A stretch of 64,000 nt of DNA from Patescibacteria group bacterium (GTDB lineage Bacteria; Patescibacteriota; Microgenomatia; UBA8517): positions 12,937-76,936 of the forward strand of contig JALHYA010000001.1 of NCBI GenBank assembly GCA_022868165.1. Direction: 5' to 3'. The translations under genes were made by a program, and so were the position numbers. Below are positions 1-64,000 of the stretch, piece after piece. Under the pieces are notes generated by a model. It made no database searches. It saw only the letters and a list, made by a program, of their open reading frames with translations, and was not told the origin of the DNA. How positions within the stretch are numbered: the stretch's first letter is position 1; each line of letters opens with the position of its first letter.

Positions 1-389
1 TCGTTTTCGCGAACATAAATATTGCCTTTCTTATTAATGCTTGCCCAATTTAAAAATAAAATTTCGTTTTCACCTATTTTTCTCTCGTCTAAGTCATCAA
101 AATAGGAGCACTTAAGGCTGACACCAAACTGGTCGTAGTATTTCTTCAGACTGTCGCGGCTCTGATCATGCAATTTGTTTACGGCAATCCAAACAAACGA
201 GAACTTCTTACCATCAACACGAGAATCAATAAGACGTTTTAAAAATTCGGCCACCATCAATGTTTTACCGGAACCGGTTGGCGATCTGAAAATACAAATT
301 TTGTTTCCCTCCGCGTCTAAAAGATCGTTAACTTCCTGCTTAAGTTTTACAATGGCCTTTTCTTGATAATTTTTGAATTCAATCCACAT
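1..389 (-). CDS. res: Type III restriction enzyme Res subunit (helicase domain), N-terminal fragment truncated by the window edge
   Basis: Reverse-complement translation from ATG at 387-389 gives MWIEFKNYQEKAIVKL...IFRSPTGSGKTLMVAEF (Walker A / helicase motif I) and stays open to position 1. The start lies 5 nt after the mod stop (TAA 395-397), the typical mod-res order. Confidence 0.6.
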   Translation of the reverse strand, partial: MWIEFKNYQEKAIVKLKQEVNDLLDAEGNKICIFRSPTGSGKTLMVAEFLKRLIDSRVDGKKFSFVWIAVNKLHDQSRDSLKKYYDQFGVSLKCSYFDDLDERKIGENEILFLNWASINKKGNIYVREN

Positions 390-394
390 AGCTT

Positions 395-2098
395 TTACTT
401 AAAAATTTCCCTATAAACTTTTAATATTACTTCAGGAATAGCACAAAGAGTTACTTTGTCTTTAACATCGGTAAATTGAATTTCATGGGGATCATCGCCT
501 AGTGAAAACACATAGGTGTTAATATGGCCTTGTATTTTCTGGATAGCCCTCTTGAACTCATCGATTGCTTCTTCATAAAAGATGATACCAAGATAATTGT
601 TGCTATTTTTAAAGATTTTAAAATCACCTTCATCTCGAACCAATTCAAAAGCGTTTTCCCGAATACAGAGCATCTCTGTCGATTCGTTTACTAATTTTCG
701 CTTATTTCGATCGGTCGGTTCGGCTTCTACAAAATCACAAACATAATATTTTAGGTTACCCCCAAGTCCAACAATGCTTTTACCTTCAGTGTCTTTATAA
801 CCGTTTATCGCTTTCTTAATTCTCGGATAACAAATATTTGTGCTTATATCGTTTTCGTTATTTGTACAAAGAATAAATCGACGATTACCACCATCTTCTT
901 TGTTTAGTGCTAAGACTGCATGTCCCGTTGTACCCGAACCCGCAAAGAAATCGAGAATGACAGCATCTTTATTTTCCTTCCCATCGTAGTTAAATTTTAT
1001 AAGCTTCTTAATTAAATTAACCGGCTTCGGAAAAGCAAACAAACGATTACCTAAGATACTGTCTAACTCCCTTGTCCCCTCATGCGTGTAAGGTCCCTCG
1101 AAGAGAGTCGTTGGAGTTGAATTTCTTAATTTTCCGTCTTTATCTTTTAAGTATTGTTTAAATCTTACAGACCATTTTCCGTTTTTCATCTTATTGAACA
1201 CAAGTTCATCATTCTTTATCGCTTCATCGACGCGCCCTTTTGACCATAGCCATTGCTTTTCGGGCCAAATGTTCTCTCCCTTGTATTGGATTGGGTATCG
1301 CAAATTTGGTCTATTTGCCATACTTGTGGTTCCAAGCGCCCATGTTCCGTAAGGACCCCTAATTGAAAAATGTTTATCTTTCTTTTTAAATAGTTTGGTA
1401 TTTGACTCATCATATGGGACACTTACCGACTTGATCAAACTGGAATCTTTTGCGTACATTAAAATATATTCGTGCACGTCAATTAACGCTTTTGGTTTTG
1501 CACCCGCACCAGCCTTATTTTTGAGAACTATTGTAGCCAAGAAATTTACCTGAGAAAATATTTCATCGCATAACATCCTTAATGGAGCCAGTTCATTGTC
1601 GTCAATACTTATAAAAATTACGCCTGTGTTTTTAAGAAGAAGACGAGCCAGTTTTAGCCGTCTTTCCATAAACGAAAGCCATTTACTGTGCCGAAAGGGA
1701 TCTTCAGGATCAACCAATTTGTCATTGTAGATGAAATCGTTATTACCAGTGTTATATGGTGGATCAATGTAAATAAGATCGATGGCTTCTTGATGTGTAA
1801 AATTCAAAACCACAAGTGAGTGGTAATTGTCACCTTCAATGATCAAGTTGACTGGATTATCTTTGTCGCTATATATTTCCTTATCTTTTGCTTCCTTCAA
1901 AATTGGAAAAGGTTTTCCGAACATTTCATTTGGAAACATTTCGTTGGGTGTACGAGCATCGGGATTTATTAGAATATCTATCTTCTCTTCCGGCAAATCT
2001 CTATGCCAAACAAGGCCATATTTTATTTCCTTAATCCGCCGGAGCTCTTTTACTAACTCTTCTCTTGTCCAACTGTCGTAATTAACTTTTCTTGCCAT
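395..2098 (-). CDS. mod: Type III R-M DNA methyltransferase Mod (N6-adenine, DPPY motif)
   Basis: 567-aa ORF with IDPPYNTG (motif IV of N6/N4 methyltransferases), an AdoMet-binding FAGSGTTG-like motif near the C-terminus, and a Res helicase gene immediately downstream. Confidence 0.7.
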   Translation of the reverse strand: MARKVNYDSWTREELVKELRRIKEIKYGLVWHRDLPEEKIDILINPDARTPNEMFPNEMFGKPFPILKEAKDKEIYSDKDNPVNLIIEGDNYHSLVVLNFTHQEAIDLIYIDPPYNTGNNDFIYNDKLVDPEDPFRHSKWLSFMERRLKLARLLLKNTGVIFISIDDNELAPLRMLCDEIFSQVNFLATIVLKNKAGAGAKPKALIDVHEYILMYAKDSSLIKSVSVPYDESNTKLFKKKDKHFSIRGPYGTWALGTTSMANRPNLRYPIQYKGENIWPEKQWLWSKGRVDEAIKNDELVFNKMKNGKWSVRFKQYLKDKDGKLRNSTPTTLFEGPYTHEGTRELDSILGNRLFAFPKPVNLIKKLIKFNYDGKENKDAVILDFFAGSGTTGHAVLALNKEDGGNRRFILCTNNENDISTNICYPRIKKAINGYKDTEGKSIVGLGGNLKYYVCDFVEAEPTDRNKRKLVNESTEMLCIRENAFELVRDEGDFKIFKNSNNYLGIIFYEEAIDEFKRAIQKIQGHINTYVFSLGDDPHEIQFTDVKDKVTLCAIPEVILKVYREIFK

Positions 2099-2132
2099 GC
2101 TAAAATATTTTACTACTTTTGCTGGCTAGAGA

Positions 2133-2169
2133 CTAAAGCTCGGATTTGTCGTACTCGACTTTGAAGATC
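2133..2169. repeat. ~40-bp repeat copy 1 (core GGATTTGTCGTACTCGA-TTT)
   Basis: ctaaagctcggatttgtcgtactcgactttgaagatc. Near-identical copies at 2535-2577 and 2708-2755. Confidence 0.7.
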
Positions 2170-2177
2170 AAAGAGGG

Positions 2178-2495
2178 TTATTCGCGCTTGCCAAGGTTTT
2201 GAATCTTGATGTCGTCAAGTTTCTGCAGGGCGGAAATAAGGGCCATTCTGTCGAGAGGCCACTCCTGCCTCCTTTCCAAAACTGTGTTTTTTAGCCTGTA
2301 AACAATGCGCCGCACCTCGCCTTGGTTAAGACGCAGCTCATTTTCAATTGCCTTATCACTATCGCCCACAAAAACCCCAACCAAAACCCTTTGATCTAAA
2401 TCAGAAAGATGCGGGTCGAAAGAAATCAAAAAACTTTCATCCCCTCTTTCGATTGTCCAGGGATGAGAACCAGTAAATTTATCTTCCGGCGACAT
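2178..2495 (-). CDS. small HTH protein (sigma-70 region-4-like motif); hypothetical regulator
   Basis: 105 aa. Segment DKAIENELRLNQGEVRRIVYRLKN resembles region-4/LuxR-type HTH. Flanked on both sides by the ~40-bp repeats. Confidence 0.4.
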   Translation of the reverse strand: MSPEDKFTGSHPWTIERGDESFLISFDPHLSDLDQRVLVGVFVGDSDKAIENELRLNQGEVRRIVYRLKNTVLERRQEWPLDRMALISALQKLDDIKIQNLGKRE

Positions 2496-2534
2496 ATTTG
2501 CGCCTATTTTAGCACAAAGATTAATTATTACGAT

Positions 2535-2577
2535 GCTGAAGAGTCGGATTTGTCGTACTCGATTTAGGTTTTTCTCG
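2535..2577. repeat. ~40-bp repeat copy 2
   Basis: gctgaagagtcggatttgtcgtactcgatttaggtttttctc, about 40 bp upstream of the 105-aa gene start. Confidence 0.7.
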
Positions 2578-2707
2578 TCCCGAATTGGTGAGGCGTGTGG
2601 TTGGCCTATTTCCCCCTCTTCAAATCTTTAAAAATCCTCGCTCCAACCGCATATCATATATCGATATATGATAATCAACACAGATTATTATTTTATCCAA
2701 TGAAGGC

Positions 2708-2755
2708 GCTGCTACTAAGGGTTAGATCTGTCGTACTCCGTTTAGATATTTCTCT
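2708..2755. repeat. ~40-bp repeat copy 3 (overlaps the 3' end of the NTase-fold gene)
   Basis: gctgctactaagggttagatctgtcgtactccgtttagatatttctc. Confidence 0.6.
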
Positions 2756-3150
2756 ATTACTTTAATATGCCTTTTGTCTTTTGGTCTCCTCATCTCCCTT
2801 TTGTAAGCCAAAACACAGTCTAGTTTTACAAACCTTATCCCTTCGATGACATCTGCATTGTCTATCAATTGGTCGGTTTTGAGGTTTCCTCCGTACATCC
2901 AGGTACTAGCAACCTGAATTTTTTCTCCATAAAAATTAATTACAGTTCCGTTAGACCAAACTTTTTCTTTGTCTTTATGGTTTAATGCGTTTTCCCAAGC
3001 CTTACCTCTGGCAATAATATCTATATCTCTAAGTTGCTTTTTAAGTCCGCAAGCAAACATTGGTCCGGAACCAAAGATGGCAAAGTCCTTTAAAGGCAGA
3101 TTCAAAGAAAGAAGTTTTTTGATAAGTTTGTGTTTTCTTATCGATTCCAC
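2722..3150 (-). CDS. Pol-beta-superfamily nucleotidyltransferase-fold protein
   Basis: 142 aa with FGSGPMFACGLKKQLRDIDI, matching the G[GS]-x9-13-D-x-[DE] nucleotidyltransferase signature. Confidence 0.5.
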   Translation of the reverse strand: MESIRKHKLIKKLLSLNLPLKDFAIFGSGPMFACGLKKQLRDIDIIARGKAWENALNHKDKEKVWSNGTVINFYGEKIQVASTWMYGGNLKTDQLIDNADVIEGIRFVKLDCVLAYKREMRRPKDKRHIKVIEKYLNGVRQI

Positions 3151-3207
3151 GGCCTATTTTACCACGAAGTGGGTTATTCGCACGAAATATTTACTTTGCT
3201 TTTCCAT

Positions 3208-3642
3208 TTAAGTTCCCCTCATTTGCGAAATAATTCTCTTTTGTGCTTCGAAAGGTTCGACTCGCTCCGCTTGAACAACAAACATAGACAATTCGCGCAG
3301 ATACCCGTGCGACGATAATCTCCACGTATTATCCGGGCTGAGGAAATTTCCCTCATTATCCACCGGAATACGAACCTTAGAATCCGCCGGCGCTTGTTTC
3401 AAAAGTACCGCCATAATCGGTCCATTTAATTTATAAAGAAGATTCGGATCGGATATCTGCTCTGGGGAAATTGGGTCTAAGGTTACGTAGTAACCCGGAG
3501 GAACGTGGTGCTCTTGAGCCTTCTCTTTTTTCCTTAAATCCCAAAAATCTACGTGCAGTTGGCTCCCTTCTTTAAATTCTGCCTCAGGCCTTCTACCTTT
3601 AATGTAATCTACTGCATCTAGCAATCGCTCTCTAATACCCAT
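3208..3642 (-). CDS. hypothetical protein (possible partner of the NTase-fold gene)
   Basis: 144-aa ORF in the same orientation, immediately upstream of the NTase gene. No motif recognised. Confidence 0.35.
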   Translation of the reverse strand: MGIRERLLDAVDYIKGRRPEAEFKEGSQLHVDFWDLRKKEKAQEHHVPPGYYVTLDPISPEQISDPNLLYKLNGPIMAVLLKQAPADSKVRIPVDNEGNFLSPDNTWRLSSHGYLRELSMFVVQAERVEPFEAQKRIISQMRGT

Positions 3643-3697
3643 AATGCCCGTATTTTACTACGTATATAATTCTCTTGCGAGAATTTTTCGTAGCAGG

Positions 3698-4087
3698 CTA
3701 CTTTTTGTGCGGATGCAGTCCGGGGCCGCCAAAATAGGGTGTGTGCCAGCTTCTTCCGTCGGCGGCCTTATGGTCGCTTATCGGCCTCCACCAAAGGGTT
3801 CCGTCCGGACAAATCATTCCCGGGTTGGGAAGAGGTTTACCTTCTTTCAAATAGTAATCCAAATCGCAGCGGCAGCTTACCTCGACGCCTCCATTGTGAT
3901 CCTCTATAACCCACCCGCTATGGTTTCCGCAGACATCGCAATAGCGGACATCCATCTCGATAATTTCCATCCCCGGCTGGGGTAAAATTTCTCTACTCAT
4001 GCGGGCTATTTTAGCACTAAAGGGAAGATTTTTTGCGGGGTTCCTTTTTCTGTGGCCTGGGCATGTCGCGGCGGATGTGCCACTCAA
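3698..4087 (-). CDS. hypothetical Cys-rich protein
   Basis: 129-aa ORF with CDVCG...CRCD pattern. The real start may be the internal MSREIL. Confidence 0.3.
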   Translation of the reverse strand: MSGTSAATCPGHRKRNPAKNLPFSAKIARMSREILPQPGMEIIEMDVRYCDVCGNHSGWVIEDHNGGVEVSCRCDLDYYLKEGKPLPNPGMICPDGTLWWRPISDHKAADGRSWHTPYFGGPGLHPHKK

Positions 4088-4252
4088 GTTCTCTGGGTAG
4101 AGATTGGGGTTTGGGCCTCTCTACCTGTTGGTTCCCATTTCCGTTATTTCCGTTTTTCTTTGCACAGACAATTTCTATTGTCATCAGAATGAAAATACAG
4201 AAAGAAGATTATGATTTCAACGGGGAAAAATAACCGTTGATTACCTTGTTTT

Positions 4253-4537
4253 TTAGTAGTCGGGGCAGGAGGCTTTTTCGCCCGGAAGTGTATTATCGTA
4301 GAGAGCAACAGGGGAGTTGCCCTCAGTACAGCCGAGGGAGACGATGTTTTTTCCGTCCCGGTGTCCGAACCTAAGATTCAATCCGTGGCAATGGCCGCAA
4401 AGACCTTCCAAGGCCCTCAGCCTGTTGGCATTATCCAAGGCCGCGTCGCCGTGAATGCGGTGGTGCGGTTTTGAATAGCGGGCAAGCAAATCCCTGATTA
4501 CTTCTTTGGCTTGGGTAACTCTCTTTTCCGTTTCCAT
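4253..4537 (-). CDS. hypothetical protein
   Basis: 94-aa ORF, GHCHGLN motif. No confident family. Confidence 0.3.
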   Translation of the reverse strand: METEKRVTQAKEVIRDLLARYSKPHHRIHGDAALDNANRLRALEGLCGHCHGLNLRFGHRDGKNIVSLGCTEGNSPVALYDNTLPGEKASCPDY

Positions 4538-4836
4538 TTTCGCGGTATTTTACCACGATTTAACAACTTTCTCAATTCCGACTTAGCTTGCTCTAAAACT
4601 CTCTTTCGCTCGGGGTTTAGATTTTTGCCGGCGCGATTGATATAAAAATTAAGCATGGACATTCCCGATTGAAAGGGGGGCGCTTTTCTTCTTAAGGAAT
4701 TTTCCGCAGAGCGCTTCAAGGAAGCGGCGATTTTCTTGGGGTCATCCCAAGTAAATACTCCTTCTTCCAGATCTAGGGCAAAGGAATGTTTTGTTACGTA
4801 CCCCGACCACTTTTTCACCCTGCCCAATTTTAGCAC
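4498..4836 (-). CDS. DUF3175-like small protein
   Basis: FTWDDPKKIAASLKRSAE...RKAPPFQSGMSMLNFYINRAGKNL resembles the DUF3175 family as I recall it. Confidence 0.4.
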   Translation of the reverse strand: MLKLGRVKKWSGYVTKHSFALDLEEGVFTWDDPKKIAASLKRSAENSLRRKAPPFQSGMSMLNFYINRAGKNLNPERKRVLEQAKSELRKLLNRGKIPRKWKRKRELPKPKK

Positions 4837-5122
4837 TGTGCTTCAATATTTAGACGAATTGAGGGGTGATAATAAAGGTCTTTTCTTATCAGATAACTTC
4901 TTGAGTCGGTTTCAAAATTTAATCCAACCTCATACTTCTTTTCTTTGGCTAAATTAATCCCATCCTTGATATAGGTTGCTAAATATTGAGGCCCTTCGGG
5001 AGTTTTAAGAGAAGCCACTCTGGGGCTGGTATCTACAGATTCCACAAGTTTATATTAACACTTTGTGCTTGTTTGATGTTAGCGGGGCAAAAATGTATAA
5101 TTTTGAAGCTTGGACACTTAGC

Positions 5123-5196
5123 ATGGAGCCATAGCTCAGTGGTAGAGCGTTCGCTTGACGTGCGAAAGGTCGTAGGTTCAATCCCTACTGGCTCCA
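5123..5196 (+). tRNA. tRNA-Val (anticodon GAC)
   Basis: Manual cloverleaf: acceptor GGAGCCA/TGGCTCC, D-arm GCTCAGTGGTAGAGC, anticodon loop TTGACGT, T-arm GTAGGTTCAATCCCTAC. Confidence 0.85.
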
Positions 5197-5201
5197 CTCG
5201 A

Positions 5202-5272
5202 GGGCCCGTGGTATACCGGTAACACACTTCCATGGCATGGAAGAGTAGAGGGTTCAATTCCCTCCGGGTCCA
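5202..5272 (+). tRNA. tRNA-Ala (anticodon GGC) with a divergent D-arm
   Basis: Acceptor GGGCCCG/CGGGTCC gives a G3:U70 pair (the Ala identity element). Anticodon stem CTTCC/GGAAG, loop ATGGCAT, T-loop TTCAATT. The D-stem carries one mismatch. Confidence 0.65.
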
Positions 5273-5304
5273 CTCGCGCTGATGCTCGCTTCCTGCCTGG
5301 TTTA

Positions 5305-5682
5305 ATGAAAGAAAGATACGATCCCAAAACAGAGGATATATTTTTGTTTTTGTCTCCCGAAGAATTAACGGAGTTTAATCTAAAAGGAATTGGCGAAATG
5401 CGCCTCATTGTTCCCGAAAAATCGGTCGCGTTCTTTTTGTTTTGCGCTGCGAATTCAGGAGAAATGGACGAAAACTACTTAAGAGTGGATGTTGTCTACG
5501 ACGTTCCTTCCACAGGCTTTGGTAAAGCTCAAAATTTTACTAACTTCTATATTTATCTTAGTGATCGGGCTCGGAAAGATCTTTTATCAAAAAGGGAGTG
5601 CCAGGACCGCTATACGGGAACGACAGGTTCTCAGAAAATCCACATTTTTTTAGGAGAGCCTAACGAAGAAACCTCTTTCTAG
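5305..5682 (+). CDS. hypothetical protein
   Basis: 125-aa ORF 32 nt downstream of tRNA-Ala. Confidence 0.35.
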   Translation: MKERYDPKTEDIFLFLSPEELTEFNLKGIGEMRLIVPEKSVAFFLFCAANSGEMDENYLRVDVVYDVPSTGFGKAQNFTNFYIYLSDRARKDLLSKRECQDRYTGTTGSQKIHIFLGEPNEETSF

Positions 5683-5690
5683 ATAAAAAT

Positions 5691-6323
5691 TTATCCAGCT
5701 GACCTTTGAAGATAATGGTCCGGAGCCAAGAGGAACGAAGAACCCTTTTTCTTGTACATTGTCCAGTAGTTCTTTCTTTCGGCACGCTTATTGCCGGCGT
5801 GCAGCCAGAGACCCGCATCTTCGATTTTCTTTCTGAAGCTTTGGATAAACTCCAAAAGCTTTTCGAAAAATACTACATGGTATTCTCCAGGCTCAACCGG
5901 TGCCTGCATAGCGGCTATTTTTACCTCTTCCGCCAAGCCCTGTGTGCTTTTGGCGAGCTCATAGACTTCTAGGGAAATCGCGTGAAGTTGAAGCCTTAGT
6001 TCACCGGTTTTTTTATCAACGAGTATTCTTTCCTCTTCAACCAGCCTTCGCTCCAAAGCAACCTGTCCTTTTTGCTTTGAAATTTGCTCCTGTTTGCCTG
6101 CAAAAATCTCTGTAAGCTCGACCGTTTCACCCGGCTGAATATCTCCCGAGAATTTTTTGGGTTCGGGGGCGCCAAACATCTGCTTAAAGAATTCTTCGGA
6201 GCCTTGCTTTAAAAGGTCTTCCTTGATGGTTTGGCCGGTGGAGCCGCCGATTTCCTTCAGGGATTCCAAAACATTGGCCCTGCGAAGCTGTTTTGCGAAT
6301 TTGGCTTTCTGTACCTTGTCCAT
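5691..6323 (-). CDS. hypothetical protein
   Basis: 210-aa ORF with charged/coiled composition. Confidence 0.4.
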   Translation of the reverse strand: MDKVQKAKFAKQLRRANVLESLKEIGGSTGQTIKEDLLKQGSEEFFKQMFGAPEPKKFSGDIQPGETVELTEIFAGKQEQISKQKGQVALERRLVEEERILVDKKTGELRLQLHAISLEVYELAKSTQGLAEEVKIAAMQAPVEPGEYHVVFFEKLLEFIQSFRKKIEDAGLWLHAGNKRAERKNYWTMYKKKGSSFLLAPDHYLQRSAG

Positions 6324-6332
6324 GGCGAAATT

Positions 6333-7154
6333 TTACACCTGAGCTATCAGCGAATCAAGCGCGTAGCGCCTCTTTAGAATGGAGCCTATTACCTGCCTTT
6401 GTTCGGGAGTGTCTATGTTGCCTTTGACGTTCGGGTCGGCTTTGGCAGCCTTAATCATATTTTCCACATCTTCCTCTTTAACCTTGATGCTCTCGCTTTC
6501 GGCAATTTTGTTTAGGATTAAATCAAGGGCGATGGCTTCTTTGGCCTGTTTTTCATAGTCTTGCCGCAGCGTTTCCGGGGTTTTGCCGATGGATGTCAAA
6601 TAGCTCTCAAGAGAAAGCCCGAGTTTCTCGATTCTGGCCAGAAGATTGGAAATTCTGGAATCCGCCTCATCATGGATAAGAAGGTGAGGAATATCCAGTT
6701 TTACCGATTCCAACAGGGCCCCAACGACTATCTGCTCCTTTTCCTCCTTTGTCGGTTCTTTAGTAATGCTTTTTGAGCGTAGCTCCCCCGCAATTATCTT
6801 TTTATAATCGCCCAGCTCAACAGCCGGGAGTTCGCAGGTAACTGCCCTCACTTGCCAGACCTCGCCTTCTTTGGCCGAAACAAGCTCGAATTTGGGGTAA
6901 ATGGCCGGTTTAATTTTATATTCTACAATCGAATCGGCCAAAGCCTTTGGTAAAAGCGTTGATAGGGCCTTTTCGATAACCGTATTTTGCGGGATATTCT
7001 TCTCGACCAAATCCACGGGAGCTTTGCCTTTTCTGAACCCCGGAATTTCGGCATCTTTAGACAAAGCCTCAAGAGCCTCTTTTTTGGCTTTTCCGACCAA
7101 AACCCAAGGAAGGCTAAAGGTTATCTGAACATTGCCGTTGGCCTCTTTGGCCAT
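6333..7154 (-). CDS. tig: trigger factor (short form)
   Basis: GFRKGKAP ribosome-binding signature about 40 residues from the internal Met (MAKEANG...). The track ORF extends to 7229. The start was trimmed by aligning the position of GFRKGK. Confidence 0.65.
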   Translation of the reverse strand: MAKEANGNVQITFSLPWVLVGKAKKEALEALSKDAEIPGFRKGKAPVDLVEKNIPQNTVIEKALSTLLPKALADSIVEYKIKPAIYPKFELVSAKEGEVWQVRAVTCELPAVELGDYKKIIAGELRSKSITKEPTKEEKEQIVVGALLESVKLDIPHLLIHDEADSRISNLLARIEKLGLSLESYLTSIGKTPETLRQDYEKQAKEAIALDLILNKIAESESIKVKEEDVENMIKAAKADPNVKGNIDTPEQRQVIGSILKRRYALDSLIAQV

Positions 7155-7350
7155 GGTTGAAGTTATTTTTTCCACGAAAGCGAGTATATCACGATCCGCC
7201 CTTGTGTTGGGTATGAAATTGAGAGGCAATGAACTTGCCCCGCTGAGGCTGGCGCTTGCCTCCGAATTTGGAGCCTCTAAGAAAGTCCGGCGTTCTAAAG
7301 CCTAAAGCTTGGCCTTCCTTTTTCTTTTGAAAATTCTTCATCTTAGGTCA

Positions 7351-7382
7351 ATTGTAAATTGAAAATTGATAATTGTAAATTT
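7351..7382. repeat. direct repeat AATTGTAAATT x2 (7351-7361, 7372-7382)
   Basis: tcAATTGTAAATTgaaaattgatAATTGTAAATTtt in the tig / RRM-gene intergenic region. Confidence 0.6.
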
Positions 7383-7472
7383 TCTTGTTATACTAGATGT
7401 GCCCTGCAAGGTGAGGTAGTCTTCGTCAGAAGCTTCCGATCGCTTCAGAGGTTTAGAAAGGAGCAAAATATT

Positions 7473-7730
7473 ATGGCCACAAAACTTTTCGTAGGAAATT
7501 TGGATTTTACCGTTACCGGAGATGACCTTAGAGATACTTTTTCTAAAGTTGGTACAGTTGTCGACGCCGTTGTTATAAGCGACAAGATGACCGGACGCAG
7601 CCGCGGATTTGGATTCGTTGAAATGTCAAACGAAGATGAAGCCAAAGCAGCTGTAGAGAAATTGAACGGTTCAGATCTTAAAGGCAGAAAGATAAACGTA
7701 AACGAAGCTCGCCCTAAGGCAGAGCACTAA
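7473..7730 (+). CDS. RRM-type RNA-binding protein
   Basis: RNP-2 LFVGNL and RNP-1 RGFGFVEM. RBS AAAGGAG sits 10 nt upstream of the ATG at 7473. Confidence 0.85.
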   Translation: MATKLFVGNLDFTVTGDDLRDTFSKVGTVVDAVVISDKMTGRSRGFGFVEMSNEDEAKAAVEKLNGSDLKGRKINVNEARPKAEH

Positions 7731-7734
7731 AAAC

Positions 7735-8448
7735 CTAGTCGTTTTTGTCTTTGTCCTTATCTTTATCTCTACCTTGACCTTGATTTTGGTGTTGTCCCTG
7801 ATTTCCGGGTTGTATAGACTGTGATTCAGGAACATCTCTAATAATTTCTTGTCTGAGCTCTTCCAATTGGGAGCTGGTTTGGTCAAGATTAGCAATTACC
7901 ACACTAACCGAGGCCGCAGGCGTAGGCTCTGTAGCCGCAGCAGGCGCAGCACTAGGGGCTGGCGTTGACGTGGGTATAAAAGGCGCCACTGTAGGAACAT
8001 AAGGAGTCGCCACCGGAGCCGAGCCCGTAACGGACGAAGGGACAACGGCCGAAGGTTGGGTAGCCAGAACCGCTTTTTTCTCCGCTATACTTTTTTGGTA
8101 ATTTTCAATATTTTGAACAAGAACGGCTGCCTGTTTTACATCCTGTTTTCCGACAATAATATCCTTCGATTGGGATGCTTGAGTAACTAAAAGCGTATAG
8201 CCCAAGGTTGAGCCTTCTTTGGCAAGAAGCCTGTTGGCTTCGCCAAATCGCCTGTCCGTAAAATTTAGGGAAAGCATGGATGCCAGCGGAGTTTTGATTG
8301 TGACGGCCAAAGCCACTTTCTCGAAAGAAGTTTTGGTAGTGTAGAGCGCCTCGCCGGGAAGAGCGTTCCAGCTGGCAAGGATAAGCACGGCGGGGACGGC
8401 CAAGAGAATCGCAATAGAGGTTAGAAAAGCATCGAAAAAGGTTTTCAT
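7735..8448 (-). CDS. membrane-anchored protein with Pro/Ala/Thr-rich linker and DK-repeat tail
   Basis: N-terminal TM helix, a PSAAPAAATEPTPA low-complexity segment, and a C-terminal DKDKDKDK. Confidence 0.5.
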   Translation of the reverse strand: MKTFFDAFLTSIAILLAVPAVLILASWNALPGEALYTTKTSFEKVALAVTIKTPLASMLSLNFTDRRFGEANRLLAKEGSTLGYTLLVTQASQSKDIIVGKQDVKQAAVLVQNIENYQKSIAEKKAVLATQPSAVVPSSVTGSAPVATPYVPTVAPFIPTSTPAPSAAPAAATEPTPAASVSVVIANLDQTSSQLEELRQEIIRDVPESQSIQPGNQGQHQNQGQGRDKDKDKDKND

Positions 8449-8457
8449 TTTTGGGAA

Positions 8458-8805
8458 TTACTCCGACGCCAGTTTGTGTAAGAACCACGAGACCAGCGAA
8501 AGAGCAATCGAGGCAATAATTGCTGTCGTAAACGAGGCAATTTCAAAACCCGGGATTACCCGGCTTGTAAGCAAAAGAAGAAAAACGTTTATTAAAAATG
8601 CGCTGATTCCAAAGGTCAGAATTGAAACAGGAAGGGCAACCAGCTGCAAAATGGGCTTTATTAGAGTATTTACTACCCCGATGGCAACGGCCGCCACAAC
8701 CGCAGTCCAAATGCTTGCCAGGTGAAAGCCGGGAACGACGTATTCCACAACCAGAAGTGCGAAAGTGTTTATAGAGAGCTGCATTATGACTCTGATTAAG
8801 CGCAT
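8458..8805 (-). CDS. DUF360 / phage-holin-family-4-like membrane protein (paralog 1)
   Basis: 115 aa with 3-4 TM helices and VPGF...GF motifs. Paralogs at 26839-27279 and possibly 18691-19074. Confidence 0.5.
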   Translation of the reverse strand: MRLIRVIMQLSINTFALLVVEYVVPGFHLASIWTAVVAAVAIGVVNTLIKPILQLVALPVSILTFGISAFLINVFLLLLTSRVIPGFEIASFTTAIIASIALSLVSWFLHKLASE

Positions 8806-8817
8806 AGATTCATAATG

Positions 8818-9816
8818 TCAGAACCTCTTATAGAAATCAAGGTCGCTTAATATGGCCTGATTCCATAAAGGAAGCATATTGTGGTCGGAAGCGGGGTAGA
8901 GCTGGTAGTTCAAATCCAAGTTCAAGTTCAAGAGAGACTTGGCTAGATCGTCGCTCCATTTTACCGGAACGGATTGGTCGGCGGTCCCCTGGTCAAGCTC
9001 AATAGGAGCTTTTATCCGGTCCAAGTTGCCATGTATCGAGTAAAGATTCGGGTCGTAGAGCTCCTCAAAATTTGCGATTTCCGAGCGCAAGTACTTGCCC
9101 AAGTCCGGGCTGTCGTCAGTGTAATAAAGAATTGAATAGGGAAAGGGCTTTGAAACCGGCGCCCAAAGCACAGTGGGGATGTTTTTACCGGTTATCTCCA
9201 AGACAGTTAAGGCAATTTGGCCTCCGTTTGAATGGGCCCATATGAACGACCTTTTCTTGTCCCACTTTGAAACGGAGTCTAAGGATGCCATAACGCTCAT
9301 TACGGTTGTATATGTTTGAAATCTGGCCTCAAAAGTGCTGTTCGGCTCGGGGTCGGAATCTCCATAGCCCAAAAAGTCGGGCGCAACGGTAATATAGCCT
9401 TTTGAGGCAAAAACCTCGGCGCCGTGTTGGGTTCCCTCCCCTATCGTGTATTTTTCCTTGTCGACGTAGCCCCGAATCATAATAATTATCGGGAAGGGGC
9501 CTTCGCCTTTGGGCATATTTATCATCCCGCTTAGCTTTTTGGCAGGTTTGCCGGTTAATGTCGGGTCGAAATAATGAATGAACTCATAGGAGGTGAAGTT
9601 CGAAGTATCCTGGATAACCTTTCCGAGCTCGATCTTTCCTGCAGGGACATTGGCTTTGGACAAGTTTTCTATAGTGTATTTGTCCAGCGGTCTGGGTACG
9701 ATTTGGGCAATGGATTTTTTAAGTTTGGGTGAGGTAAAAAGAAGATTCAGACTCCAGCCCAGAGAAATAAAGAGAATTGCGCAAAGCGTATATAAAATGA
9801 CCTTTTTCATATTCAT
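8818..9816 (-). CDS. alpha/beta-hydrolase (S9/dienelactone-hydrolase-like) with signal anchor
   Basis: AHSNGG nucleophile elbow (GxSxG) and an N-terminal hydrophobic segment. Confidence 0.55.
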   Translation of the reverse strand: MNMKKVILYTLCAILFISLGWSLNLLFTSPKLKKSIAQIVPRPLDKYTIENLSKANVPAGKIELGKVIQDTSNFTSYEFIHYFDPTLTGKPAKKLSGMINMPKGEGPFPIIIMIRGYVDKEKYTIGEGTQHGAEVFASKGYITVAPDFLGYGDSDPEPNSTFEARFQTYTTVMSVMASLDSVSKWDKKRSFIWAHSNGGQIALTVLEITGKNIPTVLWAPVSKPFPYSILYYTDDSPDLGKYLRSEIANFEELYDPNLYSIHGNLDRIKAPIELDQGTADQSVPVKWSDDLAKSLLNLNLDLNYQLYPASDHNMLPLWNQAILSDLDFYKRF

Positions 9817-10103
9817 AGACCGTTTGTTTTCAACCTTTTTCTGTCCACTTTGTGCTTATGGATTTTTCTTCTTTTTGCGGCTTCGGGTCTTTTCCCTTCC
9901 GCATGGGATTTAGGTTTTCCTTTGTGCTTAGTCAGGTCTTCAAACATTTTAGCAGGGTCTATTTCTTCGCTTTTGTGCCTCCTTAGATACGAATCAACAG
10001 CTCTTTGTGCCCTGTCCTCATCGTTGGCGAAAAATCTTTTTAGATGTCTTGCGAAGTCGCTATGTCCGGGAATAAGTTCCGGTTCCCTCTCTACTGTTGC
10101 CAT
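9813..10103 (-). CDS. small basic hypothetical protein
   Basis: 96-aa Lys/Arg-rich ORF with host-like codon usage, divergent from the dinB operon. Confidence 0.4.
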   Translation of the reverse strand: MATVEREPELIPGHSDFARHLKRFFANDEDRAQRAVDSYLRRHKSEEIDPAKMFEDLTKHKGKPKSHAEGKRPEAAKRRKIHKHKVDRKRLKTNGL

Positions 10104-10156
10104 GCTGGAGGAATTTTAATACATTTTTCGGAAAAAAATAAGCACGGAATTTGTTC

Positions 10157-10185
10157 TTGACTTCGGGTTTTATTCGGATTATACC
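10157..10185 (+). promoter_or_regulatory. promoter of the ORF86-dinB operon with embedded TTCGGG-N5-TTCGG motif (candidate LexA box)
   Basis: TTGACT (10157-10162), spacer containing TTCGGGTTTTATTCGG (10162-10177), -10-like TTATAC (10179-10184). The ATG at 10195 implies a leaderless or very short leader. Confidence 0.5.
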
Positions 10186-10194
10186 AATATTATA

Positions 10195-10455
10195 ATGATA
10201 CAAAAGATTTCGGTACCGGTATCGGTTGAACTGGTTTTCGACCACAAAACCCGCAAGGTCTTTCCGAGAAGGGTTCTCTGGGAAGGCAAGCTCTACCCTA
10301 TCGTCAAGGTTGGCCTTCACCACACGTTTCGTGAGGGTCGCACATTATTTCATGTTTTCTCCGCTTCTTCGCAAACCTTGTTTTTTAGGCTGGTTCTCAA
10401 TACCGACAATTTGCAGTGGAGATTGGAGGAAATTTCCGATGGACTCCCCGACTGA
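10195..10455 (+). CDS. small protein (86 aa) encoded first in the dinB operon; function unknown
   Basis: The ATG lies about 10 nt after the -10 element, the same architecture as lexA. Host-like codon usage. dinB starts 30 nt after its stop. Confidence 0.45.
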   Translation: MIQKISVPVSVELVFDHKTRKVFPRRVLWEGKLYPIVKVGLHHTFREGRTLFHVFSASSQTLFFRLVLNTDNLQWRLEEISDGLPD

Positions 10456-10486
10456 TTTATCGTTCAACCCCAAGCCTTCAACCATT

Positions 10487-11701
10487 ATGCATATGGATTT
10501 GAATTCCTGCTTTGCGACCATCGAGCAGCAGGCAAATCCCCTGCTTCGCGGAAAACCCGTAGTCGTTGCGGCCTATACGACACCCTCGGGTTGTATTGTT
10601 GCCCCATCGGTCGAGGCCAAAAGATTGGGAATTAAGGTCGGAATGAGGGTGAAAGACGGAAGATTTCTCTGCCCGGATTTGATTGTTCTTCCCCCGGACC
10701 CCTGGAAATACAGAAATGTCCACCTGAGTTTAAGAAGAATAGTTTCCGAATATACTAGCAATTTTTCCCCAAAATCGATTGACGAGTTTGTGCTCAATAT
10801 GGAAGGCTACCCGGCCTATCGGAAAGGCATGCTTAAGCTCGCCAGAGAGATTAAGAGGCGGATTAAGGCCGAAGTCGGAGATTGGCTAACGGTTTCCGTG
10901 GGAGTTGCCCCAAACAGGTTCCTGGCCAAAACCGCGGCGGGCTTACACAAACCCGACGGACTCGACGAGATTAATAAAAATAACTATGCGGATGTGTATT
11001 CCAAGCTCTCTTTGACCGATTTATGCGGGATTAAAGAGCGAAATGCCATAAGACTGGGGAGTATGGGCATATATAGTGTTTTGGACTTCTATAACGCACC
11101 ACTTTGGAAGTTGAAGGCGGCTTTTAGCTCAATTTTGGGCTACTACTGGTATTTGCGGCTTCGAGGTTGGGAGATTGACGATGTGGAGTTTGCGAGGCGT
11201 TCTTACGGCAATTCCTTTGCCCTGCCCAAGCCTTTGCAAACGGTCGAGGAGCTCTCCCCTGTTCTTTCCAAACTTGTCGAGAAAATGGGGGCAAGACTGC
11301 GTCATGCGGGGTATAAGGCCAAAGGGGTGCATTTATCCGTAGTTTATCGGGATTGGAGCTTCTGGCATAAAGGTGCTATAACCTCGAAAGTTTTGTTCGA
11401 TTCGCGCGATATTTACAAGGAAGCTTTTAAACTCTTAGTGAGTTGTCCTTACAGAAAACCCGTGCGGCAGCTTGCGGTTTCTTGCTTCAATCTCCTCACG
11501 CGCCCTGAGTTGCAAATGGAACTTTTTGAGGATGTTGTCAAAAAAGAAAAAATTGTAGAGGCGGTGGACAAGGTTAACGAGCGCTGGGGGCACTTTATCA
11601 TAACGCCCGCGAGAATGCTGGGGACCGGCGGGGTTGTAATGGACAGAATTGCCTTTGGAGGCGTAAAAGAACTCGAAGAATTCACCCTAAATTCCGGATA
11701 A
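10487..11701 (+). CDS. dinB: DNA polymerase IV (Y-family, DinB)
   Basis: MHMDLNSCFATIEQ aligns with the DinB N-terminus (MDCFFAAVE), with Y-family motifs throughout. The track ORF begins at 10226, but the conserved N-terminus starts at Met88 (10487). Confidence 0.8.
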   Translation: MHMDLNSCFATIEQQANPLLRGKPVVVAAYTTPSGCIVAPSVEAKRLGIKVGMRVKDGRFLCPDLIVLPPDPWKYRNVHLSLRRIVSEYTSNFSPKSIDEFVLNMEGYPAYRKGMLKLAREIKRRIKAEVGDWLTVSVGVAPNRFLAKTAAGLHKPDGLDEINKNNYADVYSKLSLTDLCGIKERNAIRLGSMGIYSVLDFYNAPLWKLKAAFSSILGYYWYLRLRGWEIDDVEFARRSYGNSFALPKPLQTVEELSPVLSKLVEKMGARLRHAGYKAKGVHLSVVYRDWSFWHKGAITSKVLFDSRDIYKEAFKLLVSCPYRKPVRQLAVSCFNLLTRPELQMELFEDVVKKEKIVEAVDKVNERWGHFIITPARMLGTGGVVMDRIAFGGVKELEEFTLNSG

Positions 11702-12160
11702 GTCGACCGGCGTTCCCTCGACTACTCCGTTTTTGTCCGAAAAACCGGCATTTACTTCCAAAACATAATCAATCGGATCTTTCGGCAATATCAAAGAAAG
11801 TTGCGAGTCCGGCGCACCCTTTTTGGGAGGTTGAACATTTTTATTGATTTGAAAAACCTCGGAATTTTTTATCCAGATAATATCCAAGGGAATTAGCATA
11901 TCTTTCATCCAAAAAGCCGGCTTGACACCCTTTTGGGTAAATACAAAGAACATTCCGCCGTTTGCCTCAAGGCTTGTTCTTCCGGAAAGGCCTTTACGTC
12001 TTAGAGCCTCGGAATTTGCAACCTCGACGCTTATTTTGGTATTGCCTACGGAAACCGTTTTTGTCGTTCGTGCAGGAGAAACGCTAAGTTTTTGGCTCAT
12101 GAGTCCGACGGCTATGATAAATACTGCCGCTGCCGCCAGAAGAAGGAATATTTGCTTCAC
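11687..12160 (-). CDS. DUF192 (COG1430) secreted protein
   Basis: GLSGR...GMFF and FWMKDMLIPLDIIWI motifs with an N-terminal signal. Confidence 0.6.
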   Translation of the reverse strand: MKQIFLLLAAAAVFIIAVGLMSQKLSVSPARTTKTVSVGNTKISVEVANSEALRRKGLSGRTSLEANGGMFFVFTQKGVKPAFWMKDMLIPLDIIWIKNSEVFQINKNVQPPKKGAPDSQLSLILPKDPIDYVLEVNAGFSDKNGVVEGTPVDLSGI

Positions 12161-12357
12161 GGTTGTATGTCTTTACTTGTTTGGGTCTGCTCGCCCAAAA
12201 CGGCCTCACCCTTGAGACTAAGAGAAAATTTAAAGTTTTGGTATAAAACCAGGAACAATATAAGGAAAATACTAAAGGCTATTGCCGGGATAAACAGCAG
12301 GTAGATATTGTGGCTGCGCTTTAAACGATTTTCAAAAATGTGTACGAACTCTTCCAT
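12157..12357 (-). CDS. small hydrophobic protein (possible)
   Basis: 66-aa ORF with one TM helix. Its stop overlaps the start of the next gene. Confidence 0.25.
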   Translation of the reverse strand: MEEFVHIFENRLKRSHNIYLLFIPAIAFSIFLILFLVLYQNFKFSLSLKGEAVLGEQTQTSKDIQP

Positions 12358-12375
12358 AGCAGGACTATTATTAGT

Positions 12376-13140
12376 TTACACTTTAAGTTCAAGGCCATCA
12401 AAGGCGATTCCGAATTTGTCTCCGCCGTGTTCTTTCACAGAAGCTTCCAGCTTGCCATGTGTGTCTGTTTTATGGCCGATATTCGTAAAAAGAACCCTTT
12501 TCGCGTTAACATCCTTGCCAAATCTTAAGCCTTCCTCTATGGTTTCGTGGCCTTTTGCCTGACCATATGATGTTTTGGAAGAGCCGTCCAATATTGCCAC
12601 CTCTATGTCTCCCATCTCTTTTCGGGAAGAAGGGATAATTCTTCTAAATTCCGGTGCATAAACAATAGGCTTCGGGGCTTTGAGTTTTATTGCATAGGCT
12701 TCTTCGGAGCCGTGCTCAACGGGAATCAGCCAGGCATAGGAGTCTTTAGAAAGGCCTATTTTTTCAAAGGGTTTTGCCTCGAGAGTATCGAAAGCCCGCA
12801 TGGAAATTCCTACAAGCCGTCTGGCTTTGGATAAGACTCCGCTTGAGGAAATTAGGGTTATCTTTGGGCCGTTATAGGTATGGCTTAGGTCATAGAGCCC
12901 AAAAATGTGGTCATCGTGGGCATGGGTAAGGATAATATGAGTAATTTTGGTAGGGTCAACATTGTGGGTTTTAATTTCTGTATAAATATCAGGTGAAGCG
13001 TCGAGAAGAATGTTTCGATTTACAAGAAGAGACGGTCTAAGCCGGGTGTCTTTCGGGTCTTGGGAGCTGCAGATTTCGCACTTGCAGCCAAGCCTGGGAA
13101 GAGGCCATCCTGAAGAGGTACCTAAAAAGAGGATTTCCAT
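12376..13140 (-). CDS. MBL-fold metallo-hydrolase
   Basis: HAHDDH motif. Start taken at Met25 (MEILFLG), because the track's N-terminal 24 residues are the reverse translation of tRNA-Leu. Confidence 0.7.
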   Translation of the reverse strand: MEILFLGTSSGWPLPRLGCKCEICSSQDPKDTRLRPSLLVNRNILLDASPDIYTEIKTHNVDPTKITHIILTHAHDDHIFGLYDLSHTYNGPKITLISSSGVLSKARRLVGISMRAFDTLEAKPFEKIGLSKDSYAWLIPVEHGSEEAYAIKLKAPKPIVYAPEFRRIIPSSRKEMGDIEVAILDGSSKTSYGQAKGHETIEEGLRFGKDVNAKRVLFTNIGHKTDTHGKLEASVKEHGGDKFGIAFDGLELKV

Positions 13141-13143
13141 CGG

Positions 13144-13226
13144 TGCTCTCGAGAGGATTCGAACCTCTACAGGATTACTCCCACAGGATCCTAAATCCTG
13201 CGCGTCTACCATTCCGCCACGAGAGC
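13144..13226 (-). tRNA. tRNA-Leu (anticodon TAG), class II
   Basis: Acceptor GCTCTCG/CGAGAGC, D-arm TGGCGGAATGGTAGACGCG, anticodon loop TTTAGGA, long variable arm, T-arm GAGGTTCGAATCCTC. Confidence 0.8.
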
Positions 13227-13323
13227 TTGTAGGTATATTATACCTTTTTATCCCTCTAGGCTGAAAGAAAGTCCGGTAGAATCGATTTTCTTCATAAGCA
13301 GAGCTTGTGCGTCAGATAGGTTC

Positions 13324-13848
13324 TTAAATTGTATAAGCTAAAGGAAGAGAATCTATCTTCCGCATAAAATACTTAACCTTCCATGCCCATGTAGTGCTCG
13401 GAGGAGCGTAACGTCTGGCGATTTGGTCTATAGAAACGGCACCTTTATCCAAATAGTTTTGTCTAAGGGTTTTGGAAACAACCTCAATAGAGGCGTTCCA
13501 AGAAGGAAAGCTGTAGTCTCCGTTTACCCATCCGTACGCATTGTAAGAGTTATACGGAATCTGTTTTCCGAAAGTGGATTCTACACCTGTGATTGAGGCA
13601 ACAAGTCTCCAATCAAGACCGTTTTTGTCGGCCTCGGCTATAAACTTTCCGGCATATGGAGCCAAGGGAGAATTATATTTCTCCAAAAATGCCTTAAGTT
13701 GAGAAACCCTAAGGTCGCCTGTTTCGCCTACAACAGACGTTCTTAATTGAGCGGATTCGTCGGCCACGCGGGAATCGGCCGATATAACTCCGGCCGGTAA
13801 AAACGCCATAGCGGAGGCGATGAATAAAGCTAAGATTAAATTTTTCAT
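13324..13848 (-). CDS. secreted lysozyme-like / SLT-like protein (paralog 1)
   Basis: Signal peptide, ITGVESTFG (ES-x-F SLT-like catalytic motif), and a paralog at 14783-15406. Family assignment is tentative. Confidence 0.45.
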   Translation of the reverse strand: MKNLILALFIASAMAFLPAGVISADSRVADESAQLRTSVVGETGDLRVSQLKAFLEKYNSPLAPYAGKFIAEADKNGLDWRLVASITGVESTFGKQIPYNSYNAYGWVNGDYSFPSWNASIEVVSKTLRQNYLDKGAVSIDQIARRYAPPSTTWAWKVKYFMRKIDSLPLAYTI

Positions 13849-13854
13849 ATTTCT

Positions 13855-13884
13855 CCAAAAAAGAGGTCCCCTTACGGAGACCTC
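13855..13884 (-). terminator. intrinsic-terminator-like hairpin in the leader of the 13324-13848 gene
   Basis: On the minus strand: GAGGTCTCC-GTAA-GGGGACCTC followed by TTTTTTGG, then GGAG and the ATG 12 nt later. A TTGACA-17-TATAGT promoter lies upstream of the hairpin. Confidence 0.5.
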
Positions 13885-14014
13885 AAGTAAAATCCTAACG
13901 CTCGGTGTGCTTGCGCAACCTTGCCTCAGGACGTGCGAGAACTATAGCATAACACTATCGGTTTGTCAAGTCTTTGGAGTCAAAGCCAGAACAGTAGTTA
14001 TACGGGTATTCTGA

Positions 14015-14773
14015 CTAGCTTATCTTTTGTGCTAGAACAAAAATCGACGGGCCGAAGTTTATATAACTTAGGGGTTTTTGGAAAGCGCTTTCCAGAGAGA
14101 TAAGGAGTTCCATAGGTATATATTTCTTAAGAATCCGGTTACGGAAATTGGAAACGGAAAGCTTATCCAAGACCTTAAAACCCGTTTTCTCCAAAATAAG
14201 ACCGACATTCTTTGGGTGATGGTTTAAGAAAGAGATTGTGTGATTGCGAATAGATTTGGGGCTTCTTGCGTCTTTGGGAGAAAGTTCGGAAGAGTAGTTT
14301 ATGTTTCCATGTAGCAGCTCCTTAAAAATAGCCTTAAAATGGAGTTTGTTGGCGAATTCCAAAACAAAAAAACCTCCGGGCTTCAGTAAAGAATTTACGG
14401 CCCGAAAAGCCGATTCCAAAGAAAGCAAATGGTGTGCAACACGCACCATGAGAACCAAATCTGCCCTTCCCTTGGGCACTTTTTCGGAAAGAATCTCAAC
14501 CGACGCCTGTACGAATTCCAGGTTTTGGTAGTTGGTCAGGTTTTTCCGGGCAAGGCTTAGAAGTTTGGCCGAAGGCTCGGCTATAATAACCTTTTTGCCT
14601 CTAAAGGCATAAACGGGAGTAAGTCTCCCAAAACCCGCTCCTATATCTATAATTGTCCCTATTTTCGGGATTTTCTCAAGTATTTTCTTAAGGGCAACGA
14701 CTTCCGAATTGTGTTCGTAGTCGCGTCCTTCCCAGTAGGCAGAGTAATCGTAGGAATCGTATGCTGCTGCCAT
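14015..14773 (-). CDS. class I SAM-dependent methyltransferase
   Basis: IIDIGAGFGRLT motif I. Confidence 0.65.
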   Translation of the reverse strand: MAAAYDSYDYSAYWEGRDYEHNSEVVALKKILEKIPKIGTIIDIGAGFGRLTPVYAFRGKKVIIAEPSAKLLSLARKNLTNYQNLEFVQASVEILSEKVPKGRADLVLMVRVAHHLLSLESAFRAVNSLLKPGGFFVLEFANKLHFKAIFKELLHGNINYSSELSPKDARSPKSIRNHTISFLNHHPKNVGLILEKTGFKVLDKLSVSNFRNRILKKYIPMELLISLESAFQKPLSYINFGPSIFVLAQKIS

Positions 14774-14782
14774 TTTGTGGGT

Positions 14783-15406
14783 TTATTGCATTTCGGACAT
14801 GAAAGTATTTACGCCGTGTGCCCAGGAGCCGTTTGAGGAAGGAGTATATTTGGACATGATTTGGTCCGGAGTAGTAAGCCCCTCGTCTATGTAATTTTCC
14901 TTAAGACCCTGGGAGACTGTTTCAATTCCCTCTTCGTAGGATGAAAAGCCCAAATTTGATTCGCTGTGAATTCCCCAACCCCAGCAATTATGGGAGCCGG
15001 GAGGAATAATTCTGCAAAGATTGGATTCCTGTTGGGCGATGGCCGTAATGAGCCTGAAATCAAGAGAATATTTATCCGCAGTATCCACGATATGCATGGC
15101 GTAAAGAACGAGTGGTGAGCCGTAGGAAGCCAAATATTGGCTTATTATTTCGGGTCTGGCGTCGGCGGCTTTAGCATTGCCTGCAACGGTGGGGATTGTG
15201 TTGGGCAAAGAAGCATAAACCCGCACTCCGGGTTTAGGCTCCACTATAAGATTGACTGAAGTTGGGGCCATCTTGGCCTGTACGTCCTTATTTTTGGCCA
15301 AAGAAACCAACGAAAACAAACTTGTAAGTAGTGCTATAGGGGTTATCGTAAAGAAAAGACTTACAAGAATTAAGTTTTTCCAGAAAGAAAAGTTGTCTTC
15401 CGCCAT
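14783..15406 (-). CDS. secreted lysozyme-like / SLT-like protein (paralog 2)
   Basis: AIAQQESNLC...NCWGWG aligns with paralog 1. Start trimmed to Met62 (MAEDNFSFWKNLIL signal). Confidence 0.45.
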   Translation of the reverse strand: MAEDNFSFWKNLILVSLFFTITPIALLTSLFSLVSLAKNKDVQAKMAPTSVNLIVEPKPGVRVYASLPNTIPTVAGNAKAADARPEIISQYLASYGSPLVLYAMHIVDTADKYSLDFRLITAIAQQESNLCRIIPPGSHNCWGWGIHSESNLGFSSYEEGIETVSQGLKENYIDEGLTTPDQIMSKYTPSSNGSWAHGVNTFMSEMQ

Positions 15407-15473
15407 ATTTCGCCTTTTGTCAGGATGCCACAAAAAGGGGTCTATAGTCAAGTTTTTGAGGCTAAAAATGGCC

Positions 15474-15518
15474 ACAAAAAAAGAGGGCACACCCTTAACT
15501 CGCGTCAGGTATGTGCCC
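15474..15518 (-). terminator. rho-independent terminator (minus strand) after gene 15552-16031
   Basis: Reverse complement: GGGCACA ... TGTGCCC stem followed by TTTTTTTGTG. Confidence 0.55.
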
Positions 15519-15551
15519 CAGCACCTTGTCATCAGATTTTCCCCAGGTTTC

Positions 15552-16031
15552 TTAGGCCTTGGTGAACACCAACAGGAGGGCGAAGACAATGACGATCACG
15601 ATAACAATCACTCTCCTCCTCTTCATATACGGAGAGAGGGGAACCCGTGCAGGCCGTATCGCTTCCCGTTCCTCCACCGTTAGATGTTTGTACTCATCCC
15701 AACCGATCATCTGCCCGGACCTGTCCCTCCTGGGTTCCCACTGCATCATTAAAAACCAACCGATGAATTCGAGGGTGAAACCCAGAAGCCAGCCGATGGC
15801 CGGATGGCGTCCTTTGCCTTTGGCGACTTTTCCACCCAGCCAAGTCCAGGCGGCCAGGTATACCGCAAAACAGCTCGCCTCCGCCAGGCTCCGCCCCAAA
15901 CATAGCCCGTGGGTCTGCCAAACAGGACCGGCTTGGCTGCAGTCTGAGTGGGCACTCGCTGACATGATCCAGAACCAGCAGGCTGTTATGTACAGGATTG
16001 CCGGTGCTGCAAGAACCCATTTCTTCTTCAT
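15552..16031 (-). CDS. high-GC membrane/lipoprotein-like protein (island gene X)
   Basis: RBS AGGAGGG 5 nt upstream of the ATG. N-terminal signal with ITAC lipobox-like segment, C-terminal IVIVIVIV TM helix. Coding GC is markedly higher than the surroundings. Confidence 0.55.
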   Translation of the reverse strand: MKKKWVLAAPAILYITACWFWIMSASAHSDCSQAGPVWQTHGLCLGRSLAEASCFAVYLAAWTWLGGKVAKGKGRHPAIGWLLGFTLEFIGWFLMMQWEPRRDRSGQMIGWDEYKHLTVEEREAIRPARVPLSPYMKRRRVIVIVIVIVFALLLVFTKA

Positions 16032-16134
16032 CACGCCCTCCTTGTGGCGAATTATTTGACCGGATTGTCAAGGTGCACAAAAATGCCCGATGTTTCGGGC
16101 AAGTAGCTATATTGTACTTCAATAGGTCAATTTT

Positions 16135-16190
16135 CACAAAAAAAGAGGGCACTCACCTTTGATGCTTTCGCTTCGCAGGTTTGTGCCCTC
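16135..16190 (-). terminator. rho-independent terminator (minus strand) after gene 16253-16678
   Basis: Reverse complement: GAGGGCAC ... GTGCCCTC stem followed by TTTTTTTGTG. Confidence 0.55.
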
Positions 16191-16252
16191 ATGCACCCTA
16201 TCGGAAGTTTAACCACCCGCACCCTTGCTGGACACCGCATTGAACTGGCGAT

Positions 16253-16678
16253 TCAATGCGCCTCAGCGCTCCACTCCCATTCTCCCAGTTCACATCTTGT
16301 TGTCTGTCCGAACGATAACTCCGGCCTCAGGTCAATCGTTCCACTCGCCTCCGTCGGCGACGTAAACCGACCCTCCGCCTCCCCGATGCTTGACGAGGAG
16401 ACATTAATGCTGCCATCACGAATCGGAAACGGCATTCCGGATGCCTGGCTGGCCCATGACCCGGCTGAAAACCCGTCGCATCGTACGTCCGTAAGGCTGA
16501 AACCCACAAACGTGATGGCCGCTCCGTCGTCCGAAACGGTAAAGGTGAACGTGCCGCTGCTGGCCCCTCCACTGATATCGATAGGACCGCTGAATGTGCT
16601 CCCAGGCTCAGGCATTGAAGTCCCGCCGCATGCAACCAAAAGCACTGCGAGTAGCACGAGATACATATGCCGTTTCAT
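16253..16678 (-). CDS. high-GC lipoprotein (island gene Y)
   Basis: RBS AGGAGGG then ATG. MKRHMYLVLLAVLLVAC with lipobox LVAC. Ser/Gly/Thr-rich mature part. Start taken at Met17 of the track ORF. Confidence 0.55.
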   Translation of the reverse strand: MKRHMYLVLLAVLLVACGGTSMPEPGSTFSGPIDISGGASSGTFTFTVSDDGAAITFVGFSLTDVRCDGFSAGSWASQASGMPFPIRDGSINVSSSSIGEAEGRFTSPTEASGTIDLRPELSFGQTTRCELGEWEWSAEAH

Positions 16679-16767
16679 CTCGCCCTCCTTGTGGCGAATG
16701 TGTGACCGGATTGTCAAGGTGCACAAAAAACCCGCTTATACGGGCAGTTCCTATATTATACTCTTAG

Positions 16768-16840
16768 TGAGCCGCCCGAGACTCGAACTCGGAACCGTTA
16801 CCTTAAGAGGGTACTGCTCTACCGATTGAGCTAGCGGCCC
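16768..16840 (-). tRNA. tRNA-Lys (anticodon CTT)
   Basis: Acceptor GGGCCGC/GCGGCTC, D-arm TAGCTCAATCGGTAGAGCA, anticodon loop CTCTTAA, T-arm CCGAGTTCGAGTCTCGG. Confidence 0.8.
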
Positions 16841-16852
16841 AAACGCACAAAT

Positions 16853-18277
16853 TCAGGCTATTTTACCATTTCGGGGAATCGAAAGCGAAATAATTTTTCT
16901 CAACTCGTCGATAATAATCCAAAAATCGGGCTTCTCGAGCGTTATCATCTGGAATTGAACGGCGTTGGTAAACACTTTGGAATCTTTTGCGAGTCTAAGA
17001 GAACCTACAAAAAAGCCCGAATTTTTGGGCGATGTCCCCCTAAAGAAAAGTATCCCTGTTCTTCTTGGCTCGATCTCGCCGAAAATCGGAATTTGCAAAT
17101 CTATGTTTTTGTTATCCAGCATTAGAGAAAGTTCTCCGTTTTTCCAAATCGATTGTCCCGTATTTTTGGCCAGAGCAATACCCCAAAACGTTTGATTGGA
17201 ACCAAGAAACGGCGGAATAAATAAGGCCATTATCTCCCCCGAGGTTTCCTGTTGGGGTTTCCCCGATTGTTTCGTCAGCGACGACACATCGTCGTAGAAT
17301 TTATAAAATTTTCCTGCGCTTTGTTTCCAACTGAATTGGGCAAAAAGCCCGTCGGTATAGGAAAGAATAAAAGGAGTTACTGCTACCACTCTTTTATCGT
17401 TCCATACGCTTTCGAAAGCAAATTTGAATTTGTCTCCCAAAGAGTCAGGATTTAAAAAGGCCCTTGTTTTCGGGTCGTCCGTTGTATGTGCCCAACCGGT
17501 TTCGGTGATAAAAACCGGCAGCTCTTTTTTAACCCCCAGAGAAGATAAAAGACTCAATTCCCAAACATAAGTTCTTACGGAACCTCGGCCGGTATCCGTT
17601 TCCGAACCGGTAAAATTGGGATTCGGATATGAGTGGGAAGACCATCCGTCAATGTATTTCAGGGCATCCGGAACGCTACTCACCATATTGGTCAAAAAAG
17701 TGGCCTCGTCCGTTGTATCTTTGGAGTTGGGAGCAGAAGCATCGAAACCCGCAGGCAGGACAAAATAATCAGGATTGTCGGCTTTAAGCTTTGAAGAAAA
17801 TGCCAAAAGATACTCTCCGTATTCTTTGGGGTTAACGAAACCTCCCCACTCCTTGGCGTGGTTGGGCTCGTTTCCGATTATGATATAGCGGTTTTTTATT
17901 ACCCAATTGAGACCGTCAAAAAAAGATATCCAGCCGTCTATTTCATCGGTAGAGGGTTTTTCCCAAGTCGAACCGTCTCCTACACCTTGTGTTGCTATTC
18001 GCACGATAGGAATAAGGTGGGCTCTTCTGGCCTGGTCGAATACCTTCTGCCAAGTGTTTATATCTCTTTGATTCTTTTGAATGACTAAAGTGATGTAGCC
18101 CCAATCCCCCCCGGTGGAATTTACCAAATGAGCAGCATCCTGCAAATCGGAAGAGTTTTCTATATGTATCCCGAATTTGTTATTGGGAACGCTTGTAGGG
18201 TCGTAGATTGCTAATGTTGTTGATGGTATTAGAACAAGAAGAGCCAAAGCAATGAAGATGCAAAAGATTTTTTTCAT
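16853..18277 (-). CDS. secreted glycoside hydrolase, GH5-like
   Basis: IIGNEPN (catalytic acid NEP) and ITETGW (nucleophile TE) motifs. Signal peptide MKKIFCIFIALALLVL. Start at Met13 of the track ORF, 7 nt after the tRNA-Arg 3' end. Confidence 0.6.
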   Translation of the reverse strand: MKKIFCIFIALALLVLIPSTTLAIYDPTSVPNNKFGIHIENSSDLQDAAHLVNSTGGDWGYITLVIQKNQRDINTWQKVFDQARRAHLIPIVRIATQGVGDGSTWEKPSTDEIDGWISFFDGLNWVIKNRYIIIGNEPNHAKEWGGFVNPKEYGEYLLAFSSKLKADNPDYFVLPAGFDASAPNSKDTTDEATFLTNMVSSVPDALKYIDGWSSHSYPNPNFTGSETDTGRGSVRTYVWELSLLSSLGVKKELPVFITETGWAHTTDDPKTRAFLNPDSLGDKFKFAFESVWNDKRVVAVTPFILSYTDGLFAQFSWKQSAGKFYKFYDDVSSLTKQSGKPQQETSGEIMALFIPPFLGSNQTFWGIALAKNTGQSIWKNGELSLMLDNKNIDLQIPIFGEIEPRRTGILFFRGTSPKNSGFFVGSLRLAKDSKVFTNAVQFQMITLEKPDFWIIIDELRKIISLSIPRNGKIA

Positions 18278-18284
18278 CAAAATA

Positions 18285-18358
18285 AGTGACCCAGGCGCGA
18301 ATCGAACGCGCAACCTACTCCTTAGAGGGGAGCCGCTCTATCCAATTGAGCTACTGGG
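18285..18358 (-). tRNA. tRNA-Arg (anticodon TCT)
   Basis: Acceptor GACCCAG/CTGGGTC, anticodon stem GCTCC/GGAGT, loop CCTCTAA, T-arm GCGCGTTCGATTCGCGC. Confidence 0.8.
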
Positions 18359-18364
18359 TCTCGG

Positions 18365-18436
18365 AGCGGGCGATGGGAATTGGACCCACTGTCTCTTCCT
18401 TGGCAAGGAAGCGTTTTACCGGTAAACTACGCCCGC
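18365..18436 (-). tRNA. tRNA-Gly (anticodon GCC)
   Basis: Acceptor GCGGGCG/CGCCCGC, anticodon stem CTTCC/GGAAG, loop TTGCCAA, discriminator U. Confidence 0.75.
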
Positions 18437-18439
18437 GCA

Positions 18440-18460
18440 GTGCCGAGGGCGGGACTCGCC
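18440..18460 (-). repeat. orphan copy of the 3' end of tRNA-Leu(TAA)
   Basis: GAGTCCCGCCCTCGGCACT (19 nt) duplicates the T-arm/acceptor 3' strand of the adjacent tRNA-Leu (18523-18609). No matching 5' half is present. Confidence 0.6.
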
Positions 18461-18522
18461 GTGCAAAGCATTATACCTTACCTGGCGCTATCGATCCCGA
18501 CCTTGAGCACGAGTCATCGAGT

Positions 18523-18609
18523 GCCGAGGGCGGGACTCGAACCCACACGAGGGATTTTACCCTCAAGGGATTTTAAGTCCCTTGTGTCTGCCAATTCCAC
18601 CACCTCGGC
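18523..18609 (-). tRNA. tRNA-Leu (anticodon TAA), class II
   Basis: Acceptor GCCGAGG/CCTCGGC, D-arm GTGGAATTGGCAGACAC, anticodon stem AAGGGA, loop CTTAAAA, long variable arm, T-loop TTCGAGT. Confidence 0.8.
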
Positions 18610-18690
18610 TAGCCACGTAATTATACGACATAATTGACAACTTCACACCATTTGCTTAAGCTGGAATAGACAGCGAAGGGGGGTGAAATA

Positions 18691-19074
18691 ATGAAAAAAG
18701 TTCTTCCGTTTGTTCTTTTCTGGATAGTCAATTCTCTATTTCTTTATCTGGCTTCGGTTGTCTATCCGTTCAAATTTGTTTTGGGTAATTTTAGGTTTTC
18801 GATGCTTTCGGCAACAATCTGGGCCGGCCTTTGGATAACTGTTTTGGGTTGGTTGGCTATTTGGCTGATCGGAAAGCTTAAAATCAAACTTTCGGGCGTA
18901 GCCCAGATGTTTATATCTTATTGGATAGTAAATGCCGCGGCCGTTTGGATAACAGCCCGTTTGGCAACTATTACAGGCTTTGGCATATTCAGTTTTTGGT
19001 GGGCTATCGGCTTGGGACTTATTCTGAATATTGTTCAGTCTGCTGTTTGGAAGCTGGGCAAATTTGAGATGTAA
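18691..19074 (+). CDS. polytopic small membrane protein (possibly DUF360-like)
   Basis: 127 aa with 4 predicted TM helices. RBS GAAGGGGGG upstream. Confidence 0.45.
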   Translation: MKKVLPFVLFWIVNSLFLYLASVVYPFKFVLGNFRFSMLSATIWAGLWITVLGWLAIWLIGKLKIKLSGVAQMFISYWIVNAAAVWITARLATITGFGIFSFWWAIGLGLILNIVQSAVWKLGKFEM

Positions 19075-19093
19075 CCCTGGTTGACCTTCGAGG

Positions 19094-19165
19094 TGCGCCT
19101 GGGGGGAATCGAACCCTCATTTTCGGTTCCGAAGACCGACGCTCTATCCGTTGAGCTACAGGCGC
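19094..19165 (-). tRNA. tRNA-Arg (anticodon TCG)
   Basis: Acceptor GCGCCTG/CAGGCGC, anticodon stem TCGGT/ACCGA, loop CTTCGGA, T-arm GAGGGTTCGATTCCCC. Confidence 0.75.
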
Positions 19166-19201
19166 TTTTTGTGTCTAAATTCAGGTATAATTATACCCCA
19201 G

Positions 19202-20296
19202 ATGAGCGACATTCGCGAACAAATCGAATCGATAGAAAAGGAAATTAGGGAAACCCCTTATCACAAGGGTACGGAACACCATATCGGAAAATTGCGGGCG
19301 AGACGTGCCCGACTCATCGATAAAGAGCTGGGTTTGGAAGCAAAAAAGACCGGCGGCGGGAGCGGCGGAGGATATGCTATCAAAAAACAGGGGGATGCAA
19401 CGGTCGTTTTGGTTGGACCTACCTCCGCCGGAAAATCGACACTAATAAATAGATTTACCAATGCCGAATCAAAGGTTGCCGCTTACGCATTTACGACAGT
19501 ATCTGTTATTCCGGGGATGCTTAAGTATCAGGACGCCTATATTCAAATCTTGGATGTTCCGGGACTTTTGGAAGGCGCAAGTGAAGGCAAGGGGCGTGGA
19601 AAAGAGGTTATTTCCGTAGCCCGTGGAGCCGACCTTTTACTTATAATGACGGATGTTGAAAGAGTCGCTTTTTTGGAAAAAGTTAAAGACGAGTTAAACA
19701 AATCCGGCATCAGAATTAATTCTCTTCCTCCCAAGGTAACCATTGTCAAGAAGAGTTATGGCGGAGTAAATGTTGTCACAAACGTCAAACAGCCGTTGGC
19801 CAAATCGACAATTGCCGAAATGGCCCGTGAATTCGGATTAAGAAATGCAGACATTACGCTAAAGGAATCCGTGAATTTTGAAGATATAATCGACGCTTTT
19901 TCCGGAAACAGGGTCTATTTGCCGGCAATATTTATTATAAACAAAATCGATCAAGAAAAGGATGGTCTCCGATACACCGATACAGATCACGATATCAATA
20001 TTCTAAAGATTAGTGCAGAGAAGGGAACAGGGCTTGATGAGCTCAAAAAGACTCTCTGGGATAAACTGGGTCTAATCAGAGTTTTTCTGGTCGGTCCGGA
20101 CGAGAAACCAAACTTGGACAAACCAATAATTGCAAAAAGCGGCGAGAATTTGGCCAAAGTTGCGGAAAAGCTCTCCACAGATATATTGGAAAGAAAGAAA
20201 CTTGCAAAAATTTGGGGCAATGGAGCACAGTTTCCCGGACAGGAAGTGCCGTTAACCACACCGGCACAGGAGGGAATGCAGGTTAGATTCATTTGA
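19202..20296 (+). CDS. DRG-type (developmentally regulated GTP-binding protein-like) OBG-family GTPase with TGS domain
   Basis: N-terminal IEKEIRETPYHKGTEHHIGKLRARRARL, G1 GPTSAGKST, and FTTVSVIPGMLKYQDAYIQILDVPGLLEGASEGKGRGKEV closely match the eukaryotic/archaeal DRG signature. Start at Met18 of the track ORF. Confidence 0.6.
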   Translation: MSDIREQIESIEKEIRETPYHKGTEHHIGKLRARRARLIDKELGLEAKKTGGGSGGGYAIKKQGDATVVLVGPTSAGKSTLINRFTNAESKVAAYAFTTVSVIPGMLKYQDAYIQILDVPGLLEGASEGKGRGKEVISVARGADLLLIMTDVERVAFLEKVKDELNKSGIRINSLPPKVTIVKKSYGGVNVVTNVKQPLAKSTIAEMAREFGLRNADITLKESVNFEDIIDAFSGNRVYLPAIFIINKIDQEKDGLRYTDTDHDINILKISAEKGTGLDELKKTLWDKLGLIRVFLVGPDEKPNLDKPIIAKSGENLAKVAEKLSTDILERKKLAKIWGNGAQFPGQEVPLTTPAQEGMQVRFI

Positions 20297-20324
20297 GCAG
20301 CCTTTTTGATATAATAAATGACTT

Positions 20325-20410
20325 GCAGGTGTGGCGGAATGGTAGACGCGCACGGTTCAGGGCCGTGTGCCCCTTATACGGGCGTGGAGGTTCAAATCCT
20401 CCCATCTGCA
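20325..20410 (+). tRNA. tRNA-Leu (anticodon CAG), class II
   Basis: Acceptor GCAGGTG/CATCTGC, D-arm TGGCGGAATGGTAGACGCG, anticodon loop TTCAGGG, long variable arm, T-arm GGAGGTTCAAATCCTCC. Confidence 0.8.
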
Positions 20411-20413
20411 CAG

Positions 20414-20497
20414 CGCACTCGTGGCGGAATTGGCATACGCGATAGCTTGAGGAGCTATGCCCGTAAGGGCGTGGGAGTTCGAGTCTCCCCGAGTGCA
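20414..20497 (+). tRNA. tRNA-Leu (anticodon GAG), class II
   Basis: Acceptor GCACTCG/CGAGTGC, anticodon stem ATAGC/GCTAT, loop TTGAGGA, T-arm GGGAGTTCGAGTCTCCC. Confidence 0.8.
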
Positions 20498-20704
20498 CTG
20501 CGTCGGAGCTCGACTTTAGCGCTTTGTTTCTCTTAAAGAAACTTCGCTGTTTTCAGTCGGCTCCTCCTTTCAAAATTGCTGCGCAATTTTGGTAAAGCGT
20601 TATACAAAAATCCGTAGGATTTTTGAGAGGAGGAACAAGCGAGCGGAAAAGATTTGTGCTTCGCAAGAAGCCAAATCGAAATAAGCAAGCTTCGTTCTGA
20701 CGAA

Positions 20705-20778
20705 GGTCGCTTAGCTCAGTTGGTTAGAGCGTGCGGTTTACATCCGCAAGGTCGGGGGTTCGAGACCCTCAGCGACCA
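20705..20778 (+). tRNA. tRNA-Val (anticodon TAC)
   Basis: Acceptor GGTCGCT/AGCGACC, D-arm GCTCAGTTGGTTAGAGC, anticodon stem TGCGG/CCGCA, loop TTTACAT, T-arm GGGGGTTCGAGACCCTC. Confidence 0.85.
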
Positions 20779-20782
20779 CTCA

Positions 20783-20855
20783 GCCGAGGTAGCCAAGGTG
20801 GTCACGGCGGGCGCCTGAAGAGCGTCAGATATGTGTTCGACTCACATCCTCGGCA
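20783..20855 (+). tRNA. tRNA-Phe (anticodon GAA), tentative
   Basis: Acceptor GCCGAGG/CCTCGGC, anticodon stem GGCGC/GCGTC, loop CTGAAGA, T-arm ATGTGTTCGACTCACAT. The D-stem has only 3 clean pairs. Confidence 0.55.
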
Positions 20856-20877
20856 CTTCTGCAAAGCAGAATGGCCC

Positions 20878-21141
20878 ATGTATAAAGTTTATTTGCTTAG
20901 AAGCAAAAAGATAGCAAGCAAATCATACATTGGAATAACTATTAAGTCTGTACATGAACGCTTACAAGAACATAATGAAGGTTTATCTAGATATACCAAA
21001 TCGTTCAGACCTTGGGAGATAATTTACTATGAAAATTTTTATTGTAAAACATGCGCAAAACAAAGAGAAAAGTTTTTGAAGTCAGGATTTGGGTATCGTT
21101 TTAGAAAATTGATCCTAGAGAGTTATACTAAACTTAGATAA
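20878..21141 (+). CDS. GIY-YIG nuclease-domain small protein
   Basis: MYKVYLL...YIGITIKSVHERLQEHNEG (GIY-YIG/URI motifs), 87 aa. The track ORF upstream of this Met is read-through of tRNA genes. Confidence 0.65.
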   Translation: MYKVYLLRSKKIASKSYIGITIKSVHERLQEHNEGLSRYTKSFRPWEIIYYENFYCKTCAKQREKFLKSGFGYRFRKLILESYTKLR

Positions 21142-21160
21142 TTAATTCTTCTTTGAAGAA

Positions 21161-21233
21161 CGGAGCGTGGCTCAGCTGGTAGAGCGCCTGGTTTGGGACC
21201 AGGAGGTCCCCGGTTCGAATCCGGGCGCTCCGA
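21161..21233 (+). tRNA. tRNA-Pro (anticodon TGG)
   Basis: Acceptor CGGAGCG/CGCTCCG, D-arm GCTCAGCTGGTAGAGC, anticodon stem CCTGG/CCAGG, loop TTTGGGA, T-loop TTCGAAT. Confidence 0.85.
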
Positions 21234-21252
21234 CAAGATAATAGGTTTTTAA

Positions 21253-21323
21253 GCGGGATTAGTTAATCGGCTTAACAACAGCTTTCCAAGCTGTGAAGAG
21301 GGGTTCGACTCCCCTATCCCGCT
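21253..21323 (+). tRNA. tRNA-Gly (anticodon TCC)
   Basis: Acceptor GCGGGAT/ATCCCGC, anticodon stem ACAGC/GCTGT, loop TTTCCAA, discriminator U. I first misread it as Trp and corrected the call on re-folding. Confidence 0.75.
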
Positions 21324-21356
21324 CCGAGTCTTCGAGGAGAGGGTCAAGGTAATCCT

Positions 21357-21371
21357 TATCCCGCTCCGAAT
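21357..21371 (+). repeat. orphan duplicate of the tRNA-Gly(TCC) 3' end
   Basis: CTTATCCCGCTCCGA repeats CTATCCCGCTCCGA (21314-21327), 35 bp downstream of the tRNA. Confidence 0.5.
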
Positions 21372-21373
21372 AT

Positions 21374-22090
21374 TTATTGAGCCGCTTTGGAGCTTCCTAC
21401 AAGTACTATCACATCAGAAGTTTCACCCGAAGGCAGAGACTGAGTTTTAGGATCCACCGAATACTTTTTGGACAAGGTTTCGGATAATTTCGTTACGAAA
21501 ACCGAGTCTATGCTTGTTCGGGTCTGTAAAACAGTATCCGTAAAATTATAACTATCCGCATTTCCTGTACCGGAGACTTTAAAACCTGCGGTTGTCAATA
21601 AATCTTGAACCTTTCCTGCTTCCCCTGCTATTCCGCTACCGTTTAAGACTTTAATTTGATATTTGGCTAAGTCAACCTCAGCTGAAGGAGAAGACGAAGG
21701 AGTCGGCAGAGATGACTCTATAGGCGTAGGGGTGGACGAAGAAGCATTTTTGTTTACGGAGTTAAGAAAATAAAAGACACCACCAGCCAAAGCACCAACT
21801 ATTATTGCAACAGGAATCATTATCCAGAATATGTACCAAAGAGATTTTTTCTCTTCGGTGGCTTTGGGAGATTCGGATTTGGGTTCTTTGGCTTCCTCTT
21901 TTTTCTCTTCTTTCGGTTTCTCCGGCTCGGGAGATTTATTCTCCTCCGTGGATTCTTCCTTTACCTCTTCGGCGGGAAGCTCGTCTATCTTTGCTGGCAT
22001 TTGGGCTTCTTCCGCTTCGGCGGTTTCTTGAGGCTCCTTAATCTCTTCTACCACCACTCTTTTTCTGTGTTCTTCGTCCTTTTTTGGCAT
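21374..22090 (-). CDS. LytR_C (cell-envelope-related attenuator C-terminal) domain protein with acidic N-terminus and TM helix
   Basis: VLNGSGIAGEAGKVQDLLTTAGFKVSGTGNADSYNFTDTVLQ matches the LytR_C pattern. Glu/Lys-rich N-terminus, one TM helix. Confidence 0.55.
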   Translation of the reverse strand: MPKKDEEHRKRVVVEEIKEPQETAEAEEAQMPAKIDELPAEEVKEESTEENKSPEPEKPKEEKKEEAKEPKSESPKATEEKKSLWYIFWIMIPVAIIVGALAGGVFYFLNSVNKNASSSTPTPIESSLPTPSSSPSAEVDLAKYQIKVLNGSGIAGEAGKVQDLLTTAGFKVSGTGNADSYNFTDTVLQTRTSIDSVFVTKLSETLSKKYSVDPKTQSLPSGETSDVIVLVGSSKAAQ

Positions 22091-22112
22091 AACTAAATAG
22101 AGTATAAACTAT

Positions 22113-23069
22113 TCAACTTTTGTTGGAAATGACAATTCCCTGTCTTACCGTTTTATCCTCAAGCTCGTACCATTGGTCGATAAAATCCTTGATTTTGACC
22201 ATCCTGTAACCTGCCTCCTCCGCAGGGTCGGAAAGAATAAAGTATTTGTCGTTAAATCCGACAATAACGGAGTAATGACCTTCACCGAATTTGTGCTTGT
22301 ACTGAAAATTGGCGATTACGGGATTACCCTTTTTTATCAAATCTTTAACCTCGTTTGCAGTCATTCCGACTTTATGATAGGCGTTAAAGTTCATCTTTTT
22401 TGCGGCCTCAACGATTTCTTGCGGGGTAGTTCCCTTTTTGGGAGTGCATTTGGTCAGCTTGACAAGATAGGGTTCTGATACCGGCCAACGAAGGTAATCC
22501 AAAACGATTTTCATTGCAGCAGGTCCGCAGGTCCAAACGACACTTTGCCGATATGTGCCTACGGGCAAGATAAAATAACTTCCCTCTTTGAGCAAAATTT
22601 CCAAATGCGAAGCCGTTGTGTGAGCGGTATTGTAGTCTTGCCCCTTCTGCATCAGGCCCCGCTCGATATATTCATGCCAGATAATTGACCACAACTCTTT
22701 TGTGCCTTTGTAAAGCTCGTCTATCCAGATTTCATAACGCGGTACATAAAGATAACGGTAGTCGTGGCCTCCCATTGTAAAATCCACATCTCCGGCCTTA
22801 AGCCCGCTGCGTAGCTTCTCTCCGTTGATAAACCAGACGGAAAGTCCCTGTAAGTTTGTGAATTTTTCTTGTTTGTAACTTAAAAACTTCTTTCCCCGTT
22901 CGGTTTCAAAGAATTTGCGCTTTTGGGCATGATATTCCTTCAGATTTTTGACCTTATCTATCCTCAAGGTTTCTTCCTGAATTTGGTATATTTTTGACAA
23001 TTCCTTAGGCACGAAGACGATTTTGTTTGGCCGAGGTTTGTTTGTGGAAACCCATTTTCTGCTTGGCAT
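22113..23069 (-). CDS. putative papain-like (C39-like) cysteine peptidase domain protein
   Basis: C-terminal VVWTCGPAAMKIVLDYL ... GEGHYSVIVGFND (Cys/His pair in a C39-like arrangement). Confidence 0.35.
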   Translation of the reverse strand: MPSRKWVSTNKPRPNKIVFVPKELSKIYQIQEETLRIDKVKNLKEYHAQKRKFFETERGKKFLSYKQEKFTNLQGLSVWFINGEKLRSGLKAGDVDFTMGGHDYRYLYVPRYEIWIDELYKGTKELWSIIWHEYIERGLMQKGQDYNTAHTTASHLEILLKEGSYFILPVGTYRQSVVWTCGPAAMKIVLDYLRWPVSEPYLVKLTKCTPKKGTTPQEIVEAAKKMNFNAYHKVGMTANEVKDLIKKGNPVIANFQYKHKFGEGHYSVIVGFNDKYFILSDPAEEAGYRMVKIKDFIDQWYELEDKTVRQGIVISNKS

Positions 23070-23141
23070 AGGTCAAATTATACCTGAGAAGCCGTTTTAT
23101 GGCAAAGAATCGGCTTTTGAAGTATAATTTCACTGTTATTT

Positions 23142-23214
23142 GGTGGGCGTAGCTCAATGGTAGAGCGCGAGCTTGTGGAGCTTGAGGTTGCGGGTTCGAT
23201 ACCCGTCGCCCACC
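23142..23214 (+). tRNA. tRNA-His (anticodon GTG) with encoded G-1
   Basis: G-1 then acceptor GTGGGCG/CGCCCAC, discriminator C73, anticodon stem CGAGC/GCTTG, loop TTGTGGA. Confidence 0.85.
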
Positions 23215-23307
23215 CTTAATTCGTTCGGTTGTTATAAATTGCCTCAATTGCCCCTCCCTAGCGAAATTTGACTATCTGTATGTAGAGATCTATTATTACG
23301 GTCCATC

Positions 23308-23970
23308 ATGTCAAAAGGCCCCGAAATTCTTGTAACTGGTGGGGAAGATATCCCCGAAGAGTATAAAAATAACCCCAATAGTCCTGAACTTCTTACTCAA
23401 TTTATGCGTGTATTTTGGCAAGAAGCGGGCCAAAGGATAGGGAAATGCTATGTTGTCGATGAATTTCCTTTGACAGCTGAAGATCTTGGAGAAAGACAAA
23501 AAGAGGACCGTATGGCTATTTTTGTACCACACGACGTAACGAGACACGACCTGGTTGAAATGTTCCCAAAAATGGGAAGTTTGGCAACTCAACAAAGTTT
23601 ATCCATCGACAATAAGGCTGGAGCCGGTTGTTGGCTTTGGATTGAATCCTCTGATTACAACCTCAGAAAATATTTAAATTCGGAAGAAATATCCAAAGGA
23701 TTTCTAGGACAATCTTTAAGAACATACATTATCGGGGGCCAGATTCGTAAATTATTAACCCGTAGGTATTTTGACCAAGCAGGATCAGATGTCTCACGAC
23801 TGACCGGACACAGCCCTTGGGAATTCCGGACTTTGCTCGCCAAATTTAGTTACGATGGGCATTTAAGTGTCTGGAGTCTAAGTGAGTGGAGTTGTAGAGG
23901 CGCTAGTTCTGACCTGGAAATCTCGGGTTATCGTACGGAGCAGTTGGTTAAGCCACCTTCAGTGGCATAA
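23308..23970 (+). CDS. hypothetical protein
   Basis: 220-aa ORF with no recognised motif. Confidence 0.4.
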   Translation: MSKGPEILVTGGEDIPEEYKNNPNSPELLTQFMRVFWQEAGQRIGKCYVVDEFPLTAEDLGERQKEDRMAIFVPHDVTRHDLVEMFPKMGSLATQQSLSIDNKAGAGCWLWIESSDYNLRKYLNSEEISKGFLGQSLRTYIIGGQIRKLLTRRYFDQAGSDVSRLTGHSPWEFRTLLAKFSYDGHLSVWSLSEWSCRGASSDLEISGYRTEQLVKPPSVA

Positions 23971-24038
23971 AACAGAAGTCAATCGTACCTTCATAGACTG
24001 CGGATTCTTAAAAATTAGTATCAGGTATAATATCTCCA

Positions 24039-24983
24039 ATGCTTATAGATGAGATTGCTGTGGTTTTCAAAGGAGGAGATGGTGGAAATGGAAAAGTATC
24101 CTTTGGAAAGATGCTTCGATCTGGTCCAGATGGTGGAAATGGTGGAGATGGAGGAGATTTGTATCTGGAAGCTGCCTCAGATTTAACCTTACTTAATCAA
24201 TTCTCAGCTAAGGACGAGATTCAAGCCCAAAATGGTGAGTCTGGGCGTAAAAACAAAATGTCTGGAGTCAAAGGTTCAGATATTGTTTTATTTGTTCCTT
24301 TTGGAACAAACATTAAAGATGTAGAAACTCTTGAGGAGTGGAATTTGGAGAAGGTACACGAAAGAATTCTTCTTTGTAAGGGAGGGGTACGGGGAAAAGG
24401 AAATTGGGAATTTAGAAGTCCAACCAATACTACCCCAAGGTATGCAGAGTCAGGTGAAAGGGGGCAAAAAAGAAATCTTTTTCTTACTTTGAAGTTTATT
24501 GCAGACTTTGGCCTTATTGGTCTACCTAATACAGGAAAAAGCAGTTTACTCAAGGAACTAACAAATGCCAAACCCAAAATTGCCAGTTATGCATTTACTA
24601 CTCTTTCTCCTAATTTGGGGGTGATAGAAAATGGCAAGATAATTACAGATATTCCTGGCCTTATTGAAGGAGCCCATTTAGGTAAGGGGCTAGGTATTAG
24701 ATTTTTGAAACACATTGAGAAAGTAAGACTCCTTCTTCACTGCATTTCTTCCGATTCGAAAGACGCAATCAAAGATTATCAGGTCGTAAGAAATGAGCTC
24801 GGAAGCTACAACAAATTGCTTCTCACAAAAAGGGAGATTATTCTTCTGACGAAATCCGACCTCCTTGATTCATCTGAATTAAAAAAGAAACTTAAAGAGT
24901 TGTCTAAAACAACTAAAACTGTAATAAAACTTTCAATCTATGACCACCCAAGTTTGGAAGCGCTCAAGAAGGTGTTAATATAG
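24039..24983 (+). CDS. obg: GTPase Obg
   Basis: Gly-rich Obg fold (VVFKGGDGGNGKVSF, GGNGGDGGDLYL) followed by a G domain. Confidence 0.85.
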   Translation: MLIDEIAVVFKGGDGGNGKVSFGKMLRSGPDGGNGGDGGDLYLEAASDLTLLNQFSAKDEIQAQNGESGRKNKMSGVKGSDIVLFVPFGTNIKDVETLEEWNLEKVHERILLCKGGVRGKGNWEFRSPTNTTPRYAESGERGQKRNLFLTLKFIADFGLIGLPNTGKSSLLKELTNAKPKIASYAFTTLSPNLGVIENGKIITDIPGLIEGAHLGKGLGIRFLKHIEKVRLLLHCISSDSKDAIKDYQVVRNELGSYNKLLLTKREIILLTKSDLLDSSELKKKLKELSKTTKTVIKLSIYDHPSLEALKKVLI

Positions 24984-25274
24984 TTAAACGGTCTTTAGTT
25001 AATTCTGGCTTCGGCAATATGTTCTTGGCGGGCTTGTTCCCGAAGCTCGGCTTCGTGTTTTTGAACGTTTCTTCTGTCGGTTTCTCGCTGAAGATCACTT
25101 TCAACCTTTTTTTGGCATGAAGCATCGGGACATGAAGTTTGCGTGTAAACTAAGATTCCGGAAATAGATTTTTCTTCCCAGGTCTTAATTACAATTCTGT
25201 CTTTTCCGCAGCGTGGGCAGGGGTTTGAGACGAGTGTGCGTGTGATAGCCTATTATACCACCAATTTGCCTTTA

Positions 25275-26591
25275 TTACCTCGCCATTGTGTACGTTGTAG
25301 GATGATAAATAAAAACGGCTGGGCAATCTTCGACCAAAAATCTCTGGAAATCCCAATAAATTTTCTTCCTGTTTTCCTGATTCAACTCAACCCTTCCGTC
25401 TTCCAAAAGCTTGTCGATTCTGGGACTTTGATAGTGGGATATGTTCGTACTTGTTTGGGTAGAGTGCCAAATTGCATATTGGTCGGGGTCCTTGGGAGTA
25501 TCGAATATTGCCAAGAAAGCCTGATAATCGGTAGGAATTCCGGAAACGACTTGAATAGTTGTTTTTACTCCAATTCCCTCCCAATCTTTGGCTATTTTTT
25601 CAGCATCTTTCAAAAGAATGGGGGTCGTTGAAAGTTTTAGAGTTAAGTTTGCCTTCATTTCCTTAGGCAGATCGTTCAAAAGCTCTTTGGCTCTTGCGGG
25701 GTCGTACGAATAAGGTTTTACCTGGGGGTTATAAGCCCATGAGTCGGGCGAAATGGGTCCCAATGCTCTAGGCCCGTCAAAATTGTCCTTATTTATGGCA
25801 TAATCGAGAGCCTGTCTGAAGTTTTTCCCTTTCAAAAGATTGTCTTGGGTGTTGAAAAAGATAACTACATATCTCGTTTGGTCTACTTCTTTTTCGATAT
25901 TTGTGGTTTTCCAGTTTTCAAATTCCGAAGTGCTGAAAATATCCTCTATTTTATCTACCTGACCGAGCTTAAATGCAATTTTCGTTTGCTTTTCGGTCGG
26001 ATAGAACTTATAAATGGTTCTCTCGCCTTTTTTGCCTTTTAAATCCAATTCCTGAACGTTGCCTGCTGCAAGAATAATTGTGGAAACTTTCCAGTCGCCC
26101 GTGCCCAAAAGTCCTTTTCTGAAAGTAGGTTTAGATACAACAGAAGGAAAAGGTGCATACGGAGTTTTTAACTTAAAAACCAAAGTATTTGCGTCGGGGC
26201 GGTCTATTGTAAGGTCTGAAAATTGGTAAACGATGGATTGGGACGTGACCCTTTTTCCGTCCTGCCAATAAGCCTCTTTAAGATGAAATGTCCATGTTTT
26301 ACCGTCTTCCGAAGATTCCCAGCTTGAGGATAAATTCGGAGTTACTTCGCCGGCGTTGTCCGTTTGCGTAAGGCCGTCCCCGACCATTTCCAAAATATTG
26401 TTCGGGAGAGAATCCGGGGTGAATCTGCCAGTAATTCCAATTCTTACAGTACTTGCACCAAGTAAGTTCGGGCCAAGTGCACGGATAATGAAAAAACCCG
26501 CCAAACCCAGAAAAGCGCTTAGAAGAATTATACCTTTAAAACGAGAAATAAAAGCTCCGATAAGGCGAAAAAAGTATCTTACCTTAAGCAT
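25275..26591 (-). CDS. ABC-transporter substrate-binding protein, family 5 (OppA/DppA-like)
   Basis: SWE.S.DGKTWTF.L ... KGLLGTGDWKV ... ALDYAINKD pattern of SBP_bac_5. N-terminal anchor. Confidence 0.6.
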   Translation of the reverse strand: MLKVRYFFRLIGAFISRFKGIILLSAFLGLAGFFIIRALGPNLLGASTVRIGITGRFTPDSLPNNILEMVGDGLTQTDNAGEVTPNLSSSWESSEDGKTWTFHLKEAYWQDGKRVTSQSIVYQFSDLTIDRPDANTLVFKLKTPYAPFPSVVSKPTFRKGLLGTGDWKVSTIILAAGNVQELDLKGKKGERTIYKFYPTEKQTKIAFKLGQVDKIEDIFSTSEFENWKTTNIEKEVDQTRYVVIFFNTQDNLLKGKNFRQALDYAINKDNFDGPRALGPISPDSWAYNPQVKPYSYDPARAKELLNDLPKEMKANLTLKLSTTPILLKDAEKIAKDWEGIGVKTTIQVVSGIPTDYQAFLAIFDTPKDPDQYAIWHSTQTSTNISHYQSPRIDKLLEDGRVELNQENRKKIYWDFQRFLVEDCPAVFIYHPTTYTMAR

Positions 26592-26594
26592 AAA

Positions 26595-26807
26595 TCAAAT
26601 GAAAAGCGAGAGAATCGAAATAATAACGAAGATTGTAGCGAATAAGAAAGTTGCACGAAAAATGATTTTTTCCAATCCACGTCTTGTGAAGCTGGATTGG
26701 CCGGCCCCCCACGCACGGCTTAAACCCTTGCCGCGAGCCTGGACCAAGACAGTGCCAACCAAAAATATTGAAACGATAACCTGAATAACCAGCAAAGTTT
26801 CCTTCAT
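26595..26807 (-). CDS. secG: preprotein translocase subunit SecG
   Basis: 70 aa: LLVIQVIVSIFLVGTVLVQARGKGLSRAWGAGQ, the typical SecG pattern. Confidence 0.7.
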   Translation of the reverse strand: MKETLLVIQVIVSIFLVGTVLVQARGKGLSRAWGAGQSSFTRRGLEKIIFRATFLFATIFVIISILSLFI

Positions 26808-26838
26808 CCTAGAGAAACATTATACCCCAAAGAGGCCG

Positions 26839-27279
26839 CTATTTAATAATCCAGTAGATTAAAGAGCTGAAAAAGGACAAAACAAAGGAAAAGGCTACGA
26901 AAGCCAGAATTCCCGTAAAGGAGACTGCAGGAATATCGAACCATTTCGTAGTAAATCCAACAAAGCTGAAACTGAGAATTGTAAATCCCGGAACGATTAA
27001 AGTAACAATATAAAGAGTAATGGCCGAGGAGACCCACCTAAAAAGCCCGAACGTAAGAAGATTTATAGGCAGAAGTAAAATGCCGATAACGGGTTTGGCC
27101 AAGAGCGAAACAATAGTTAATCCCACACCGGCCAAAAACAAGTCTTCCCAGCCTTTGGCAAAAATCATCCCCTGCGCAATGCGCGAAACAACGAAAAGGG
27201 AAAATGTATCTATGACATAGTGCCGGATTATTCTCTTCAAGCTATTTTTAAGTATCGCCCGCAAAGTATGGCGTGTCAA
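26839..27279 (-). CDS. DUF360 / phage-holin-family-4-like membrane protein (paralog 2)
   Basis: 146 aa, multi-TM, VPGF/GF motifs similar to the 8458-8805 gene. Confidence 0.5.
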   Translation of the reverse strand: MTRHTLRAILKNSLKRIIRHYVIDTFSLFVVSRIAQGMIFAKGWEDLFLAGVGLTIVSLLAKPVIGILLLPINLLTFGLFRWVSSAITLYIVTLIVPGFTILSFSFVGFTTKWFDIPAVSFTGILAFVAFSFVLSFFSSLIYWIIK

Positions 27280-28619
27280 GAATTCGAGACAAACTCTACG
27301 AGACTTTTCTTAACAAGTTTGTGGTGATACATTCGGGCAAATCTGTGGGCCTCGTTTCTTATTCTTTGCAAAAGATTTAGGGCGGGCCCCTTCGAAAGAG
27401 CAATTTGGGCGAAACCATTATCGCTTGGAATTATTAATGTTTCGAACATTTTTGCCAACCCGACAATGGGAATATTTAGCTTGTCAAATATCAGGCGGAA
27501 AGCGTTTACTTGAGCTTTTCCTCCGTCGACAACTATCAAATCGGGTTTTCCCCAGCCCCTTAAGTTTGCGGCCCTTCTTCGTGCGACCTCCCTCATAGAA
27601 GAAATATCGTCCTGGCCTTTTGTTTGTTTTATTCTAAAATGTCGGTAAAAACTTTTGTCGGCCTCACCTGCGATAAAAGTTACCATGGAAGCGGTGGGAA
27701 AAGTTCCCGTAAGGTGGGCAACGTCAAAACACTCAATTCTGGAAATTTTCCCTGGTAATTTAACATGTTTGGAAATTATCGACGTTAAAACTTGAAGCTC
27801 TTGCTCGCGGATATCCTCTGCAAGATTTGGATTTTGCAAAAACCGGGAAACTTCGGTAACAGGCTGGGTAATGTAATCAAGACGTTCGACCTGCGAACGA
27901 ACGAGGACGGCATCTTCATATTTTTCCTTTGCCGAAAATTCCCTCATTTCTCTAGTCAGATCGTTTCTGACACTATGCATCTCTCCCTGAAGAATTTTTC
28001 TTATTCTGGCAATATTTTTTCTGTATTTTCCTCTCAACAATTCCTTATCCTTGCCGTCTTTAAATAACTCTATGGCGTTTGGACAGGGGTTGCATAATCC
28101 TATGTGGTTGTATAAACAGGGCCTCTTGCCTAATTTATGGTCGGAAAACGGAAAGATTTTCCTGACCATTTTTAAGACTCCCCGAACGGCTGTTGATGAA
28201 GGAAAGGGACCGAAATAATCGACGACTTTTTCGTTCTCTTCGATTTTCCTTGAAGTAAGAACCCTGGGATATTTTTCTTTGGTTATCTTTATATAGAGAG
28301 GGTGCTTATCGTCTTTTAGTGCAAAGTTGTATCTCGGCTTATTGGCACGGATTAGTTTGGCTTCAAGAAGCAGAGCCTCCAGTTCCGAACCAACGACAAT
28401 AAAAGAAAAGGTATCGGCCTCACTTACCATTTTAGAGGTTTTGGGCGCCAGATTTATTGTGAAGTAGGAATTGAGCCTGCTTTTGAGATTAACTGCCTTA
28501 CCTATATATAACGGTGTGTTTTTCTGCCAGAAGATATATATTCCGGCGTTTTCCGGAATTTTCCTAAGGCTTTGTTTGAGGTTGGGAAACCTCCGGAGGA
28601 TTTTTAATTGATTGCGCAT
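27276..28619 (-). CDS. uvrC: excinuclease ABC subunit C (short form)
   Basis: N-terminal GIY-YIG (GIYIFW...LYIGKAVNLKSRLNSYF) and UvrC endonuclease domain (RIECFDVAHLTG). The track start overlaps the upstream gene by about 56 bp, so the true start may be later. Confidence 0.8.
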   Translation of the reverse strand: MRNQLKILRRFPNLKQSLRKIPENAGIYIFWQKNTPLYIGKAVNLKSRLNSYFTINLAPKTSKMVSEADTFSFIVVGSELEALLLEAKLIRANKPRYNFALKDDKHPLYIKITKEKYPRVLTSRKIEENEKVVDYFGPFPSSTAVRGVLKMVRKIFPFSDHKLGKRPCLYNHIGLCNPCPNAIELFKDGKDKELLRGKYRKNIARIRKILQGEMHSVRNDLTREMREFSAKEKYEDAVLVRSQVERLDYITQPVTEVSRFLQNPNLAEDIREQELQVLTSIISKHVKLPGKISRIECFDVAHLTGTFPTASMVTFIAGEADKSFYRHFRIKQTKGQDDISSMREVARRRAANLRGWGKPDLIVVDGGKAQVNAFRLIFDKLNIPIVGLAKMFETLIIPSDNGFAQIALSKGPALNLLQRIRNEAHRFARMYHHKLVKKSLVEFVSNS

Positions 28620-30459
28620 TTTTTAGAAAAAACTTGGCGTAAATTTTAAATAAAGAAACCCTTTTTATTCTCAACACTACTATCCCGACGAGAATGGCAA
28701 AAATGAGAAATATTGCCAAAAGATTATAGATTATAACTTGACTCTTGAATGTGGGAATCTCAACCTTCTGGTCGAGAAGCAAAATCGTTATTTTATCGGG
28801 AGTTTTATTTCCCAAAAAGCTGAAAGGCACGCTAAGAACCATATCATAGGTAGCATATGGAGGAAAGACATCGATTGTTGTTCCTTGTGAACTTTTTGAA
28901 TCAAAATCAATTTCCGGAGTGAGATTATAGAGCGCAACCGGTCCCGGATTATATACCTTGACAAGAATTTTATTGTTGAAAAAAGGTAAAGGCTGATTGT
29001 TTACGTATGAAATTTGCGGATAACTTACTCTTTTGTCCGGCAAATTACCGAAATTTACAAAGACGTCTTTCTGCGGATTTGTCCCAAGTTTATAAGAGCC
29101 CGGCGGATAGGGCTTAACGGGGCTTTCGCCGTGAATTACAAAGGTGAAGTGTCTAAGATCCAGCTTACTAAAGTAGTCGATACCTTTGGTTGTCGAGCCC
29201 CATGTGGGGTCAACCGGAATCCAGACCTGTTTTTCTTTATCCCAATATTCCGGCCATGCGTGCAAAACATCGGCAACTAAAGAAAGCGGTTGGATTTGGG
29301 GATTTTCAGTATATGCATAGCCGTTAATTTCTCTTGCGGGAATGCCTGCCGCCCTAGAAAGAGCAATAAATAGGTCCGTGAATTCCATACATATTGCATT
29401 TTTGGGATTGAGGAGTGCCTTTTTGGCCCCTAATCTCTCAACATTCGGTTTAACCCTGCCGTAATCATAAGAAAGAGTTGTAGTTACATAGTCGTAAAGG
29501 AATTTTGGCGTCTGTAAACGTTTTGCCAACTCGACTATTTGAGGGTCGCTGCTTTGCCAATATTGGGTCTCATTGAGGTCGGTTTTTAAAACATCTTCGG
29601 AAGATTTCATAAACGGTCTAAATCCCGAAAATATTTGAACGCTGCCGGTTGCTTTAACGTCAATTCTTTCCCGAGGTTTTAATTCATAGGAAGCAATCCA
29701 ATTGCCGTCCGGGTCTAAGGAAATTTTTATTGGAGCAGGAGAAATTGTCGAGTAATACATCTTTTGGAAGGCGGTATCGGGAGGAATTGCGATATCCGCA
29801 AGAGAGCTTTTGCCCAGTGGATTTTCGAGGTGATAATTTAAAACGAAAGAAAAAACCTGAAAATCTCCGAATCCGGCTGTGACACCGCTTCTTCCCATAT
29901 CTTCCTGGCCGTATGAATAAACCAAAAAATTACCCTGGGGACTTACCTTTGCGGGCTTTGGAGAAATGTACGCTTCCTTTCCAAAAGAATTCGGGACATA
30001 AATATTTACAGCGTAGCTGCGGTACGATGTGCCGGTGGCTATTCTCGGGATTGAGATTTCCCAAATCTCCCCGGTTTTGACTGCAAAAGAGTCTTCGTCA
30101 AAAGAAACAGAGAAGGTCCGCGAATTTCCTTTACCCACAACGGAATCGGGGAAGTTTATTGTGATATCGTCCTTTCCGCCCATTTTATTTTCAGAAAACG
30201 GCAGTGGGGCCCCGTTTTGCAAAGCTTGGATATTTTTCGGAGAAAGATTTTCCAAGGAGAGAGTATAGGATGTGGCGTAAATGTTGGTCAGGGCATTGAT
30301 AAGTGTTACGTTGTTAACTACGGTGGTTTTACCACTGGGAGCGATCTTATAATCAACCCTGACATCCGTTACAAATTCCCCTTCGGCTTGGACAAAAGAA
30401 GGTTTAATCGCCAGTGCCGTGAGAAAAAAAAGGAGAAAAAGAATAATTTTCTTTAACAT
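28564..30459 (-). CDS. secreted transglutaminase-like domain protein
   Basis: NAICMEFTDLFIALSRAAGIPAR (transglutaminase-like Cys motif). Signal peptide from Met46 of the track ORF. Confidence 0.55.
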   Translation of the reverse strand: MLKKIILFLLFFLTALAIKPSFVQAEGEFVTDVRVDYKIAPSGKTTVVNNVTLINALTNIYATSYTLSLENLSPKNIQALQNGAPLPFSENKMGGKDDITINFPDSVVGKGNSRTFSVSFDEDSFAVKTGEIWEISIPRIATGTSYRSYAVNIYVPNSFGKEAYISPKPAKVSPQGNFLVYSYGQEDMGRSGVTAGFGDFQVFSFVLNYHLENPLGKSSLADIAIPPDTAFQKMYYSTISPAPIKISLDPDGNWIASYELKPRERIDVKATGSVQIFSGFRPFMKSSEDVLKTDLNETQYWQSSDPQIVELAKRLQTPKFLYDYVTTTLSYDYGRVKPNVERLGAKKALLNPKNAICMEFTDLFIALSRAAGIPAREINGYAYTENPQIQPLSLVADVLHAWPEYWDKEKQVWIPVDPTWGSTTKGIDYFSKLDLRHFTFVIHGESPVKPYPPGSYKLGTNPQKDVFVNFGNLPDKRVSYPQISYVNNQPLPFFNNKILVKVYNPGPVALYNLTPEIDFDSKSSQGTTIDVFPPYATYDMVLSVPFSFLGNKTPDKITILLLDQKVEIPTFKSQVIIYNLLAIFLIFAILVGIVVLRIKRVSLFKIYAKFFLKNAQSIKNPPEVSQPQTKP

Positions 30460-30464
30460 CAACT

Positions 30465-33440
30465 TTAGTATATTAGATTGCGCAGAAGTTGCCCAGTATA
30501 CGACTTCTGGGACTTTGCAATATCTCTTGTTGTCCCTTTTGCGACAACCTCTCCCCCATTGTCCCCTCCTTCCGGGCCCAAATCTATAATCCAATCGGCA
30601 TTTTTAATTACATCCGGATTATGCTCGATGATAAATACCGAATTACCCCTCGAAACCAGAAGCTTAAGTACCTTCAAAAGTTTTTCGATATCGGCAAAAT
30701 GAAGACCGGTGGTGGGTTCGTCGAGAATATAAACCGTCGAACCGGTGGCCTTTTTGGAAAGTTCGGAAGCAAGTTTTACCCTTTGTGCCTCTCCACCCGA
30801 CAGAGTTGTAGCCGGCTGGCCCAGTTCCATGTAGCCTAGGCCGACTTCTTCCAAGGTCTCGAGTTTGCCAACTATTTGGGAGTGGGCATGGAAAAATTCC
30901 TTTGCTTCCGTTACGGTCAAGTTTAAAACTTCGGAAATATTTTTGCCTTTATATGAAATTTCCAGCGTTTGATTGTTGTATCTTTTTGCTTGGCAGACTT
31001 CGCAGGTCACCCAAATATCGCTCATAAACTGCATTTCTATCTTTATTTGCCCCTGGCCTTCACAAGCTTCGCACCTTCCGCCTTTGACGTTGAAAGAAAA
31101 TCTTCCTTTCTTAAATCCCAAGGACTTGGCATCTTTTGTTAACGCATAAACATCGCGGATGGGGCCAAAAACCCCCGTATATGTTGCGGGATTGCTTCTG
31201 GGAGTTCTTCCGATTGGCGACTGGTCAATTAAAATTACCTTGTCGACATTATCTACACCTTCCATAGATTTAAACTTTCCCAACTCTCCCCTATAAAAAG
31301 GATTTAACTTTTCCGAAAGAGCAGGAAAAAGAGTTTCAACCAGTAATGTGGACTTACCGCTCCCCGAAACTCCTGTAATTACAACAAATTTTGAAAGAGG
31401 AAACTCTACATTTATGTTTTTAAGATTAAATTGATTGCAGCCGACAAGGGTGAGAGAAGCTGGAAGATTGAGATTAGAGGCTGGATTCTGAAGTTGGAAG
31501 TTAGAGCGAATCGAACTTCTAGCCTCGTCATCAAACATCCAGTTTCCAACATCTATCTTCCTTTTTCCCGACAAATACTGTCCTGTTAAAGACTTTGGAT
31601 TTTTTGATATTTGAGACGGCGTCCCTTCGGCAACAAGAATTCCTCCGTCTCGTCCGGCTCCGGGTCCAAAATCAAAAACATGGTCTGCCTGTTCAATCAT
31701 TTGCCTGTCGTGTTCGACAACAATTACAGTGTTTCCCAGATCCCTGAGCCTTTTAAGGGTATCGATAAGTTTTTGGTTGTCGCGCATATGAAGACCGATT
31801 GTTGGCTCATCCAATACATACAATACTCCCGTAAGGCCGGAGCCGATTTGAGAGGCGAGACGGATTCTCTGCGCCTCCCCGCCCGAAAGCGTTCCTGCTT
31901 CTCTGGAAAGAGTTAAATATTCAAGACCCACTGCTTTGAGAAAATTGAGTCGGGAAGAAATTTCCTTATGAATTAATCTTGCAATTTCTTTTTCTCTTTC
32001 GTTCAATATAGAAGGAAGCTTTTCTATCCACTCGGCGGCTTTTGTTATCGAGAAATCCGTAACTTGGGAAATGGAAAGCTCATTAATGGTTATTCCCAAA
32101 GCTTCCTTTTTAAGTCTTGCTCCGTTGCATACTTCGCACAATCTTTCCCTCATATACTTCTCTATTGCCATTCTTATGTAATCGGATGTAGACTCCACGT
32201 GCCTTCTTTCGAGTTCGGGAACGACTCCGAGCCATTTTGCCCAAATAAAAGTGTCTTTCCCGAAACGATTTCTTCCAAAAACCTGATAAAGTTTGTCTCC
32301 GGTTCCGTAAAGAAGAATAATTTTTTGCTCTTTTGTATAGGAAGAAATTGGAGCCCGCGGGTTTATTCCGTTTTCCTCACACATCTTAAAAACTATCCGG
32401 GAAAACCACGTTTCGTGTTCAAACATAGAAGCAAACGGCAAAATTCCTCCTTCGGTTATCGATAGCATCTCGGAAAAGATGAGATGAGGTTCGACTTTGA
32501 GTATTTTTCCCAGACCCGAACAATTCGGACAAGCTCCGTATGGGGAATTAAATGAAAATGTTCTCGGTTCGACCTCCGGAATTTGAATATTGTCTACCGG
32601 ACAGGCGAATTTTTCGGAAAAAAGATGGTCCGTGAATTTTTTTGGATATTCCGGCAATTCAAATCCTTTGTCTAATATTTGAGAAAGAATTATGTTTCCG
32701 TCGGACAGTTTAAGGGCTTGTTCTATGGAATCGGAGATTCTTGATTTAAGATTTTCTTTAAAAATTGGGTCCTTGAGGTTGCTTAGGCTTAGACTTAATC
32801 TGTCGACCACCGCTTCGATTGAATGTTTGTTGGTTTTAATTAAAAGGAAATCCTCGGAGAGCGACTTAACTTGTCCGTCAACCCTTACTTGTCTGAATCC
32901 TTTTGCTTTGAGGTTTTCAAACAAAGAAGAAAATTCGCCTTTTCTTCCGGAAACAATAGGAGAAAGGACCAAAAACCAGGCTTTTTTGTCGGTTTTGGCA
33001 GTTTGTTCGATTAAAGTAAGACCTGCATTTACTATTTGGTCAACCGATTGTGAAGAAATTTCCCGTCCGCAAATAGGACAATGAGGATGACCGACTCGGG
33101 CAAATAATAGCCTCATATAATCGTAAATTTCCGTAATCGTTCCGACGATTGAACGCGGGTTTCGCGAAGTTGTCTTTTGGTCAATCGAAATCGCTGGGGA
33201 AAGACCTTCTATTGCATCCACATCGGGCTTTTCCATAACACCCAAAAACTGCCGGGCATAGGTGGAAAGGCTTTCTACATATCTTCTTTGACCTTCGGCA
33301 TAAATTGTGTCAAAAGCAAGCGAGCTTTTTCCACTACCCGAAACTCCCGTAAAAACAATCAATTTGTTTTTCGGAATATCCAAATTGATATTTTTGAGAT
33401 TATGCTGTCTGGCGCCCCTTATTTTGATTACGTTTTCCAT
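30465..33440 (-). CDS. uvrA: excinuclease ABC subunit A
   Basis: Two ABC ATPase modules (GVSGSGKSSL; LSGGEAQR), zinc-finger CxxC pairs. Start at Met15 (MENVIKIRGARQHNLKNI). Confidence 0.9.
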   Translation of the reverse strand: MENVIKIRGARQHNLKNINLDIPKNKLIVFTGVSGSGKSSLAFDTIYAEGQRRYVESLSTYARQFLGVMEKPDVDAIEGLSPAISIDQKTTSRNPRSIVGTITEIYDYMRLLFARVGHPHCPICGREISSQSVDQIVNAGLTLIEQTAKTDKKAWFLVLSPIVSGRKGEFSSLFENLKAKGFRQVRVDGQVKSLSEDFLLIKTNKHSIEAVVDRLSLSLSNLKDPIFKENLKSRISDSIEQALKLSDGNIILSQILDKGFELPEYPKKFTDHLFSEKFACPVDNIQIPEVEPRTFSFNSPYGACPNCSGLGKILKVEPHLIFSEMLSITEGGILPFASMFEHETWFSRIVFKMCEENGINPRAPISSYTKEQKIILLYGTGDKLYQVFGRNRFGKDTFIWAKWLGVVPELERRHVESTSDYIRMAIEKYMRERLCEVCNGARLKKEALGITINELSISQVTDFSITKAAEWIEKLPSILNEREKEIARLIHKEISSRLNFLKAVGLEYLTLSREAGTLSGGEAQRIRLASQIGSGLTGVLYVLDEPTIGLHMRDNQKLIDTLKRLRDLGNTVIVVEHDRQMIEQADHVFDFGPGAGRDGGILVAEGTPSQISKNPKSLTGQYLSGKRKIDVGNWMFDDEARSSIRSNFQLQNPASNLNLPASLTLVGCNQFNLKNINVEFPLSKFVVITGVSGSGKSTLLVETLFPALSEKLNPFYRGELGKFKSMEGVDNVDKVILIDQSPIGRTPRSNPATYTGVFGPIRDVYALTKDAKSLGFKKGRFSFNVKGGRCEACEGQGQIKIEMQFMSDIWVTCEVCQAKRYNNQTLEISYKGKNISEVLNLTVTEAKEFFHAHSQIVGKLETLEEVGLGYMELGQPATTLSGGEAQRVKLASELSKKATGSTVYILDEPTTGLHFADIEKLLKVLKLLVSRGNSVFIIEHNPDVIKNADWIIDLGPEGGDNGGEVVAKGTTRDIAKSQKSYTGQLLRNLIY

Positions 33441-33496
33441 TTCCACGCAAAAAACGCATCGGATGGTACCGAAGCACTCCATTATATAACTAAATC

Positions 33497-35569
33497 TTAG
33501 AGATTTGTCTCTATTTCTTTTATCTTGTCCCTAACCTGCGCTGCCAATTCAAAATTCAAATCCTGCGCTGCAAGGCGCATTTCGGTTTTGAGTGTACGGA
33601 CTAAACGGTTTTTCTCCATCGGCGTTAAGGCTTCCATATCTAAATCCGGCAAAGTATCGTAAACGGAAGGTTTGCCGCCGAACATCCATGAATATTTGGG
33701 TTCTTCATCTTTTTCTATAAGTTTCTCTCGAATAGGTTTTTCGATGCTTCGGGGAGTTATGTGATACTTCTTATTCATCGCCAGCTGATACGCTCGCCTC
33801 CTTTCGACTTCGCTCAAGGCGCGCCGCATCGAGCCGGTAATTACATCGGCATACATAATTACGCGTCCCTCAACGTGTCTGGCGGCCCTACCCATTGTTT
33901 GGATTAATGTCACATCGCTTCTCAAAAATCCTTCCTTGTCCGCATCGAGAATTGCGACCAGAGAAACCTCGGGCAAATCAAGCCCCTCTCTAAGTAAATT
34001 GATTCCCACCAGAACATCATATTTTCCGGCTCTTAAATCGTCCAAAATATCCGTTCTGTCTAAAGTTTTAACATCCGAGTGAAGATAATGAACTTTTAGT
34101 CCCTGTTCGGCCAAATAAGCGGACAAGTCCTCCGCTGTTCTTTTTGTCAGAGTGGTAACCAGTGTCCTTTGCTTTTTGGCCGTTTGCTTTTTAATTTCTT
34201 CTATCGCGTCAGCCACCTGATTTTTCGTCGGTCTTATTTCCACTACCGGGTCCGGAATTCCGGTAGGTCGAAGAAGTTGTTCTACAACTCCGTTGTATGA
34301 TATATCATTATATGAGACATTGGCTTTCTTCGCTGAGTCTTTGGCCATTGATAGCTCCCATTCGTCGGGTGTTGCGCTTGTCGCAATAAAATTGGGAATC
34401 CTCCTCATAAACTCGTCGAACTTAAGAGGTCTATTGTCTATTGCTGCCGGCAAACGAAACCCGTAATCAACCAGGGTTTGCTTTCTTGATAAATCTCCCG
34501 CGTACATTCCGCGAATTTGAGGAAAAGTCATATGGCTTTCGTCAACAATAACCAGCCAATCCTTTCCGTAAGGATGGGTAAAGTAATCCAAAAGGGAATA
34601 CGGAGCATCTCCGGGAGCCCGTCCGTCGAAATATCTGGAATAATTTTCGATTCCCTTTACATACCCTACTTCCTGTATCATTTCCAAATCATACGTTACA
34701 CGCTGTTTTAACCTATGTGCCTCGAGTTCTTTTCCTTTTTTTGTGAGTTTGGCGACCTGTTTTTCCAAATCGCAATGGATTTGGGAAAAAACATCTTTGT
34801 TTTTTGAAGGGTCCGTCATAAAATGCTTAGCGGGGTAAAGAGTGAAATTGCAAGACGGATGTTGGAAGTTTGAAATTTCTTCCCCGCTAACAGGATTTAT
34901 ATATTTGGCTTCCTCAATTCTATCTTTTCCCAATTCGATCCTGATTCCTTCGTCTTGATATGCGGGGAAAATATCTATCGTGTCTCCGCGAACCCTGAAT
35001 GTTCCTCTGTGAAATCCGAAATCTCCCCTTTCGTACTGCAAATCGATTAAGCGGTCGATAATCTGTTCACGATTTATCTTCATTCCCTTTGAAAATTCAA
35101 AAACAAAATGGCCGTATTCTATTGGAGAGCCGATGTTATAAATACACGATACCGAAGCGACAACTATAGTGTCACTCCTTGTCAAAAGATTAGCGGTTGC
35201 CGCTAAACGAAGTTTATCGATAAGCTCGTTTATATCCGAATCTTTTTCGATATATGTATCAGTACTTGGGATATACGCTTCCGGCTGATAAAAATCGTAG
35301 TAAGAAACAAAGTAAGAAACGGCATTTTCAGGGAAAAAGTCCCTTAGCTCCTGATAAAGCTGTGCCGCCAGAGTTTTGTTGTGGGAAATAATTAAAGTAG
35401 GCCTCTGAAGTTTTTCGATAACATTGGCCATCGTAAATGTTTTTCCCGAGCCAGTAACACCCAAGAGGACCTGATATTTTTTGTTATCCATTACACCCTT
35501 GACCAATTTTTGAATGGCCTGGACTTGGTCAGGAATGGTTTTAAAACTCGAACGAAGTTTAAATTTCAT
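33497..35569 (-). CDS. uvrB: excinuclease ABC subunit B
   Basis: MKFKLRSSFK...LLGVTGSGKTF aligns with UvrB from its N-terminus. Confidence 0.9.
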   Translation of the reverse strand: MKFKLRSSFKTIPDQVQAIQKLVKGVMDNKKYQVLLGVTGSGKTFTMANVIEKLQRPTLIISHNKTLAAQLYQELRDFFPENAVSYFVSYYDFYQPEAYIPSTDTYIEKDSDINELIDKLRLAATANLLTRSDTIVVASVSCIYNIGSPIEYGHFVFEFSKGMKINREQIIDRLIDLQYERGDFGFHRGTFRVRGDTIDIFPAYQDEGIRIELGKDRIEEAKYINPVSGEEISNFQHPSCNFTLYPAKHFMTDPSKNKDVFSQIHCDLEKQVAKLTKKGKELEAHRLKQRVTYDLEMIQEVGYVKGIENYSRYFDGRAPGDAPYSLLDYFTHPYGKDWLVIVDESHMTFPQIRGMYAGDLSRKQTLVDYGFRLPAAIDNRPLKFDEFMRRIPNFIATSATPDEWELSMAKDSAKKANVSYNDISYNGVVEQLLRPTGIPDPVVEIRPTKNQVADAIEEIKKQTAKKQRTLVTTLTKRTAEDLSAYLAEQGLKVHYLHSDVKTLDRTDILDDLRAGKYDVLVGINLLREGLDLPEVSLVAILDADKEGFLRSDVTLIQTMGRAARHVEGRVIMYADVITGSMRRALSEVERRRAYQLAMNKKYHITPRSIEKPIREKLIEKDEEPKYSWMFGGKPSVYDTLPDLDMEALTPMEKNRLVRTLKTEMRLAAQDLNFELAAQVRDKIKEIETNL

Positions 35570-35588
35570 ACCCGAATCTCGCCCGAAA
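35570..35588 (-). promoter_or_regulatory. TTCGGG-N5-TTCGGG motif between the -10 and the uvrB ATG (candidate LexA box)
   Basis: In coding orientation: TCGTGATATAATTTTCGGGCGAGATTCGGGT immediately followed by ATG. Confidence 0.5.
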
Positions 35589-35612
35589 ATTATATCACGA
35601 AGCCCTTTCAGC

Positions 35613-36770
35613 CTAGAGCCTGTTAAGAAGAACGTCGATGGCGGATATTACTTCCTGTTTCTTTCTCTCCGGCCAGGAAGATTTGCTGATTCGGCCCCTT
35701 ATATTCCTAAGAACGCCTCGTATGTCCTGTCCCAAAGCCAGTTCCTTTGTTCTGTCGCTTTCTCTTGTATGGCGTTCAGGAAAAACAGGAATATGTTTTA
35801 TCGTGAAAGAATCTTTATTAGGCACAGCGATTCTCTGTAACTCGTTTTTTACTGTTTGTTCGTTGTGGTGCTCTAATTTTCGTAACGAGTCGACAAGCCA
35901 GGCTATCTGCGGCGTAGTAAGCCCACATCGATTGGAGTACTCGGCTATTGCTCTTTGTGCCTGAAAATTGTTCGGGAATCCGTCAACTATCTTATTAAAC
36001 TGCGGGGGTGTCAACGCCAAACCTCCTTTTATAAAACTGCCTGTCCTTACCCTTAAAACAAGATACGGGTCGGCCATATCCAAGGTCCTGAGCTGAAAAT
36101 ATATGTTTCCGGGCTCCATAAGCCAAGCTGATGCTTTACGACGAACCCACTCTTTTATTAAATCTGCATCGTTTCTTTCAAGACCGAGCTTGAAACCAGA
36201 GCTGTCATTTGTAGCAATTCCGAAAGCTTGGGTTACCGATATTAAATCTTTCCAGAGAGTTTCCCTCCAAGCTCCTTTCATCCAATAGGCAAGTCTTGCA
36301 AACCTCACGCTTTTTACCGAATTCACGGCAAGAATTCTTTGGTCGTATTTCTCTTCTTCGCTACATCCATATAAGACCGTGGAGCGAAGGGGTGTTTGCT
36401 TCCATAAGGCAACGGCTCTTGACAACTTTTCCCGGGAAATCGGATCCAGAAAGGAGCTTATTTCTGCCGTTACCATTTTAAGTCCGGCAACTCTGTGAAA
36501 TCCGTCGAGTGTCTCATAGCTCACCCCAAACTCTCCACTGCCTTCGATTGCCCTGTGAAGAGTATCTTGAGTCTGCCCCCACTCCCCGGTCATAGCCCGA
36601 CCTAAATCAAGAGCGTGCGCTTCGTCTATTGGAGTATCTTCGACAATAACGTCGGAAACCGGAATCCATTCCGTCCTGCTTACTTTTTCGCCCGTTCTTA
36701 TGCACTCACGAAGCAAATCCCTGGGGGAAAGTTCATACAAACTGGGATTGGTTTCTATTATCTCAGGCAT
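35613..36770 (-). CDS. ParB/Srx-like nuclease-domain protein, upstream of uvrB and divergent from lexA
   Basis: 385 aa. TLDGFHRVAGLKMV matches the DG.HR..A ParB/sulfiredoxin-fold motif. The rest is unassigned. Confidence 0.45.
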   Translation of the reverse strand: MPEIIETNPSLYELSPRDLLRECIRTGEKVSRTEWIPVSDVIVEDTPIDEAHALDLGRAMTGEWGQTQDTLHRAIEGSGEFGVSYETLDGFHRVAGLKMVTAEISSFLDPISREKLSRAVALWKQTPLRSTVLYGCSEEEKYDQRILAVNSVKSVRFARLAYWMKGAWRETLWKDLISVTQAFGIATNDSSGFKLGLERNDADLIKEWVRRKASAWLMEPGNIYFQLRTLDMADPYLVLRVRTGSFIKGGLALTPPQFNKIVDGFPNNFQAQRAIAEYSNRCGLTTPQIAWLVDSLRKLEHHNEQTVKNELQRIAVPNKDSFTIKHIPVFPERHTRESDRTKELALGQDIRGVLRNIRGRISKSSWPERKKQEVISAIDVLLNRL

Positions 36771-36822
36771 AAGTAAAATTTTTTGGATTATATACTAGCC
36801 TTACTTAAAAATAAAATGGCGC

Positions 36823-36851
36823 TTGACATCTTCGGGTTTTATTCGTATTGT
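36823..36851 (+). promoter_or_regulatory. lexA promoter with embedded TTCGGG-N5-TTCG motif (candidate LexA autoregulatory box); leaderless
   Basis: TTGACA (36823-36828), 17-bp spacer containing TTCGGGTTTTATTCG (36831-36845), -10-like TATTGT, and ATG at 36857 only 5-6 nt after the -10. Confidence 0.55.
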
Positions 36852-36856
36852 TAATT

Positions 36857-37480
36857 ATGGCGCCAATAATATACAAAAGGCAATCTCAAATACTTGATTT
36901 CATTAAGCAACACATCCAAACTACGGGCGGCGCTCCCACTTTAAGAGAAATTGCCGAAGCAATCGGCGTTTCATCTCTGGCTACCGTTCACGAACACCTT
37001 GAAGCGCTTGAGGCAAAAGGTTTAATAAAACGAAAAGCCGGCAAGGTCAGAACCATTGAACTCACTCAAGTGACCGAAGAGTTCTCGTCCGACGGAATGA
37101 ATGTTCCTATTCTCGGTTTTATTGCGGCCGGTGCTCCTATCGAGCCTTATACCGACCCAAATGCTTCTATGGAGATTCCTTCACCTTTTGTTTCGGGCAA
37201 AAAAAGGGTATATGTTCTTCAGGTGCGGGGCGAATCGATGATTGAGGAACAAATAAGAGACGGAGATTATGTTGTAATTGAGCAAACCGATAATGCGACC
37301 AACGGGGAAATCGTCGTTGCTTTACTCGATAACGGCATGGCTACCCTCAAAAGGTTCTTCAAGGAAGCCACCAGGATTCGCCTTGAGCCCGCCAACGCCA
37401 AAATGAGCCCCATATTCGTTAAAAACGTAAGAATACAGGGGAAAGTTGTTGGGCTTATCAGGAAATACGGGAGAAATTAA
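36857..37480 (+). CDS. lexA: LexA repressor
   Basis: MAPIIYKRQSQILDFIKQHIQ...LREIAEAIG (wHTH) and C-terminal S24 peptidase domain (VRGESM ... K). The track start at 36848 is a TTG, and the ATG is at 36857. Confidence 0.85.
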   Translation: MAPIIYKRQSQILDFIKQHIQTTGGAPTLREIAEAIGVSSLATVHEHLEALEAKGLIKRKAGKVRTIELTQVTEEFSSDGMNVPILGFIAAGAPIEPYTDPNASMEIPSPFVSGKKRVYVLQVRGESMIEEQIRDGDYVVIEQTDNATNGEIVVALLDNGMATLKRFFKEATRIRLEPANAKMSPIFVKNVRIQGKVVGLIRKYGRN

Positions 37481-38094
37481 TCTTCTTTTCTTCTTTGGAG
37501 GTGCTGTCGGACATACCAGACAACAGCCAGAACAAATAGTCCCACAATTATAAATTGAAACTTTCTGAAAAATGGTTCAATAGCTACCCAGTTCTGACCT
37601 AGTTTTAGCCCGACATACGCTAAAACTCCCGACCACAACAAAGAACCGATAAATGTATATGCGCCAAATGAAACTACTTCCATTCTGGCAATTCCTGCCG
37701 GAAGAGAAATAAAAGTCCTGACTACGGGTAAAAGTCTGGAAGCAAAAGTAATTCCATGTCCGTATTTAAGATACCAAGCCTTTGCCCTGTCGTATTCCGA
37801 CTCCCTCATAAGAAGCCATTTTCCCCATTTTTTAATCGCAAATCGCACCCACTCTTCGCCTTTGTAATATCCGAGTGCATAGGCAAGAAGGGAACCGACA
37901 AGGTTGCCGAAAGCCCCAACAATAATTGCGAGCCAAAAGTTCATAATTCCCAATCCCGCCAAAAAGCCCGCGAAAGGCATGGTTACTTCCGAAGGAATAG
38001 GAATAAGTGCCGATTCCAATGTCATTAATCCGAAAACGGCAAAAAGTCCGTAATGGGTTATAAATGCAGTCAGCCAATTAACGATTATTTCCAC
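37477..38094 (-). CDS. DedA/VTT-family membrane protein
   Basis: YGLFAVFGLMTLESALIPIPSEV... is typical of DedA. Confidence 0.65.
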   Translation of the reverse strand: MEIIVNWLTAFITHYGLFAVFGLMTLESALIPIPSEVTMPFAGFLAGLGIMNFWLAIIVGAFGNLVGSLLAYALGYYKGEEWVRFAIKKWGKWLLMRESEYDRAKAWYLKYGHGITFASRLLPVVRTFISLPAGIARMEVVSFGAYTFIGSLLWSGVLAYVGLKLGQNWVAIEPFFRKFQFIIVGLFVLAVVWYVRQHLQRRKED

Positions 38095-39749
38095 AAAGGC
38101 TCCAGTAAATTTCTCCCCGTCATTGAGTCGGGAACTTGTAATCCTAACAGATAAAGAATAGTCGGCGCAATATCGGCCAAAATTCCTTGCGTTAGTGTTT
38201 GCGGATGGCCCAAAAGATTTTTGGAAACTGCAATAAAAGGAACGGGGTTTGCGTTATGTTCCGTATCGATTGCGCCGCTTTTTGGATTAATCATTTCTTC
38301 AGCATTTCCATGGTCGGCCGTGATTAACAAAACCCCATCGTAAGCCAAAACAAAACTTGAAATCTTCCCTAAGCATTCATCAACAACTTCGCAGGCCTTG
38401 GCCGTAGGCCCTATAGAACCGGTATGACCGACCATGTCCGGATTGGCAAAATTCACTAGAACCATTTTATAATCGGGGAATTCCCTCATTTTTTCCAGCA
38501 AAGTATCGGTTATTTCCAAGGCCGCCATTTCGGGTTTTAAGTCGTATGTGGCAACCTTTGGAGAAGGAATTGTGATTCTGTCTTCTTGTGCAAATGGCAA
38601 CTCTTGCTGACCGTTAAAATAGAAAGTTACAAATCTCTCTTTTTCCGACTCGGACATTCTAAGCTGCTTTAGACCTGCATCCGAGACAACCTTGCCTATA
38701 GGCAACCGCACAATTTCGGGAGGAAAAGCAACTTTCGCTCCTTCATCCATAAGCCCTTTTCCATATTCTGTCATCATGCAGAAATAGAGGTTACTTAGTG
38801 CGGGGCCTCGTTGAAAAACCGGTTGGGTTGCAACCGGTTGAGCCAAATGTGATTTTTGATATTTAACGGCATAGGGGTCGTAGCCCCAACCAAGCGCGGC
38901 TTTTGAAAAATCCTTATACACAAAGGCCCTGCAAAGTTGGCGCGGCCTATCGATTCTAAAATTAAAGAAAATTATGGAATCGTTACTTTTAATAAGGGAA
39001 AGCGGCGCGCCGTCCTGCCCTACAACAATTGAGGGTTCGATAAATTCATCGGTCCTTCCAATCGAATACGATTTTTGGATTGCTTCTTCCGGCGTCTTAA
39101 CCAAATTTCCCTTTCCAAGCGTAAATGCTTCATAAGCCTTTTGAGTTCTATCCCACCTTAAATCCCTGTCCATGGGCCAATAGCGCCCCATAAGACTCGA
39201 TATCTGCCCGACTCCTTCTTTCTGTGCAACATTTCTTACCTGCGTTATGTAAGTTAGTGCGCTGGTTGGAGGAGAATCTCTTCCGTCTGTAAATAAATCC
39301 AGAAATACATTTTTTAGTCCCGCCTTGGAGGCCATTCTGATAAGAGCAAAAAGGTGCTCGAGGTTAGAGTGAACACCTCCGGCCCCAACCAATCCCATCA
39401 AGTGAAGGTTCGAACCGTTCTGTTTTGCGTGTTCCAGTGCCGCCAAAAGTGCAGGATTTTCAAAAAAGGAACCGTCGGCGATAGACACATTAATTCTGGC
39501 CAAATCCTGATATACAATCCTTCCGGCTCCCAAATTTAAGTGCCCCGTTTCCGTATTTCCGGGCTCTCCGTGAGGAAGACCAACCGATTCTCCAAAGGCA
39601 AGAAGTTGTGTATGGGGGTAAGAAGCCCAAAAACGGTTCATATTGACCGTTTGGCCCAAAGAAACTGCATTGCCGGGACCGGGTGGAGCCAAACCCCATC
39701 CGTCCAAAATAACCAGCATTACAAATTTGGGGGGCGGAAGCGGGTTCAT
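38085..39749 (-). CDS. gpmI: 2,3-bisphosphoglycerate-independent phosphoglycerate mutase
   Basis: VMLVILDGWG...NTETGHLNLGAGR and the iPGM metal-binding motifs. Confidence 0.85.
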   Translation of the reverse strand: MNPLPPPKFVMLVILDGWGLAPPGPGNAVSLGQTVNMNRFWASYPHTQLLAFGESVGLPHGEPGNTETGHLNLGAGRIVYQDLARINVSIADGSFFENPALLAALEHAKQNGSNLHLMGLVGAGGVHSNLEHLFALIRMASKAGLKNVFLDLFTDGRDSPPTSALTYITQVRNVAQKEGVGQISSLMGRYWPMDRDLRWDRTQKAYEAFTLGKGNLVKTPEEAIQKSYSIGRTDEFIEPSIVVGQDGAPLSLIKSNDSIIFFNFRIDRPRQLCRAFVYKDFSKAALGWGYDPYAVKYQKSHLAQPVATQPVFQRGPALSNLYFCMMTEYGKGLMDEGAKVAFPPEIVRLPIGKVVSDAGLKQLRMSESEKERFVTFYFNGQQELPFAQEDRITIPSPKVATYDLKPEMAALEITDTLLEKMREFPDYKMVLVNFANPDMVGHTGSIGPTAKACEVVDECLGKISSFVLAYDGVLLITADHGNAEEMINPKSGAIDTEHNANPVPFIAVSKNLLGHPQTLTQGILADIAPTILYLLGLQVPDSMTGRNLLEPLWK

Positions 39750-41017
39750 TTCTTTATTCTGGAAAGCTCACCTTCGATGGATGAAAGGCGGTTATACTTT
39801 GCCACCCTTTCACCTCTGGCCGGAGCGCCGAATTTAACATAATCGGAACCGGTTCCTACGCCGAAATCGGCAATAAAGGTGTCGTTGGTTTCCCCCGAGC
39901 GGTGCGAAGTTATAACTTTCCAGCCCGCATCTCTCGACATTTTAATTACTTTTAAGGTTTCTGTAACTGTTCCTATTTGATTCGGCTTTACCAAAATGGC
40001 ATTGCAGGCGTTTTCCGCTATAGCTTTCTGAACCCTCTTCGGATTTGTTGCCAAAAGGTCGTCGCCCACGACCGTCACCTGGTCCTGAAAAGTTTCTCTC
40101 AGTTTTTTCCAAGATTCCCAGGCATCCTCCTGAAAAGGGTCCTCAATAAGCGCAAGGTGATATTGATTGTTGAGGGATTTGTAAAATTCTAGGAGGCCGT
40201 TATCGTCCAATGGCGAAGATTTATCCCGAATAATGTATTCTCCGTCCTTATAAAATGAGTCCGCGGCGACATCGAGACCCAGAAAAACATCTCTGCCTAT
40301 CGAATATTTGGTGTCTCTAATGCTTTCGACAAAAACTTCCAAGGCATCCGCATTGGTAAATAAGTTGGGAGCATACCCGCCTTCGTTTCCTACGGAATGA
40401 ATTGCTCCTCTGCGGGCGAGATTCTCACCGATTGTTTGATAGATTTCAACGCCCATTTGAAGTCCCTGGCTATAAGGCTTGGTACTGGCCGGAATTACGT
40501 GGAATTCCTGAAAATCCAAATTTCCGGCTCCGTGAAGTCCGCCGTTAATCATATTAAAAAGCGGGGTGGGAACACGAACAACGGGTTTTAATCCCACCTG
40601 TTGCGCCAAGGCTAAAATCCACATATATAGGGGTAGCCTTTGCTCCATAGAGCCCGCTTTACAGACGGCTTGGGATACGGCAAGAATCGCATTTGCCCCG
40701 TATTTGGACTTATTTTCTGTCCCATCGATTTCTATAAGTTTTGCATCACTAGCCTGCTGATTGCTCGGGTCTATTCCGACAAGAGCAGGTCCCAAAACAC
40801 TGTTTACGTTACCTACGGCTTTGAGAACGCCTTTACCCAAATACCTCGGGCTGTCGGTATCCCTTAATTCCAAAGCTTCGTGCGTACCCGTGGATGTGCC
40901 GGCTGGCGCAGAGGATACGCTCAACATACCGCTGTCCAGTTGGCATGCGGCCTCCACCGTGGGAAGGCCCCTAGAATCTAAAATTTCCCTAGCCCAAATT
41001 CTTGCAATTTTTGCCAT
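39746..41017 (-). CDS. eno: enolase
   Basis: IARIWAREILDSRGLPTVE ... SHRSGETED-like motifs. Start at Met14 of the track ORF, whose first codon is TTG. Confidence 0.9.
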   Translation of the reverse strand: MAKIARIWAREILDSRGLPTVEAACQLDSGMLSVSSAPAGTSTGTHEALELRDTDSPRYLGKGVLKAVGNVNSVLGPALVGIDPSNQQASDAKLIEIDGTENKSKYGANAILAVSQAVCKAGSMEQRLPLYMWILALAQQVGLKPVVRVPTPLFNMINGGLHGAGNLDFQEFHVIPASTKPYSQGLQMGVEIYQTIGENLARRGAIHSVGNEGGYAPNLFTNADALEVFVESIRDTKYSIGRDVFLGLDVAADSFYKDGEYIIRDKSSPLDDNGLLEFYKSLNNQYHLALIEDPFQEDAWESWKKLRETFQDQVTVVGDDLLATNPKRVQKAIAENACNAILVKPNQIGTVTETLKVIKMSRDAGWKVITSHRSGETNDTFIADFGVGTGSDYVKFGAPARGERVAKYNRLSSIEGELSRIKK

Positions 41018-41018
41018 A

Positions 41019-43289
41019 TTATTTTGCCGAAACCAAATCTTTCTCTGCGGATGCAATGACCCCTCGAACTCTATTTATAGCATCCGGATTAACCGATATG
41101 CTAGTAATTCCCCAAGAAACGAGCTTATGTACCAAGTCGTCGTAAATCGAAGGGGCCTGTCCGCAAATTGAGGAAGTAACACCGTATTTGTTGCATCGCT
41201 TTATCACCCGACGCAGTGCCCACAAAACAGCGGGACTTCTTTCGTCGAATGCTTTGGCAACCTCGGAATTGTCACGGTCGGTACCCTGAATAAGCATGGT
41301 TAGGTCATTGGAACCGATAGACACGCCGTCTATTCCGACTTTAATAAAATCCTCCAGTAAAATTACATTTACAGGGAGTTCAACCATCATCAAAAACTTG
41401 AAGGTCGGACTTTCAAAAAGACCTTCTGAGGATACGATTCTTCTTACCTTGGCAAGCTCGTCTGGAGACCGCACAAAGGGTACCATGAGCCAGAGATTTT
41501 TGTACTTTTCTCTGACCTTTTTGATGGCCGACAACTCCAGCGAGAATACATCGGGATTGGCAACATAGCGAAAAGCCCCCCTGAGGCCTAAAAGAGGATT
41601 CGGTTCTTCGGGTTCCCAGTATTTTCCCCCGGGCAGGGCCCTGTACTCGTTGGTTTTAAAATCCGTTGCCCTATAAATTACGGGTCGGGGGTCGAAAGCC
41701 TGGGCAAAAATTTCCAAACCCTTGGATAATTTCTCAATAAATTTCCCTTGCTCTTTCCTTTTTATAGCTTCTTTAGGATGAATCCCTATGTTGGCTATCA
41801 TAAACTCTGCACGCAAAAGTCCCACCCCGTCAACATTCGTCTCAGCGACTTCTCTTACCCTTTCCGGCTCTCCCAAATTTACATAAAGCTTTGTAGCGGT
41901 TTTTGTAGAAACAAGTTTTTCCGTCTTGACAGGCATTTTCGCAGCCGTCACTTTTCCACCCAAGTAAATTTCACCTTTTGCGCCGTCGACCGTAACAATA
42001 GCACCATCTTTCAAAACTTTTGTGGCTTCTTTTGTACCAACGACGCAAGGCACTCCAAGTTCTCGCGAAACGATTGCGGCGTGAGAAGTTTCGCCGCCCT
42101 GATCGGTAATTATTGCGATTGCCTTCTTCATCGCGGGAACGAAGTCGGGAGAGGTCATCGGCGCAACCAAAACGTCTCCCTTTTCAACCTTTCCGACTTC
42201 TTTGGCGCTGGTTAGAATTTTCACCGGTCCGATGCCAATTCCCGGAGACGCGGCGCTACCGGACAATATCGGCGTAGCTGCAATAGCTAAGTTTTCTTCT
42301 CCCTTCGTTTCCTTTACTTTTACTTTTTGGATTGTAGTAACTGGTCGGGTCTGGACAATGAAAATTTTGCCTTTCTCTTTGGCCCATTCGGCATCTTGCG
42401 GAAAGTAGTAATGCTTCTGAAGTCCGTCTGCAATTCTAGCGAGATGGATTATCTCCTTATCGGAAATTTTTTGAGAGCTTTTGATTTTGGCGGGGACGGG
42501 GGCTTCCTTTGTCTCTTTTCCGATTCTGGTTAGTTGTATGCTCTGGTCTGCAATTACCTTTGAGAGTAAATAAAAAGTGTCTTTTTGCACAACATAATGG
42601 TCCGGAACAACAGAGCCTTGAACTATCATTTCTCCCAACCCCCAAACCGCCTCAATAATAATTTTGTCTTTCTCGTTATTTACCGGGTCTATGGAAAACA
42701 TAACACCGGAAACTTCCGATTGAACCATTTTTTGAACAATCACGGATATTTTTACTTTTTCGTGCGGAATTTTATTTTCGACTCTATAGAAAATCGAGCG
42801 GGGCATAAACAAAGAAGCCCAGCATTCCCTTACGGCATTTAGTAAATTGGCGTCTCCTTTTACGTTTAGCAAGGTTACTTGCTGTCCGGCAAAAGACGTA
42901 TCTCCCATATCCTCGGCCGTAGCGGAAGAGCGAACGGCAACGAGAGCACTTTTAAAAAGTCCCGAAAGTTTTTTGTAAGAATAAATTATTTCTCGGGCAA
43001 GTTCTTCGGGAAGATTTCCGGCCACAATTCTTTTTCTGATTGCCTTGGAAACCGAATCAAGTTGTACGGGGTCGTTTACATCAACGACCTTCAATTGGTC
43101 GTTTATTTGCTTCGTAAGCTGATTCTCTTTTAAAAACAAATCGTAGCCCGCGACTGTAATGGCAAAGCCTGGAGGAACGGGGATGCCTATTTTTATCATC
43201 TCTCCCAAATTGGCTCCTTTTCCGCCGACTTTTGGAGAATCGTCTTTATCTATATCCTTGAAGAAAATTGTATATTTCAGGGCAGACAT
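41019..43289 (-). CDS. ppsA: phosphoenolpyruvate synthase / PEP-utilising dikinase
   Basis: N-terminal ATP-grasp (VGGKGANLGEM), phosphohistidine domain (GGETSHAAIVSRELGVPCVVG), C-terminal PEP-utilising domain. Confidence 0.75.
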   Translation of the reverse strand: MSALKYTIFFKDIDKDDSPKVGGKGANLGEMIKIGIPVPPGFAITVAGYDLFLKENQLTKQINDQLKVVDVNDPVQLDSVSKAIRKRIVAGNLPEELAREIIYSYKKLSGLFKSALVAVRSSATAEDMGDTSFAGQQVTLLNVKGDANLLNAVRECWASLFMPRSIFYRVENKIPHEKVKISVIVQKMVQSEVSGVMFSIDPVNNEKDKIIIEAVWGLGEMIVQGSVVPDHYVVQKDTFYLLSKVIADQSIQLTRIGKETKEAPVPAKIKSSQKISDKEIIHLARIADGLQKHYYFPQDAEWAKEKGKIFIVQTRPVTTIQKVKVKETKGEENLAIAATPILSGSAASPGIGIGPVKILTSAKEVGKVEKGDVLVAPMTSPDFVPAMKKAIAIITDQGGETSHAAIVSRELGVPCVVGTKEATKVLKDGAIVTVDGAKGEIYLGGKVTAAKMPVKTEKLVSTKTATKLYVNLGEPERVREVAETNVDGVGLLRAEFMIANIGIHPKEAIKRKEQGKFIEKLSKGLEIFAQAFDPRPVIYRATDFKTNEYRALPGGKYWEPEEPNPLLGLRGAFRYVANPDVFSLELSAIKKVREKYKNLWLMVPFVRSPDELAKVRRIVSSEGLFESPTFKFLMMVELPVNVILLEDFIKVGIDGVSIGSNDLTMLIQGTDRDNSEVAKAFDERSPAVLWALRRVIKRCNKYGVTSSICGQAPSIYDDLVHKLVSWGITSISVNPDAINRVRGVIASAEKDLVSAK

Positions 43290-43316
43290 TTCTATTTCAT
43301 TTTAGAACAAACGAAG

Positions 43317-44384
43317 TTACTCCGCCAGCTTATTCTTGAAGTAATCGACCCAAGGTATCGGTGCGGGATTGATGCCGTATAAAATTGCCAAATAAAAGCT
43401 CACATAAGAAGAAAGAACGAGCATCTCGTAGACCTGCATAACCCTGCTTGTTCCCATAAGTTCAAAAATCTCTGCCGATATATCGTTTTTCTCAACAACT
43501 TCTTTTGTTAAAGCATATCTTTTCCCGATATTTTCCGGATAGAGCTTGCTCGTAAAGAAAATAAAGTGTAGCAACGGTTTCAAACTCCTTGGATTGGATA
43601 ATCCCTCCATCAGATGATGATTCAGCTCGGGAATGTCAAAATTAGTTGCAAATGTTTTGGAATTTTCGTTGAGCTGGTTTTTGAAAACGTGGGTGCTGCC
43701 TACGAGGTGTTCGCTAGCAACAAGAACGGGAGATTTCCCCAAAAGTCTTTCGGACAACTTTTTTGCCAGGTTTTCGCTGCTTCGAGATAAAACATCATAT
43801 TCTTTTACTAAACTACGCATCATATCTACTGATTTTTCGATTTCGTCTGCGTCTACAGTTATAAATCCGCACCTATGCATCAAATTCAAAATCGCCGTAA
43901 GAGAATACCCAAGCCCCATTCGGGGCTGTGCAGAAGGATTGTGGACGGGATTATAAATATATGCGGGAAGTTTTTCTTTTGAAGCAAAATCGGCCAGTTT
44001 TCCTCCGCTTGCAAGAATAAAACTGCATGCGTTTCTTTTCCTTGCTTCATTGGCGTTCTCAAGCGTTTCCTTGGTATTTCCCGAATAAGAAGAAAGAATC
44101 ACAAGAGTTTCCGGACCGACATAATCGGGAACGCTGTATCCGGTAAAAACTTCAATCGAGCCCCGTAGCGAATCGGTAAAAAGGCAGTCAACTATTCTTC
44201 CGCCAAGAGCCGAGCCTCCCATCCCGCAAATAACTACATTGCGGGTCCTTTTGTAATCTTCAGGAAGTTTTACTTTACTTATTTCTTCCCAACACTGCTT
44301 TACCTGCTCCGGCAAATCCCGTATTGAGCCCAAAATGTTCCCCTTATCCAGCTCTCTTACTTTATCTATCTCGTCTAAAATCAT
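43317..44384 (-). CDS. bifunctional phosphoglucose/phosphomannose isomerase (SIS domain, archaeal-type)
   Basis: VVICGMGGSALGGRIV ... SYSGNTKET pattern. Confidence 0.6.
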   Translation of the reverse strand: MILDEIDKVRELDKGNILGSIRDLPEQVKQCWEEISKVKLPEDYKRTRNVVICGMGGSALGGRIVDCLFTDSLRGSIEVFTGYSVPDYVGPETLVILSSYSGNTKETLENANEARKRNACSFILASGGKLADFASKEKLPAYIYNPVHNPSAQPRMGLGYSLTAILNLMHRCGFITVDADEIEKSVDMMRSLVKEYDVLSRSSENLAKKLSERLLGKSPVLVASEHLVGSTHVFKNQLNENSKTFATNFDIPELNHHLMEGLSNPRSLKPLLHFIFFTSKLYPENIGKRYALTKEVVEKNDISAEIFELMGTSRVMQVYEMLVLSSYVSFYLAILYGINPAPIPWVDYFKNKLAE

Positions 44385-45169
44385 TCTTTAACAAGTTTCA
44401 GGAGCGTATCAACTAATTCAAGTCCCCCCAAATGTTCGGAGCCTTCGGTTTGGAAATCCCCCCCAACCGATTTCGGGTCTGTAGTTACACCAATGCCAGC
44501 AGCATCAATCATATCTTTATCATTCGGGCCATTACCAATAGCAATAGTTTGGCTAAGATTAATTCCCAGTTGGTCCGCCAAGTGTTTTAACCCAGCGCCC
44601 TTATTCAATCTTTTCGGTGCAATGTCAAACGCTTCGCCGTTCCACCAGGTGTAAAATTCTCCCTCTGGATCGTGTTTTTTGACAATCTCGTAGACCTCGG
44701 GCATCTCGGCCCAAGCATGAAGTGTAATTAAAAATTGTTTCGGCTCAAAGGCCCTAAAATTCTTGCTTTTGCCCTCCAGACCCTTAAGGTCAACCACAAT
44801 TGCTGCCATTTTCGCAAGAGTTTTGTCGTCAAAATATTCATGCTGTAGGAGCTTGCCTGAAAGTAATGTAAAAATCCCATTTTCGCTGATTAGGGCGCAA
44901 TTTTCCCACAAGAGTTCAGCATAAACTTTAGTTAAATAAAGCGAGCTTCTACCGCTAGATACTGCTATGAAAAAATATTTCTTGAGTTCAATCAGCTTAT
45001 CTCTCATCTCATCCGAAAGGTTCGAAGTTTTGACCGTCAGAGTAGTATTTTCAGGAGTTTTAACCTCGCTAATGTCCGTTCCTTTTTTTATGGTAACGCC
45101 GTCAACATCGAAACAAACAAGTTTAATCTCCCTGATATCGCCTTTTGTAAGTTCAGACAGTTTTCTCAC
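44381..45169 (-). CDS. HAD-superfamily (Cof-like) hydrolase
   Basis: LVCFDVDGV motif I and GNGPNDKDM motif IV. Confidence 0.6.
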   Translation of the reverse strand: MRKLSELTKGDIREIKLVCFDVDGVTIKKGTDISEVKTPENTTLTVKTSNLSDEMRDKLIELKKYFFIAVSSGRSSLYLTKVYAELLWENCALISENGIFTLLSGKLLQHEYFDDKTLAKMAAIVVDLKGLEGKSKNFRAFEPKQFLITLHAWAEMPEVYEIVKKHDPEGEFYTWWNGEAFDIAPKRLNKGAGLKHLADQLGINLSQTIAIGNGPNDKDMIDAAGIGVTTDPKSVGGDFQTEGSEHLGGLELVDTLLKLVKE

Positions 45170-45173
45170 ATAA

Positions 45174-45851
45174 TCATTCTAGTTTGGTAAGTATAATAAG
45201 GTCAAGAAGCGTGGTGATATTCGCATCGCCGGTTTTTGCCCGAACATCGGCTTCAGACATTTGTGCAATTAGCTTTTCCAATTTGTCACCCGTGAATTTT
45301 GCCGCTTGGGACTTCAAAATATTTTTTCTCCAGGATGGATAATCCAAACTATTCGGAGCACGTTTAATCCAGTAAAGCTCTTTTAGTCTTTTTGCAATAA
45401 GATTAAATAAAAGTTCGGGCGGCTCTGTACTCAGAAGTTTATGAAAAAAAGTTATTGTGGATTTTGAATTTCCTGGATAAATTCCGTCCAAAAATTTAAA
45501 TATTATTTTGGGAAGCTTGAACTCTTCGAACTTTGTATCTTTGGACAGGAAATTTTTCGTCGGTATGGGAATAAAATCTTCAAAATAAATTGCAAGGTTG
45601 CCTTCGAATTTTTTGGCATTTATTTTCAGCCATTCAAGGTCCTTTTTGGGAATCGTCTTGCCGCTTTCTACAACAAACAATCTTTTCTCGGTGAAAAGAC
45701 TCACAGACGATAAAAGTTCGGAGAGTAAAAGCTTTTGGGTGGCATCAAACTTTAATATTTCCCAACTTCTTACCTTTGCCACCTCAATGATTTTTTTAAG
45801 TCTGGCCCAGCTTTTTTCACTGTCGTCTCCATGTATAACAACAATTTTCAT
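45174..45851 (-). CDS. holA: DNA polymerase III delta subunit (HolA-like)
   Basis: N-terminal IVVIHGDD..., 225 aa. Family call is tentative. Confidence 0.45.
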   Translation of the reverse strand: MKIVVIHGDDSEKSWARLKKIIEVAKVRSWEILKFDATQKLLLSELLSSVSLFTEKRLFVVESGKTIPKKDLEWLKINAKKFEGNLAIYFEDFIPIPTKNFLSKDTKFEEFKLPKIIFKFLDGIYPGNSKSTITFFHKLLSTEPPELLFNLIAKRLKELYWIKRAPNSLDYPSWRKNILKSQAAKFTGDKLEKLIAQMSEADVRAKTGDANITTLLDLIILTKLE

Positions 45852-45865
45852 TTCATTAGTACCTT

Positions 45866-46282
45866 TTAGGCGTTTTTGCGATACTTTTCAAGAAGAATCG
45901 ACACCCTCCTGTGGAAGCTTGATTTTCCGCGTCTTGTATGCGGCATAAGACTCCCGGAAAAATTGTGGGGAATATGGTTTAATTCGTGAATCAAAACACT
46001 ATCTTTTTCGTGTTCGGAAAGCCCATCATATCTTTCCGAAATAACTTCTACCACATACGAAGGACCAATCATAAGTGCCTGTTGCCAGATTCTGGATAGA
46101 CCCCAAATTCTGGCTATTGCACGAGTATTTGCGTTTATCGACCTGAAGCAGAAAATATTGTCTTTCTTTAGCCAGTCCAAACCAAGAAGAGATGCAAGCT
46201 TAACTATCTTTTTATGAATGTCGGGCGCGTTCGACCATTCGATTCGTCCTCGCCTTTTACGAAACTTTGTAAACCTCCGCAC
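45866..46282 (-). CDS. HExxH zinc-metallopeptidase-like protein (SprT/DUF45-like)
   Basis: HELNHIPH motif. Confidence 0.4.
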   Translation of the reverse strand: MRRFTKFRKRRGRIEWSNAPDIHKKIVKLASLLGLDWLKKDNIFCFRSINANTRAIARIWGLSRIWQQALMIGPSYVVEVISERYDGLSEHEKDSVLIHELNHIPHNFSGSLMPHTRRGKSSFHRRVSILLEKYRKNA

Positions 46283-46511
46283 CTTCTTTTACCTCCGAGC
46301 TAACTTTTAATCCTACCACTTCGCCCTTGCCTGCGGAATCTTTCTTTTCGTGCTCCACTTGGATAGATTCTACCGGTTGTTCAAACAAATCTTCCCCGCC
46401 CCTGCTAAACTTAATCTTGTCTCCGACAGCCAGCGCTCCGCTTAGTTCAACAACCGCTACCCCGATTTTGTCGTAATAATGCGTAACCTTGCCGATTTTG
46501 AAATCTGCCAT
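46257..46511 (-). CDS. small conserved hypothetical protein (beta-barrel-like)
   Basis: 84 aa, MADFKIGKVTHYYDKIGVAVVEL. Confidence 0.4.
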   Translation of the reverse strand: MADFKIGKVTHYYDKIGVAVVELSGALAVGDKIKFSRGGEDLFEQPVESIQVEHEKKDSAGKGEVVGLKVSSEVKEGAEVYKVS

Positions 46512-47009
46512 CTATCTCACCCCCTTTACACTGTAAGCATGACATAAAGCGACCGCCAATGCATCTGCCGCATTATCAAAATGAGTTTTTTTGTGCGCCT
46601 TGCTCCTTATGGCATTTCCCAAAATTTTTCTAACCGCCTTCTGCATCATTTTTTTATCCGCGCGTCCGTCTCCACCTACCATCTTCTTAATCGTTCCAGG
46701 AGCATATTCAAAAACATCGACTTTTTGCTTTGCCGCAGAAAAAATCAGAACTCCTTTTGCCTCGCCTACACTCATTGCGGTCTTTGCGTTCGCGGCAAAA
46801 AAAAGTCGTTCGATTGCTACAACATCGGGATTATGTTTTTTGAGAAGAAAAGTCATCTGTTTGTGAATACTTATAAGTCTCTTTCCCGGATTTCCGTTTC
46901 TTTCGGTTTCAATAAGGCCATACTCTACGGCTTCAAATTTTTTTAGGGAAACCTTAAGAAGCCCATACCCTGTTGTGGCCGTTCCGGGATCAATGCCTAA
47001 AATAAGCAT
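46512..47009 (-). CDS. ruvC: Holliday junction resolvase RuvC
   Basis: MLILGIDPGTATTGYG matches RuvC. The track ORF starts at a TTG (47027), and the ATG is at 47007-47009 with TATAAT 6 nt upstream (leaderless). Confidence 0.8.
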   Translation of the reverse strand: MLILGIDPGTATTGYGLLKVSLKKFEAVEYGLIETERNGNPGKRLISIHKQMTFLLKKHNPDVVAIERLFFAANAKTAMSVGEAKGVLIFSAAKQKVDVFEYAPGTIKKMVGGDGRADKKMMQKAVRKILGNAIRSKAHKKTHFDNAADALAVALCHAYSVKGVR

Positions 47010-47033
47010 AGGCTGATTATACAACAAGCGCTA

Positions 47034-47249
47034 TCACTTTTTGACCTTTTTCTGGAAAAACGCCAGATAGACTATTTCCAAAAGTCCGACTGTATTAACT
47101 ATCAATAGCGCCACAAACCAATACCTTTGATTATTTCTGGCTGACTTCCAAAGAGCCAAACCCTTCCAGATTAAAGACCAAACCAAGGCAACAATAAGAA
47201 GAAAGCTGGGAAAATTGGCGGCCGGTCCGTAAAGAAGTGTTTTCAACAT
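47034..47249 (-). CDS. small membrane protein
   Basis: Start at Met25 (MLKTLLYG) preceded by RBS GGGAGGTG. Two TM helices. Confidence 0.45.
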   Translation of the reverse strand: MLKTLLYGPAANFPSFLLIVALVWSLIWKGLALWKSARNNQRYWFVALLIVNTVGLLEIVYLAFFQKKVKK

Positions 47250-47289
47250 TATTATCACCTCCCTCATGTTTTTATGATACAACAAAAAG

Positions 47290-47549
47290 AGCAGGCGCTG
47301 CGAGAAAACTAGTGAGGACAATCCTCAGCTACAAGCAGCAACCTGCCCCGAGTATTTATGCCGACGGCACAACCTGTGGAGACAACCCGCCTCGCAGAAT
47401 GAGGTAAGTTGTGCAACCCATGCACCGCCGGCAGGAAACCGCCTAGGACGCGCGCTGCCATGAACAGCTGTCACCGAAACACCGAGAGGGGCGGCGTTTC
47501 GGCCAAGTGTCCTAGACGGTCGCCGTTCCGGCAGGATGCCGGAACAGCT
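47290..47549 (-). ncRNA. GC-rich structured RNA-like region downstream of the atypical tRNA-like gene; unclassified
   Basis: By eye about 60% GC versus low-to-mid 40s elsewhere. On the minus strand there is a perfect 8-bp hairpin TTCCGGCA-TCC-TGCCGGAA and a 7-bp hairpin CCGAAAC...GTTTCGG. It ends with two hairpin+T-run elements at about 47290-47330. Track ORFs 47325-47621 and 47409-47666 lie on opposite strands with no RBS. I found no match to RNase P, SRP or tmRNA motifs. Confidence 0.35.
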
Positions 47550-47636
47550 ATGCTGACGCCAGGATTTGAACCTGGAACCTTCCGGGTGCGCACCGAGCGA
47601 GTTACCCGAACGCTCTTCCAATTGAGCTACGTCAGC
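47550..47636 (-). tRNA. atypical 87-nt tRNA-like gene (anticodon arm non-canonical; identity unresolved)
   Basis: Canonical acceptor GCTGACG/CGTCAGC, D-arm TAGCTCAATTGGAAGAGC and T-arm CCAGGTTCAAATCCTGG. The 36 nt between is GTTCGGGTAACTCGCTCGGTGCGCACCCGGAAGGTT, which has no standard 5-bp/7-nt anticodon arm; best alternative folds are given in the corresponding finding. TTGACA-17-TATATT promoter upstream. Confidence 0.4.
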
Positions 47637-47706
47637 GTCTTACAAAGTGCAACGAACAGAATTTGAAATATACTTTAGTCTTACTATCATGTCAATTCTC
47701 AACTTT

Positions 47707-48333
47707 TTAGTAGTTTATGAAATAATTTATCTTTGCTTTTGATTTGAGGTCTTGAATCCAAATCATATATGCATCGCGAAGTTTTTGCTGCTTGAGCTGG
47801 CCAATTATTTGGTCTTTGACGTCGGCAAGTTTTGCATTTTTATCAAACACGTCTTTGTTTTTCGTAAAGTAATCCTGAATTTCTGCGTCTGTCACTGTCA
47901 GTTTGTCTGCCAATAATTTTTCCAACATCATTTGAATCTTAATTTGGTCTCTCCAGTCTGCCATTGTGAGCCCCTGAGAGGTAAGCGCATCCTGCAAATT
48001 GGTACCCTGCTCCTTCAGAAGGCCCTCGACTCGGGTAACTTCGTTATCTACGTCAGCGGTTGGTATAACTATGTTTTTCTTGAAGGCCTCTTGCAAAATA
48101 AGTTGGTTGGAAACCAAACTGTCCAGAGCAGTTTTCCCAGACTGTTTTTCAAGTTCGCTAATCACTTGGACACGAAAAACAGGGCGACCGTTAACCAAAG
48201 CGGCTACAAAGAGGGACCGAAAGATAAATGCCAGGCCCAAAATTCCAAGGACTACAATCAAAATAATCCCCCAGCGGGGGAGTCTCAAAAATTTTAATTC
48301 CGAGACTTTTATTTTTGGAAATTTTAATTTCAT
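47707..48333 (-). CDS. membrane-anchored SurA-N/PpiD-like chaperone domain protein
   Basis: N-terminal TM helix followed by a SurA_N-like helical domain (QLILQEAFKKNIVI...). Confidence 0.5.
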   Translation of the reverse strand: MKLKFPKIKVSELKFLRLPRWGIILIVVLGILGLAFIFRSLFVAALVNGRPVFRVQVISELEKQSGKTALDSLVSNQLILQEAFKKNIVIPTADVDNEVTRVEGLLKEQGTNLQDALTSQGLTMADWRDQIKIQMMLEKLLADKLTVTDAEIQDYFTKNKDVFDKNAKLADVKDQIIGQLKQQKLRDAYMIWIQDLKSKAKINYFINY

Positions 48334-48348
48334 ACTTCTCCGATGATA

Positions 48349-48930
48349 TCAGTCAACCGTTAACATAGCAATATTAAAGGCTTCCCCATGACCGGGATAA
48401 ATAACTGTGGACGAAGGAAGTTTCTTAATTTTCTTTAGAGATTTTACTAGAGTTTTCTTGTCGGAATAATCAAAATCCGTCCTACCGAATGTCCCATCTG
48501 CAAAGTAGATGTCCCCCACCACTACAAATTTTGAGGATGTGCAATACAGAGAGATGCTGCCTGGAGTATGTCCCGGAGTTTCGATTATTTTTATTTTGCC
48601 TTTGCCAATCACTAGTGAATCTCCGTCAGATATGTCAGTTGCGATTTTGGGAGAAGGACGAAATCTTCTAAAAAGGAATTCATCGCCCTTGTTAATTAAT
48701 ACCGGAACATTATAAGCAAGAGATAGTTCCAACACTGCATCCGTATGGTCCCAATGTCCATGGGTCAAAATTATTTTTATCGGATTAATAGATAAATCGG
48801 CGACAACTACCTCGATATAATCGGCGCTATCCCCAGGGTCTACCAAGATTGCATCCTTTGTCTTTTCGTCCCAAATCAAGTAGCAATTTGTTGCCGATTC
48901 CCCTACTTTAATCGAATGAATTTTTAGCAT
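48349..48930 (-). CDS. MBL-fold metallo-hydrolase (glyoxalase II-like)
   Basis: THGHWDH motif. Confidence 0.7.
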   Translation of the reverse strand: MLKIHSIKVGESATNCYLIWDEKTKDAILVDPGDSADYIEVVVADLSINPIKIILTHGHWDHTDAVLELSLAYNVPVLINKGDEFLFRRFRPSPKIATDISDGDSLVIGKGKIKIIETPGHTPGSISLYCTSSKFVVVGDIYFADGTFGRTDFDYSDKKTLVKSLKKIKKLPSSTVIYPGHGEAFNIAMLTVD

Positions 48931-49307
48931 ACGGTGACTACTTTTGAGGATACTGCCTTTCCGTTTTCAACTTCAAGTCCTACAACTTGGATTAAAAGTT
49001 TTTTTGGAAGTTCGGGATGAATAAGAGAATAATACTCGGCGGTTTTGGTTATCTTTCTGATTTTCCAGGGAGTCACGGCTTCAAATGGATTTCCAAATCT
49101 TTTGCTAAAACGTGTCTTAACCTCAATAAAAATAAGACAATTATCTTTCAAAGATACTATATCGATTTCTCCAAACCGGCTCCTGAAATTCCTGTCAATA
49201 ATTTTATATCCCTGTTGTAATAAAAACCTGACAGCGAAGTCCTCACCCGATTTCCCTAGAGGACTATTTCCTTTTCTTGAAGACTTTTCTTTTCTTTGGG
49301 ACGGCAA
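48924..49307 (-). CDS. yraN: YraN-family (UPF0102) endonuclease
   Basis: [31 protein letters not shown]...EVK. The track start overlaps rplS, so the real start is probably downstream. Confidence 0.6.
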
Positions 49308-49653
49308 CTTGCCCCTTTCTGGCTGCCCTTGTATAAATTTCCTCTATTTCTTTGGCGCTTTTTCCCCGCGTGTAATAGAGTTTTGCATGTCTGACCCCGC
49401 TCGTTCCTTTTTTTACAACTTCAATTTTTTCCAATGTTGGAGAAGATAACGGAAATATCCGCTCTATTCCTATATTTTGTTCTCCGATTCGGCGGACGGT
49501 TGCGCTCTTGCCTTCGCCGGAGCCGTGTATAGAAATTACCATTCCCTCAAAGACGACCGATCTCTCTTTGCCGCCTTCCTCAATTTTCTGAGTTACGCGA
49601 ACTTTGTCGCCTACTCCAAAAGGAGCTTCTTTATGTACAAATGTTAATGCCAT
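49264..49653 (-). CDS. rplS: 50S ribosomal protein L19
   Basis: [30 protein letters not shown]...[12 protein letters not shown]...[10 protein letters not shown]. Confidence 0.85.
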
Positions 49654-49689
49654 GATAATGGGATATTTTACAATATAAAACTCAAGCTC

Positions 49690-52600
49690 TCAAGACTTGT
49701 TATAAGAGTGGAAAATTTCGGATATTTTGCGGGCCAATTCTTCGTTCCAAGCAATCCTTTGCCCAAGCGTGATTTTACCCTTTTTACCTTCGAAGACTAA
49801 AGTTACACTTTGCCCTCCCGGGTTATCGGTTACCAATTTTTTAAGTGCCGAAAGTTCCGGCGCCCTTGCTGTTTTGGGAACCTTTACATAGACCGTGTGA
49901 TCCCCGAAACTGTCGGTCTCACCCACCAAATCCGTCTGAATAGCCTCCACAAGAAGCGAGGGAGTATCTTCGCGGGAATCAACACGCCCGGCAATAAGAA
50001 GAGGTTTATAATCTACCCAGACATTCCTGGTTGCCTTGAATATTTTGGGGAAAACGACCAGCTCGATTGAACCGGTTCCGTCGTCAACTTTAACAAATGC
50101 CATTTCCGCGCCGCTGGTTTTGGTCACTACTACCCTCACTTCCGTAACTACGGCGGCTATTTTAACTTTCGTTCCGCTCTCCTGCTCGCCTATCTCGAAA
50201 ATTTTATGGGTTGCTTCCGATTCCAAGGGTCCAATAAGCTCTATAATGGGCTTGGCGGATAATGAAAAGCCCAAAAGCTGACGCTCCAAGCTTTGAAGTT
50301 CCTCTTGGGTAAATTCGGGAACAGCCAAATTCTGCTCAAATGTTACTACCTCTTTGGGGTCCTTTTCTTTTTCCTCACCAAAAAGGCCCTGCTGACCTTG
50401 CATAGCTTTGGGCTTTACAACCTTGCTCCTAATCTCCTCCATTGACGCCAATAAAGCAGCCCTTGTTCCATAGGCCGAAAGGCCGCCGACTTTGATTAAA
50501 CTTTCCACGACCTTTTTATTTACCCTTCGGCTGTCAACCCTGGCCAGGAAATCTCCGAAGGAAACAAATTTTCTCTCTTCCCTTGCTTCCAAAATCGCTT
50601 CTATTGCCGCTTCGCCAACATTTTTTATGGCACTTAGCCCAAACCTTATGGCACGCCGTTCAAGGGAATCTTTGTCGGGAACAATGGTAAAACCTATATT
50701 GCTCTCGTTGATATCGGGCGGAAGAACCTTAATCTTCATTCTCCGGCATTCGTTAACCGCCGCCGATATCTTTTCTGTGTCGTTTGACTCCGCAGTAAGA
50801 AGCGCATTCATAAACTCCACAGGATAATTGGCTTTCATATATGCAGTCTGATAAGCAACCATCCCGTAGGATGTGGCGTGGGCCTTATTAAATCCATAAC
50901 CCGAAAACGGCTCAATTAGCTTAAAAAGCTCTTCGGCTTTGGGTCTTTCCATACCGTTTGCAACTGCTCCGTCTATAAATTTCTGTTTTTGCTTTTCCAT
51001 CTCGGAAGGAATTTTCTTTCCAACCGCTTTTCTGAATTTATCCGCCTCTTCCCAGGAATATCCGGCAATCTTTATGGCGGTCATTAAAACATCATCCTGA
51101 TAAACAATCAAGCCGTAGGTCTTATTAAGATATTCCTTCATTCTCGGGTCGAAGTAATTGACTTCCGAAGGATGATTTTTTCTTTCGATGTATAAGGGAA
51201 TTTGAGACATCGGCCCGGGACGATATAAGGCAACCATGGCCATTAAATCCTCGATACGGGTAGGCTTAAGTTCTTTCAAATATCTCGTCATTCCGTTTCC
51301 GGAAAGCTGAAAAACCCCCATCGTGTCTACTTTGGAAAGCATTTCAAAAGTCTTCCCGTCGCCCAATGGAAGATCTTGAATATTGATATCGATTCCTCTG
51401 GCTTCTTTAACGATTTGTATGGCAGCTCCGAGAATCGAAAGATTTCTTAGCCCCAGCAAATCAAATTTAAGAAGCCCCACGGCTTCTCCGGGTGAAACGT
51501 TCGGGTCCAGTGCATCCATATCGTATTGGGTAATTATCTTTTTGCCTTCGGGGTCAAATTGAATGGGCGTAAAGTCGGTAATTTCGGATGGGGCGATAAC
51601 AAGACCCGCTGCGTGAACGGAAATATGTCGTGCATTACCTTCAACCTCTTTTGATAAATCGATAATTTTTTTGGCGTCAGCATCGGAATCGTATAAAAGC
51701 TTTAAGTCATTCGACACGGCCAAAGCTTTTTCGATAGTCATAGGAAAGCCTTGCGAACCGATAGGAATAAGTTTTGAGATTCTGTCTCCTGTCGCGTATG
51801 GATAGCCCAGAACCCTGGCAATATCCCTGACCGAGCCCCTGGCCAGCATTCTTCCGAAAGTACAGATTTGTGCAACCTTCTCGTGCCCGTATTTTTCTCC
51901 CATGTAGTTGATAATTTCTTCCCTTCTATCGTCCGCTATGTCAAAGTCGATATCGGGGGGCGAAGGTCGCCAAGGAGTTAAAAAACGCTCAAAAGGAAGC
52001 CCGTACTTCAGAGGATTAACGTTCACTATTCCCAAACAATACGAAACAAGAGAGCCCGCAGCACTTCCTCTGGTATTGGTGACTATGCCCTGTTCGGTAG
52101 CCCATCTGGCCATGTCGGAAACTATCAAAAAGTATGTGGCATAACCTTTTTTCTTAATAATTTCAAGTTCATAATCAAGTCTTTGCGTAAGTTCCTTCGT
52201 AACATTGTCGAATCTTTCCTTAATGCCCGCCTTTGCCCTTTCCACCATTTCCTGGTCTGCGGTTTTGCCTTTCTCGAGAGGATAAATGGGGAAAAACCAT
52301 TTATCCAAGGTCAAGTTGACATCGCATTTTTCCGAAATTTTGACCGTATTTTCTATTGCGTCGGGCAAATCACGGAAAAGTTCAGACATCTCCTGCGGGG
52401 AGTTTATGTAATAGGAAGGTGCGTCGATAAATCTTAAGCGTTTCACTTCTGAAACATTCTTGCCGGTTGCAATACAAACAAGGGCGTCTTGGGCCGTGGC
52501 ATCCTCTTTTCTTATATAGTGGGCGTCGTTGGTTGCAACAATCGGAATTCCCAACTCCCTTGAAATTTTGACTACCCCTTTAATAATTTTCTCCTCATTG

Positions 52601-53202
52601 TCTGACATTTCGACAAGCTCCTGTTTAATTTCCTGGTTTGAGGCTGTCGAAATATAGTCCTTGTATTTATGCCTTTGGACCTCGAGATAATAATCCTTGC
52701 CGAATACATCAGAAAACCACATGGCTACTTCTTTGGCTTTGTCATAATCGTTTACGATAAGGGCTTGGGCCAGTTCTCCTTGGGGGCATGCGGATGTGCA
52801 GAGAAGTCCTTTAGAGTACTTCCGCAAAGTTTCCCTGTCCACCCTGGGGCGATAGTAATAACCTTCTATATGTGCGATTGATGTAAGCTTCATCAAATTT
52901 TTGTATCCCTCTTTGTCTTTAGCAAGAAGTAGGAGGTGGAAATTCTGGAACTTCCCGCGCTCGGGGCGCTCTTTGTGATTTATATTTGTGGTATATCCTT
53001 CCATTCCCAGAATAGGTTTTACTCCCTCCCTTAAGGCTTTTTTGTAAAACTCGATAATTCCATACATTACTCCATGGTCGGTTGCCGCAATCGTCTCCAT
53101 TCCCAACTCTTTTACGTGTCCCATCAGGGTGCTTATTTTGGAAAGACCGTCCAAAAGCGAATATTCTGTATGAACATGAAGATGCACAAACTTTTGTTTC
53201 AT
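49690..53202 (-). CDS. dnaE: DNA polymerase III alpha subunit
   Basis: N-terminal PHP domain ([14 protein letters not shown]), polymerase core, OB fold. 1170 aa. Confidence 0.9.
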
Positions 53203-54500
53203 CTAAGTTCTTCCTCAAGAATTTGGCTGATAGCTCTAGGGTTTCCTTTACCTTTCAATTTTTTCTGTACCATACCAATAAGATATCCTATCACTTGTCC
53301 CTTGCCTTTTCTGTAATCTTCAACCGCGCTCTTCTCTTGGCTTACTACGGCTTTTGCGGCATCTTTCACCTGACTTACGCCGGCAAATTCTTTGGTCGTC
53401 AACTCCACAACCTTTGCAACCAGCCCGGCCGGTTCGGGGAAATCCCTGTCGAACTTTTTATTCACTATTAAATCGGCAATCGCCGAAGCAGATATCCTGT
53501 ACCGGCTTCCCAGCTCTACAGCTTTATCAAAATAATCGGCCGTTTGCCCCGACGATGCCAAGATAAAAGCGAATTCCGGTTTTATGCCGAAATCTTTAAT
53601 GAATCTTTCTCTTTTTTGGGCCGGAAGTTCGGGAGTATCAAGTTTAATCTTTTCGATTTCGTCCTTGGTAAAGCTCATCGGGGGGATATCCGGTTCCGGA
53701 AAATATCGATAATCTTTTGCTTCTTCCTTGCTCCGCTGCGATACGGTAGAGCCGATTTTTTCGCTATAACCCCTCGTTTCCTGTTCTATCTTTTTTCCTT
53801 TGGACAAAAGCTGTTTCTGCCTCTCGATTTCGGAATTTATTGCTTTCGATAAAAATCTGAACGAGTTGATGTTTTTGAGTTCCACTTTGTAGTCCGGCAA
53901 TTCCTTGGATGTCGAAACCGAGATATTTGCCTCTAGGCGCATTGAGCCCTTTTCCATATCGGCACTCGAGATTTCCAGATATCTAACGACAGTCTGAACT
54001 TCTTTCAAAAACTCGATAACCGTTTCCGCGTCCTTAAAATCCGGCTCCGTTACCAGCTCAACCAGAGGAACACCACTTCGATTGAAATCCACCAAGGAGA
54101 CGTCTTGCCCGTCAACTACTTCATGTATCATCTTGGCAGTATCTTCCTCAAGATGAATTCTTCTAACACGGACGCTGTTCCACTTACCCTTGGTGCATAA
54201 AGGCAAATCGTACTGGCTAATCTGATAGGCCTTTGGCAAGTCGGGATAAAAATAATGTTTTCTGTCGAACTTTGAAAATTCGGAAATCGTGCAGCCAAAA
54301 GCCAATCCCAGTTTAACCGTATCCAAAATCGCTTCTCTGTTTGCGTACGGCAATGCGCCGGGAAGACCCAGACAAACCGGACAAACTTGAGTGTTTGGCT
54401 TCTTTGCAAAATGGTCCGAAGCACATCTGCAAAACATTTTGGACTTCGTGTTGAGCTCGATATGAACTTCCAAACCAATTATGGGGTTTAAGTTTTTCAT
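53199..54500 (-). CDS. gatB: Asp/Glu-tRNA amidotransferase subunit B
   Basis: [20 protein letters not shown]... N-terminus of GatB. Confidence 0.85.
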
Positions 54501-55765
54501 TCTTCTTTTAATCTGAATTCAAAACCGTTGCTGATAAATTTTTCTCCAAACTTGGTCGAAAAAAATAGAGCCGTAGCCGCAACTCCGGCCAATATTAACA
54601 TCACAAGTTTCACTCCGAATATTTCCGTGATTGTTCCGGAGAAAATAACAGGAACAATTGTTGCAACTGTCACAATAAACCAAAAGTTGCCGAAAACTCG
54701 ACCGCGCAATCCTCCGGGAGTCGTTTCCTGCAAATACGTTTGAGAAGGAATTACTACTCCGACAAACGAAAGCGCCGCAAATAAAATCAGCACGGGCCCC
54801 AGTATCAATCTAATATTTGTAGGAACTTCCGGCACGACAAAAATGAGGAGAAGAATTGAAGCAACGATAGTGCCAAGGAATGTTTCAATTGCTCTTTTCT
54901 TTCTCCAACCTTTTTTCAGTAGCCTTGAAACCAGAAATGCGCCGGTTATGGCTCCAATTGCCGCGGGAACTACTATCAATATTCCCCCCGCATTAATATT
55001 TATTTTGAAAATGTCTCTTGCCAAAACAGGAACGTTGACCACTACGATAGTGGAGGAAATTTGAACACCTACCAACATAAGAAAAGGCAACAAAACGTTC
55101 TTATGTTCTTTAAGGAAATGATATCCGCCAAAAAGCTTTTCAAAGAATTTTTCGGATGCCTGCTCAAAGCCGGAGGGTAAAACTTCTTTGGCTTTTAGTT
55201 CGGGTAGAAAAGTGACGCTGACAAAGGCCAAAAACAAAAAGAGAGCGCCCAAAAAAAGCGTATTATCAAAACCCACAAGCTGATTCAAAAAGCCAGCAGT
55301 TCCAAACCCGATAACGAGTGAGCTTTGTTGGGTTAAAAGAAATAAAGCATTGGCATGTGGGAGCTGGTCTTTTTTTACCAAAGAGGGCAACGACGCGGAT
55401 TCCGCCGGAACGTAAAACTGATCCAAAAGAGAATAGGTAAATGCGACTCCATAAAGCAGAAAAAGAGTAGTATGGTGAAGAAACGCATAAAGAAAGATTG
55501 TCAGCGCTTGCAAAAAGTTTGTTACGATTAGCATCCTTCGCCTAGAAGTCAAATCTACCGTGGCCGACGCAAACGGCCCAATTAAAATTGCGGGAATAGA
55601 ATACGCTACCCAGAGAAGCGAGGTTGCAATTGACGAACCCGTCAAAGTAAAAAGCCTGATCAGAAGTGTAAAGTTCATTATGCTTATGGTTACCTGCGAC
55701 AGAACCTGAGAAGTCCATAGCTTCAAAAAATTTTTATTTGACACCAATAATTTGTAATCGTTCAT
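54497..55765 (-). CDS. MFS transporter
   Basis: 12-TM profile, 422 aa. Confidence 0.6.
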
Positions 55766-57171
55766 AATTTTGCGACTTTTGGTTTATATTCCGTCTCCTT
55801 TTCAAATTCTTTTCCTAAGGCAAACAAAACCTCTTCCGAGAATCTTGGACCCATCAACTGGAAGCCCAACGGCAACCCCTTTGAGTTAAATCCGAATGGC
55901 ATTGCAAGCCCCGGCAGTCCGGCAACATTCGCGGAAACTGTAAGTATGTCAGCCAGATACATCTGTAAAGGATTTCCGGCCTTTTCCCCCAATTTAAACG
56001 GGGGAGTCGGTGAAACGGGGGCCAAAATTGCATCTACATTTTCAAAAGCTATTAAGAAATCCTGAATAATTTTCGACCTGACTTTCATTGCCTTGAGATA
56101 GTACGCATCATAATACCCTGCCGAAAGAACATAGGTTCCAAGCATTATTCTTCTTTTTGCTTCCGCACCAAAGCTGGCTCTCGGATTCCCAAACCGTGTC
56201 CCGTCGTATCTGCCCAAATTGGAAGATACTTCTGCCGGCTGAACGATGTAGTAAACGGAAATTGCGTATTTCGTATGTGGCAAAGAGATATCGACAAGTT
56301 CAACTCCCATTTTTTTGAAAACTTTGGCTGCATCCAAAACTGCCTTTTCCGCCTCCCTGTCCAATCCCTCGCCGAAATATTCCTTTGGAATACCCAGTTT
56401 TAAATGGGGTTTGATTTCGGCTGCATCGTCAGGAAAATCCTTGGCGGTCGAGTCGTAGTCGTCGGCACCTTTTGTAACTTGAAAAACTTTTTCCGAGTCT
56501 CCGACAGTTCTGGTAAAATGCCCTATCGAGTCAAGCGAAGAAGCCATTGCCACAATTCCATAGCGCGAAACCGCTCCATAAGTAGGTTTTAGTCCCACAA
56601 TCGAGCAGAAATTTGCCGGCTGCCTAATGGAGCCGCCGGTATCAGTGCCCGTAGAAATTAACGAAAAATTAGCGGCCAGTGCCGCTGCGGATCCGCTCGA
56701 GGAACCTCCCGGCACATATTCCAAATTCCAAGGATTCTTTGTGGGCCCGAAATCGGAATTTTCTCCGGAGGCTCCGTGTGCCCAGGCATCACAATTGGTT
56801 TTTCCGATGGATATCGTTCCCGCATCCTGCAATTTTCTTACAACCGTCGCGGAATAAGCGGGGACATAGCTTTCCAAAACTTTGGAAGATGCAGTCGTTC
56901 GTATCCCCTTGGTAAGAAACAAGTCTTTAAAGGCTACTACTACTCCCAAAAGCGGATGGACCTTAACGGCATCTTTACCCAACCCTGCGACGGCTTTGTC
57001 GGTGCTTTTGGCCTGTTCGTAGGCTACTTCATCGGAAACCGTAAGAAAGCTATTCAACTTGCCGTCCTTGGCTTTAATTTGCTTAAGATATGAGTCCACC
57101 AGTTCGACCGCGCTGAACTTCTTTCCGATTAATCCTTTATGGGTTTCCTCAATCGTTAACGGGGTTTCCAT
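55762..57171 (-). CDS. gatA: Asp/Glu-tRNA amidotransferase subunit A
   Basis: Amidase signature GGSSGGSAAALAA. Confidence 0.9.
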   Translation of the reverse strand: METPLTIEETHKGLIGKKFSAVELVDSYLKQIKAKDGKLNSFLTVSDEVAYEQAKSTDKAVAGLGKDAVKVHPLLGVVVAFKDLFLTKGIRTTASSKVLESYVPAYSATVVRKLQDAGTISIGKTNCDAWAHGASGENSDFGPTKNPWNLEYVPGGSSSGSAAALAANFSLISTGTDTGGSIRQPANFCSIVGLKPTYGAVSRYGIVAMASSLDSIGHFTRTVGDSEKVFQVTKGADDYDSTAKDFPDDAAEIKPHLKLGIPKEYFGEGLDREAEKAVLDAAKVFKKMGVELVDISLPHTKYAISVYYIVQPAEVSSNLGRYDGTRFGNPRASFGAEAKRRIMLGTYVLSAGYYDAYYLKAMKVRSKIIQDFLIAFENVDAILAPVSPTPPFKLGEKAGNPLQMYLADILTVSANVAGLPGLAMPFGFNSKGLPLGFQLMGPRFSEEVLFALGKEFEKETEYKPKVAKL

Positions 57172-57471
57172 CTATTTTTTTATTACTCTGCCGACCACAA
57201 AATAACCGTTATGTGTTTTATCGGTCCCACTTAATGCTTCTTCTTGGGGAAGACAGTTTTGGGGAGCAACTTCGTCTATACGCAAAACGTTTTCGAGTCC
57301 CATTGTCTGGCTTGTAGGTTCGACATCGTCGGTATTAACTTCCGAAAGCTGACCGACATAATCTACTACTTCCAATAGTTGGTTCTGCAAAATTGGAAGT
57401 TCTTTGTCGCCTATATCGAGGCGGGCGAGTTTGGCTACATGTAGGACATCTTTTTCCGAAAGTTTTGCCAT
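57172..57471 (-). CDS. gatC: Asp/Glu-tRNA amidotransferase subunit C
   Basis: MAKLSEKDVLHVAKLARLDI..., 99 aa. Confidence 0.8.
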   Translation of the reverse strand: MAKLSEKDVLHVAKLARLDIGDKELPILQNQLLEVVDYVGQLSEVNTDDVEPTSQTMGLENVLRIDEVAPQNCLPQEEALSGTDKTHNGYFVVGRVIKK

Positions 57472-57509
57472 ATTTTTGCTACTTTACCATTTCTTTTGAA
57501 ATGGCAAGC

Positions 57510-59291
57510 TCAGCTTATCATTTTTTCGAACTCCTTCAAGCTCCTTGTATTTACAATATCATCTTTGGTTGCCCAGCCTCTTCTGGCCACGGTAATCCCA
57601 TATTGCATATTATCTAAACCGTTCTTGTGGTGGGCATCGGTACCCATGCTCAGCATAATTCCTTCTTTCACGGCTTCTTTCACCAAAGTATCGGGTAAAT
57701 CCAGCCTGATAGGGTCGGCATTTATTTCCAACCATTTGTCGTTTTTTAAGCAAAAATCGAATATCTTGGGCCAATCGACTTCAACACCTTCCCTTTCGTT
57801 CAATTTTCTGGCGGTAGGGTGGGCGAATACCCTAACTTTTGGGTGCTCTAATGCCTTTAATACGCGCGATGTCATCTTCTCGCGGGGAAGATCAAAGCTT
57901 GAATGAATCGAAACAAGGGCAAAATCCAAAGTATCCATTCCTTCATCCGGAACAGGCAATCCGCCTTCGGGCAAAATGTCGATTTCGAGGCTATTGAACA
58001 CTTTTTGTACGCTTTTACAATGACTTTTCACAAATGAGTAATTTAATTTGTCTACAGCCTCACGCTTACGCATGAGTAAATCTATTATCTGTTTCTCGTT
58101 ATGTCTGCTTTTGCTTGGGTTATGCTCCGTGAAAGCTATATATTCATAATTAAGCGAATCCGCTCTCTCGATTACTTCCTCCATTGTGGATGCACCAATA
58201 TCGTGGCTTGTTTCTATGTCGAAGCTTGAGTGTATCTGAAGGTCGGCTTTGATGTCGGCGAGTTCGACCAGGACAGGGAGTTTTTGGGATAAAGCGGACT
58301 CAATCTCCCCCGAATCTTCCCTAAGCTCTGGAGGAATCCATTCCATGCCCAAGAATTTATAGAAACTTTCCTCGTCGTTAAACTTTCGAATTTCGTGCTT
58401 CGAATTTCGTGCTTCGCGAATACCGTATTCGCTTAAGCTCAAGCCTTTCTTAAGCGCGTATTCGCGTAGGGCAATATTATGGTGCTTTGAGCCCGTAAAG
58501 TGCTGCAAAAGAGCTCCGTATGCCTCGGGAGACTGAACCATGAGGTCAACCTGAATATCGCTGGGAACGATAATTGAGGCTGTCCGGTCCCCTTTTTCGA
58601 TAATTCTTGTCAACTTCGGATACTTTGTGAAGTGCCCCAAAACCTCTTCCGGCTTTTTGGTGGCAACAGCAATATCGATATCTCCGACTGTTGCTGCCTC
58701 GCGTCTAAGGCTACCCAGCGTATTAATCTCCATAACCGACTTGTTTTGTTTCATCCATTCAATTACACCTTCAGCCGTAGCTTTGGCATATGGAAGAAGC
58801 ATTCTGCGGGTTTTTCCTTTGGACTCCTCCAAGGCCGTGAGAATTTTACTCTGGGACTCCTCCCCAAAACCTTCCAATTTTGCTATTTTGCCCGACTTTG
58901 CGGCCTTTTCAAGGTCGGCCAAACTCTTTATCCCAAGCTCCTTGGCAAGCCTGAAGCCGGTTTTTGCTCCCACGCCGGGAAGCTCCATAAATTCGAACAT
59001 TGCGGGAGGCAAACCTTTCATAACAGCCTCGAAATGTTTGGACTTTCCGGTTCTGAATAGCTCGTCCAAATGTTCGGCGATAGATTTTCCTATTCCGGGT
59101 ACCTCATCAAGCTTTGCGTCGTCCCAAAGGTCCTTAAGCTCGCTGGAGGCGTGTTCTATGGCATCCGCGGCCCTTTGGTAGGCAATAATCCTGAATTTGT
59201 TCCTATCGGCATCTTTTAGCTCGTAAGCTGCGGCTACTGAGCGCAGAAGCTCCGCAATCTGAAGATTATTCATCTCTTTGGAAGTCTTCAT
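57510..59291 (-). CDS. polX: family X DNA polymerase with C-terminal PHP domain
   Basis: Pol-beta-like HhH N-terminus (NNLQIAELLRS...GIGKSIAEHLDE), NTase core, C-terminal PHP motifs. Confidence 0.8.
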   Translation of the reverse strand: MKTSKEMNNLQIAELLRSVAAAYELKDADRNKFRIIAYQRAADAIEHASSELKDLWDDAKLDEVPGIGKSIAEHLDELFRTGKSKHFEAVMKGLPPAMFEFMELPGVGAKTGFRLAKELGIKSLADLEKAAKSGKIAKLEGFGEESQSKILTALEESKGKTRRMLLPYAKATAEGVIEWMKQNKSVMEINTLGSLRREAATVGDIDIAVATKKPEEVLGHFTKYPKLTRIIEKGDRTASIIVPSDIQVDLMVQSPEAYGALLQHFTGSKHHNIALREYALKKGLSLSEYGIREARNSKHEIRKFNDEESFYKFLGMEWIPPELREDSGEIESALSQKLPVLVELADIKADLQIHSSFDIETSHDIGASTMEEVIERADSLNYEYIAFTEHNPSKSRHNEKQIIDLLMRKREAVDKLNYSFVKSHCKSVQKVFNSLEIDILPEGGLPVPDEGMDTLDFALVSIHSSFDLPREKMTSRVLKALEHPKVRVFAHPTARKLNEREGVEVDWPKIFDFCLKNDKWLEINADPIRLDLPDTLVKEAVKEGIMLSMGTDAHHKNGLDNMQYGITVARRGWATKDDIVNTRSLKEFEKMIS

Positions 59292-59293
59292 AC

Positions 59294-59314
59294 AAATCCA
59301 TTATATATGGATTT
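59294..59314. promoter_or_regulatory. perfect 8-bp-arm palindrome AAATCCAT-N5-ATGGATTT between tRNA-Asp and the polX start
   Basis: aaatccattatatatggattt; it ends 2-3 nt before the polX ATG. It could be an operator, or an RNA hairpin in a tRNA-Asp-polX co-transcript. Confidence 0.5.
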
Positions 59315-59330
59315 CGTGGATATTTTGAGG

Positions 59331-59404
59331 CGGGGCTGACGAGACTCGGACTCGCGACCTTCCGCGTGACAGGCGGACGCTCTAACCAACTGAGCTACAG
59401 CCCC
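59331..59404 (-). tRNA. tRNA-Asp (anticodon GTC)
   Basis: Acceptor GGGGCTG/CAGCCCC, discriminator G73, anticodon stem TCCGC/GCGGA, loop CTGTCAC. Confidence 0.8.
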
Positions 59405-59571
59405 AAACCGCTTGTATTTTATCATCCCAAGTAATTACGGTCAAAATGCCCTTGACTTATAGCATATGATACTTTAAATTCAGCACACATCTTCCTGCCT
59501 TAAGGAGGTGAACAAATCTGAATATAAAAGACACTCTTAAGGCAATCAAACTCAACGAATCTACTATCAGC

Positions 59572-60066
59572 ATGATATTGGGAGCATTGGTTATTGTTGT
59601 TGTCGCTGTTTTGGTAGTCAATTATTTCAAAGACCAAAAAGGGACTTCCCTACCCTTCCTTTCTAAGCAAGGCACCGAACAAACCGAGCAAACAGGCGCA
59701 AAAACCCACACGGTAGTCCAAGGAGAAAATCTTTGGCAAATAGCCGAACAATATTACGGTTCGGGTTATAACTGGGTTGATATTGCCAATGCAAATAATA
59801 TTGCCGATGCCAACCAAATCGAAGTCGGACAAAAACTAAATATTCCCGATGTTACGCCTAAACAGGCAACTACAACCGCTGTTGAACAAAAGGCTCCAAA
59901 TGCAATAACCGGAGCTACATATACTGTCGTTCACGGAGATAATCTATGGAATATTGCAGTCCGAGCTTACGGAGACGGTTATAAATGGGTAGAAATTGCG
60001 AAAGAAAACAAACTGGTTAATCCCAATATCATCCACGCAGGAAACGTTCTAACGCTTTCTAGATAG
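59572..60066 (+). CDS. LysM-domain protein (2 LysM repeats) with N-terminal TM anchor
   Basis: Two copies of the H/YTVV.G.NLW.IA...YG.G..W..IA..N pattern. The start may be an upstream non-ATG codon in the same frame. Confidence 0.7.
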   Translation: MILGALVIVVVAVLVVNYFKDQKGTSLPFLSKQGTEQTEQTGAKTHTVVQGENLWQIAEQYYGSGYNWVDIANANNIADANQIEVGQKLNIPDVTPKQATTTAVEQKAPNAITGATYTVVHGDNLWNIAVRAYGDGYKWVEIAKENKLVNPNIIHAGNVLTLSR

Positions 60067-60098
60067 GTGCATATGGCTGGTGTATAATTCGCATAGTT

Positions 60099-60169
60099 GC
60101 GGGATTAGTACACCGGTAGTACGCCACCTTCCCAAGGTGGAGAAGCGAGTTCAATTCTCGTATCCCGCT
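60099..60169 (+). tRNA. tRNA-Gly (anticodon CCC)
   Basis: Acceptor GCGGGAT/ATCCCGC, D-arm GTACACCGGTAGTAC, anticodon stem CCACC/GGTGG, loop TTCCCAA. TATAAT promoter at 60083-60088. Confidence 0.8.
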
Positions 60170-60176
60170 CAGTTGT

Positions 60177-60794
60177 ATGATTGAAAGAATTACTTTGCCA
60201 GGAGAAATAGATGGACATGGGTTCCTCGAAATGTACTTACGAGAATGTATCTATTTAAACTGTGATAGTGGTATTAATTATTTACCAAAACCCTACGAGT
60301 ATGCTGATATTCAACAAGCAAGAATTGATCCATCAGAAGTAAAACCAACGGCAAAATATGTCTTGCGAAGCAATCTGGCAACAATTGAAGCTTTGGACAA
60401 AGAGCTGTCAACACAAGGAATAGATATATTTAATCTCCACGGTGTTATAAAGATAGATGACAATAACTATATTTGTCCTCCTATTTTAGAGGTTTGGAAA
60501 GAAAAACCTTACAACGGAATTCCTGTCATAGTTGACGGACTCCATCGCTTATATATTGCCAGAAAAAGAGGCATTGAGATAAATTGCGTCCTAATTTCCG
60601 GTGAAATCTCCAGTATGCTTCCTGTATTACCACTGACAGGTTGGCATGAAGTGGTTGAACAAGACGCTGTACCCAAAGATAAACGTAACTATCACCCGGG
60701 AATACCGGCTCATTGGAAACCTCACGAGTTATATAGACGGAGATTTCATGGTTCTACGGGTCCAAGAATAGTTTTGAGTACAAGTAATACCTGA
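60177..60794 (+). CDS. ParB/Srx-like nuclease-domain protein (second paralog)
   Basis: 205 aa with VIVDGLHRLYIARKRG (DG.HR..A motif). The ATG is 7 nt after the tRNA-Gly(CCC) 3' end. Confidence 0.45.
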   Translation: MIERITLPGEIDGHGFLEMYLRECIYLNCDSGINYLPKPYEYADIQQARIDPSEVKPTAKYVLRSNLATIEALDKELSTQGIDIFNLHGVIKIDDNNYICPPILEVWKEKPYNGIPVIVDGLHRLYIARKRGIEINCVLISGEISSMLPVLPLTGWHEVVEQDAVPKDKRNYHPGIPAHWKPHELYRRRFHGSTGPRIVLSTSNT

Positions 60795-60887
60795 TTCTAA
60801 ATTTAACAAGGCCCGACCTGAGTACGCTTTCCAGCTCAGAAGATGGCGGAGAATAACCAATTTTGCTCTCAAAATTGTTGACTCCGC

Positions 60888-61430
60888 TCAGCCGCCTATT
60901 ACTCCTCCTAAGTGAATTTCTGCATCTCTCCACAAAGGATTTAGATAGGCGCGGGCTACTGCCTTCTCGAACAGTACGGGTTCCAAGTCTTCGTCGTAAG
61001 ACTTTAGTAGTTCTGACTTTGCTCCAAAAATTTCAAACCGTTCTCCAAAACCCGACTCGTTTCCCGCGTACCACCAAACCGCAATTTTCCAAGCACCAGG
61101 TTGGACTCCGGGTAAAACGTTGTCAGTGGCCATAATCAACCTTTTCTCTCCAGGCCAAATTAGATGTAAGGATATCTTACTTGCATCTTCGACTAATTCT
61201 TGTTGCTCCACTTCTACCCCTCTCAATCTTTTTATAACTATAAGCTCTCCCAACAGAGCCTCCAGGCGTGTATGCTCCAGAAATCTATCAAAGGAAACAA
61301 GGTTCTTTTTCCTAGCCCGGGCAAGTAACTCCGCATTTTCCTGCACCTTTGTGTCCTCTTTCCTCGCTCCGAGTGCTTGCTTCTGTCTTTCCTCCCCTTC
61401 AAGGCGATGTAATATTTCAGCTAATGACAT
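60888..61430 (-). CDS. hypothetical protein, convergent partner of the ParB-like gene
   Basis: 180-aa ORF, no recognised motif. Confidence 0.4.
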   Translation of the reverse strand: MSLAEILHRLEGEERQKQALGARKEDTKVQENAELLARARKKNLVSFDRFLEHTRLEALLGELIVIKRLRGVEVEQQELVEDASKISLHLIWPGEKRLIMATDNVLPGVQPGAWKIAVWWYAGNESGFGERFEIFGAKSELLKSYDEDLEPVLFEKAVARAYLNPLWRDAEIHLGGVIGG

Positions 61431-61492
61431 TTAATTCACCTCCTTATTATGTTTGCAGTATTATTATATGATAGTCATGACAAAGTCAATAT

Positions 61493-61518
61493 TGGTTCTA
61501 CTCCCATATCCCGCTCCG
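61493..61518 (+). repeat. orphan tRNA-Gly(TCC)-like 3' fragment (T-arm plus acceptor 3' strand)
   Basis: GGTTCTACTCCCATATCCCGCTCCGG versus the tRNA-Gly(TCC) 3' end GGTTCGACTCCCCTATCCCGCTCCGA, about 23/25 identical. There is no matching 5' half. Confidence 0.6.
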
Positions 61519-61556
61519 GCTTTGACTTCTCGATTTCTTCGTGATATTTTGTGCGT

Positions 61557-61754
61557 ATGGAAAGAGACAGAAATAGCGCTAGATTCGGCGTTTTAGAAGT
61601 CTTGGATAAAACCGGGGCGGATGCCGCTTCCAAAGGAGCAAGAAACGCTGCCAACTTTTTATTCGAAGTATCCAGAAAACTTAGTGCAAAATGGTGGCCA
61701 CGACGCATAGAAGATCCCAAAGCTGAAAGAGTTGCAGACGCTCACATCCCCTAA
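61557..61754 (+). CDS. small hypothetical protein (65 aa), leaderless
   Basis: TTGACT-17-TATTTT promoter ending 6 nt before the ATG. Host-like codon usage. Start at Met3 of the track ORF. Confidence 0.4.
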   Translation: MERDRNSARFGVLEVLDKTGADAASKGARNAANFLFEVSRKLSAKWWPRRIEDPKAERVADAHIP

Positions 61755-61820
61755 TTATTTGGGGTGCTTCTTAATCACAACCTCGTCAGCCTCATTGATG
61801 ATATAATTCGAGTTAGTTAA

Positions 61821-61892
61821 GCCAACGTAGCTCAGCGGTAGAGCAGTCCCTTCGTAAGGGAAAGGTCGGTGGTTCAATCCCACCCGTTGGCT
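61821..61892 (+). tRNA. tRNA-Thr (anticodon CGT)
   Basis: Acceptor GCCAACG/CGTTGGC, D-arm GCTCAGCGGTAGAGC, anticodon loop TTCGTAA, T-arm GGTGGTTCAATCCCACC. Confidence 0.8.
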
Positions 61893-61895
61893 CAG

Positions 61896-62612
61896 ATGGC
61901 AAGGTATTACTCAAGGTTGGCATCGGTTGAAGAAAAGCGCAACATTCGCCGGGCTTTTATATTTGGAGTCCTCACAATCGCGGCGATTGTTTTTTTGTTC
62001 ACAATCGGCCTTAACGTACTTACAAAATTCGTGGGAGTTATTTCCGACTTAAGAAAAACGTCCACTCCAATCGAAAAAACGGATACCACTCCTCCACCGC
62101 CCCCACGACTTGATACTCTTCCGGATGCAACCAATAATTCCAAAATTCAGATAACAGGAAGCTCCGAACCCGGCTCCACGGTTGAACTTTTTGTTAACGG
62201 AGCAAAAAACGAATCTTTAGCCGGAAACGACGGTGTATTTTCTTTCGATATCTATTTGGATAACGGCTCAAATAACATTTATGCCACGGCGAAAGACTCG
62301 GCCGGCAACGAAAGCGGTAAAACTCCCACTTATGAAGTCATATATTCGAAAAATCCTCCCAAAATAGACATCTCCAGCCCAAGCGACGGGGCAAAATTCT
62401 ATGGTAATAAGCAGCAGCAGATTACTATTTCCGGCAAGACCTCTCCCGACTCTTCGGTTACCATAAACGATAGAATCGTCGGCCTCCAAGATGACGGCTC
62501 CTTTTCCTCGTCGGTTTTCCTCAATGATGGCGACAATACATTTAAGATAAAGGTTCAGGATAAGGCTGGAAATACGGCCGAAAAATCAATTACGGTTAAC
62601 TATTCTCCCTAA
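61896..62612 (+). CDS. membrane-anchored protein with tandem Ig-like domains
   Basis: Start at Met10 (MARYYSRL...TM helix), 3 nt after tRNA-Thr. A PPPPP linker, then two ~90-aa beta-rich repeats (…GSTVELFVNG…; …SVTINDRIVG…). Confidence 0.55.
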   Translation: MARYYSRLASVEEKRNIRRAFIFGVLTIAAIVFLFTIGLNVLTKFVGVISDLRKTSTPIEKTDTTPPPPPRLDTLPDATNNSKIQITGSSEPGSTVELFVNGAKNESLAGNDGVFSFDIYLDNGSNNIYATAKDSAGNESGKTPTYEVIYSKNPPKIDISSPSDGAKFYGNKQQQITISGKTSPDSSVTINDRIVGLQDDGSFSSSVFLNDGDNTFKIKVQDKAGNTAEKSITVNYSP

Positions 62613-63774
62613 AGGAAGCTCCAAGGATTAACGCCATCCAGCCCAACACCCAAGGGTAAAAAAGACTGTTGGTAAAAAGACTATGGACAAAAACAGCAAC
62701 GATGCTTGATTTAAAAAACAATCCGTAAATGTCGGCAGAACTTCTGGTCCAAACAACAAAAATCAAATAAGAGAAAATTATGAGACCGAAAATTCCGGTT
62801 GTCGCCCAAATCATCAGAACACTCGAATCCAATCCTGTACAGGAATGCGAATCTTGGCCGACTTGTCCCAAGTACTTTATTTTTGCCTCGCACAGATTGT
62901 TGTAGCCTACTCCAAATAAAGGTGATTTTTTAATAATCTCAAAGGACTCGCTATAATTTTTAAGACGCGGATAGATGCTGCTTACTCTTTCCAATTTTAC
63001 TCCTTCGCTGGATGGCCTTGGAAGAGATACGGCAATTAAGACCAACCCCGCCAAAATCAATGCGAAAATCTTAATTTTCTTTTTAAGAAACAGAACTACA
63101 ACGCTGCCCGCAAGAAGTGCCAAATATGCCGCCCTTGCATAAGTAAACGCCGTGGTAATCAGAAGAAATGCTAAGGCAATCAAAAAGATTTTCTTCTTTT
63201 CTTGGAAAAATTTGACCAGGGCAATCAAAAAACCCAAAGCCAAAATTATTCCCGTAAATCCGGGGTCCAGGAACGTCGAAACCAGTCTATACAAATGGTC
63301 GTCCCAGCCGAGAAATTTTAACGAGGTAAGGTCGGGATATCTAAAATACTGGTACCATCCGAAGATTCCGACGACAACCGCCTCCAAAAGCAAGGCTTTC
63401 AAAACAAGTTCCTTAAATCCTTTTTTGTTTTTTGATAGGTTCCAGGCAAGAATAAACAAAAAGTAGTAAGCGACAAGACGCAGGAAATAAAGTGTGCCCG
63501 GCAAAAGACGCGAAACCTTAAAAAAGACAATCGAGAAGGCAAACGAATAGAGAAGCGATACAAAGAAAGCCCTAAAAGCTATAGTTCTCGGCTTGTCCGT
63601 TTTAGAAAATAAAACCAGTAAAAGCACAAAGCCTGCGATTAAATCGATAGGTTGAAGAACAACGCTCTGTCCGAAGATATTGAATACCAAACGGATGAGT
63701 TGTCCGAAGGGAAACAAGACCAACAAAATAAAAATTAGTTTTTCGCCTAGTGCGAGTGCTTTTGTTCTACCCAT
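62596..63774 (-). CDS. O-antigen ligase/polymerase-family (Wzy_C-like) polytopic membrane protein
   Basis: About 10 TM helices and a TYARAAYLALLAGSVVV motif. Start trimmed to Met41, though the track ORF runs to 63894. Confidence 0.5.
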   Translation of the reverse strand: MGRTKALALGEKLIFILLVLFPFGQLIRLVFNIFGQSVVLQPIDLIAGFVLLLVLFSKTDKPRTIAFRAFFVSLLYSFAFSIVFFKVSRLLPGTLYFLRLVAYYFLFILAWNLSKNKKGFKELVLKALLLEAVVVGIFGWYQYFRYPDLTSLKFLGWDDHLYRLVSTFLDPGFTGIILALGFLIALVKFFQEKKKIFLIALAFLLITTAFTYARAAYLALLAGSVVVLFLKKKIKIFALILAGLVLIAVSLPRPSSEGVKLERVSSIYPRLKNYSESFEIIKKSPLFGVGYNNLCEAKIKYLGQVGQDSHSCTGLDSSVLMIWATTGIFGLIIFSYLIFVVWTRSSADIYGLFFKSSIVAVFVHSLFTNSLFYPWVLGWMALILGASFRENS

Positions 63775-64000
63775 AACTTGCTCCAGGACAGAAATGAATG
63801 GAAACTCATCATTAAGGCTATAATAATTCCTTGCGTGCCATCCAAGAAACCAAAACGAAATTTCCAGTTCCAAACAAACTTCCCCGCCGGCCAAAAAATA
63901 ATTTTTTGTAAAGATGAAGGTTTCCTCTCATCAATTTTAGCTCTGACGTCAATGTCGGACATCATATTTATATCATCTATAAATTCGTGAAGCGTTTGGT

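Follow-up and report, generated by a model that had tools for sequence, protein, structure and literature searches.

What accounts for two small genes that are much richer in G and C than the DNA around them and that lie directly against the 3' end of a tRNA gene? The locus was found in a 64-kb stretch of DNA, the whole of which is called the window here. The original prediction proposed the probable horizontal gain of two envelope genes, perhaps from a high-GC donor such as the host of an epibiont, at a site with the geometry of a tRNA integration site. Our analysis confirmed that the segment is compositionally distinct, accessory, structurally variable and tRNA-abutting and that it codes for envelope proteins. 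The results lead to a different conclusion regarding its origin, namely that the island is likely an array of recombining surface-protein cassettes native to one Woesebacteria subclade. This type of cassette is specific to one subclade of Candidatus Woesebacteria. An assembly chimera was considered and rejected, since the island or its variants are present in independent NCBI, Logan, ENA and JGI assemblies.

Composition and anatomy of the island

The GC content of positions 15552-16678 is 0.55, the highest in the window, as compared with 0.436 for the window as a whole. In sliding windows of 1200 nt (mean 0.437, sd 0.027) the maximum of 0.552 starts at 15501 and stands about 4 sd above the mean, and the GC-rich island beside tRNA-Lys is therefore real. 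Third codon positions display the same shift. X has a GC3 of 0.669 and Y one of 0.613, whereas 40 other ORFs stand at 0.432 +/- 0.056 with a maximum of 0.571. Recoding the X and Y proteins in the codon usage of the host gave a GC3 of only about 0.48, and thus the excess is a codon-level property that does not stem from amino-acid content alone. The predicted preference for G- and C-ending codons was borne out, although the favored codons are mostly CTG, CGG, CCG, GCG, AGC and ATC, a set slightly unlike the GCC, GGC and CGC that had been named. Translational selection is an unlikely source of the high GC3, as candidate genes for L19 and enolase and the gene for trigger factor, all of which are probably highly expressed, have GC3 values of only 0.40-0.51.

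The earlier description holds for both minus-strand genes and for the ribosome-binding site and terminator of each, as well as for tRNA-Lys(CTT), which sits directly upstream of the island (Table 1). X and Y have nearly identical flanks, each gene being preceded by a promoter/leader module of about 90 nt and followed by a hairpin/T-run terminator module. Direct repeats of 27 nt (exact) and 26 nt (96%) connect the two 5' regions at a spacing of 646-647 nt, and an 18-nt exact repeat is found at the terminators; the chance expectation for these flank repeats was 0 in 100 shuffles. In both genes the ATG is preceded by ACAAGGAGGGCG(A/T)G. Two 5' and two 3' module copies are present in the 64-kb window, all of them at this locus. 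The near-identity of the flanks common to the X and Y genes had been overlooked in the original prediction.

Table 1. Coordinates of the island features within the window, with the evidence for each
Feature	Coordinates	Strand	Description and evidence
tRNA-Lys(CTT)	16767..16840	-	ARAGORN; Rfam tRNA model, 61.9 bits; 3' end abuts the -10 of the Y-cassette promoter
5' module copy 1 (Y)	16679..16766	-	Shares repeats D2 and D3 with copy 2; search with the module profile, nhmmer E=5.8e-29; copies aligned from 7 loci; predicted fold
Y gene	16253..16678	-	141-aa lipoprotein; signal peptide and lipobox LVAC; predicted 8-stranded beta-barrel
3' module of Y	16138..16252	-	Inverted repeat I1; -26.7 kcal/mol, z = -3.5; nhmmer E=1.5e-20
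5' module copy 2 (X)	16032..16139	-	Promoter/terminator scan; repeats D2 and D3; nhmmer E=2.2e-32
X gene	15552..16031	-	159-aa membrane protein, four predicted helices; homologues and alignment
3' module of X	15466..15551	-	nhmmer E=4.2e-22; alignment with L001 and L006; -22 kcal/mol
Block differing from sister lineage L032	15830..16680	-	Sliding-window identity of the window against L032; identities of X segments

The 5' module of Y contains a -10 element, TATAAT (16755-16760), a small GC hairpin with a T-run (16724-16745), a TTGACA (16712-16717), a palindrome of the form TGAC-N6-GTCA and the Shine-Dalgarno sequence AGGAGGG (16683-16689), with the tRNA 3' end taking the place of the usual -35 half. 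The corresponding copy ahead of X carries a promoter-like TTGTGA-17-TACAAT (16139-16111) and a hairpin with T-run (16084-16101), together with TTGACA, the palindrome and the Shine-Dalgarno sequence AGGAGGG. A hairpin and U-run placed right after the predicted -10 is an odd arrangement for a promoter. The combination TTGACA-17-CCACAA was rejected as a real promoter, since its -10 does not have the key A2 and T6 and its transcript would miss the strongly conserved Shine-Dalgarno sequence. The X gene starts at the ATG at 16031, and the ORF extends to a GTG at 16034. At the other end of each gene, the Y module has an element of the intrinsic-terminator type (16138-16190), in which a long imperfect hairpin (16145-16190) is followed by a T7 run. 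The 3' module of X combines a hairpin and T7 run (15476-15519) with a conserved upstream stretch and is 97% identical to the L031 copy. An Rfam search of 15300-17000 for known cis-regulatory RNAs at a relaxed E-value passed only the tRNA. The next best model was ncr982, which matched the terminator at 25 bits where the gathering score is 50.

X is distinguished by a conserved Cys pair and by the core motif AKGKGRxPxIGW...WEPRRD..G.MIGWDEYKH. Its structural model (pLDDT 79) has no specific fold match, and its family is very small, with 30 representative clusters among 1.84 billion representatives. Neither X nor Y had a significant match in Pfam, NCBIfam, PHROGs or PADLOC (best PHROG E=0.54), and PADLOC matched no known defence genes. 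An NCBIfam match to 'invert_tail' was discarded, as it reached 18 bits against a cut-off of 37 and covered only the signal peptide. The synonymous/non-synonymous ratios, 0.16-0.18 for Y and 0.35 for the 5' part of X, indicate that both are real genes under purifying selection. Together with the lipoproteins described below, X and Y probably belong to a variable set of cell-surface proteins.

Cassettes in related genomes

The same modules surround X, Y or unrelated lipoprotein genes in L001, L006, L010 (Woesebacteria RBG_13_46_13), L014, L015, L016, L026, L031, L032, L036 and L043. Y and lipoproteins of 304, 228 and 175 aa all lie behind one common leader, as does the non-lipoprotein X. Identity across lineages is 84-91% in the modules, 69-80% in X and 66-74% in the housekeeping flanks. 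The nearly invariant part of the leader reads GTGCACC-TTGACA-...-ATTCGCCACAAGGAGGGCGAG-ATG, and each full unit has a predicted TAnAAT promoter of its own. One leader variant has no TGAC-N6-GTCA palindrome, and the importance of the palindrome is therefore doubtful. Lineages also agree in the loop sequence of the 3' hairpin of the X type. A contig of 64% GC (L033, taxon not assigned) contains an X homologue accompanied by diverged forms of both modules, and the hairpin there occurs without the T-run. A 20-base leader pattern gave further matches in coding regions of Limisphaerales, Pedobacter, Verrucomicrobiia, Terriglobales and several metagenome contigs, which were judged by their context to be due to chance.

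The elevated GC content accompanies the cassettes wherever they are found. In every host of 44-47% GC the cassette ORFs have a GC3 of 0.52-0.72, and X in the 64% GC contig is at 59% GC and thus less GC-rich than its host, so that the composition of the cassettes is intermediate everywhere. A GC content of about 52-59% characterizes the cassette family and is stable in every host. We infer that the raised GC is probably the outcome of selection or of GC-biased gene conversion at a recombination hot spot and not of recent import. Effects attributed to bacterial GC-biased gene conversion are usually far smaller than the GC3 excess of about 0.2 seen here (compare PMC4450053).

The closest comparison for the window is the sister lineage L032, whose DnaE is 97% and whose flank proteins are 94-96% identical to those of the window; its ENA sample is the same as that of P0026. 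The junction of tRNA-Lys and cassette is also found in L032, where the order is tRNA-Lys, X* and a 207-aa gene, the leader is a hybrid and X is a mosaic. Y is missing at exactly this site, which therefore displays a presence/absence polymorphism. The block that differs between the two (Table 1) comprises the Y ORF and its terminator, the promoter/leader of X and the first ~200 nt of X, in place of which L032 has ~230 nt of an X'-type 5' end. Immediately beside the block, the sequences are 95-100% identical per 40-nt window. The X gene of the window is likewise a mosaic. Its first ~230 nt are 93% identical to the X gene of L031, whereas its last 148 nt are only 64% identical to L031 but 80-86% identical to L032, with the switch point located in the conserved core.

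Variation on a finer scale was observed in one population (98-99.5% identical), in which four arrangements, Y-X, X-Y, ..X-Y-X and X'-Y, occupy the interval between tRNA-Glu and GreA. Additionally, L026 carries an array of three cassettes, and in L014 a different cassette, encoding the 304-aa lipoprotein, lies beside a homologue of the window's 207-aa gene. No fixed site is used for the breakpoints, which are distributed over the shared leader, the 3' hairpin loop and the conserved core of the X ORF.

Divergence of the cassette genes was compared with that of their surroundings. At the GreA locus the nucleotide identity of X (69-80%) and that of the flanks (66-74%) indicate that X diverges in step with the housekeeping genes around it. 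The dS of Y from its nearest relatives is 0.255 and that of the 5' part of X is 0.151, while flanking genes differ between the window and the sister lineage by 0.105-0.355. Since the dS of 0.26 for Y matches the 0.10-0.36 of the flanking genes, we conclude that Y is not a recent import.

Origin of the island

The locus borders the 3' end of a tRNA gene, deviates in composition and varies in presence among relatives, and none of these features is specific to islands placed by an integrase. No integrase or recombinase was detected in a Pfam scan of the ORFs within about +/-10 kb, as the original prediction had stated, nor among the large ORFs scanned farther off in the window or at related loci. 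The best local alignment of tRNA-Lys with 15380-15570 scores 7.5 against a shuffled mean of 7.54, and a repeat search of the region reported no att-like tRNA repeat. Thus, of the proposed integration-site geometry the adjacency stands, but the site is not of the integrase type, as integrase and tRNA 3'-end repeat are both absent and the breakpoints lie inside the modules and X.

These findings bear directly on the proposal of a recent gain from a high-GC donor, maybe an epibiont's host, at the tRNA-Lys 3' end, with a composition that has not yet drifted to that of the host. Such a gain would be consistent with GC and GC3 values at the top of the window, the contact with the tRNA 3' end, the lack of Y at this site in the sister lineage and the X homologue in the 64% GC contig. 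However, cassettes of equal GC are shared by six or more lineages or populations of Woesebacteria of about 44-47% GC, X is also present at this site in L032, X diverges together with its flanks at the GreA locus, Y has the dS of its flanks, and even in the 64% GC contig X lies below its host (0.59 vs 0.64). A recent import is therefore largely refuted, and we regard it as very improbable. Homologues of the same composition do largely occur in low-GC relatives, although the family is rare and by no means ubiquitous. An ancient link of the cassettes to a high-GC lineage may still exist, because an X homologue with related flanks sits in a contig of 64% GC.

An exchange between species deserves more attention, and we consider it possible though rather unlikely. 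Here Y and the 5' block of X would have come from another Woesebacteria species by DNA uptake, followed by a double crossover in the conserved leader and the X core. In L015, L031 and L043 the block occupies an unrelated locus and matches that of the window at 91-98% identity, as compared with only 64% for the 3' end of X that adjoins it. Furthermore, the protein database holds no second X homologue from the MAG of the window, and Patescibacteria are known for natural competence. In contrast, the dS of the block (0.15-0.26) matches the genome-wide dS between the window and the sister lineage, as predicted by descent or by exchange between two loci within one species complex. The sister lineage and the L015 population are both found in JGI and ENA data and could be one organism. 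The DnaE sequences form two sublineages only and offer no link to the L015, L031 and L043 contigs; the loci in these contigs have no housekeeping gene in common with the window locus, and neither GC nor GC3 separates them. If the L015/L031/L043 population is the sister lineage of the window, the exchange took place between two loci of one genome. If it is a different Woesebacteria lineage, the block was transferred between genomes.

An integron-like or other site-specific array, with the 3' hairpins acting as attC-like sites or the leader palindrome as the target of a recombinase, is suggested by several features. As in integrons, single-gene units bounded by conserved imperfect hairpins form arrays that vary in order and content, the loop of the X-type 3' hairpin is conserved, and in the 64% GC contig this hairpin is kept without a T-run. 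Nevertheless, we rate a site-specific array as highly improbable. No tyrosine or serine recombinase was found near any array examined, IntI with its attI and Pc promoter is lacking beside the array, inspection of the unit boundaries revealed no GTTRRRY-type attC core, and the 3' hairpins in the window end in T7 runs. Unlike integron cassettes, each unit has its own promoter and T-run terminator, and the breakpoints are spread over homologous stretches in the leader, the 3' hairpin loop and the X ORF.

Similarly, a prophage remnant, or phage morons left behind in the chromosome, would explain autonomous units of a sigma-70-type promoter, an ORF and an intrinsic terminator whose composition is unlike that of their neighbors, which is how morons are defined. 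Small lipoproteins and membrane proteins are also typical moron cargo. However, the arrays lie between housekeeping genes with no phage genes flanking them, and a search of 2.9 million viral contigs with patterns for the two modules and for the X peptide returned no match; no PHROG match was significant. Moreover, the cassettes have common flanks, while morons do not. We regard a phage origin as highly improbable.

Proposed recombination between cassettes and comparison with known systems

Based on the positions of the breakpoints, we propose that the native array is rearranged by homologous recombination. Each cassette unit consists of a predicted sigma-70-like promoter (-10 TAnAAT), a short GC hairpin with a U-run, the nearly invariant leader, a single ORF for a lipoprotein or the X membrane protein, and a long hairpin with T-run that would serve as terminator. 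Because the 5' modules of about 90 nt, the 3' modules of about 60 nt and the X core are repeated, they could provide the homology for ordinary RecA-type recombination, which would delete, duplicate, reorder and swap cassettes within and between arrays. The arrays are located downstream of tRNA-Lys here and downstream of tRNA-Glu beside GreA in relatives, their rearrangement would require no integrase, and the cassette genes are long-standing residents under purifying selection.

We tentatively extend this proposal. The modules might be portable 'docking' homology for recombinase-free swapping of surface genes between loci and species, and as such a homologous-recombination counterpart of the integron. 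The leader might then be a new cis-regulatory element that co-controls the cassette set, and the GC3 excess might be the footprint of very frequent gene conversion, in which case it would represent an unusually strong bacterial example. In such a leader the hairpin and its U-run, the TTGACA and the TGAC-N6-GTCA palindrome would be combined with a Shine-Dalgarno sequence situated in a loop.

A related organization has been described for the 'upstream homology box' (UHB) genes of Borrelia burgdorferi, the erp/ospE/ospF/elp lipoprotein genes (Marconi et al. 1996, J Bacteriol 178:5615, as presented in PMC10016077). According to that account, diverse surface-lipoprotein genes lie behind a highly conserved upstream promoter/operator region, and recombination in or near this region yields mosaic genes, in a host-dependent bacterium with a small genome. 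In contrast to the Borrelia genes, which that source places on cp32 prophage plasmids, the cassettes are found in the chromosome, downstream of tRNA genes and outside any phage context. They further differ from the UHB genes as presented there in that the 3' terminator module is conserved as well, the cargo X is not a lipoprotein and the GC content is well above that of the host.

In Mycoplasma, the lipoprotein genes of the vlp, vsp, vsa and vpma families are arrayed in tandem, and their 5' untranslated regions and signal peptides are nearly identical. Switching in these families occurs by site-specific inversions involving Xer-like recombinases or through homopolymer tracts in the promoter. 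As in the cassettes, the content of the arrays differs between close strains. The cassettes, however, are co-directional, each has its own promoter and terminator, and a recombinase is not nearby. They also have no variable tract between -35 and -10, and their T-run is located upstream of the -35 and not in the spacer. No Pfam, NCBIfam or PHROG match pointed to homology with Erp, OspE/F, Mycoplasma Vlp/Vsp or the upstream box, and the resemblance to the Borrelia and Mycoplasma families is one of organization only.

The predicted fold of Y offers a further comparison, since an 8-stranded beta-barrel on a lipidated N-terminus would resemble NHBA and fHbp of Neisseria, as well as TbpB. Structural alignments of the Y model with NHBA, fHbp, TbpB, LbpB and HpuA display only 10-15% identity, and Y has no Pfam or NCBIfam match. 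Patescibacteria are thought to have a single membrane, and if so, the Slam-dependent export of the Neisseria proteins would be inapplicable to Y.

A life in attachment to other cells is attributed to the Patescibacteria (the Candidate Phyla Radiation), and a literature search for comparable loci in this group returned nothing relevant. The leader of about 45 nt and the terminator module of about 60 nt could serve as a marker for the variable envelope genes of one Woesebacteria group, by which cassette turnover could be traced in metagenomes. For screens of horizontal gene transfer, the locus illustrates that a sharp GC island beside a tRNA gene can be a native, long-resident recombination hot spot.

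Architecture and composition of the X and Y cassettes

The window, assigned to Candidatus Woesebacteria by its DnaE homologues, carries a 159-aa membrane-protein gene, X, and a 141-aa lipoprotein gene, Y, beside tRNA-Lys(CTT). Both genes, their AGGAGGG ribosome-binding sites, two hairpin+T7 terminators and the tRNA are present as the original prediction described them. It overlooked, however, that X and Y follow a single cassette design, present here twice. Read along the gene strand, each unit shows a -10 element (TATAAT or TACAAT), then a short GC hairpin and a T-run. The leader after this 5' hairpin reads GTGCACC-TTGACA-ATCCGGTCA...ATTCGCCACAAGGAGGGCG-ATG and enters the ORF, 3' of which lies a long imperfect hairpin with a T7 run and then GTG. 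The 5' modules (promoter and leader) share two repeats at a spacing of 646-647 nt, one of 27 nt that is exact and one of 26 nt with 96% identity, and an 18-nt exact repeat is common to the X and Y terminators (3' modules). No further module copies occur elsewhere in the window, and no Rfam family matches either module.

Features of the window and of related loci
Feature	Locus	Position	Strand	Remarks
X	window	15552-16031	minus	NCBI annotation MUP46_00230, 'Patescibacteria group bacterium'
Y	window	16253-16678	minus	lipobox LVAC
X/Y island	window	15552-16678		
5' module of Y	window	16679-16766		
5' module of X	window	16032-16139		
tRNA-Lys(CTT)	window	16767-16840		
Cys insertion in X	window	15978-15980		codon 18
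Paralogous pair	window	13324-13848; 14783-15406		
tRNA cluster	window	18286-21325		
GC-rich sequence	window	47322-47550	minus	directly downstream of tRNA-Ser
tRNA-Ser	window	47551-47636		
Insert in 5' module	L001	9890-9960		
X cassette	L036	880-1530		
X-family variant	L037; L038	3385-4122; 1519-2256		P0024, P0025
X homologue	L033	5990-6640		also L034, L035

In the window the 3' end of tRNA-Lys stands in for the -35 half of the Y promoter, and transcription of Y may come from tRNA read-through that passes the small hairpin, or may start at a weak hybrid promoter. The hairpin and U-run just after the -10 could serve as a 5'-end stabiliser, an attenuator or an insulator against upstream transcription. 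The palindrome TGAC-N6-GTCA may be non-essential, since it is missing in one leader variant.

The sharp GC shift that had been claimed for the island was confirmed by computation. The island has 55% GC compared with 43.6% for the whole window, the strongest compositional shift within it, and 1200-nt windows (mean GC 0.437, sd 0.027) peak at 0.552 from position 15501. X and Y reach GC3 values of 0.669 and 0.613, compared with 0.432 +/- 0.056 (maximum 0.571) for 40 other ORFs. Recoding both proteins with host codon usage brought GC3 to only ~0.48, indicating that codon choice contributes to the GC excess in addition to amino-acid content.

Distribution and rearrangement of the cassettes in Woesebacteria

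Related loci (L-numbers) were recovered by searching with a 20-base pattern from the leader and with nucleotide profiles built on both modules. Cassette flanks surround X homologues in L001/L002, L006, L010 (Woesebacteria RBG_13_46_13), L032, L036 and L043, Y in L015, L016, L031 and L043, and unrelated lipoproteins of 304 aa (L014), 228 aa (L026) and 175 aa (L006). The L006 unit encodes its 175-aa lipoprotein followed by X and a 100-aa ORF, while L026 is an array of three cassettes headed by a 169-aa PPC-domain lipoprotein with different upstream sequence. Among 1.84 billion proteins the X family comprises 30 representative clusters at E <= 1e-3, and Y five. Between lineages, X is 69-80% identical and housekeeping flanks 66-74%, indicating that X diverged in step with its neighbours at the GreA locus; the non-coding modules, at 84-91%, are thus under a constraint of their own. 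We conclude that the cassette design is common to a Woesebacteria subclade.

Several loci depart from this design. In the L001/L002 lineage ~70 nt of unrelated sequence separate the hairpin from TTGACA within the 5' module, so that promoter half and leader half give two separate matches to the module profile. The X cassette of L036, with a decayed 5' hairpin and 3' module and a lower gene GC (0.50), looks like one losing its modules. A 245-aa X-family variant (P0024, P0025) retains the conserved core, with a lipoprotein domain (LSGCS) replacing the N-terminal transmembrane helix; its genes lack both modules and lie on contigs of ~49-52% GC.

The sister lineage L032 shares its ENA sample with a DnaE 97% identical to that of the window. 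Identity is 94-96% for the flanking proteins and 95-100% per 40-nt window for the DNA adjoining the island. In L032 the order is 486-aa gene, tRNA-Lys, one cassette and 207-aa gene, with no Y; the hybrid leader matches the window's Y copy in its hairpin half and the X copy in its downstream half. The block divergent from L032 extends from 16680, in the leader, to ~15830, inside X. The window X is a mosaic, its first ~230 nt being 93% identical to X of L031, L015 and L043 and its last 148 nt 64% identical to these and 80-86% to L032. The L032 X resembles the X' allele of L016 over its first 360 nt (92-98% identity) and has a window-type 3' end. The switch point lies in the conserved core encoding AKGKGRxPxIGW...WEPRRD.

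Loci L015, L016, L031 and L043 form one population (shared flanks 98-99.5% identical) with the arrangements Y-X, X-Y, ..X-Y-X and X'-Y between Lon/tRNA-Glu(CTC) and GreA-LysRS. At some junctions the X terminator is cut in its loop and joined to a Y leader. In L014 a different lipoprotein cassette sits beside a gene that is homologous to the window's 207-aa gene and 60% identical to it in amino-acid sequence. Structurally the arrays are thus unstable, and their breakpoints fall within shared sequence. We propose, as the most probable mechanism, that each cassette would be an autonomous transcription unit for an envelope protein, and that the repeated modules and the X core would offer homology for ordinary recombination, which would delete, duplicate, reorder and swap units and yield a variable surface repertoire.

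Origin of the island and of its GC excess

The original prediction held horizontal acquisition of the island to be probable, perhaps from a high-GC donor. This view finds only partial support: the island is indeed variable and accessory, yet it is not foreign. Its cassettes occur in hosts of ~44-47% GC, the range of all module-bearing Woesebacteria loci, with cassette-ORF GC3 of 0.52-0.72 throughout. An integrase-type island was rejected: neither the ORFs scanned within +/-10 kb, nor the large ORFs farther out in the window, nor the surroundings of the related arrays examined contain an integrase or recombinase, and no repeat of the tRNA-Lys 3' end was found at the far island boundary. A phage-derived origin was rejected on present evidence, no phage signal having been found, and PADLOC matched no known defence system. 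An integron was rejected because promoters and T-run terminators are part of the units, nothing like an attC core is visible and breakpoints are not fixed.

In organisation the locus is closest to three known systems: the Borrelia 'upstream homology box' erp/ospEF lipoprotein genes (Marconi et al. 1996, cited through PMC10016077), Mycoplasma variable lipoprotein loci and phage morons. However, it is a member of none of these, lacking sequence homology to them, a prophage or plasmid context, and an invertase or homopolymer switch. It is a recombining surface-protein gene family with shared flanks, in Patescibacteria, distinguished by the conservation of both flanks and by its conspicuous excess in GC3.

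Y of the window and Y of the L031/L043 population differ by a dS of 0.255, and the 5' parts of X by 0.151; both values lie within the range for four flanking genes between the window and L032 (0.105-0.355). The shared block is therefore about as old as the split from the sister lineage and no fresh import. Non-synonymous/synonymous ratios of 0.16-0.18 (Y) and 0.35 (X) indicate that both genes are maintained by purifying selection. The tRNA-Glu/GreA population may be the sister lineage itself, in which case one species complex would have two arrays with ectopic block exchange; the match between block and flank dS values favours this reading. The loci compared have no housekeeping gene in common. 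In the protein database the 90%-identity cluster of the window's DnaE splits into just two sublineages, one of the window type and one of the L032 type, and L032-type DnaE occurs in JGI, ENA and Logan data, as does the L015 population. If that population is instead another species, the exchange would be between genomes.

The GC excess goes with the cassette family in every host, even on the 64% GC contig L033, where X has 59% GC, below its host. Translational selection for high GC3 is unlikely, as likely highly expressed genes reach only 0.40-0.51, and incomplete drift to host composition fits poorly because X and its flanks co-diverge. This leaves two candidates: selection acting on the transcripts, or a recombination hot spot with GC-biased gene conversion. 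Such conversion has been proposed for bacteria (PMC4450053), and a GC3 effect of ~+0.2 is large for it.

The L033 X homologue (58% amino-acid identity) has modules that are diverged yet recognisable, with a leader -10 of GTAGAAT and a 3' hairpin that lacks a T-run and has a single compensatory change from A-T to G-C. The related protein clusters P0011, P0013 and P0014 may derive from an organism of the same kind as the L033-L035 contigs.

The X protein and the window neighbourhood

The X model (pLDDT 79) has four helices, and its structure search gave no informative match. A Cys pair in the first loop is conserved, and a WDEYK motif before the last helix is invariant. The window X also carries a one-codon Cys insertion in the first helix (ITA-C-WFW), absent in 17/17 aligned homologues, which creates a lipobox-like ITAC.

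The second-highest GC region of the window (450-nt windows up to 0.55) is a sequence of ~230 nt with no convincing ORF and no Rfam match, even at a relaxed threshold; it could represent a structured RNA not yet described. The adjoining tRNA-Ser is a tRNA by Rfam (56 bits), with an ARAGORN anticodon of ACT, in which A at position 34 is unusual. Elsewhere, 11 tRNA genes form a very dense cluster in ~3 kb, broken by a 127-aa membrane protein (weak Phage_holin_4_2 match) and a DRG/Obg-type GTPase; in L032 the tRNAs are the same but their order differs in part. Finally, two paralogues of ~37-39% amino-acid identity, judged via their L032 orthologues, lie just downstream of the island and 1 kb further. 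One has a weak glucosaminidase-domain match and both are probably cell-wall hydrolases, which would place the cassette array in an envelope-related neighbourhood.

Follow-up and report, generated by a model that had tools for sequence, protein, structure and literature searches.

Why should two adjacent genes for unrelated envelope proteins be preceded by almost the same ~95 bp of DNA? The question is raised by a two-gene island in the window, the 64,000-nucleotide stretch of a Patescibacteria group bacterium contig analyzed here. The two genes, X and Y, lie on the minus strand, and the stretches upstream of them, leader-X (16032-16130) and leader-Y (16679-16767), are identical in 77 of 89 aligned columns. 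They share an exact 27-nt block, TTTTTGTGCACCTTGACAATCCGGTCA (16057-16083 and 16703-16729), and an exact 18-nt block that we call the SD block, TTCGCCACAAGGAGGGCG (16034-16051 and 16681-16698), for which only 0.05 matches are expected by chance. The near-identity described in an earlier sequence-only reading of this DNA is borne out by these counts, and the leader similarity is confirmed as real and non-random. In the whole 64-kb window, an nhmmer profile built from eleven leaders finds these two copies only (E = 1.6e-29 for leader-X and 1.1e-23 for leader-Y), with a spacing of 646 bp between them. The start codon of Y is at 16678-16676 and that of X at 16031-16029, and the two coding sequences diverge immediately past ATGAA. 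The GC content of the X/Y island is ~0.55 compared with 0.43-0.44 in its flanks. The Logan assembly contig L001 has the same arrangement, although it may share reads with the metagenome-assembled genome (MAG) to which the window belongs.

On the minus strand, the resident anchor of the island is a tRNA-Lys(ctt) gene (16767-16840; ARAGORN; Rfam tRNA, 61.9 bits), whose junction with the leader is identical in a syntenic relative, L024. Leader-Y (16679-16766) starts 3 nt past the tRNA 3' end and consists of a -10 box, GAGTATAAT, with TATAAT at 16755-16760, a 5' hairpin with a U-run (16724-16745; -8.9 kcal/mol, z = -2.8), the core GTGCACCTTGACAATCCGGTCA (16703-16724) and the SD block, followed by the ATG. 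Y itself (16253-16678) encodes a 141-aa lipoprotein with the lipobox LVAC/GG (the slash marks the cleavage position) and a predicted 8-stranded beta-barrel. Its 3' UTR (16135-16252) contains the terminator GAGGGCACAAACCTG...GGTGAGTGCCCTC with a T-run, which folds at -47.6 kcal/mol (z = -3.4) and aligns with the terminators of X and of a further gene, Z, described below. Leader-X starts past this strong terminator. Promoter and leader-X together occupy 16032-16139, as delineated by promoter/terminator scan, folding and nhmmer. The predicted -35 element TTGTGA (16134-16139) is separated by 17 nt from the predicted -10 element TACAAT (16111-16116), and the transcription start site (TSS) is predicted near 16104. 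The 5' hairpin (16084-16101; U-run 16079-16083; -11.9 kcal/mol, z = -4.7), the dyad TTGACAATCCGGTCAA (16056-16071) and the SD block (16034-16051) follow. X (15552-16031) encodes a 159-aa membrane protein with four predicted transmembrane helices, and its 3' UTR (15475-15551) carries the shared terminator in the form TGATGACAAGGTGC-T-GGGGCACATACCTGACGCGAGTTAAGGGTGTGCCCTC plus a T-run. Every element named in the sequence-only reading is found in both leaders: the AGTA(C/T)AATATAG box, the small hairpin with T-run (both sites are terminator-like in the scan, at 16101-16084 and 16745-16730), the SD-ATG arrangement with divergence past ATGAA, and the placement of leader-Y right after tRNA-Lys and of leader-X after the terminator of Y. 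The dyad box proposed as TTGAC-N6-GTCAA is present too, with the small correction that the Y copy and most relatives have GTCAC as its right half.

The -10 box is probably an active promoter, as judged from its spacing and surroundings. The X copy has the geometry of a sigma-70-type promoter (TTGTGA-17-TACAAT, predicted), and the same -35/-10 geometry is kept in L008 (TTGGAA-17-TATGAT) and L010 (TTGAGA-17-TATAAT). In the Y and L024 copies, GAGTATAAT has no -35 element and the tRNA 3' end takes its place. Because the tRNA promoters of the host are themselves -10-dominated, with gTATAAT boxes and no clear -35 element, GAGTATAAT is still a plausible promoter. TTGACA was also considered as a -35 element and rejected: there is no -10 element at 16-18 nt from it, and its spacing to the SD and ATG varies widely among the second leader of L022, the window copies and L002X. 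With a predicted start ~7 nt past the -10 element, the transcript would begin 3-4 nt before the stable 5' hairpin. Both leader hairpins have the GC-rich stem-loop and U-run of an intrinsic terminator, with 5-6 T behind each, and so do the 3' elements of X and Y. The ~50 nt past the 5' hairpin have no more structure than their shuffled counterparts (z = +1.2 and -0.4). Most of the AAGGAGG, 5 nt from the ATG, falls into the loop of a weak CGCC/GGCG hairpin. The 5' hairpin would act on the RNA, as a 5' stabilizer and/or a leaky terminator or insulator; in functional terms, it could be an mRNA stabilizer, an insulator against upstream read-through, or an attenuator. The leader-Y hairpin sits where a terminator of tRNA-Lys would be.

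Homologues of X form ~20 clusters and those of Y form 4. The same leader is present upstream of X homologues that are only 51-58% identical at the amino acid level, namely in a Woesebacteria genome (L007), an unclassified CPR-like contig whose leader carries a 60-nt insertion (L010), three metagenome contigs (L018, L024 and L026) and, with the layout in degraded form, Anaerolineales and Chloroflexota MAGs (L008, L009 and L019). The common layout before these homologues is a -35 element, the -10 box AGTAnAAT, a hairpin with a U-run, GTGCACCTTGACAATCC.GTCA and CGCCACAAGGAGGGCGAGATG. On the other side of the gene, the conserved 3' element reads TGATGACAAGGTGC-N-GGGGCACATACCTG...GGGTGTGCCCTC plus a T-run, and its stem shows a compensatory change in the GC-rich L019. 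The elements of the module are the -10 box AGTAnAAT, the 5' hairpin with its U-run, TGACAATCCGGTCA, CGCCACAAGGAGGGCGAGATG and the shared 3' terminator. Between X of the window and X of L007, identity is 83% upstream and 90% in the 3' UTR, compared with 68% in the coding sequence and 53% at third codon positions; overall, the flanks are 83-90% identical and the coding sequence 65-68%. Neither a leader peptide nor an antisense ORF was found, no frame being open or conserved across the leaders on either strand. Because the flanks are more conserved than the coding sequence and no frame crosses the leader, these non-coding flanks must be either constrained or homogenized, and their conservation could in part reflect repeated gene conversion instead of functional constraint. 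The very high conservation of the TGACAATCCGGTCA box is more than expression signals alone account for. The sequence-only reading had allowed that the similarity might be a recent segmental duplication and nothing else, if there were no further copies and no conservation in relatives; the leader is instead kept in relatives, well beyond the coding sequence.

The module also stands before genes other than X and Y. A strict pattern scan of JGI metagenomes for the leader gave only five loci, and this number together with the two copies in the 64-kb window indicates a low-copy element, not a large family. In L013, a complete promoter-leader and the same terminator surround Z, which encodes a lipoprotein of ~300 aa. 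L014 has promoter-leader and terminator around Y, followed by X, and leader and terminator also flank Y in L002 and L025. In L022, the full module precedes V, which encodes a 175-aa lipoprotein, and is followed by a shortened leader and an X variant. The four genes framed in this way, X for a four-helix membrane protein and Y, Z and V for lipoproteins, are mutually unrelated. Neither Pfam, PHROGs nor PADLOC assigns any of them to a family, and a PDB search gave no significant match to the fold of X. Assignment of V as a spanin was rejected, because the 'spanin' matches cover only the signal peptide. Y and Z have a similar lipoprotein signal peptide, and the predicted beta-barrel of Y resembles the fold of Neisseria surface lipoproteins. 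As judged from sequence comparison, at least four unrelated envelope genes of Patescibacteria and Chloroflexota lie between the predicted promoter-leader and its matching terminator. The suggestion that the leader is a reusable expression cassette attached to different surface-protein genes is supported by this framing of X, Y, Z and V elsewhere.

The origin of the second leader becomes visible in a three-way comparison of the window with L024 and L014. L024 is syntenic with the window (tRNA-Gly, tRNA-Arg, a 474-aa ORF, tRNA-Lys, then a 207-aa ORF, a methyltransferase and an MBL-fold protein), but its tRNA-Lys locus contains a single cassette consisting of tRNA-Lys, leader and X. Along the minus strand, the left flank of the window down to 16730, including the hairpin half of leader-Y, has its best match in L024 (94.3%). 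The next 864 bp (16703-15840), which comprise the SD half of leader-Y, Y and its terminator, the promoter, leader-X and the first ~190 nt of X, match L014 best (92.3%), and from ~15830 rightward the best match is L024 again (93.7%). At the left breakpoint, the window is L024-like down to 16721, with 147 of 150 positions identical over 16870-16721, whereas over 16720-16691 it agrees with L014 at 30 of 30 positions and with L024 at 27 of 30, the ACAC versus CAATA allele being diagnostic. The left crossover interval (16704-16729) lies inside the exactly shared leader core, and leader-Y is a chimera of a hairpin half of the resident L024 type and an SD half of the L014 type. Among 146 informative sites at the right breakpoint, 73 of 75 are L014-like before it and 58 of 71 are L024-like after it (Fisher p = 2.8e-25; 3.8e-23 after Bonferroni correction). 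The right crossover interval (15831-15839) lies in X, just upstream of a conserved AKGKGRHPAIGW-coding stretch, so that X is a mosaic allele with an N-terminal part of the L014/L002 type and a C-terminal part of the L024 type. All four combinations of N-terminal and C-terminal alleles of X exist (window, L024, L002 and L025).

Cassettes of this kind occupy a second site, between Lon/tRNA-Glu and GreA/LysRS, where related genomes have X alone, Y-X, X'-Y-X or X-Y; the tRNA-Lys site contains X or Y-X. In one variant of the tRNA-Glu/GreA site, a deletion fuses a truncated X' terminator directly to leader-Y. The genes that flank the cassettes are housekeeping genes, and no integrase or transposase was found in ~4-8 kb of flanks in five contexts. 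Viral contigs gave 0 matches with four patterns, and X has no tblastn match in phage or plasmid records. Because mobility genes are not found nearby and viral, phage or plasmid copies were not seen, the exchange is best explained by homologous recombination, which would have used the shared flanks and conserved coding stretches. Cassette exchange by homologous recombination apparently takes place at tRNA-linked hotspots, and across phyla too. The parental types L024 and L014 are only 92-94% identical to the window, and the true donor and recipient are unsampled; either direction of exchange between the two lineages would be compatible with the data. Natural competence has been shown in cultivated Patescibacteria, where it is documented only for cultivated Saccharibacteria (PMC10633639). 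DNA would presumably enter by natural transformation in the present lineage as well.

We consider it moderately probable that the leader and terminator make up a portable promoter-leader/terminator expression module, with conserved flanks that also serve as homology arms when cassettes are exchanged. The ~95-bp stretch would be the 5' half of a self-contained transcription unit. It would start with a -10-dominated promoter of the sigma-70 type (AGTAnAAT, with a TTGnnA -35 element at 17 nt if present), with a hairpin and U-run 3-4 nt past the predicted start. An essentially unstructured stretch with the TGAC-N6-GTCA box would come next, and then a strong Shine-Dalgarno sequence (AAGGAGG, 5 nt, ATG). 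The 3' half of the unit would be the equally conserved long terminator hairpin. Such units would carry the cell-envelope genes X, Y, Z and V in Patescibacteria of the Woesebacteria type and in Chloroflexota, and their flanks would work as homology arms because they are shared among cassettes. The partners in the exchange at the tRNA-Lys locus would have been a lone L024-type cassette, in which leader and X follow tRNA-Lys, and an L014-type array of leader, Y, terminator, promoter-leader and X. One crossover in the leader core and one in the middle of X would have swapped the stretch between them, and the two leaders of the window, spaced by 646 bp, would be the outcome. What fits poorly with a purely constitutive module is that such a strong terminator-like hairpin comes right behind the promoter. 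A more elaborate version, to which we give a low probability, is that the leader/terminator pair is a dedicated, selected cassette-exchange system. Ultra-small epibiotic Patescibacteria and Chloroflexota would use it both to swap and to co-regulate surface-exposed envelope proteins, by way of transformation and homologous recombination, and each cassette would bring along a common regulatory input made up of the promoter-proximal hairpin and the TGAC-N6-GTCA box. The Chloroflexota may then be hosts or neighbors of the Patescibacteria.

Several other explanations start from features of the leader itself. The sequence-only reading had suggested a riboregulatory leader with a hairpin that sequesters the ribosome-binding site (RBS). 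In this form, the leader would be a cis-regulatory RNA, in which the 5' hairpin is a conditional intrinsic terminator (attenuator) and/or CCUUG blocks translation by pairing with the SD, relieved by a factor, an sRNA or the 3' UTR sequence CAAGGUGC. Both hairpins do pass the terminator scan and fold strongly, RNAalifold has the U-run and CCUUG pair with the SD and the pre-AUG region, CCUUG:CAAGG is pairable in 90.7% of cells, and the leader is kept far more than third codon positions. The 5' UTR sequence GCACCUUG is complementary to CAAGGUGC, to a degree that is reached by 4, 20 and 21 of 500 shuffles. However, the covariation term of RNAalifold is unfavorable (+0.68), and no helix beats the shuffles (44-220 of 500), be it the 5' hairpin, the dyad hairpin, the CGCC/GGCG hairpin with the SD loop or the anti-SD helix. 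Folding and covariation analysis, which had been proposed as a check, gave no covariation support, and only the 5' hairpin folds stably; covariation is uninformative here because the leader sequences are too conserved. Changes in CCUUG:CAAGG are one-sided wobbles only, and this pairing shows no excess over shuffles, is absent from the minimum free energy (MFE) and centroid folds of both copies, is broken in L026 (CCCUG) and is absent in the second leader of L022. Moreover, there is no room for an antiterminator upstream of the hairpin, Rfam has no match in the leaders even at E <= 10, and leader-Y of L002 and of L025 lacks the hairpin and yet precedes an intact Y. The riboregulator idea is not supported, and we regard a cis-regulatory RNA as an unlikely account of the leader. 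The TGAC-N6-GTCA dyad might alternatively be a protein-binding site on DNA, either the operator of a repressor just past the start, which would co-regulate the cassettes, or a site at which a site-specific recombinase acts. Most leaders keep the TGACAATCC.GTCA core almost unchanged, the outer pair of the dyad is changed on both sides in L019 and L026 to give CTGA...TCAG, the left crossover interval includes the dyad box, and the conserved 5' UTR of vpma/vsp loci contains Xer1 sites (PMC2268961). The right half of the dyad is nevertheless missing in the second leader of L022, in L002X and in L014X, and its left half is damaged in L008. All six other near-matches in the window lie inside ORFs, so that no regulon is visible; no regulator or recombinase gene adjoins any of the five contexts, and all copies are in direct orientation, without an inversion switch. 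The second crossover falls within the coding sequence of X, and the junction of the L002 deletion does not coincide with the dyad, which indicates homologous rather than site-specific exchange. A protein-binding role of the dyad, as operator or recombinase site, is possible but unsupported, and its probability is quite small.

The position of the cassettes next to tRNA genes raises the question of whether they are a tRNA-targeting integrative element, or an integron-like or moron-like system with site-specific insertion. They adjoin tRNA-Lys in the window and L024 or remnants of tRNA 3' ends elsewhere. In L014, the final 14 nt of tRNA-Glu occur again 88 nt downstream, where they directly precede the promoter, and L007, L009 and L013 have similar remnants. 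The GC content of the cassettes looks foreign, and each cassette, like a phage moron, has a promoter and a terminator of its own. Against this stand the lack of integrases and transposases in the flanks and of viral, phage or plasmid matches described above, as well as the lack of attC-like core sites, and the demonstrated exchange used homology within X; site-specific insertion is therefore very unlikely. Least credible is the view that the repeat reflects nothing more than a recent tandem duplication in place or an assembly artefact, to which we assign almost no probability. The window has only two copies and the MAG comes from a metagenome assembly, but the hairpin alleles differ between the two leaders and match two different relatives, the two-leader Y-X array is present in separate assemblies from JGI, ENA and Logan, and the leader is kept in distant genomes and before other genes. 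We reject a local duplication in view of the different parental alleles in the two leaders and the lone cassette of L024. The in-situ duplication implied by the sequence-only reading is wrong in that the second copy would have arrived with an imported cassette via homologous recombination.

Patescibacteria spend their lives attached to other cells, and their host range is believed to depend on their surface proteins. Little is known of how this repertoire changes. The locus is a concrete sequence-level example of a changing envelope-gene repertoire in these bacteria. Unusually, conservation is far higher in the non-coding flanks than in the genes between them, and a single HMM of these flanks is a handle for swappable genes in metagenomes. 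The compact native set of promoter, 5' UTR and terminator may also serve genetic tools in these organisms. A shallow literature search found no prior description of the leader/terminator module. The interest of the module is moderate and lies in complete expression signals that act as flanks and are common to two phyla, in organisms with poorly understood surface biology.

The module can be compared with several known systems. Phage morons sit between resident genes, have a deviant GC content and each carry their own promoter, gene and intrinsic terminator. The cassettes are likewise autonomous units of deviant GC content between resident genes. However, there is no prophage context here and no viral, phage or plasmid copy, and morons have no common leader or terminator. 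An integron cassette is recognized by an attC site with R''/L''/L'/R' cores (GTTRRRY) 3' of a usually promoterless ORF, with intI/attI nearby. This type was rejected, because the repeat at the present locus lies 5' of the ORFs and itself contains a promoter and SD, no GTTRRRY cores are visible, and the flanks have no integrase.

The mycoplasma vpma/vsp loci have a highly conserved 5' UTR before otherwise unrelated surface lipoprotein genes (PMC2268961). The likeness lies in the conserved 5' UTR before unrelated lipoprotein genes and in the small-genome, host-associated lifestyle of the bacteria. The vpma/vsp loci differ by a neighboring Xer-type recombinase, inverted orientations, a single promoter and site-specific inversion, none of which is seen here. 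The Neisseria minimal mobile elements (MMEs) have no mobility genes, and their exchange is ascribed to transformation and homologous recombination (PMC3787668, PMC3082526). Like an MME, both the tRNA-Glu/GreA and the tRNA-Lys sites have variable gene content at a fixed position between conserved flanks, without mobility genes. The arms of an MME are the neighboring housekeeping genes, whereas those of the present cassettes include their own non-coding flanks and the X coding sequence; a cassette can therefore also move between loci, tRNA-Lys versus tRNA-Glu.

In Borrelia hermsii, the unrelated vmp genes lie between conserved 5' and 3' elements, the upstream and downstream homology sequences (UHS and DHS), which are thought to act as crossover points (PMC6011951). 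The UHS is a short conserved 5' element that spans the start site, RBS and start codon, and the 3' element is extragenic and contains an inverted repeat. The leader and terminator take the positions of UHS and DHS around X, Y and Z, the leader is present before V, and one of the two crossovers lies in the leader core. The shared block ends at the ATG, whereas that of B. hermsii extends 26 bp into the gene. In B. hermsii, silent promoterless copies are transferred to a single expression site within one genome, in a programmed antigenic variation. In contrast, every full cassette here has its own promoter-like -10 element and terminator, and exchange takes place between genomes and loci; a single expression site with a silent promoterless archive was not seen in the window, which has two leader copies in 64 kb. 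Flank-mediated exchange of surface-protein genes is a kind of system already known, and this locus would be a variant of it, notable mainly for flanks that form complete expression signals and are better conserved than the genes between them.

The gene X (15552-16031, minus strand), which encodes a membrane protein with four predicted transmembrane segments, exists in allelic forms at both ends. Its product begins with either MKKKW... or MKEKLKENW... and terminates in either ...VIVIVIVFALLLVFTKA or ...LMVLQILSNLGKN. All four combinations of these N- and C-terminal alleles are present among the window, its syntenic relative L024 and two other relatives bearing X and Y (L002 and L025), and the chromosomal site, either tRNA-Lys or tRNA-Glu/GreA, is tracked by the C-terminal allele. 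Furthermore, P0019 (L027) and P0020 (L028) are 245-residue fusions of a lipoprotein-type N-terminal domain with the conserved C-terminal two-thirds of X, and their genes lack the leader. These fusions are a further sign of modular shuffling within the X family.

The 5' edge of the module often coincides with the 3' end of a tRNA gene or its remnant (window, L024, L014, L007, L009 and L013). The module directly adjoins a genuine tRNA-Lys gene in the window (16767-16770) and in L024. On the minus strand of L014 (about 1560-1760), which carries Y and X, the final 14 nt of tRNA-Glu, CCCAGTGGGGTCAC, recur 88 nt downstream, and this second copy lies immediately before the cassette promoter. Remnants of the form ...GGGTCAC or GGCTCAC occupy the same position in the Woesebacteria contig L007 (about 2860-2890), in the Chloroflexota contig L009 (about 1215-1240) and in L013, which carries the lipoprotein gene Z. 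This pattern could reflect the footprint of an old att site or flanking sequence that hitch-hiked with the module.

The two untranslated regions of the X and Z cassettes contain nearly complementary stretches: GCACCUUG(A)CA in the 5' UTR approximates the reverse complement of UG(A)CAAGGUGC, which sits directly past the stop codon in the 3' UTR. These segments lie at 16066-16078 and 15522-15534, respectively, in the window and are also found in L007 and L013. Compared with shuffled sequences, these duplexes have a modest advantage in energy, 4, 20 and 21 of 500 shuffles being equally good. The complementarity could reflect pairing between the 5' and 3' UTRs, but might also be the vestige of an SD block or mark inverted repeats belonging to the module.

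The leader of L010/L004 (3849-4000) contains an insertion of ~60 nt resembling a partial duplication, with the hairpin and TTTTTTGTAATCCGCC followed by a second GTACTTTGACAATCCAGTCAC. A look-alike, GCACTTTAACAAACCCATCAAG...AAGGAGG, lies upstream of the next gene there, LytR_cpsA_psr. Downstream of X, the resident gene that starts with the ATG at 15406 has CCCCTTTTTGTGGCATCCTGACAAAAGG in its 5' region (15419-15445), identical in L024 and similar to the leader core GGGCATTTTTGTGCACCTTGACAATCC; either decay of a former leader or extra recombination homology could account for it. L008 (Anaerolineales, about 2880-2915) and L022 (about 390-430) share an additional block before the promoter, ..CACCCAAACGA(G/A)ATTAGCCTCA(T/A)ATAT..TTTTG(G/A)AAAA, and the related ATTTTTAGCCTCAAAAACTTGAC comes after the X terminator in the window (15440-15466) and L024. 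Repeats of the form GCCC..TTCGGGCTTTTTT, which look like terminator hairpins, make up a small family with copies at 16999-17021 (minus-strand sense), 27029-27051 and 42944-42966; one copy lies within the 486-codon ORF immediately upstream of tRNA-Lys.

Two secreted-looking cell-wall proteins adjoin the Y-X island, encoded by ORFs of 174 and 207 codons (13324-13848 and 14783-15406) on either side of a methyltransferase gene. They look like paralogues with a common C-terminal glucosaminidase-like region, and the 174-residue product has a weak PF01832 match. Elsewhere, ARAGORN predicts a tRNA-Ser at 47551-47636 whose anticodon, ACT, is unusual among bacterial serine tRNAs.

What the first reader, a model, noticed from the sequence alone, without database searches (positions are those of the whole stretch)
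47290..47636. ~345-nt GC-rich block: an atypical 87-nt tRNA-like gene followed by ~250 nt of highly structured RNA-like sequence
A TTGACA-17-TATATT promoter at about 47650-47690 (minus) precedes a gene with a perfect tRNA acceptor stem, D-arm and T-arm. The 36 nt where the anticodon arm and variable region belong cannot form a canonical 5-bp/7-nt anticodon arm. The best alternatives are a wobble-rich stem with loop TAACTCG, or a 6-bp helix enclosing an 18-nt loop, which looks intron-like. Downstream (47290-47549) the sequence stays GC-rich (~60% by eye) with several perfect hairpins, and ends with two hairpin+T-run elements just before the RBS of a small membrane-protein gene. Two track ORFs here lie on opposite strands, have no RBS, and show RNA-like composition. 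I could not match RNase P, SRP or tmRNA motifs by eye. Candidates are a non-canonical or intron-bearing tRNA with a long structured trailer, a novel ncRNA, or a cis-regulatory leader for the downstream gene.
Basis: seen in the sequence. Interest (0 to 1): 0.65.

Follow-up and report, generated by a model that had tools for sequence, protein, structure and literature searches.

The report
tRNA mimic fused to structured RNA
A small group of ultra-small (CPR/Patescibacteria) bacteria carries a conserved non-coding gene: a tRNA-shaped module that cannot read codons, then about 270 nt of hairpins ending in an unusually conserved terminator. It matches no catalogued RNA family, and its function is unknown.

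Summary
On the minus strand, a near-consensus promoter (47695-47667) precedes a tRNA-shaped element (47636-47551). Its acceptor, D and T arms are canonical, but a 7-bp helix with a 16-nt loop replaces the anticodon arm. About 270 nt of strongly structured RNA follows (P1-P4, 47548-47280; fold z = -8). It ends in a nested hairpin plus U-tract 30 nt upstream of a DUF5652-ruvC operon.

No Rfam family matches the trailer. ARAGORN finds no tmRNA, and neither a group I core nor a bulge-helix-bulge intron is present. The ORFs here are spurious.

The same unit sits at the same locus in every relative I could fetch: four further lineages of the window type and two divergent ones. The cloverleaf and the P2 junction show compensatory changes. 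The enlarged loop is unconstrained, and no anticodon is shared between lineages. P4 is the most conserved element of the locus (93% identity where genes are 70-87%).

My best reading is a lineage-restricted stable RNA unit. The non-decoding tRNA mimic would serve as an RNase P/Z processing handle, and P4 would act as terminator and recognition site. A cis-acting leader for the operon is the main rival. Function is inferred, not shown. This is a new variant of a known kind, of moderate interest.

The parts
47667..47695 (-). Sigma-70-type promoter TTGACA-17-TATATT
   Evidence: 11 of 12 matches. TTGAC and TATATT are invariant in the four window-type lineages. L016 and L019 have TTGACA-17-TAAAAT.
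47637..47666 (-). 5' leader between promoter and tRNA-like element, with conserved ATTCTGTT
   Evidence: In relative L006 a genuine tRNA-Thr(CGU) is inserted here.
47551..47636 (-). Non-decoding tRNA-like element: canonical 7-bp acceptor stem, D arm, 5-nt variable region, T arm, discriminator A; no encoded CCA
   Evidence: Cloverleaf across six loci: 91.5% of cells paired, 13 of 22 pairs changed on both sides, 0 of 500 shuffles as good.
47581..47610 (-). Anticodon-arm replacement: 7-bp helix UUCGGGU/ACCCGGA enclosing the 16-nt loop AACUCGCUCGGUGCGC
   Evidence: The loop is 3-8 of 18 identical between lineages, against 42-48 of 56 for the tRNA body.
47522..47548 (-). P1 hairpin, starting 2 nt after the discriminator base. 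Variable tip (46-nt expansion in L002). Its 3' strand GCCGGAACGGCGA is nearly invariant (11 of 13 positions).
47437..47521 (-). P2 three-way junction: 12-bp closing stem, arms P2a and P2b, invariant junction GGUGAC. The P2a loop CCCCUCU resembles an anti-Shine-Dalgarno sequence.
   Evidence: 90.4% paired; 7 pairs with changes on both sides versus 3.6 +/- 1.2 in shuffles.
47359..47433 (-). P3 long hairpin. The closing stem is conserved and shows G-U / G-C / A-U alternation. The interior is variable, and the whole domain is absent in L008.
47288..47349 (-). P4 long irregular hairpin: GGGGCAGG-UGCUGC[UUG-UAG-C-UGAGGA-uug-UCCUCA-CUA-GUUUUCUC]GCAGC-CCUGCUCU. It is the most conserved element of the locus.
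   Evidence: 93% identity to L006 and L008, where coding genes are 70-87%. CM R1 scores 99.6 bits here and nothing above 10.3 bits elsewhere in the window.
47313..47327 (-). Inner hairpin of P4: a Shine-Dalgarno-like strand (UGAGGA) paired to an anti-SD-like strand (UCCUCA), followed by CUAGUUUUCU
47280..47288 (-). Interrupted U-tract (UUUUUGUUG) after P4
   Evidence: TTGTTGTA is invariant in the relatives.
47250..47279 (-). Spacer with a -10-like TATCAT (47279-47274) and the DUF5652 Shine-Dalgarno GAGGGAGGUGA (47265-47255)
   Evidence: A TAnnAT hexamer lies at this place in all seven lineages (read by eye).
47034..47249 (-). Context: DUF5652 small membrane protein gene (71 aa), first gene of the DUF5652-ruvC-... 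array

Best explanation
This is one transcription unit for a lineage-restricted stable non-coding RNA.

Shown: a near-consensus promoter precedes a precursor-like unit made of a short leader, an L-shaped tRNA mimic that cannot decode, and about 270 nt of hairpin domains P1-P4. In place of an anticodon arm the mimic has a fast-evolving long hairpin.

Inferred: because the mimic keeps every element that tRNA-maturation enzymes recognise (acceptor/T-arm stack, D/T-loop elbow, discriminator A), RNase P cuts at its 5' end and RNase Z at its 3' end. The mimic would then act as a processing and stability handle. Cleavage would release a downstream RNA whose new 5' end is immediately protected by hairpin P1.

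Shown: P4 is a nested hairpin with two U-rich tracts, and its unpaired residues are invariant. Inferred: P4 terminates most transcription before the DUF5652-ruvC array and serves as a specific recognition site for a conserved partner, probably a protein. P1-P3 behave like variable peripheral segments around the conserved P2 junction.
For: - The promoter is 11 of 12 to consensus and is conserved in all seven lineages.
- The tRNA-like body is canonical and keeps its pairing through compensatory changes. This includes changes among true orthologues: U3-A70 to C3-G70, C6-G67 to U6-A67, and a T-stem A-U to C-G.
- The anticodon-arm loop is unconstrained and differs in length: 20, 19, 13 and 12 nt.
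- In L006 a real tRNA-Thr lies in the same unit, 24 nt upstream, so the element sits in a tRNA-operon context.
- The trailer is exceptionally stable on this strand only. It has the same domain architecture in L006 and L008. P2 shows covariation.
- Domains are gained and lost as modules: a P1 expansion in L002 and loss of P3 in L008.
- P4 is 93% identical where neighbouring genes are 70-87%. It is single-copy.
- The region is not coding.
- No known RNA family matches.
Against: - No expression or processing data exist. RNase P/Z cleavage, termination at P4 and any binding partner are all inferred.
- Only four distinct full-length sequences, one partial and two divergent loci could be fetched, so the covariation statistics are thin.
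- The whole-collection pattern scans found no further members.
- The P1-P3 sequences are not recognisably conserved in L016 and L019, and their 3' domains do not score with the P4 model. A single broad family is therefore unproven.
- The unit always abuts the DUF5652 ribosome-binding site, and I found no convincing -35 element for a separate downstream promoter. This fits a cis-acting leader equally well.
- The U-tracts are interrupted (weak in L015 and L006), so termination may be inefficient.
Confidence: 0.4

Rival explanations
1. Cis-acting leader or attenuator of the DUF5652-ruvC-holA gene array. The strong promoter drives the operon. P4 is a conditional terminator, or an SD / anti-SD switch, whose state is set by a protein or another factor that recognises its invariant loops. 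The tRNA-like element only trims and stabilises the 5' end.
For: - The unit lies immediately upstream of the DUF5652 ribosome-binding site (about 30-40 nt) in all seven lineages that have it.
- No clear -35/-10 pair lies between P4 and the gene (by eye).
- P4 pairs an SD-like strand with an anti-SD-like strand. In L015 the SD-like strand is AAGGAGGUGA, nearly identical to the real SD.
- P2 loops are anti-SD-like.
- The U-tracts are imperfect, which would allow read-through.
Against: - I found no conserved alternative (antiterminator) pairing. The one candidate (P2b GCAGC with P4 GCUGC) is absent in L008.
- P1-P3 vary too much for a ligand-binding aptamer.
- The downstream genes are housekeeping genes with no obvious shared signal.
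- In L017 DUF5652 follows the upstream gene directly with no such unit; in L018 it follows TatD, with only tRNA-like elements further upstream.
- In the MFE folds, P4 forms regardless of the downstream sequence.
Confidence: 0.3
2. Trans-acting base-pairing sRNA. The processed trailer uses exposed C/U-rich (anti-SD-like) loops to occlude the G-rich Shine-Dalgarno sequences of target mRNAs, as the C-rich loops of RsaE/RoxS-type sRNAs do.
For: CCUCC-like loops occur in P2a (window CCCCUCU, L002 CCCCCCUCC, L008 ACCUCCC) or in P2b (L006 ACCUCC). The unit has its own strong promoter and a terminator.
Against: - An anti-SD-like motif would pair with almost any SD, so there is no specificity signal.
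- The motif changes position (P2a versus P2b).
- C-rich loops are expected in a 60% GC RNA.
- The most conserved part is P4, not these loops.
Confidence: 0.1
3. A decaying tRNA gene plus neutral or selfish GC-rich hairpins (for example a relic of an element integrated next to a tRNA) with no function of its own.
For: - The anticodon loop is degenerate and variable.
- The middle domains come and go.
- Another GC-rich, apparently foreign, island sits beside tRNA-Lys in the same window.
- The distribution is very narrow.
Against: - Compensatory substitutions maintain the acceptor, T, P2 and P3 helices.
- P4 is more conserved than any neighbouring gene.
- The promoter is conserved.
- The sequence is identical across four samples.
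- There are no repeats or other copies and no phage or plasmid similarity.
Confidence: 0.1
4. A genuine decoding tRNA whose anticodon loop carries a short intron, or an expanded loop used for unusual decoding.
For: - ARAGORN and Rfam both call it a tRNA.
- The first two loop bases are N-U in three lineages.
- Patescibacteria are rich in tRNA introns (PMC13011429).
Against: - The known Patescibacteria tRNA introns are self-splicing group I introns at position 35/36 (PMC13011429). Here the insert is 13 nt, with no group I hit and no bulge-helix-bulge.
- The putative anticodons differ between orthologues (AAC, CUG, ACC; ARAGORN gives Ser, Ser, Gly, Pro and '???').
- Loop lengths of 12-20 nt are far beyond the 8-nt loops of quadruplet decoders (background knowledge).
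Confidence: 0.05

Closest known systems
Canonical bacterial tRNA (Rfam RF00005)
   Same: It has a 7-bp acceptor stem, U8, A14, the G18G19 D loop, a 5-nt variable region, a GGUUCRAnUCC T arm and discriminator A. It scores 56.3 bits against the model. No CCA is encoded, as for the other 18 tRNAs in the window.
   Different: The anticodon arm is a 7-9-bp helix with an 8-16-nt loop of unconstrained sequence. No anticodon is conserved among the orthologues. It cannot be a standard decoder.
tRNA-like processing modules attached to non-coding RNAs (MALAT1/mascRNA, MEN-beta/menRNA; plant and archaeal t-elements), and functional RNAs released from bacterial tRNA precursors (3'ETS-leuZ)
   Same: A tRNA-shaped module lies directly next to a structured non-coding RNA in one transcript, so the tRNA-maturation enzymes would define the ends of the neighbouring RNA. 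In L006 the unit lies within a tRNA operon.
   Different: In MALAT1 the mimic sits 3' of the long RNA; here it sits 5'. mascRNA lacks a proper D arm and anticodon loop; here only the anticodon arm is aberrant. 3'ETS-leuZ is a short unstructured spacer after a real tRNA. Cleavage here is inferred, not shown. These comparisons rest on background knowledge and on PMC8457004 and PMC9777231, which came up and were read as title and abstract only.
tmRNA and bacterial Y RNA (YrlA) tRNA-like domains
   Same: These are bacterial non-coding RNAs that combine tRNA mimicry with extra structured domains.
   Different: In tmRNA and YrlA the mimic is assembled from the two ends of the RNA or lacks a D stem. 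Here it is a contiguous, complete cloverleaf. ARAGORN finds no tmRNA, there is no conserved tag ORF, and there is no Rfam hit.
Group I intron-containing tRNA genes of Patescibacteria (PMC13011429)
   Same: Same phylum, and a tRNA gene associated with about 250 nt of structured RNA that standard annotation handles poorly.
   Different: Those introns interrupt the anticodon loop at 35/36 and have a group I catalytic core. Here the structured RNA lies after a complete 3' acceptor strand, has no group I signature, and no 3' exon follows it.
Intrinsic terminator / attenuator leaders
   Same: A GC-rich hairpin plus a U-rich tract lies directly upstream of an operon, with nested hairpins.
   Different: P4 is far more conserved than ordinary terminators, including its bulge and internal-loop residues. 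No conserved antiterminator alternative was found.

Membership tests
tRNA (RF00005), as a decoding tRNA | Cloverleaf with acceptor, D and T arms; score above the Rfam gathering threshold | tested here: met
   56.3 bits against a threshold of 29. ARAGORN also calls it. Covariation supports the fold.
tRNA (RF00005), as a decoding tRNA | 5-bp anticodon stem with a 7-nt loop (U33, purine 37) | tested here: not met
   Infernal places 20 nt where 7 belong. The MFE fold is a 7-bp stem plus a 16-nt loop. Relatives have 19, 20, 13 and 12 nt.
tRNA (RF00005), as a decoding tRNA | Orthologues keep the same anticodon | tested here: not met
   ARAGORN gives Ser(ACT), Ser(TGA), Gly(ACC), Pro(CGG) and ???(ACCA). 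The loop is 3-8 of 18 identical between lineages.
Group I intron in a tRNA | Insertion inside the anticodon loop with a group I catalytic core; a 3' exon after the intron | tested here: not met
   No Intron_gpI hit even at E <= 10. The structured RNA follows a complete tRNA 3' end, and no tRNA 3' half follows P4.
Archaeal-type (BHB) tRNA intron | Two 3-nt bulges separated by a 4-bp helix at the exon-intron junctions | tested here: not met
   The fold shows a 4-nt and a 1-nt bulge around a 3-bp helix. There is no 3-4-3 motif in any lineage (by eye).
tmRNA | tRNA-like domain formed by the 5' and 3' ends, plus a tag-peptide ORF | tested here: not met
   ARAGORN reports no tmRNA. No reading frame is conserved.
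RNase P RNA, SRP RNA, 6S RNA, T-box, riboswitches, self-cleaving ribozymes (Rfam 15) | Match to the family covariance model | tested here: not met
   Apart from the tRNA model, there is no hit to any of the 4227 models with E < 0.65, in the window or in six relatives.
Intrinsic terminator | GC-rich hairpin followed directly by a U-tract | tested here: met
   The inner hairpin is called by the scan. The outer P4 stem plus UCUUUUUGUUG is read from the sequence. The U-tract is interrupted and is weak in L015.
Terminator/antiterminator attenuator | A conserved, mutually exclusive alternative pairing | tested here: inconclusive
   None was found by eye or in the MFE folds. Only four to five sequences were available.
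tRNA-like processing handle (mascRNA / t-element type) | Cleavage by RNase P at the 5' end and RNase Z at the 3' end of the mimic | not testable with these tools
   All recognition elements are present, but there are no transcript data.
Structured ncRNA (generic) | Conserved secondary structure with compensatory changes, and non-coding | tested here: met
   P2: 90.4% paired, 7 double changes against 3.6 +/- 1.2 in shuffles, slid controls 33-42%. The architecture recurs. The ORFs are not conserved.

The most novel reading that the evidence does not exclude
The element may be a previously unrecognised class of bacterial tRNA-mimic RNA, a natural 'tRNA scaffold'. In this reading the L-shaped body is kept so that it can engage tRNA-binding machinery beyond the processing enzymes: the CCA-adding enzyme, an anticodon-independent synthetase, EF-Tu-like proteins, or anticodon nucleases as a decoy. 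The hypervariable, expandable anticodon arm (12-20 nt here; about 51 nt in the 116-nt tRNA-like gene of L018) and/or the attached P2-P4 RNA would carry the lineage-specific function.
Probability: 0.12. Interest if true: 0.8.

Novelty: new variant of a known kind. Interest (0 to 1): 0.5.

Why it matters
CPR/Patescibacteria have tiny genomes and almost no characterised regulatory RNAs.

- A conserved unit that keeps a perfect tRNA body while discarding the anticodon would be a bacterial counterpart of the eukaryotic mascRNA/MALAT1 arrangement. That would show tRNA-maturation enzymes being reused to shape other RNAs in minimal cells.
- The unit also contains an element (P4) more conserved than the surrounding essential genes. 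P4 therefore points to an unknown RNA-binding partner.
- On the practical side, these loci are mis-annotated as tRNA-Ser, tRNA-Gly, tRNA-Pro or 'undetermined'. That distorts tRNA inventories and genetic-code inference for CPR genomes.

Tried and rejected
1. Known RNA families. Rfam at gathering thresholds and at E <= 10, on 64 kb, 901 nt and 283 nt, and on six relatives, returned only the tRNA model.
2. tmRNA. There is no ARAGORN call. The 50-aa frame ending in ...LLLVAEDCPH is cut by a stop in L002 and has no start in L006 (by eye).
3. Coding potential. There are no Pfam hits above the curated cut-off. The longest frame acquires 10 stops in L006.
4. Intron models. Group I, BHB and 'remove any internal segment' all failed to give a consistent anticodon.
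5. Wider distribution by exact-pattern scans of the P4 core.
   - GTDB species genomes: one match (a Pontiellaceae genome), which I take to be chance.
   - JGI metagenomes: only the contig already known.
   - IMG/VR: none.
6. Similarity to phages or plasmids: none.
7. Other copies. blastn, nhmmer and the P4 covariance model found no other copy in the window or the other loci.
8. Homology of the 3' domains of L016 and L019 to P4. It was not significant (9 bits, E ~ 2). Only position and architecture are shared.
9. A conserved kissing interaction between the enlarged tRNA loop and the trailer. The best duplexes fall at different places and are mostly no better than shuffled loops.
10. P2 as 5S rRNA-like, or as a T-loop/tRNA-elbow-binding module. 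There is no Rfam support, and the candidate UGACA T-loop is not conserved in L006.
11. An antiterminator formed by P2b GCAGC and P4 GCUGC. It is absent in L008.
12. Synteny-based search beyond about 55% SurA identity. The locus is rearranged there.

Full report
**What is in the sequence**

Everything lies on the minus strand.

- Promoter: a near-consensus sigma-70 promoter, TTGACA-17-TATATT, at 47695-47667.
- Leader: 30 nt.
- tRNA-like element: 86 nt at 47636-47551. ARAGORN labels it tRNA-Ser(ACT). The Rfam tRNA model scores it at 56.3 bits against a threshold of 29. It does so only by inserting 20 nt where the 7-nt anticodon loop belongs, between the stem halves UUCGG and CCGGA.
- Fold of the element: alone, the RNA folds into a textbook acceptor stem, D arm, 5-nt variable region and T arm. 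In place of the anticodon arm it has a 7-bp helix closing a 16-nt loop. By eye, the tertiary-interaction nucleotides are canonical: U8, A14, A15-U48, G18G19 and the UUCAAAU T loop.
- CCA: not encoded, as for the other 18 tRNAs of the window.

**The trailer**

The 276 nt that follow are about 59% GC in a 43.6% GC window. They fold to -139.4 kcal/mol, against -100.5 +/- 4.9 for dinucleotide shuffles (z = -7.96). The complementary strand reaches only -110.3.

The MFE structure has four domains:

- P1 hairpin, 47548-47522, starting 2 nt after the discriminator base.
- P2 three-way junction, 47521-47437.
- P3 long hairpin, 47433-47359.
- P4, 47349-47288. The inner hairpin UGAGGA/UCCUCA and the tract CUAGUUUUCU are nested inside the outer stems GGCAGG-UGCUGC / GCAGC-CCUGC. 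The tract UCUUUUUGUUG follows.

Thirty nucleotides further on are the Shine-Dalgarno sequence and the ATG (47249) of a 71-aa DUF5652 membrane protein. After it come ruvC, an 84-aa protein, a metallopeptidase-like protein, holA and more, all co-directional.

**What it is not**

- Rfam 15 gives nothing but the tRNA model. I ran it at gathering thresholds and at E <= 10 with the most permissive filters, on the window and on six related loci. No RNase P, SRP, 6S, tmRNA, T-box, group I/II intron, riboswitch or ribozyme model matched.
- ARAGORN finds no tmRNA.
- The ORFs across the block have no Pfam match above the curated cut-off. Their frames are interrupted in relatives: the 104-codon open frame has 10 stops in L006.
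- There is no similarity to phage or plasmid records.
- There is no second copy in the window.

**Relatives**

The window comes from a Patescibacteria (CPR) genome. The neighbour proteins are annotated 'Patescibacteria group bacterium', and their homologues at about 45-50% identity are in Levybacteria and Roizmanbacteria. I fetched loci through homologues of the two flanking proteins.

| Lineage | Evidence | What it has |
|---|---|---|
| L002-L005 | identical in four independent samples | full unit, window type |
| L006/L007 | | full unit, window type |
| L008 | | full unit, window type; P3 absent |
| L015 | contig end cuts it | P3-P4, recognisably the same family |
| L016, L019 | DUF5652 69-71% identical | same layout, but hairpins of unrelated sequence |

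The window-type lineages share the order SurA-like gene, promoter, tRNA-like element, P1-P4, DUF5652-ruvC.

L016 and L019 keep the layout: a TTGACA-17-TAAAAT promoter, a tRNA-like element with an enlarged loop (13 and 12 nt), about 200 nt of GC-rich hairpins, a long-stem hairpin plus U-tract, then DUF5652. The P4 covariance model does not score their 3' domains significantly (9 bits). For these two loci I claim shared position and architecture only.

Beyond about 55% SurA identity the locus is rearranged. In L017 DUF5652 directly follows the upstream gene with no such unit; in L018 it follows TatD, with two tRNA-like elements further upstream. Exact-pattern scans for the P4 core found nothing new in GTDB species genomes, JGI metagenomes or IMG/VR. 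As far as these tools can see, the element is restricted to one narrow clade.

**Evidence of selection**

- Cloverleaf, across six loci: 91.5% of pair cells are standard pairs, and 13 of 22 pairs change on both sides. No shuffle out of 500 does as well, and slid controls give 32-48%. Any two tRNAs would show this, so orthologues matter more. Within the window-type orthologues the acceptor and T stems also change compensatorily: U3-A70 to C3-G70, C6-G67 to U6-A67, and A-U to C-G in the T stem.
- Enlarged loop: it is essentially free to vary. The tRNA body is 42-48 of 56 identical between lineages, but the loop only 3-8 of 18. Loop length also varies. The anticodons one could extract differ (AAC, CUG, ACC). 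The element is therefore maintained as a tRNA shape, not as a decoder.
- P2: 90.4% of cells are paired. Seven pairs change on both sides, against 3.6 +/- 1.2 in shuffles (2 of 500 reach this). Slid controls give 33-42%.
- P3: the closing stem shows G-U, G-C and A-U at one pair across lineages (by eye).
- Modularity: L002 has a 46-nt expansion at the tip of P1, and L008 lacks P3 altogether. This is how peripheral segments of functional RNAs behave.
- P4: this is the outlier. It is 93% identical to L006 and L008, where the coding genes of the locus are 70-87% identical and P1-P3 only 72-77% over half their length. Its invariant positions include the bulge and the internal-loop residues UUG, C and GUUUUCUC. 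An ordinary terminator would not be held this tightly.

**How it most likely works**

Shown:
- a conserved strong promoter;
- a complete but non-decoding tRNA fold;
- a strand-specific, conserved multi-domain structure;
- a nested hairpin plus U-tracts at the 3' end;
- a fixed position in front of DUF5652-ruvC.

Inferred:
- The mimic keeps exactly what RNase P and RNase Z recognise, and in L006 it sits 24 nt behind a genuine tRNA-Thr in the same unit. It is therefore probably excised like a tRNA. That would define the 5' end of the trailer, which hairpin P1 then protects.
- P4 stops most transcription and is also a specific recognition site for a conserved partner.

I rate 'stable processed non-coding RNA unit' at 0.40.

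The main rival, at 0.30, is a cis-acting leader or attenuator for the operon. In its favour:
- the constant abutment to the DUF5652 ribosome-binding site;
- no obvious downstream promoter;
- the SD-like / anti-SD-like pairing inside P4, which is striking in L015, where AAGGAGGUGA copies the real SD.

Against it:
- no conserved alternative pairing;
- highly variable P1-P3;
- housekeeping target genes.

The lesser rivals are:
- a trans-acting sRNA using anti-SD-like loops (0.10);
- a decaying tRNA plus neutral hairpins (0.10, contradicted by the covariation and by P4);
- a decoding tRNA with a mini-intron (0.05).

**Comparison with what is known**

It works most like the tRNA-like processing modules attached to non-coding RNAs (mascRNA/MALAT1, t-elements) and like functional RNAs released from bacterial tRNA precursors (3'ETS-leuZ). 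It differs in orientation, in the completeness of the cloverleaf and in the size and structure of the partner RNA. The cleavage itself is untested.

It is not a member of the decoding tRNAs, because the anticodon-loop and conserved-anticodon criteria fail. It is also not tmRNA or Y RNA, and not one of the intron-containing tRNAs recently described in this phylum. Those are group I introns at position 35/36 of tRNA-Asn and tRNA-Asp (PMC13011429). The literature searches found no description of this element.

**Verdict**

This is a real, conserved, non-coding feature. I class it as a new variant of a known kind (a tRNA-mimic-linked structured RNA). It is lineage-restricted, and its function is still inferred. 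Interest 0.5.

The most novel reading still open is that the mimic engages tRNA-binding machinery beyond processing. In that case it would be a natural tRNA scaffold with a hypervariable arm (probability about 0.12).

Noticed in passing
window 15552-16760 (minus strand), next to tRNA-Lys(CTT) at 16767-16840: A GC-rich (~58%) island holds two small ORFs: a lipoprotein-like ORF (16253-16726) and a membrane-protein ORF (15552-16034). Each is preceded by the same ~55-nt repeat, TTTTGTGCACCTTGACAATCCGGTCA..TTCGCCACAAGGAGGGCG.GATGAA, which reads as a promoter plus RBS. It looks like a foreign cassette pair inserted beside a tRNA gene.
   Followed up: partly
L018 1867-1982 and 1752-1825: In a relative where TatD precedes DUF5652, there is a 116-nt tRNA-like gene (Rfam tRNA 45.5 bits) whose anticodon arm carries a ~51-nt hairpin insertion. 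ARAGORN misses it. It is preceded by an odd 'tRNA-Asn(ATT)' with a 3-bp anticodon stem. This suggests that expandable anticodon arms are a recurring theme in this clade.
   Followed up: partly
L006 3690-3761: A genuine tRNA-Thr(CGU) sits between the conserved promoter and the tRNA-like element, 24 nt upstream of it. In the window genome, tRNA-Thr(CGT) is elsewhere (61821-61893).
   Followed up: no
window 47707-48930 versus L002 2368-3591: Between the window and its closest relative, the SurA-like and MBL-fold genes are only 72.6% and 80.0% identical at the DNA level. All flanking genes are 92-98% identical. This is a local hypervariable or recombined patch immediately upstream of the RNA unit.
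   Followed up: no
window 47225-47268 (minus strand): In the MFE folds of the window, L002 and L008, the DUF5652 Shine-Dalgarno sequence (GGGAGGUG) pairs with codons 4-7 (CACUUCUUU), leaving the start codon in the loop. This may be a translational hairpin.
   Followed up: no
window 46257-46511 (minus strand): The 84-aa protein two genes downstream has weak matches to EF-Tu domain 2 and Peptidase_U32_C beta-barrels. It is the best-conserved coding gene of the locus in L006 (87% nt identity). It is a candidate RNA-binding protein, but no link to the RNA was tested.
   Followed up: no
window 47540-47558 (minus strand) and the equivalent sites in L006 and L008: The 3' acceptor strand and the first bases of the trailer can form a small alternative hairpin around an AUA loop: CAGC-AUA-GCUG in the window, CGGC-AUA-GCCG in L006 and CGGU-AUA-ACCG in L008. 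The two sides change together (by eye). Its significance is unknown, and it may be a by-product of P1 pairing.
   Followed up: partly
window, whole: There are 19 tRNA or tRNA-like genes in 64 kb, and none encodes the 3' CCA.
   Followed up: partly
L013 2275-2301: This was the only GTDB-representative hit to the P4 core pattern. It lies in a Pontiellaceae MAG, and the P4 model scores it at only 7.4 bits over a fragment, so I take it to be a chance match. The window's own genome was not recovered from the GTDB representative set.
   Followed up: yes
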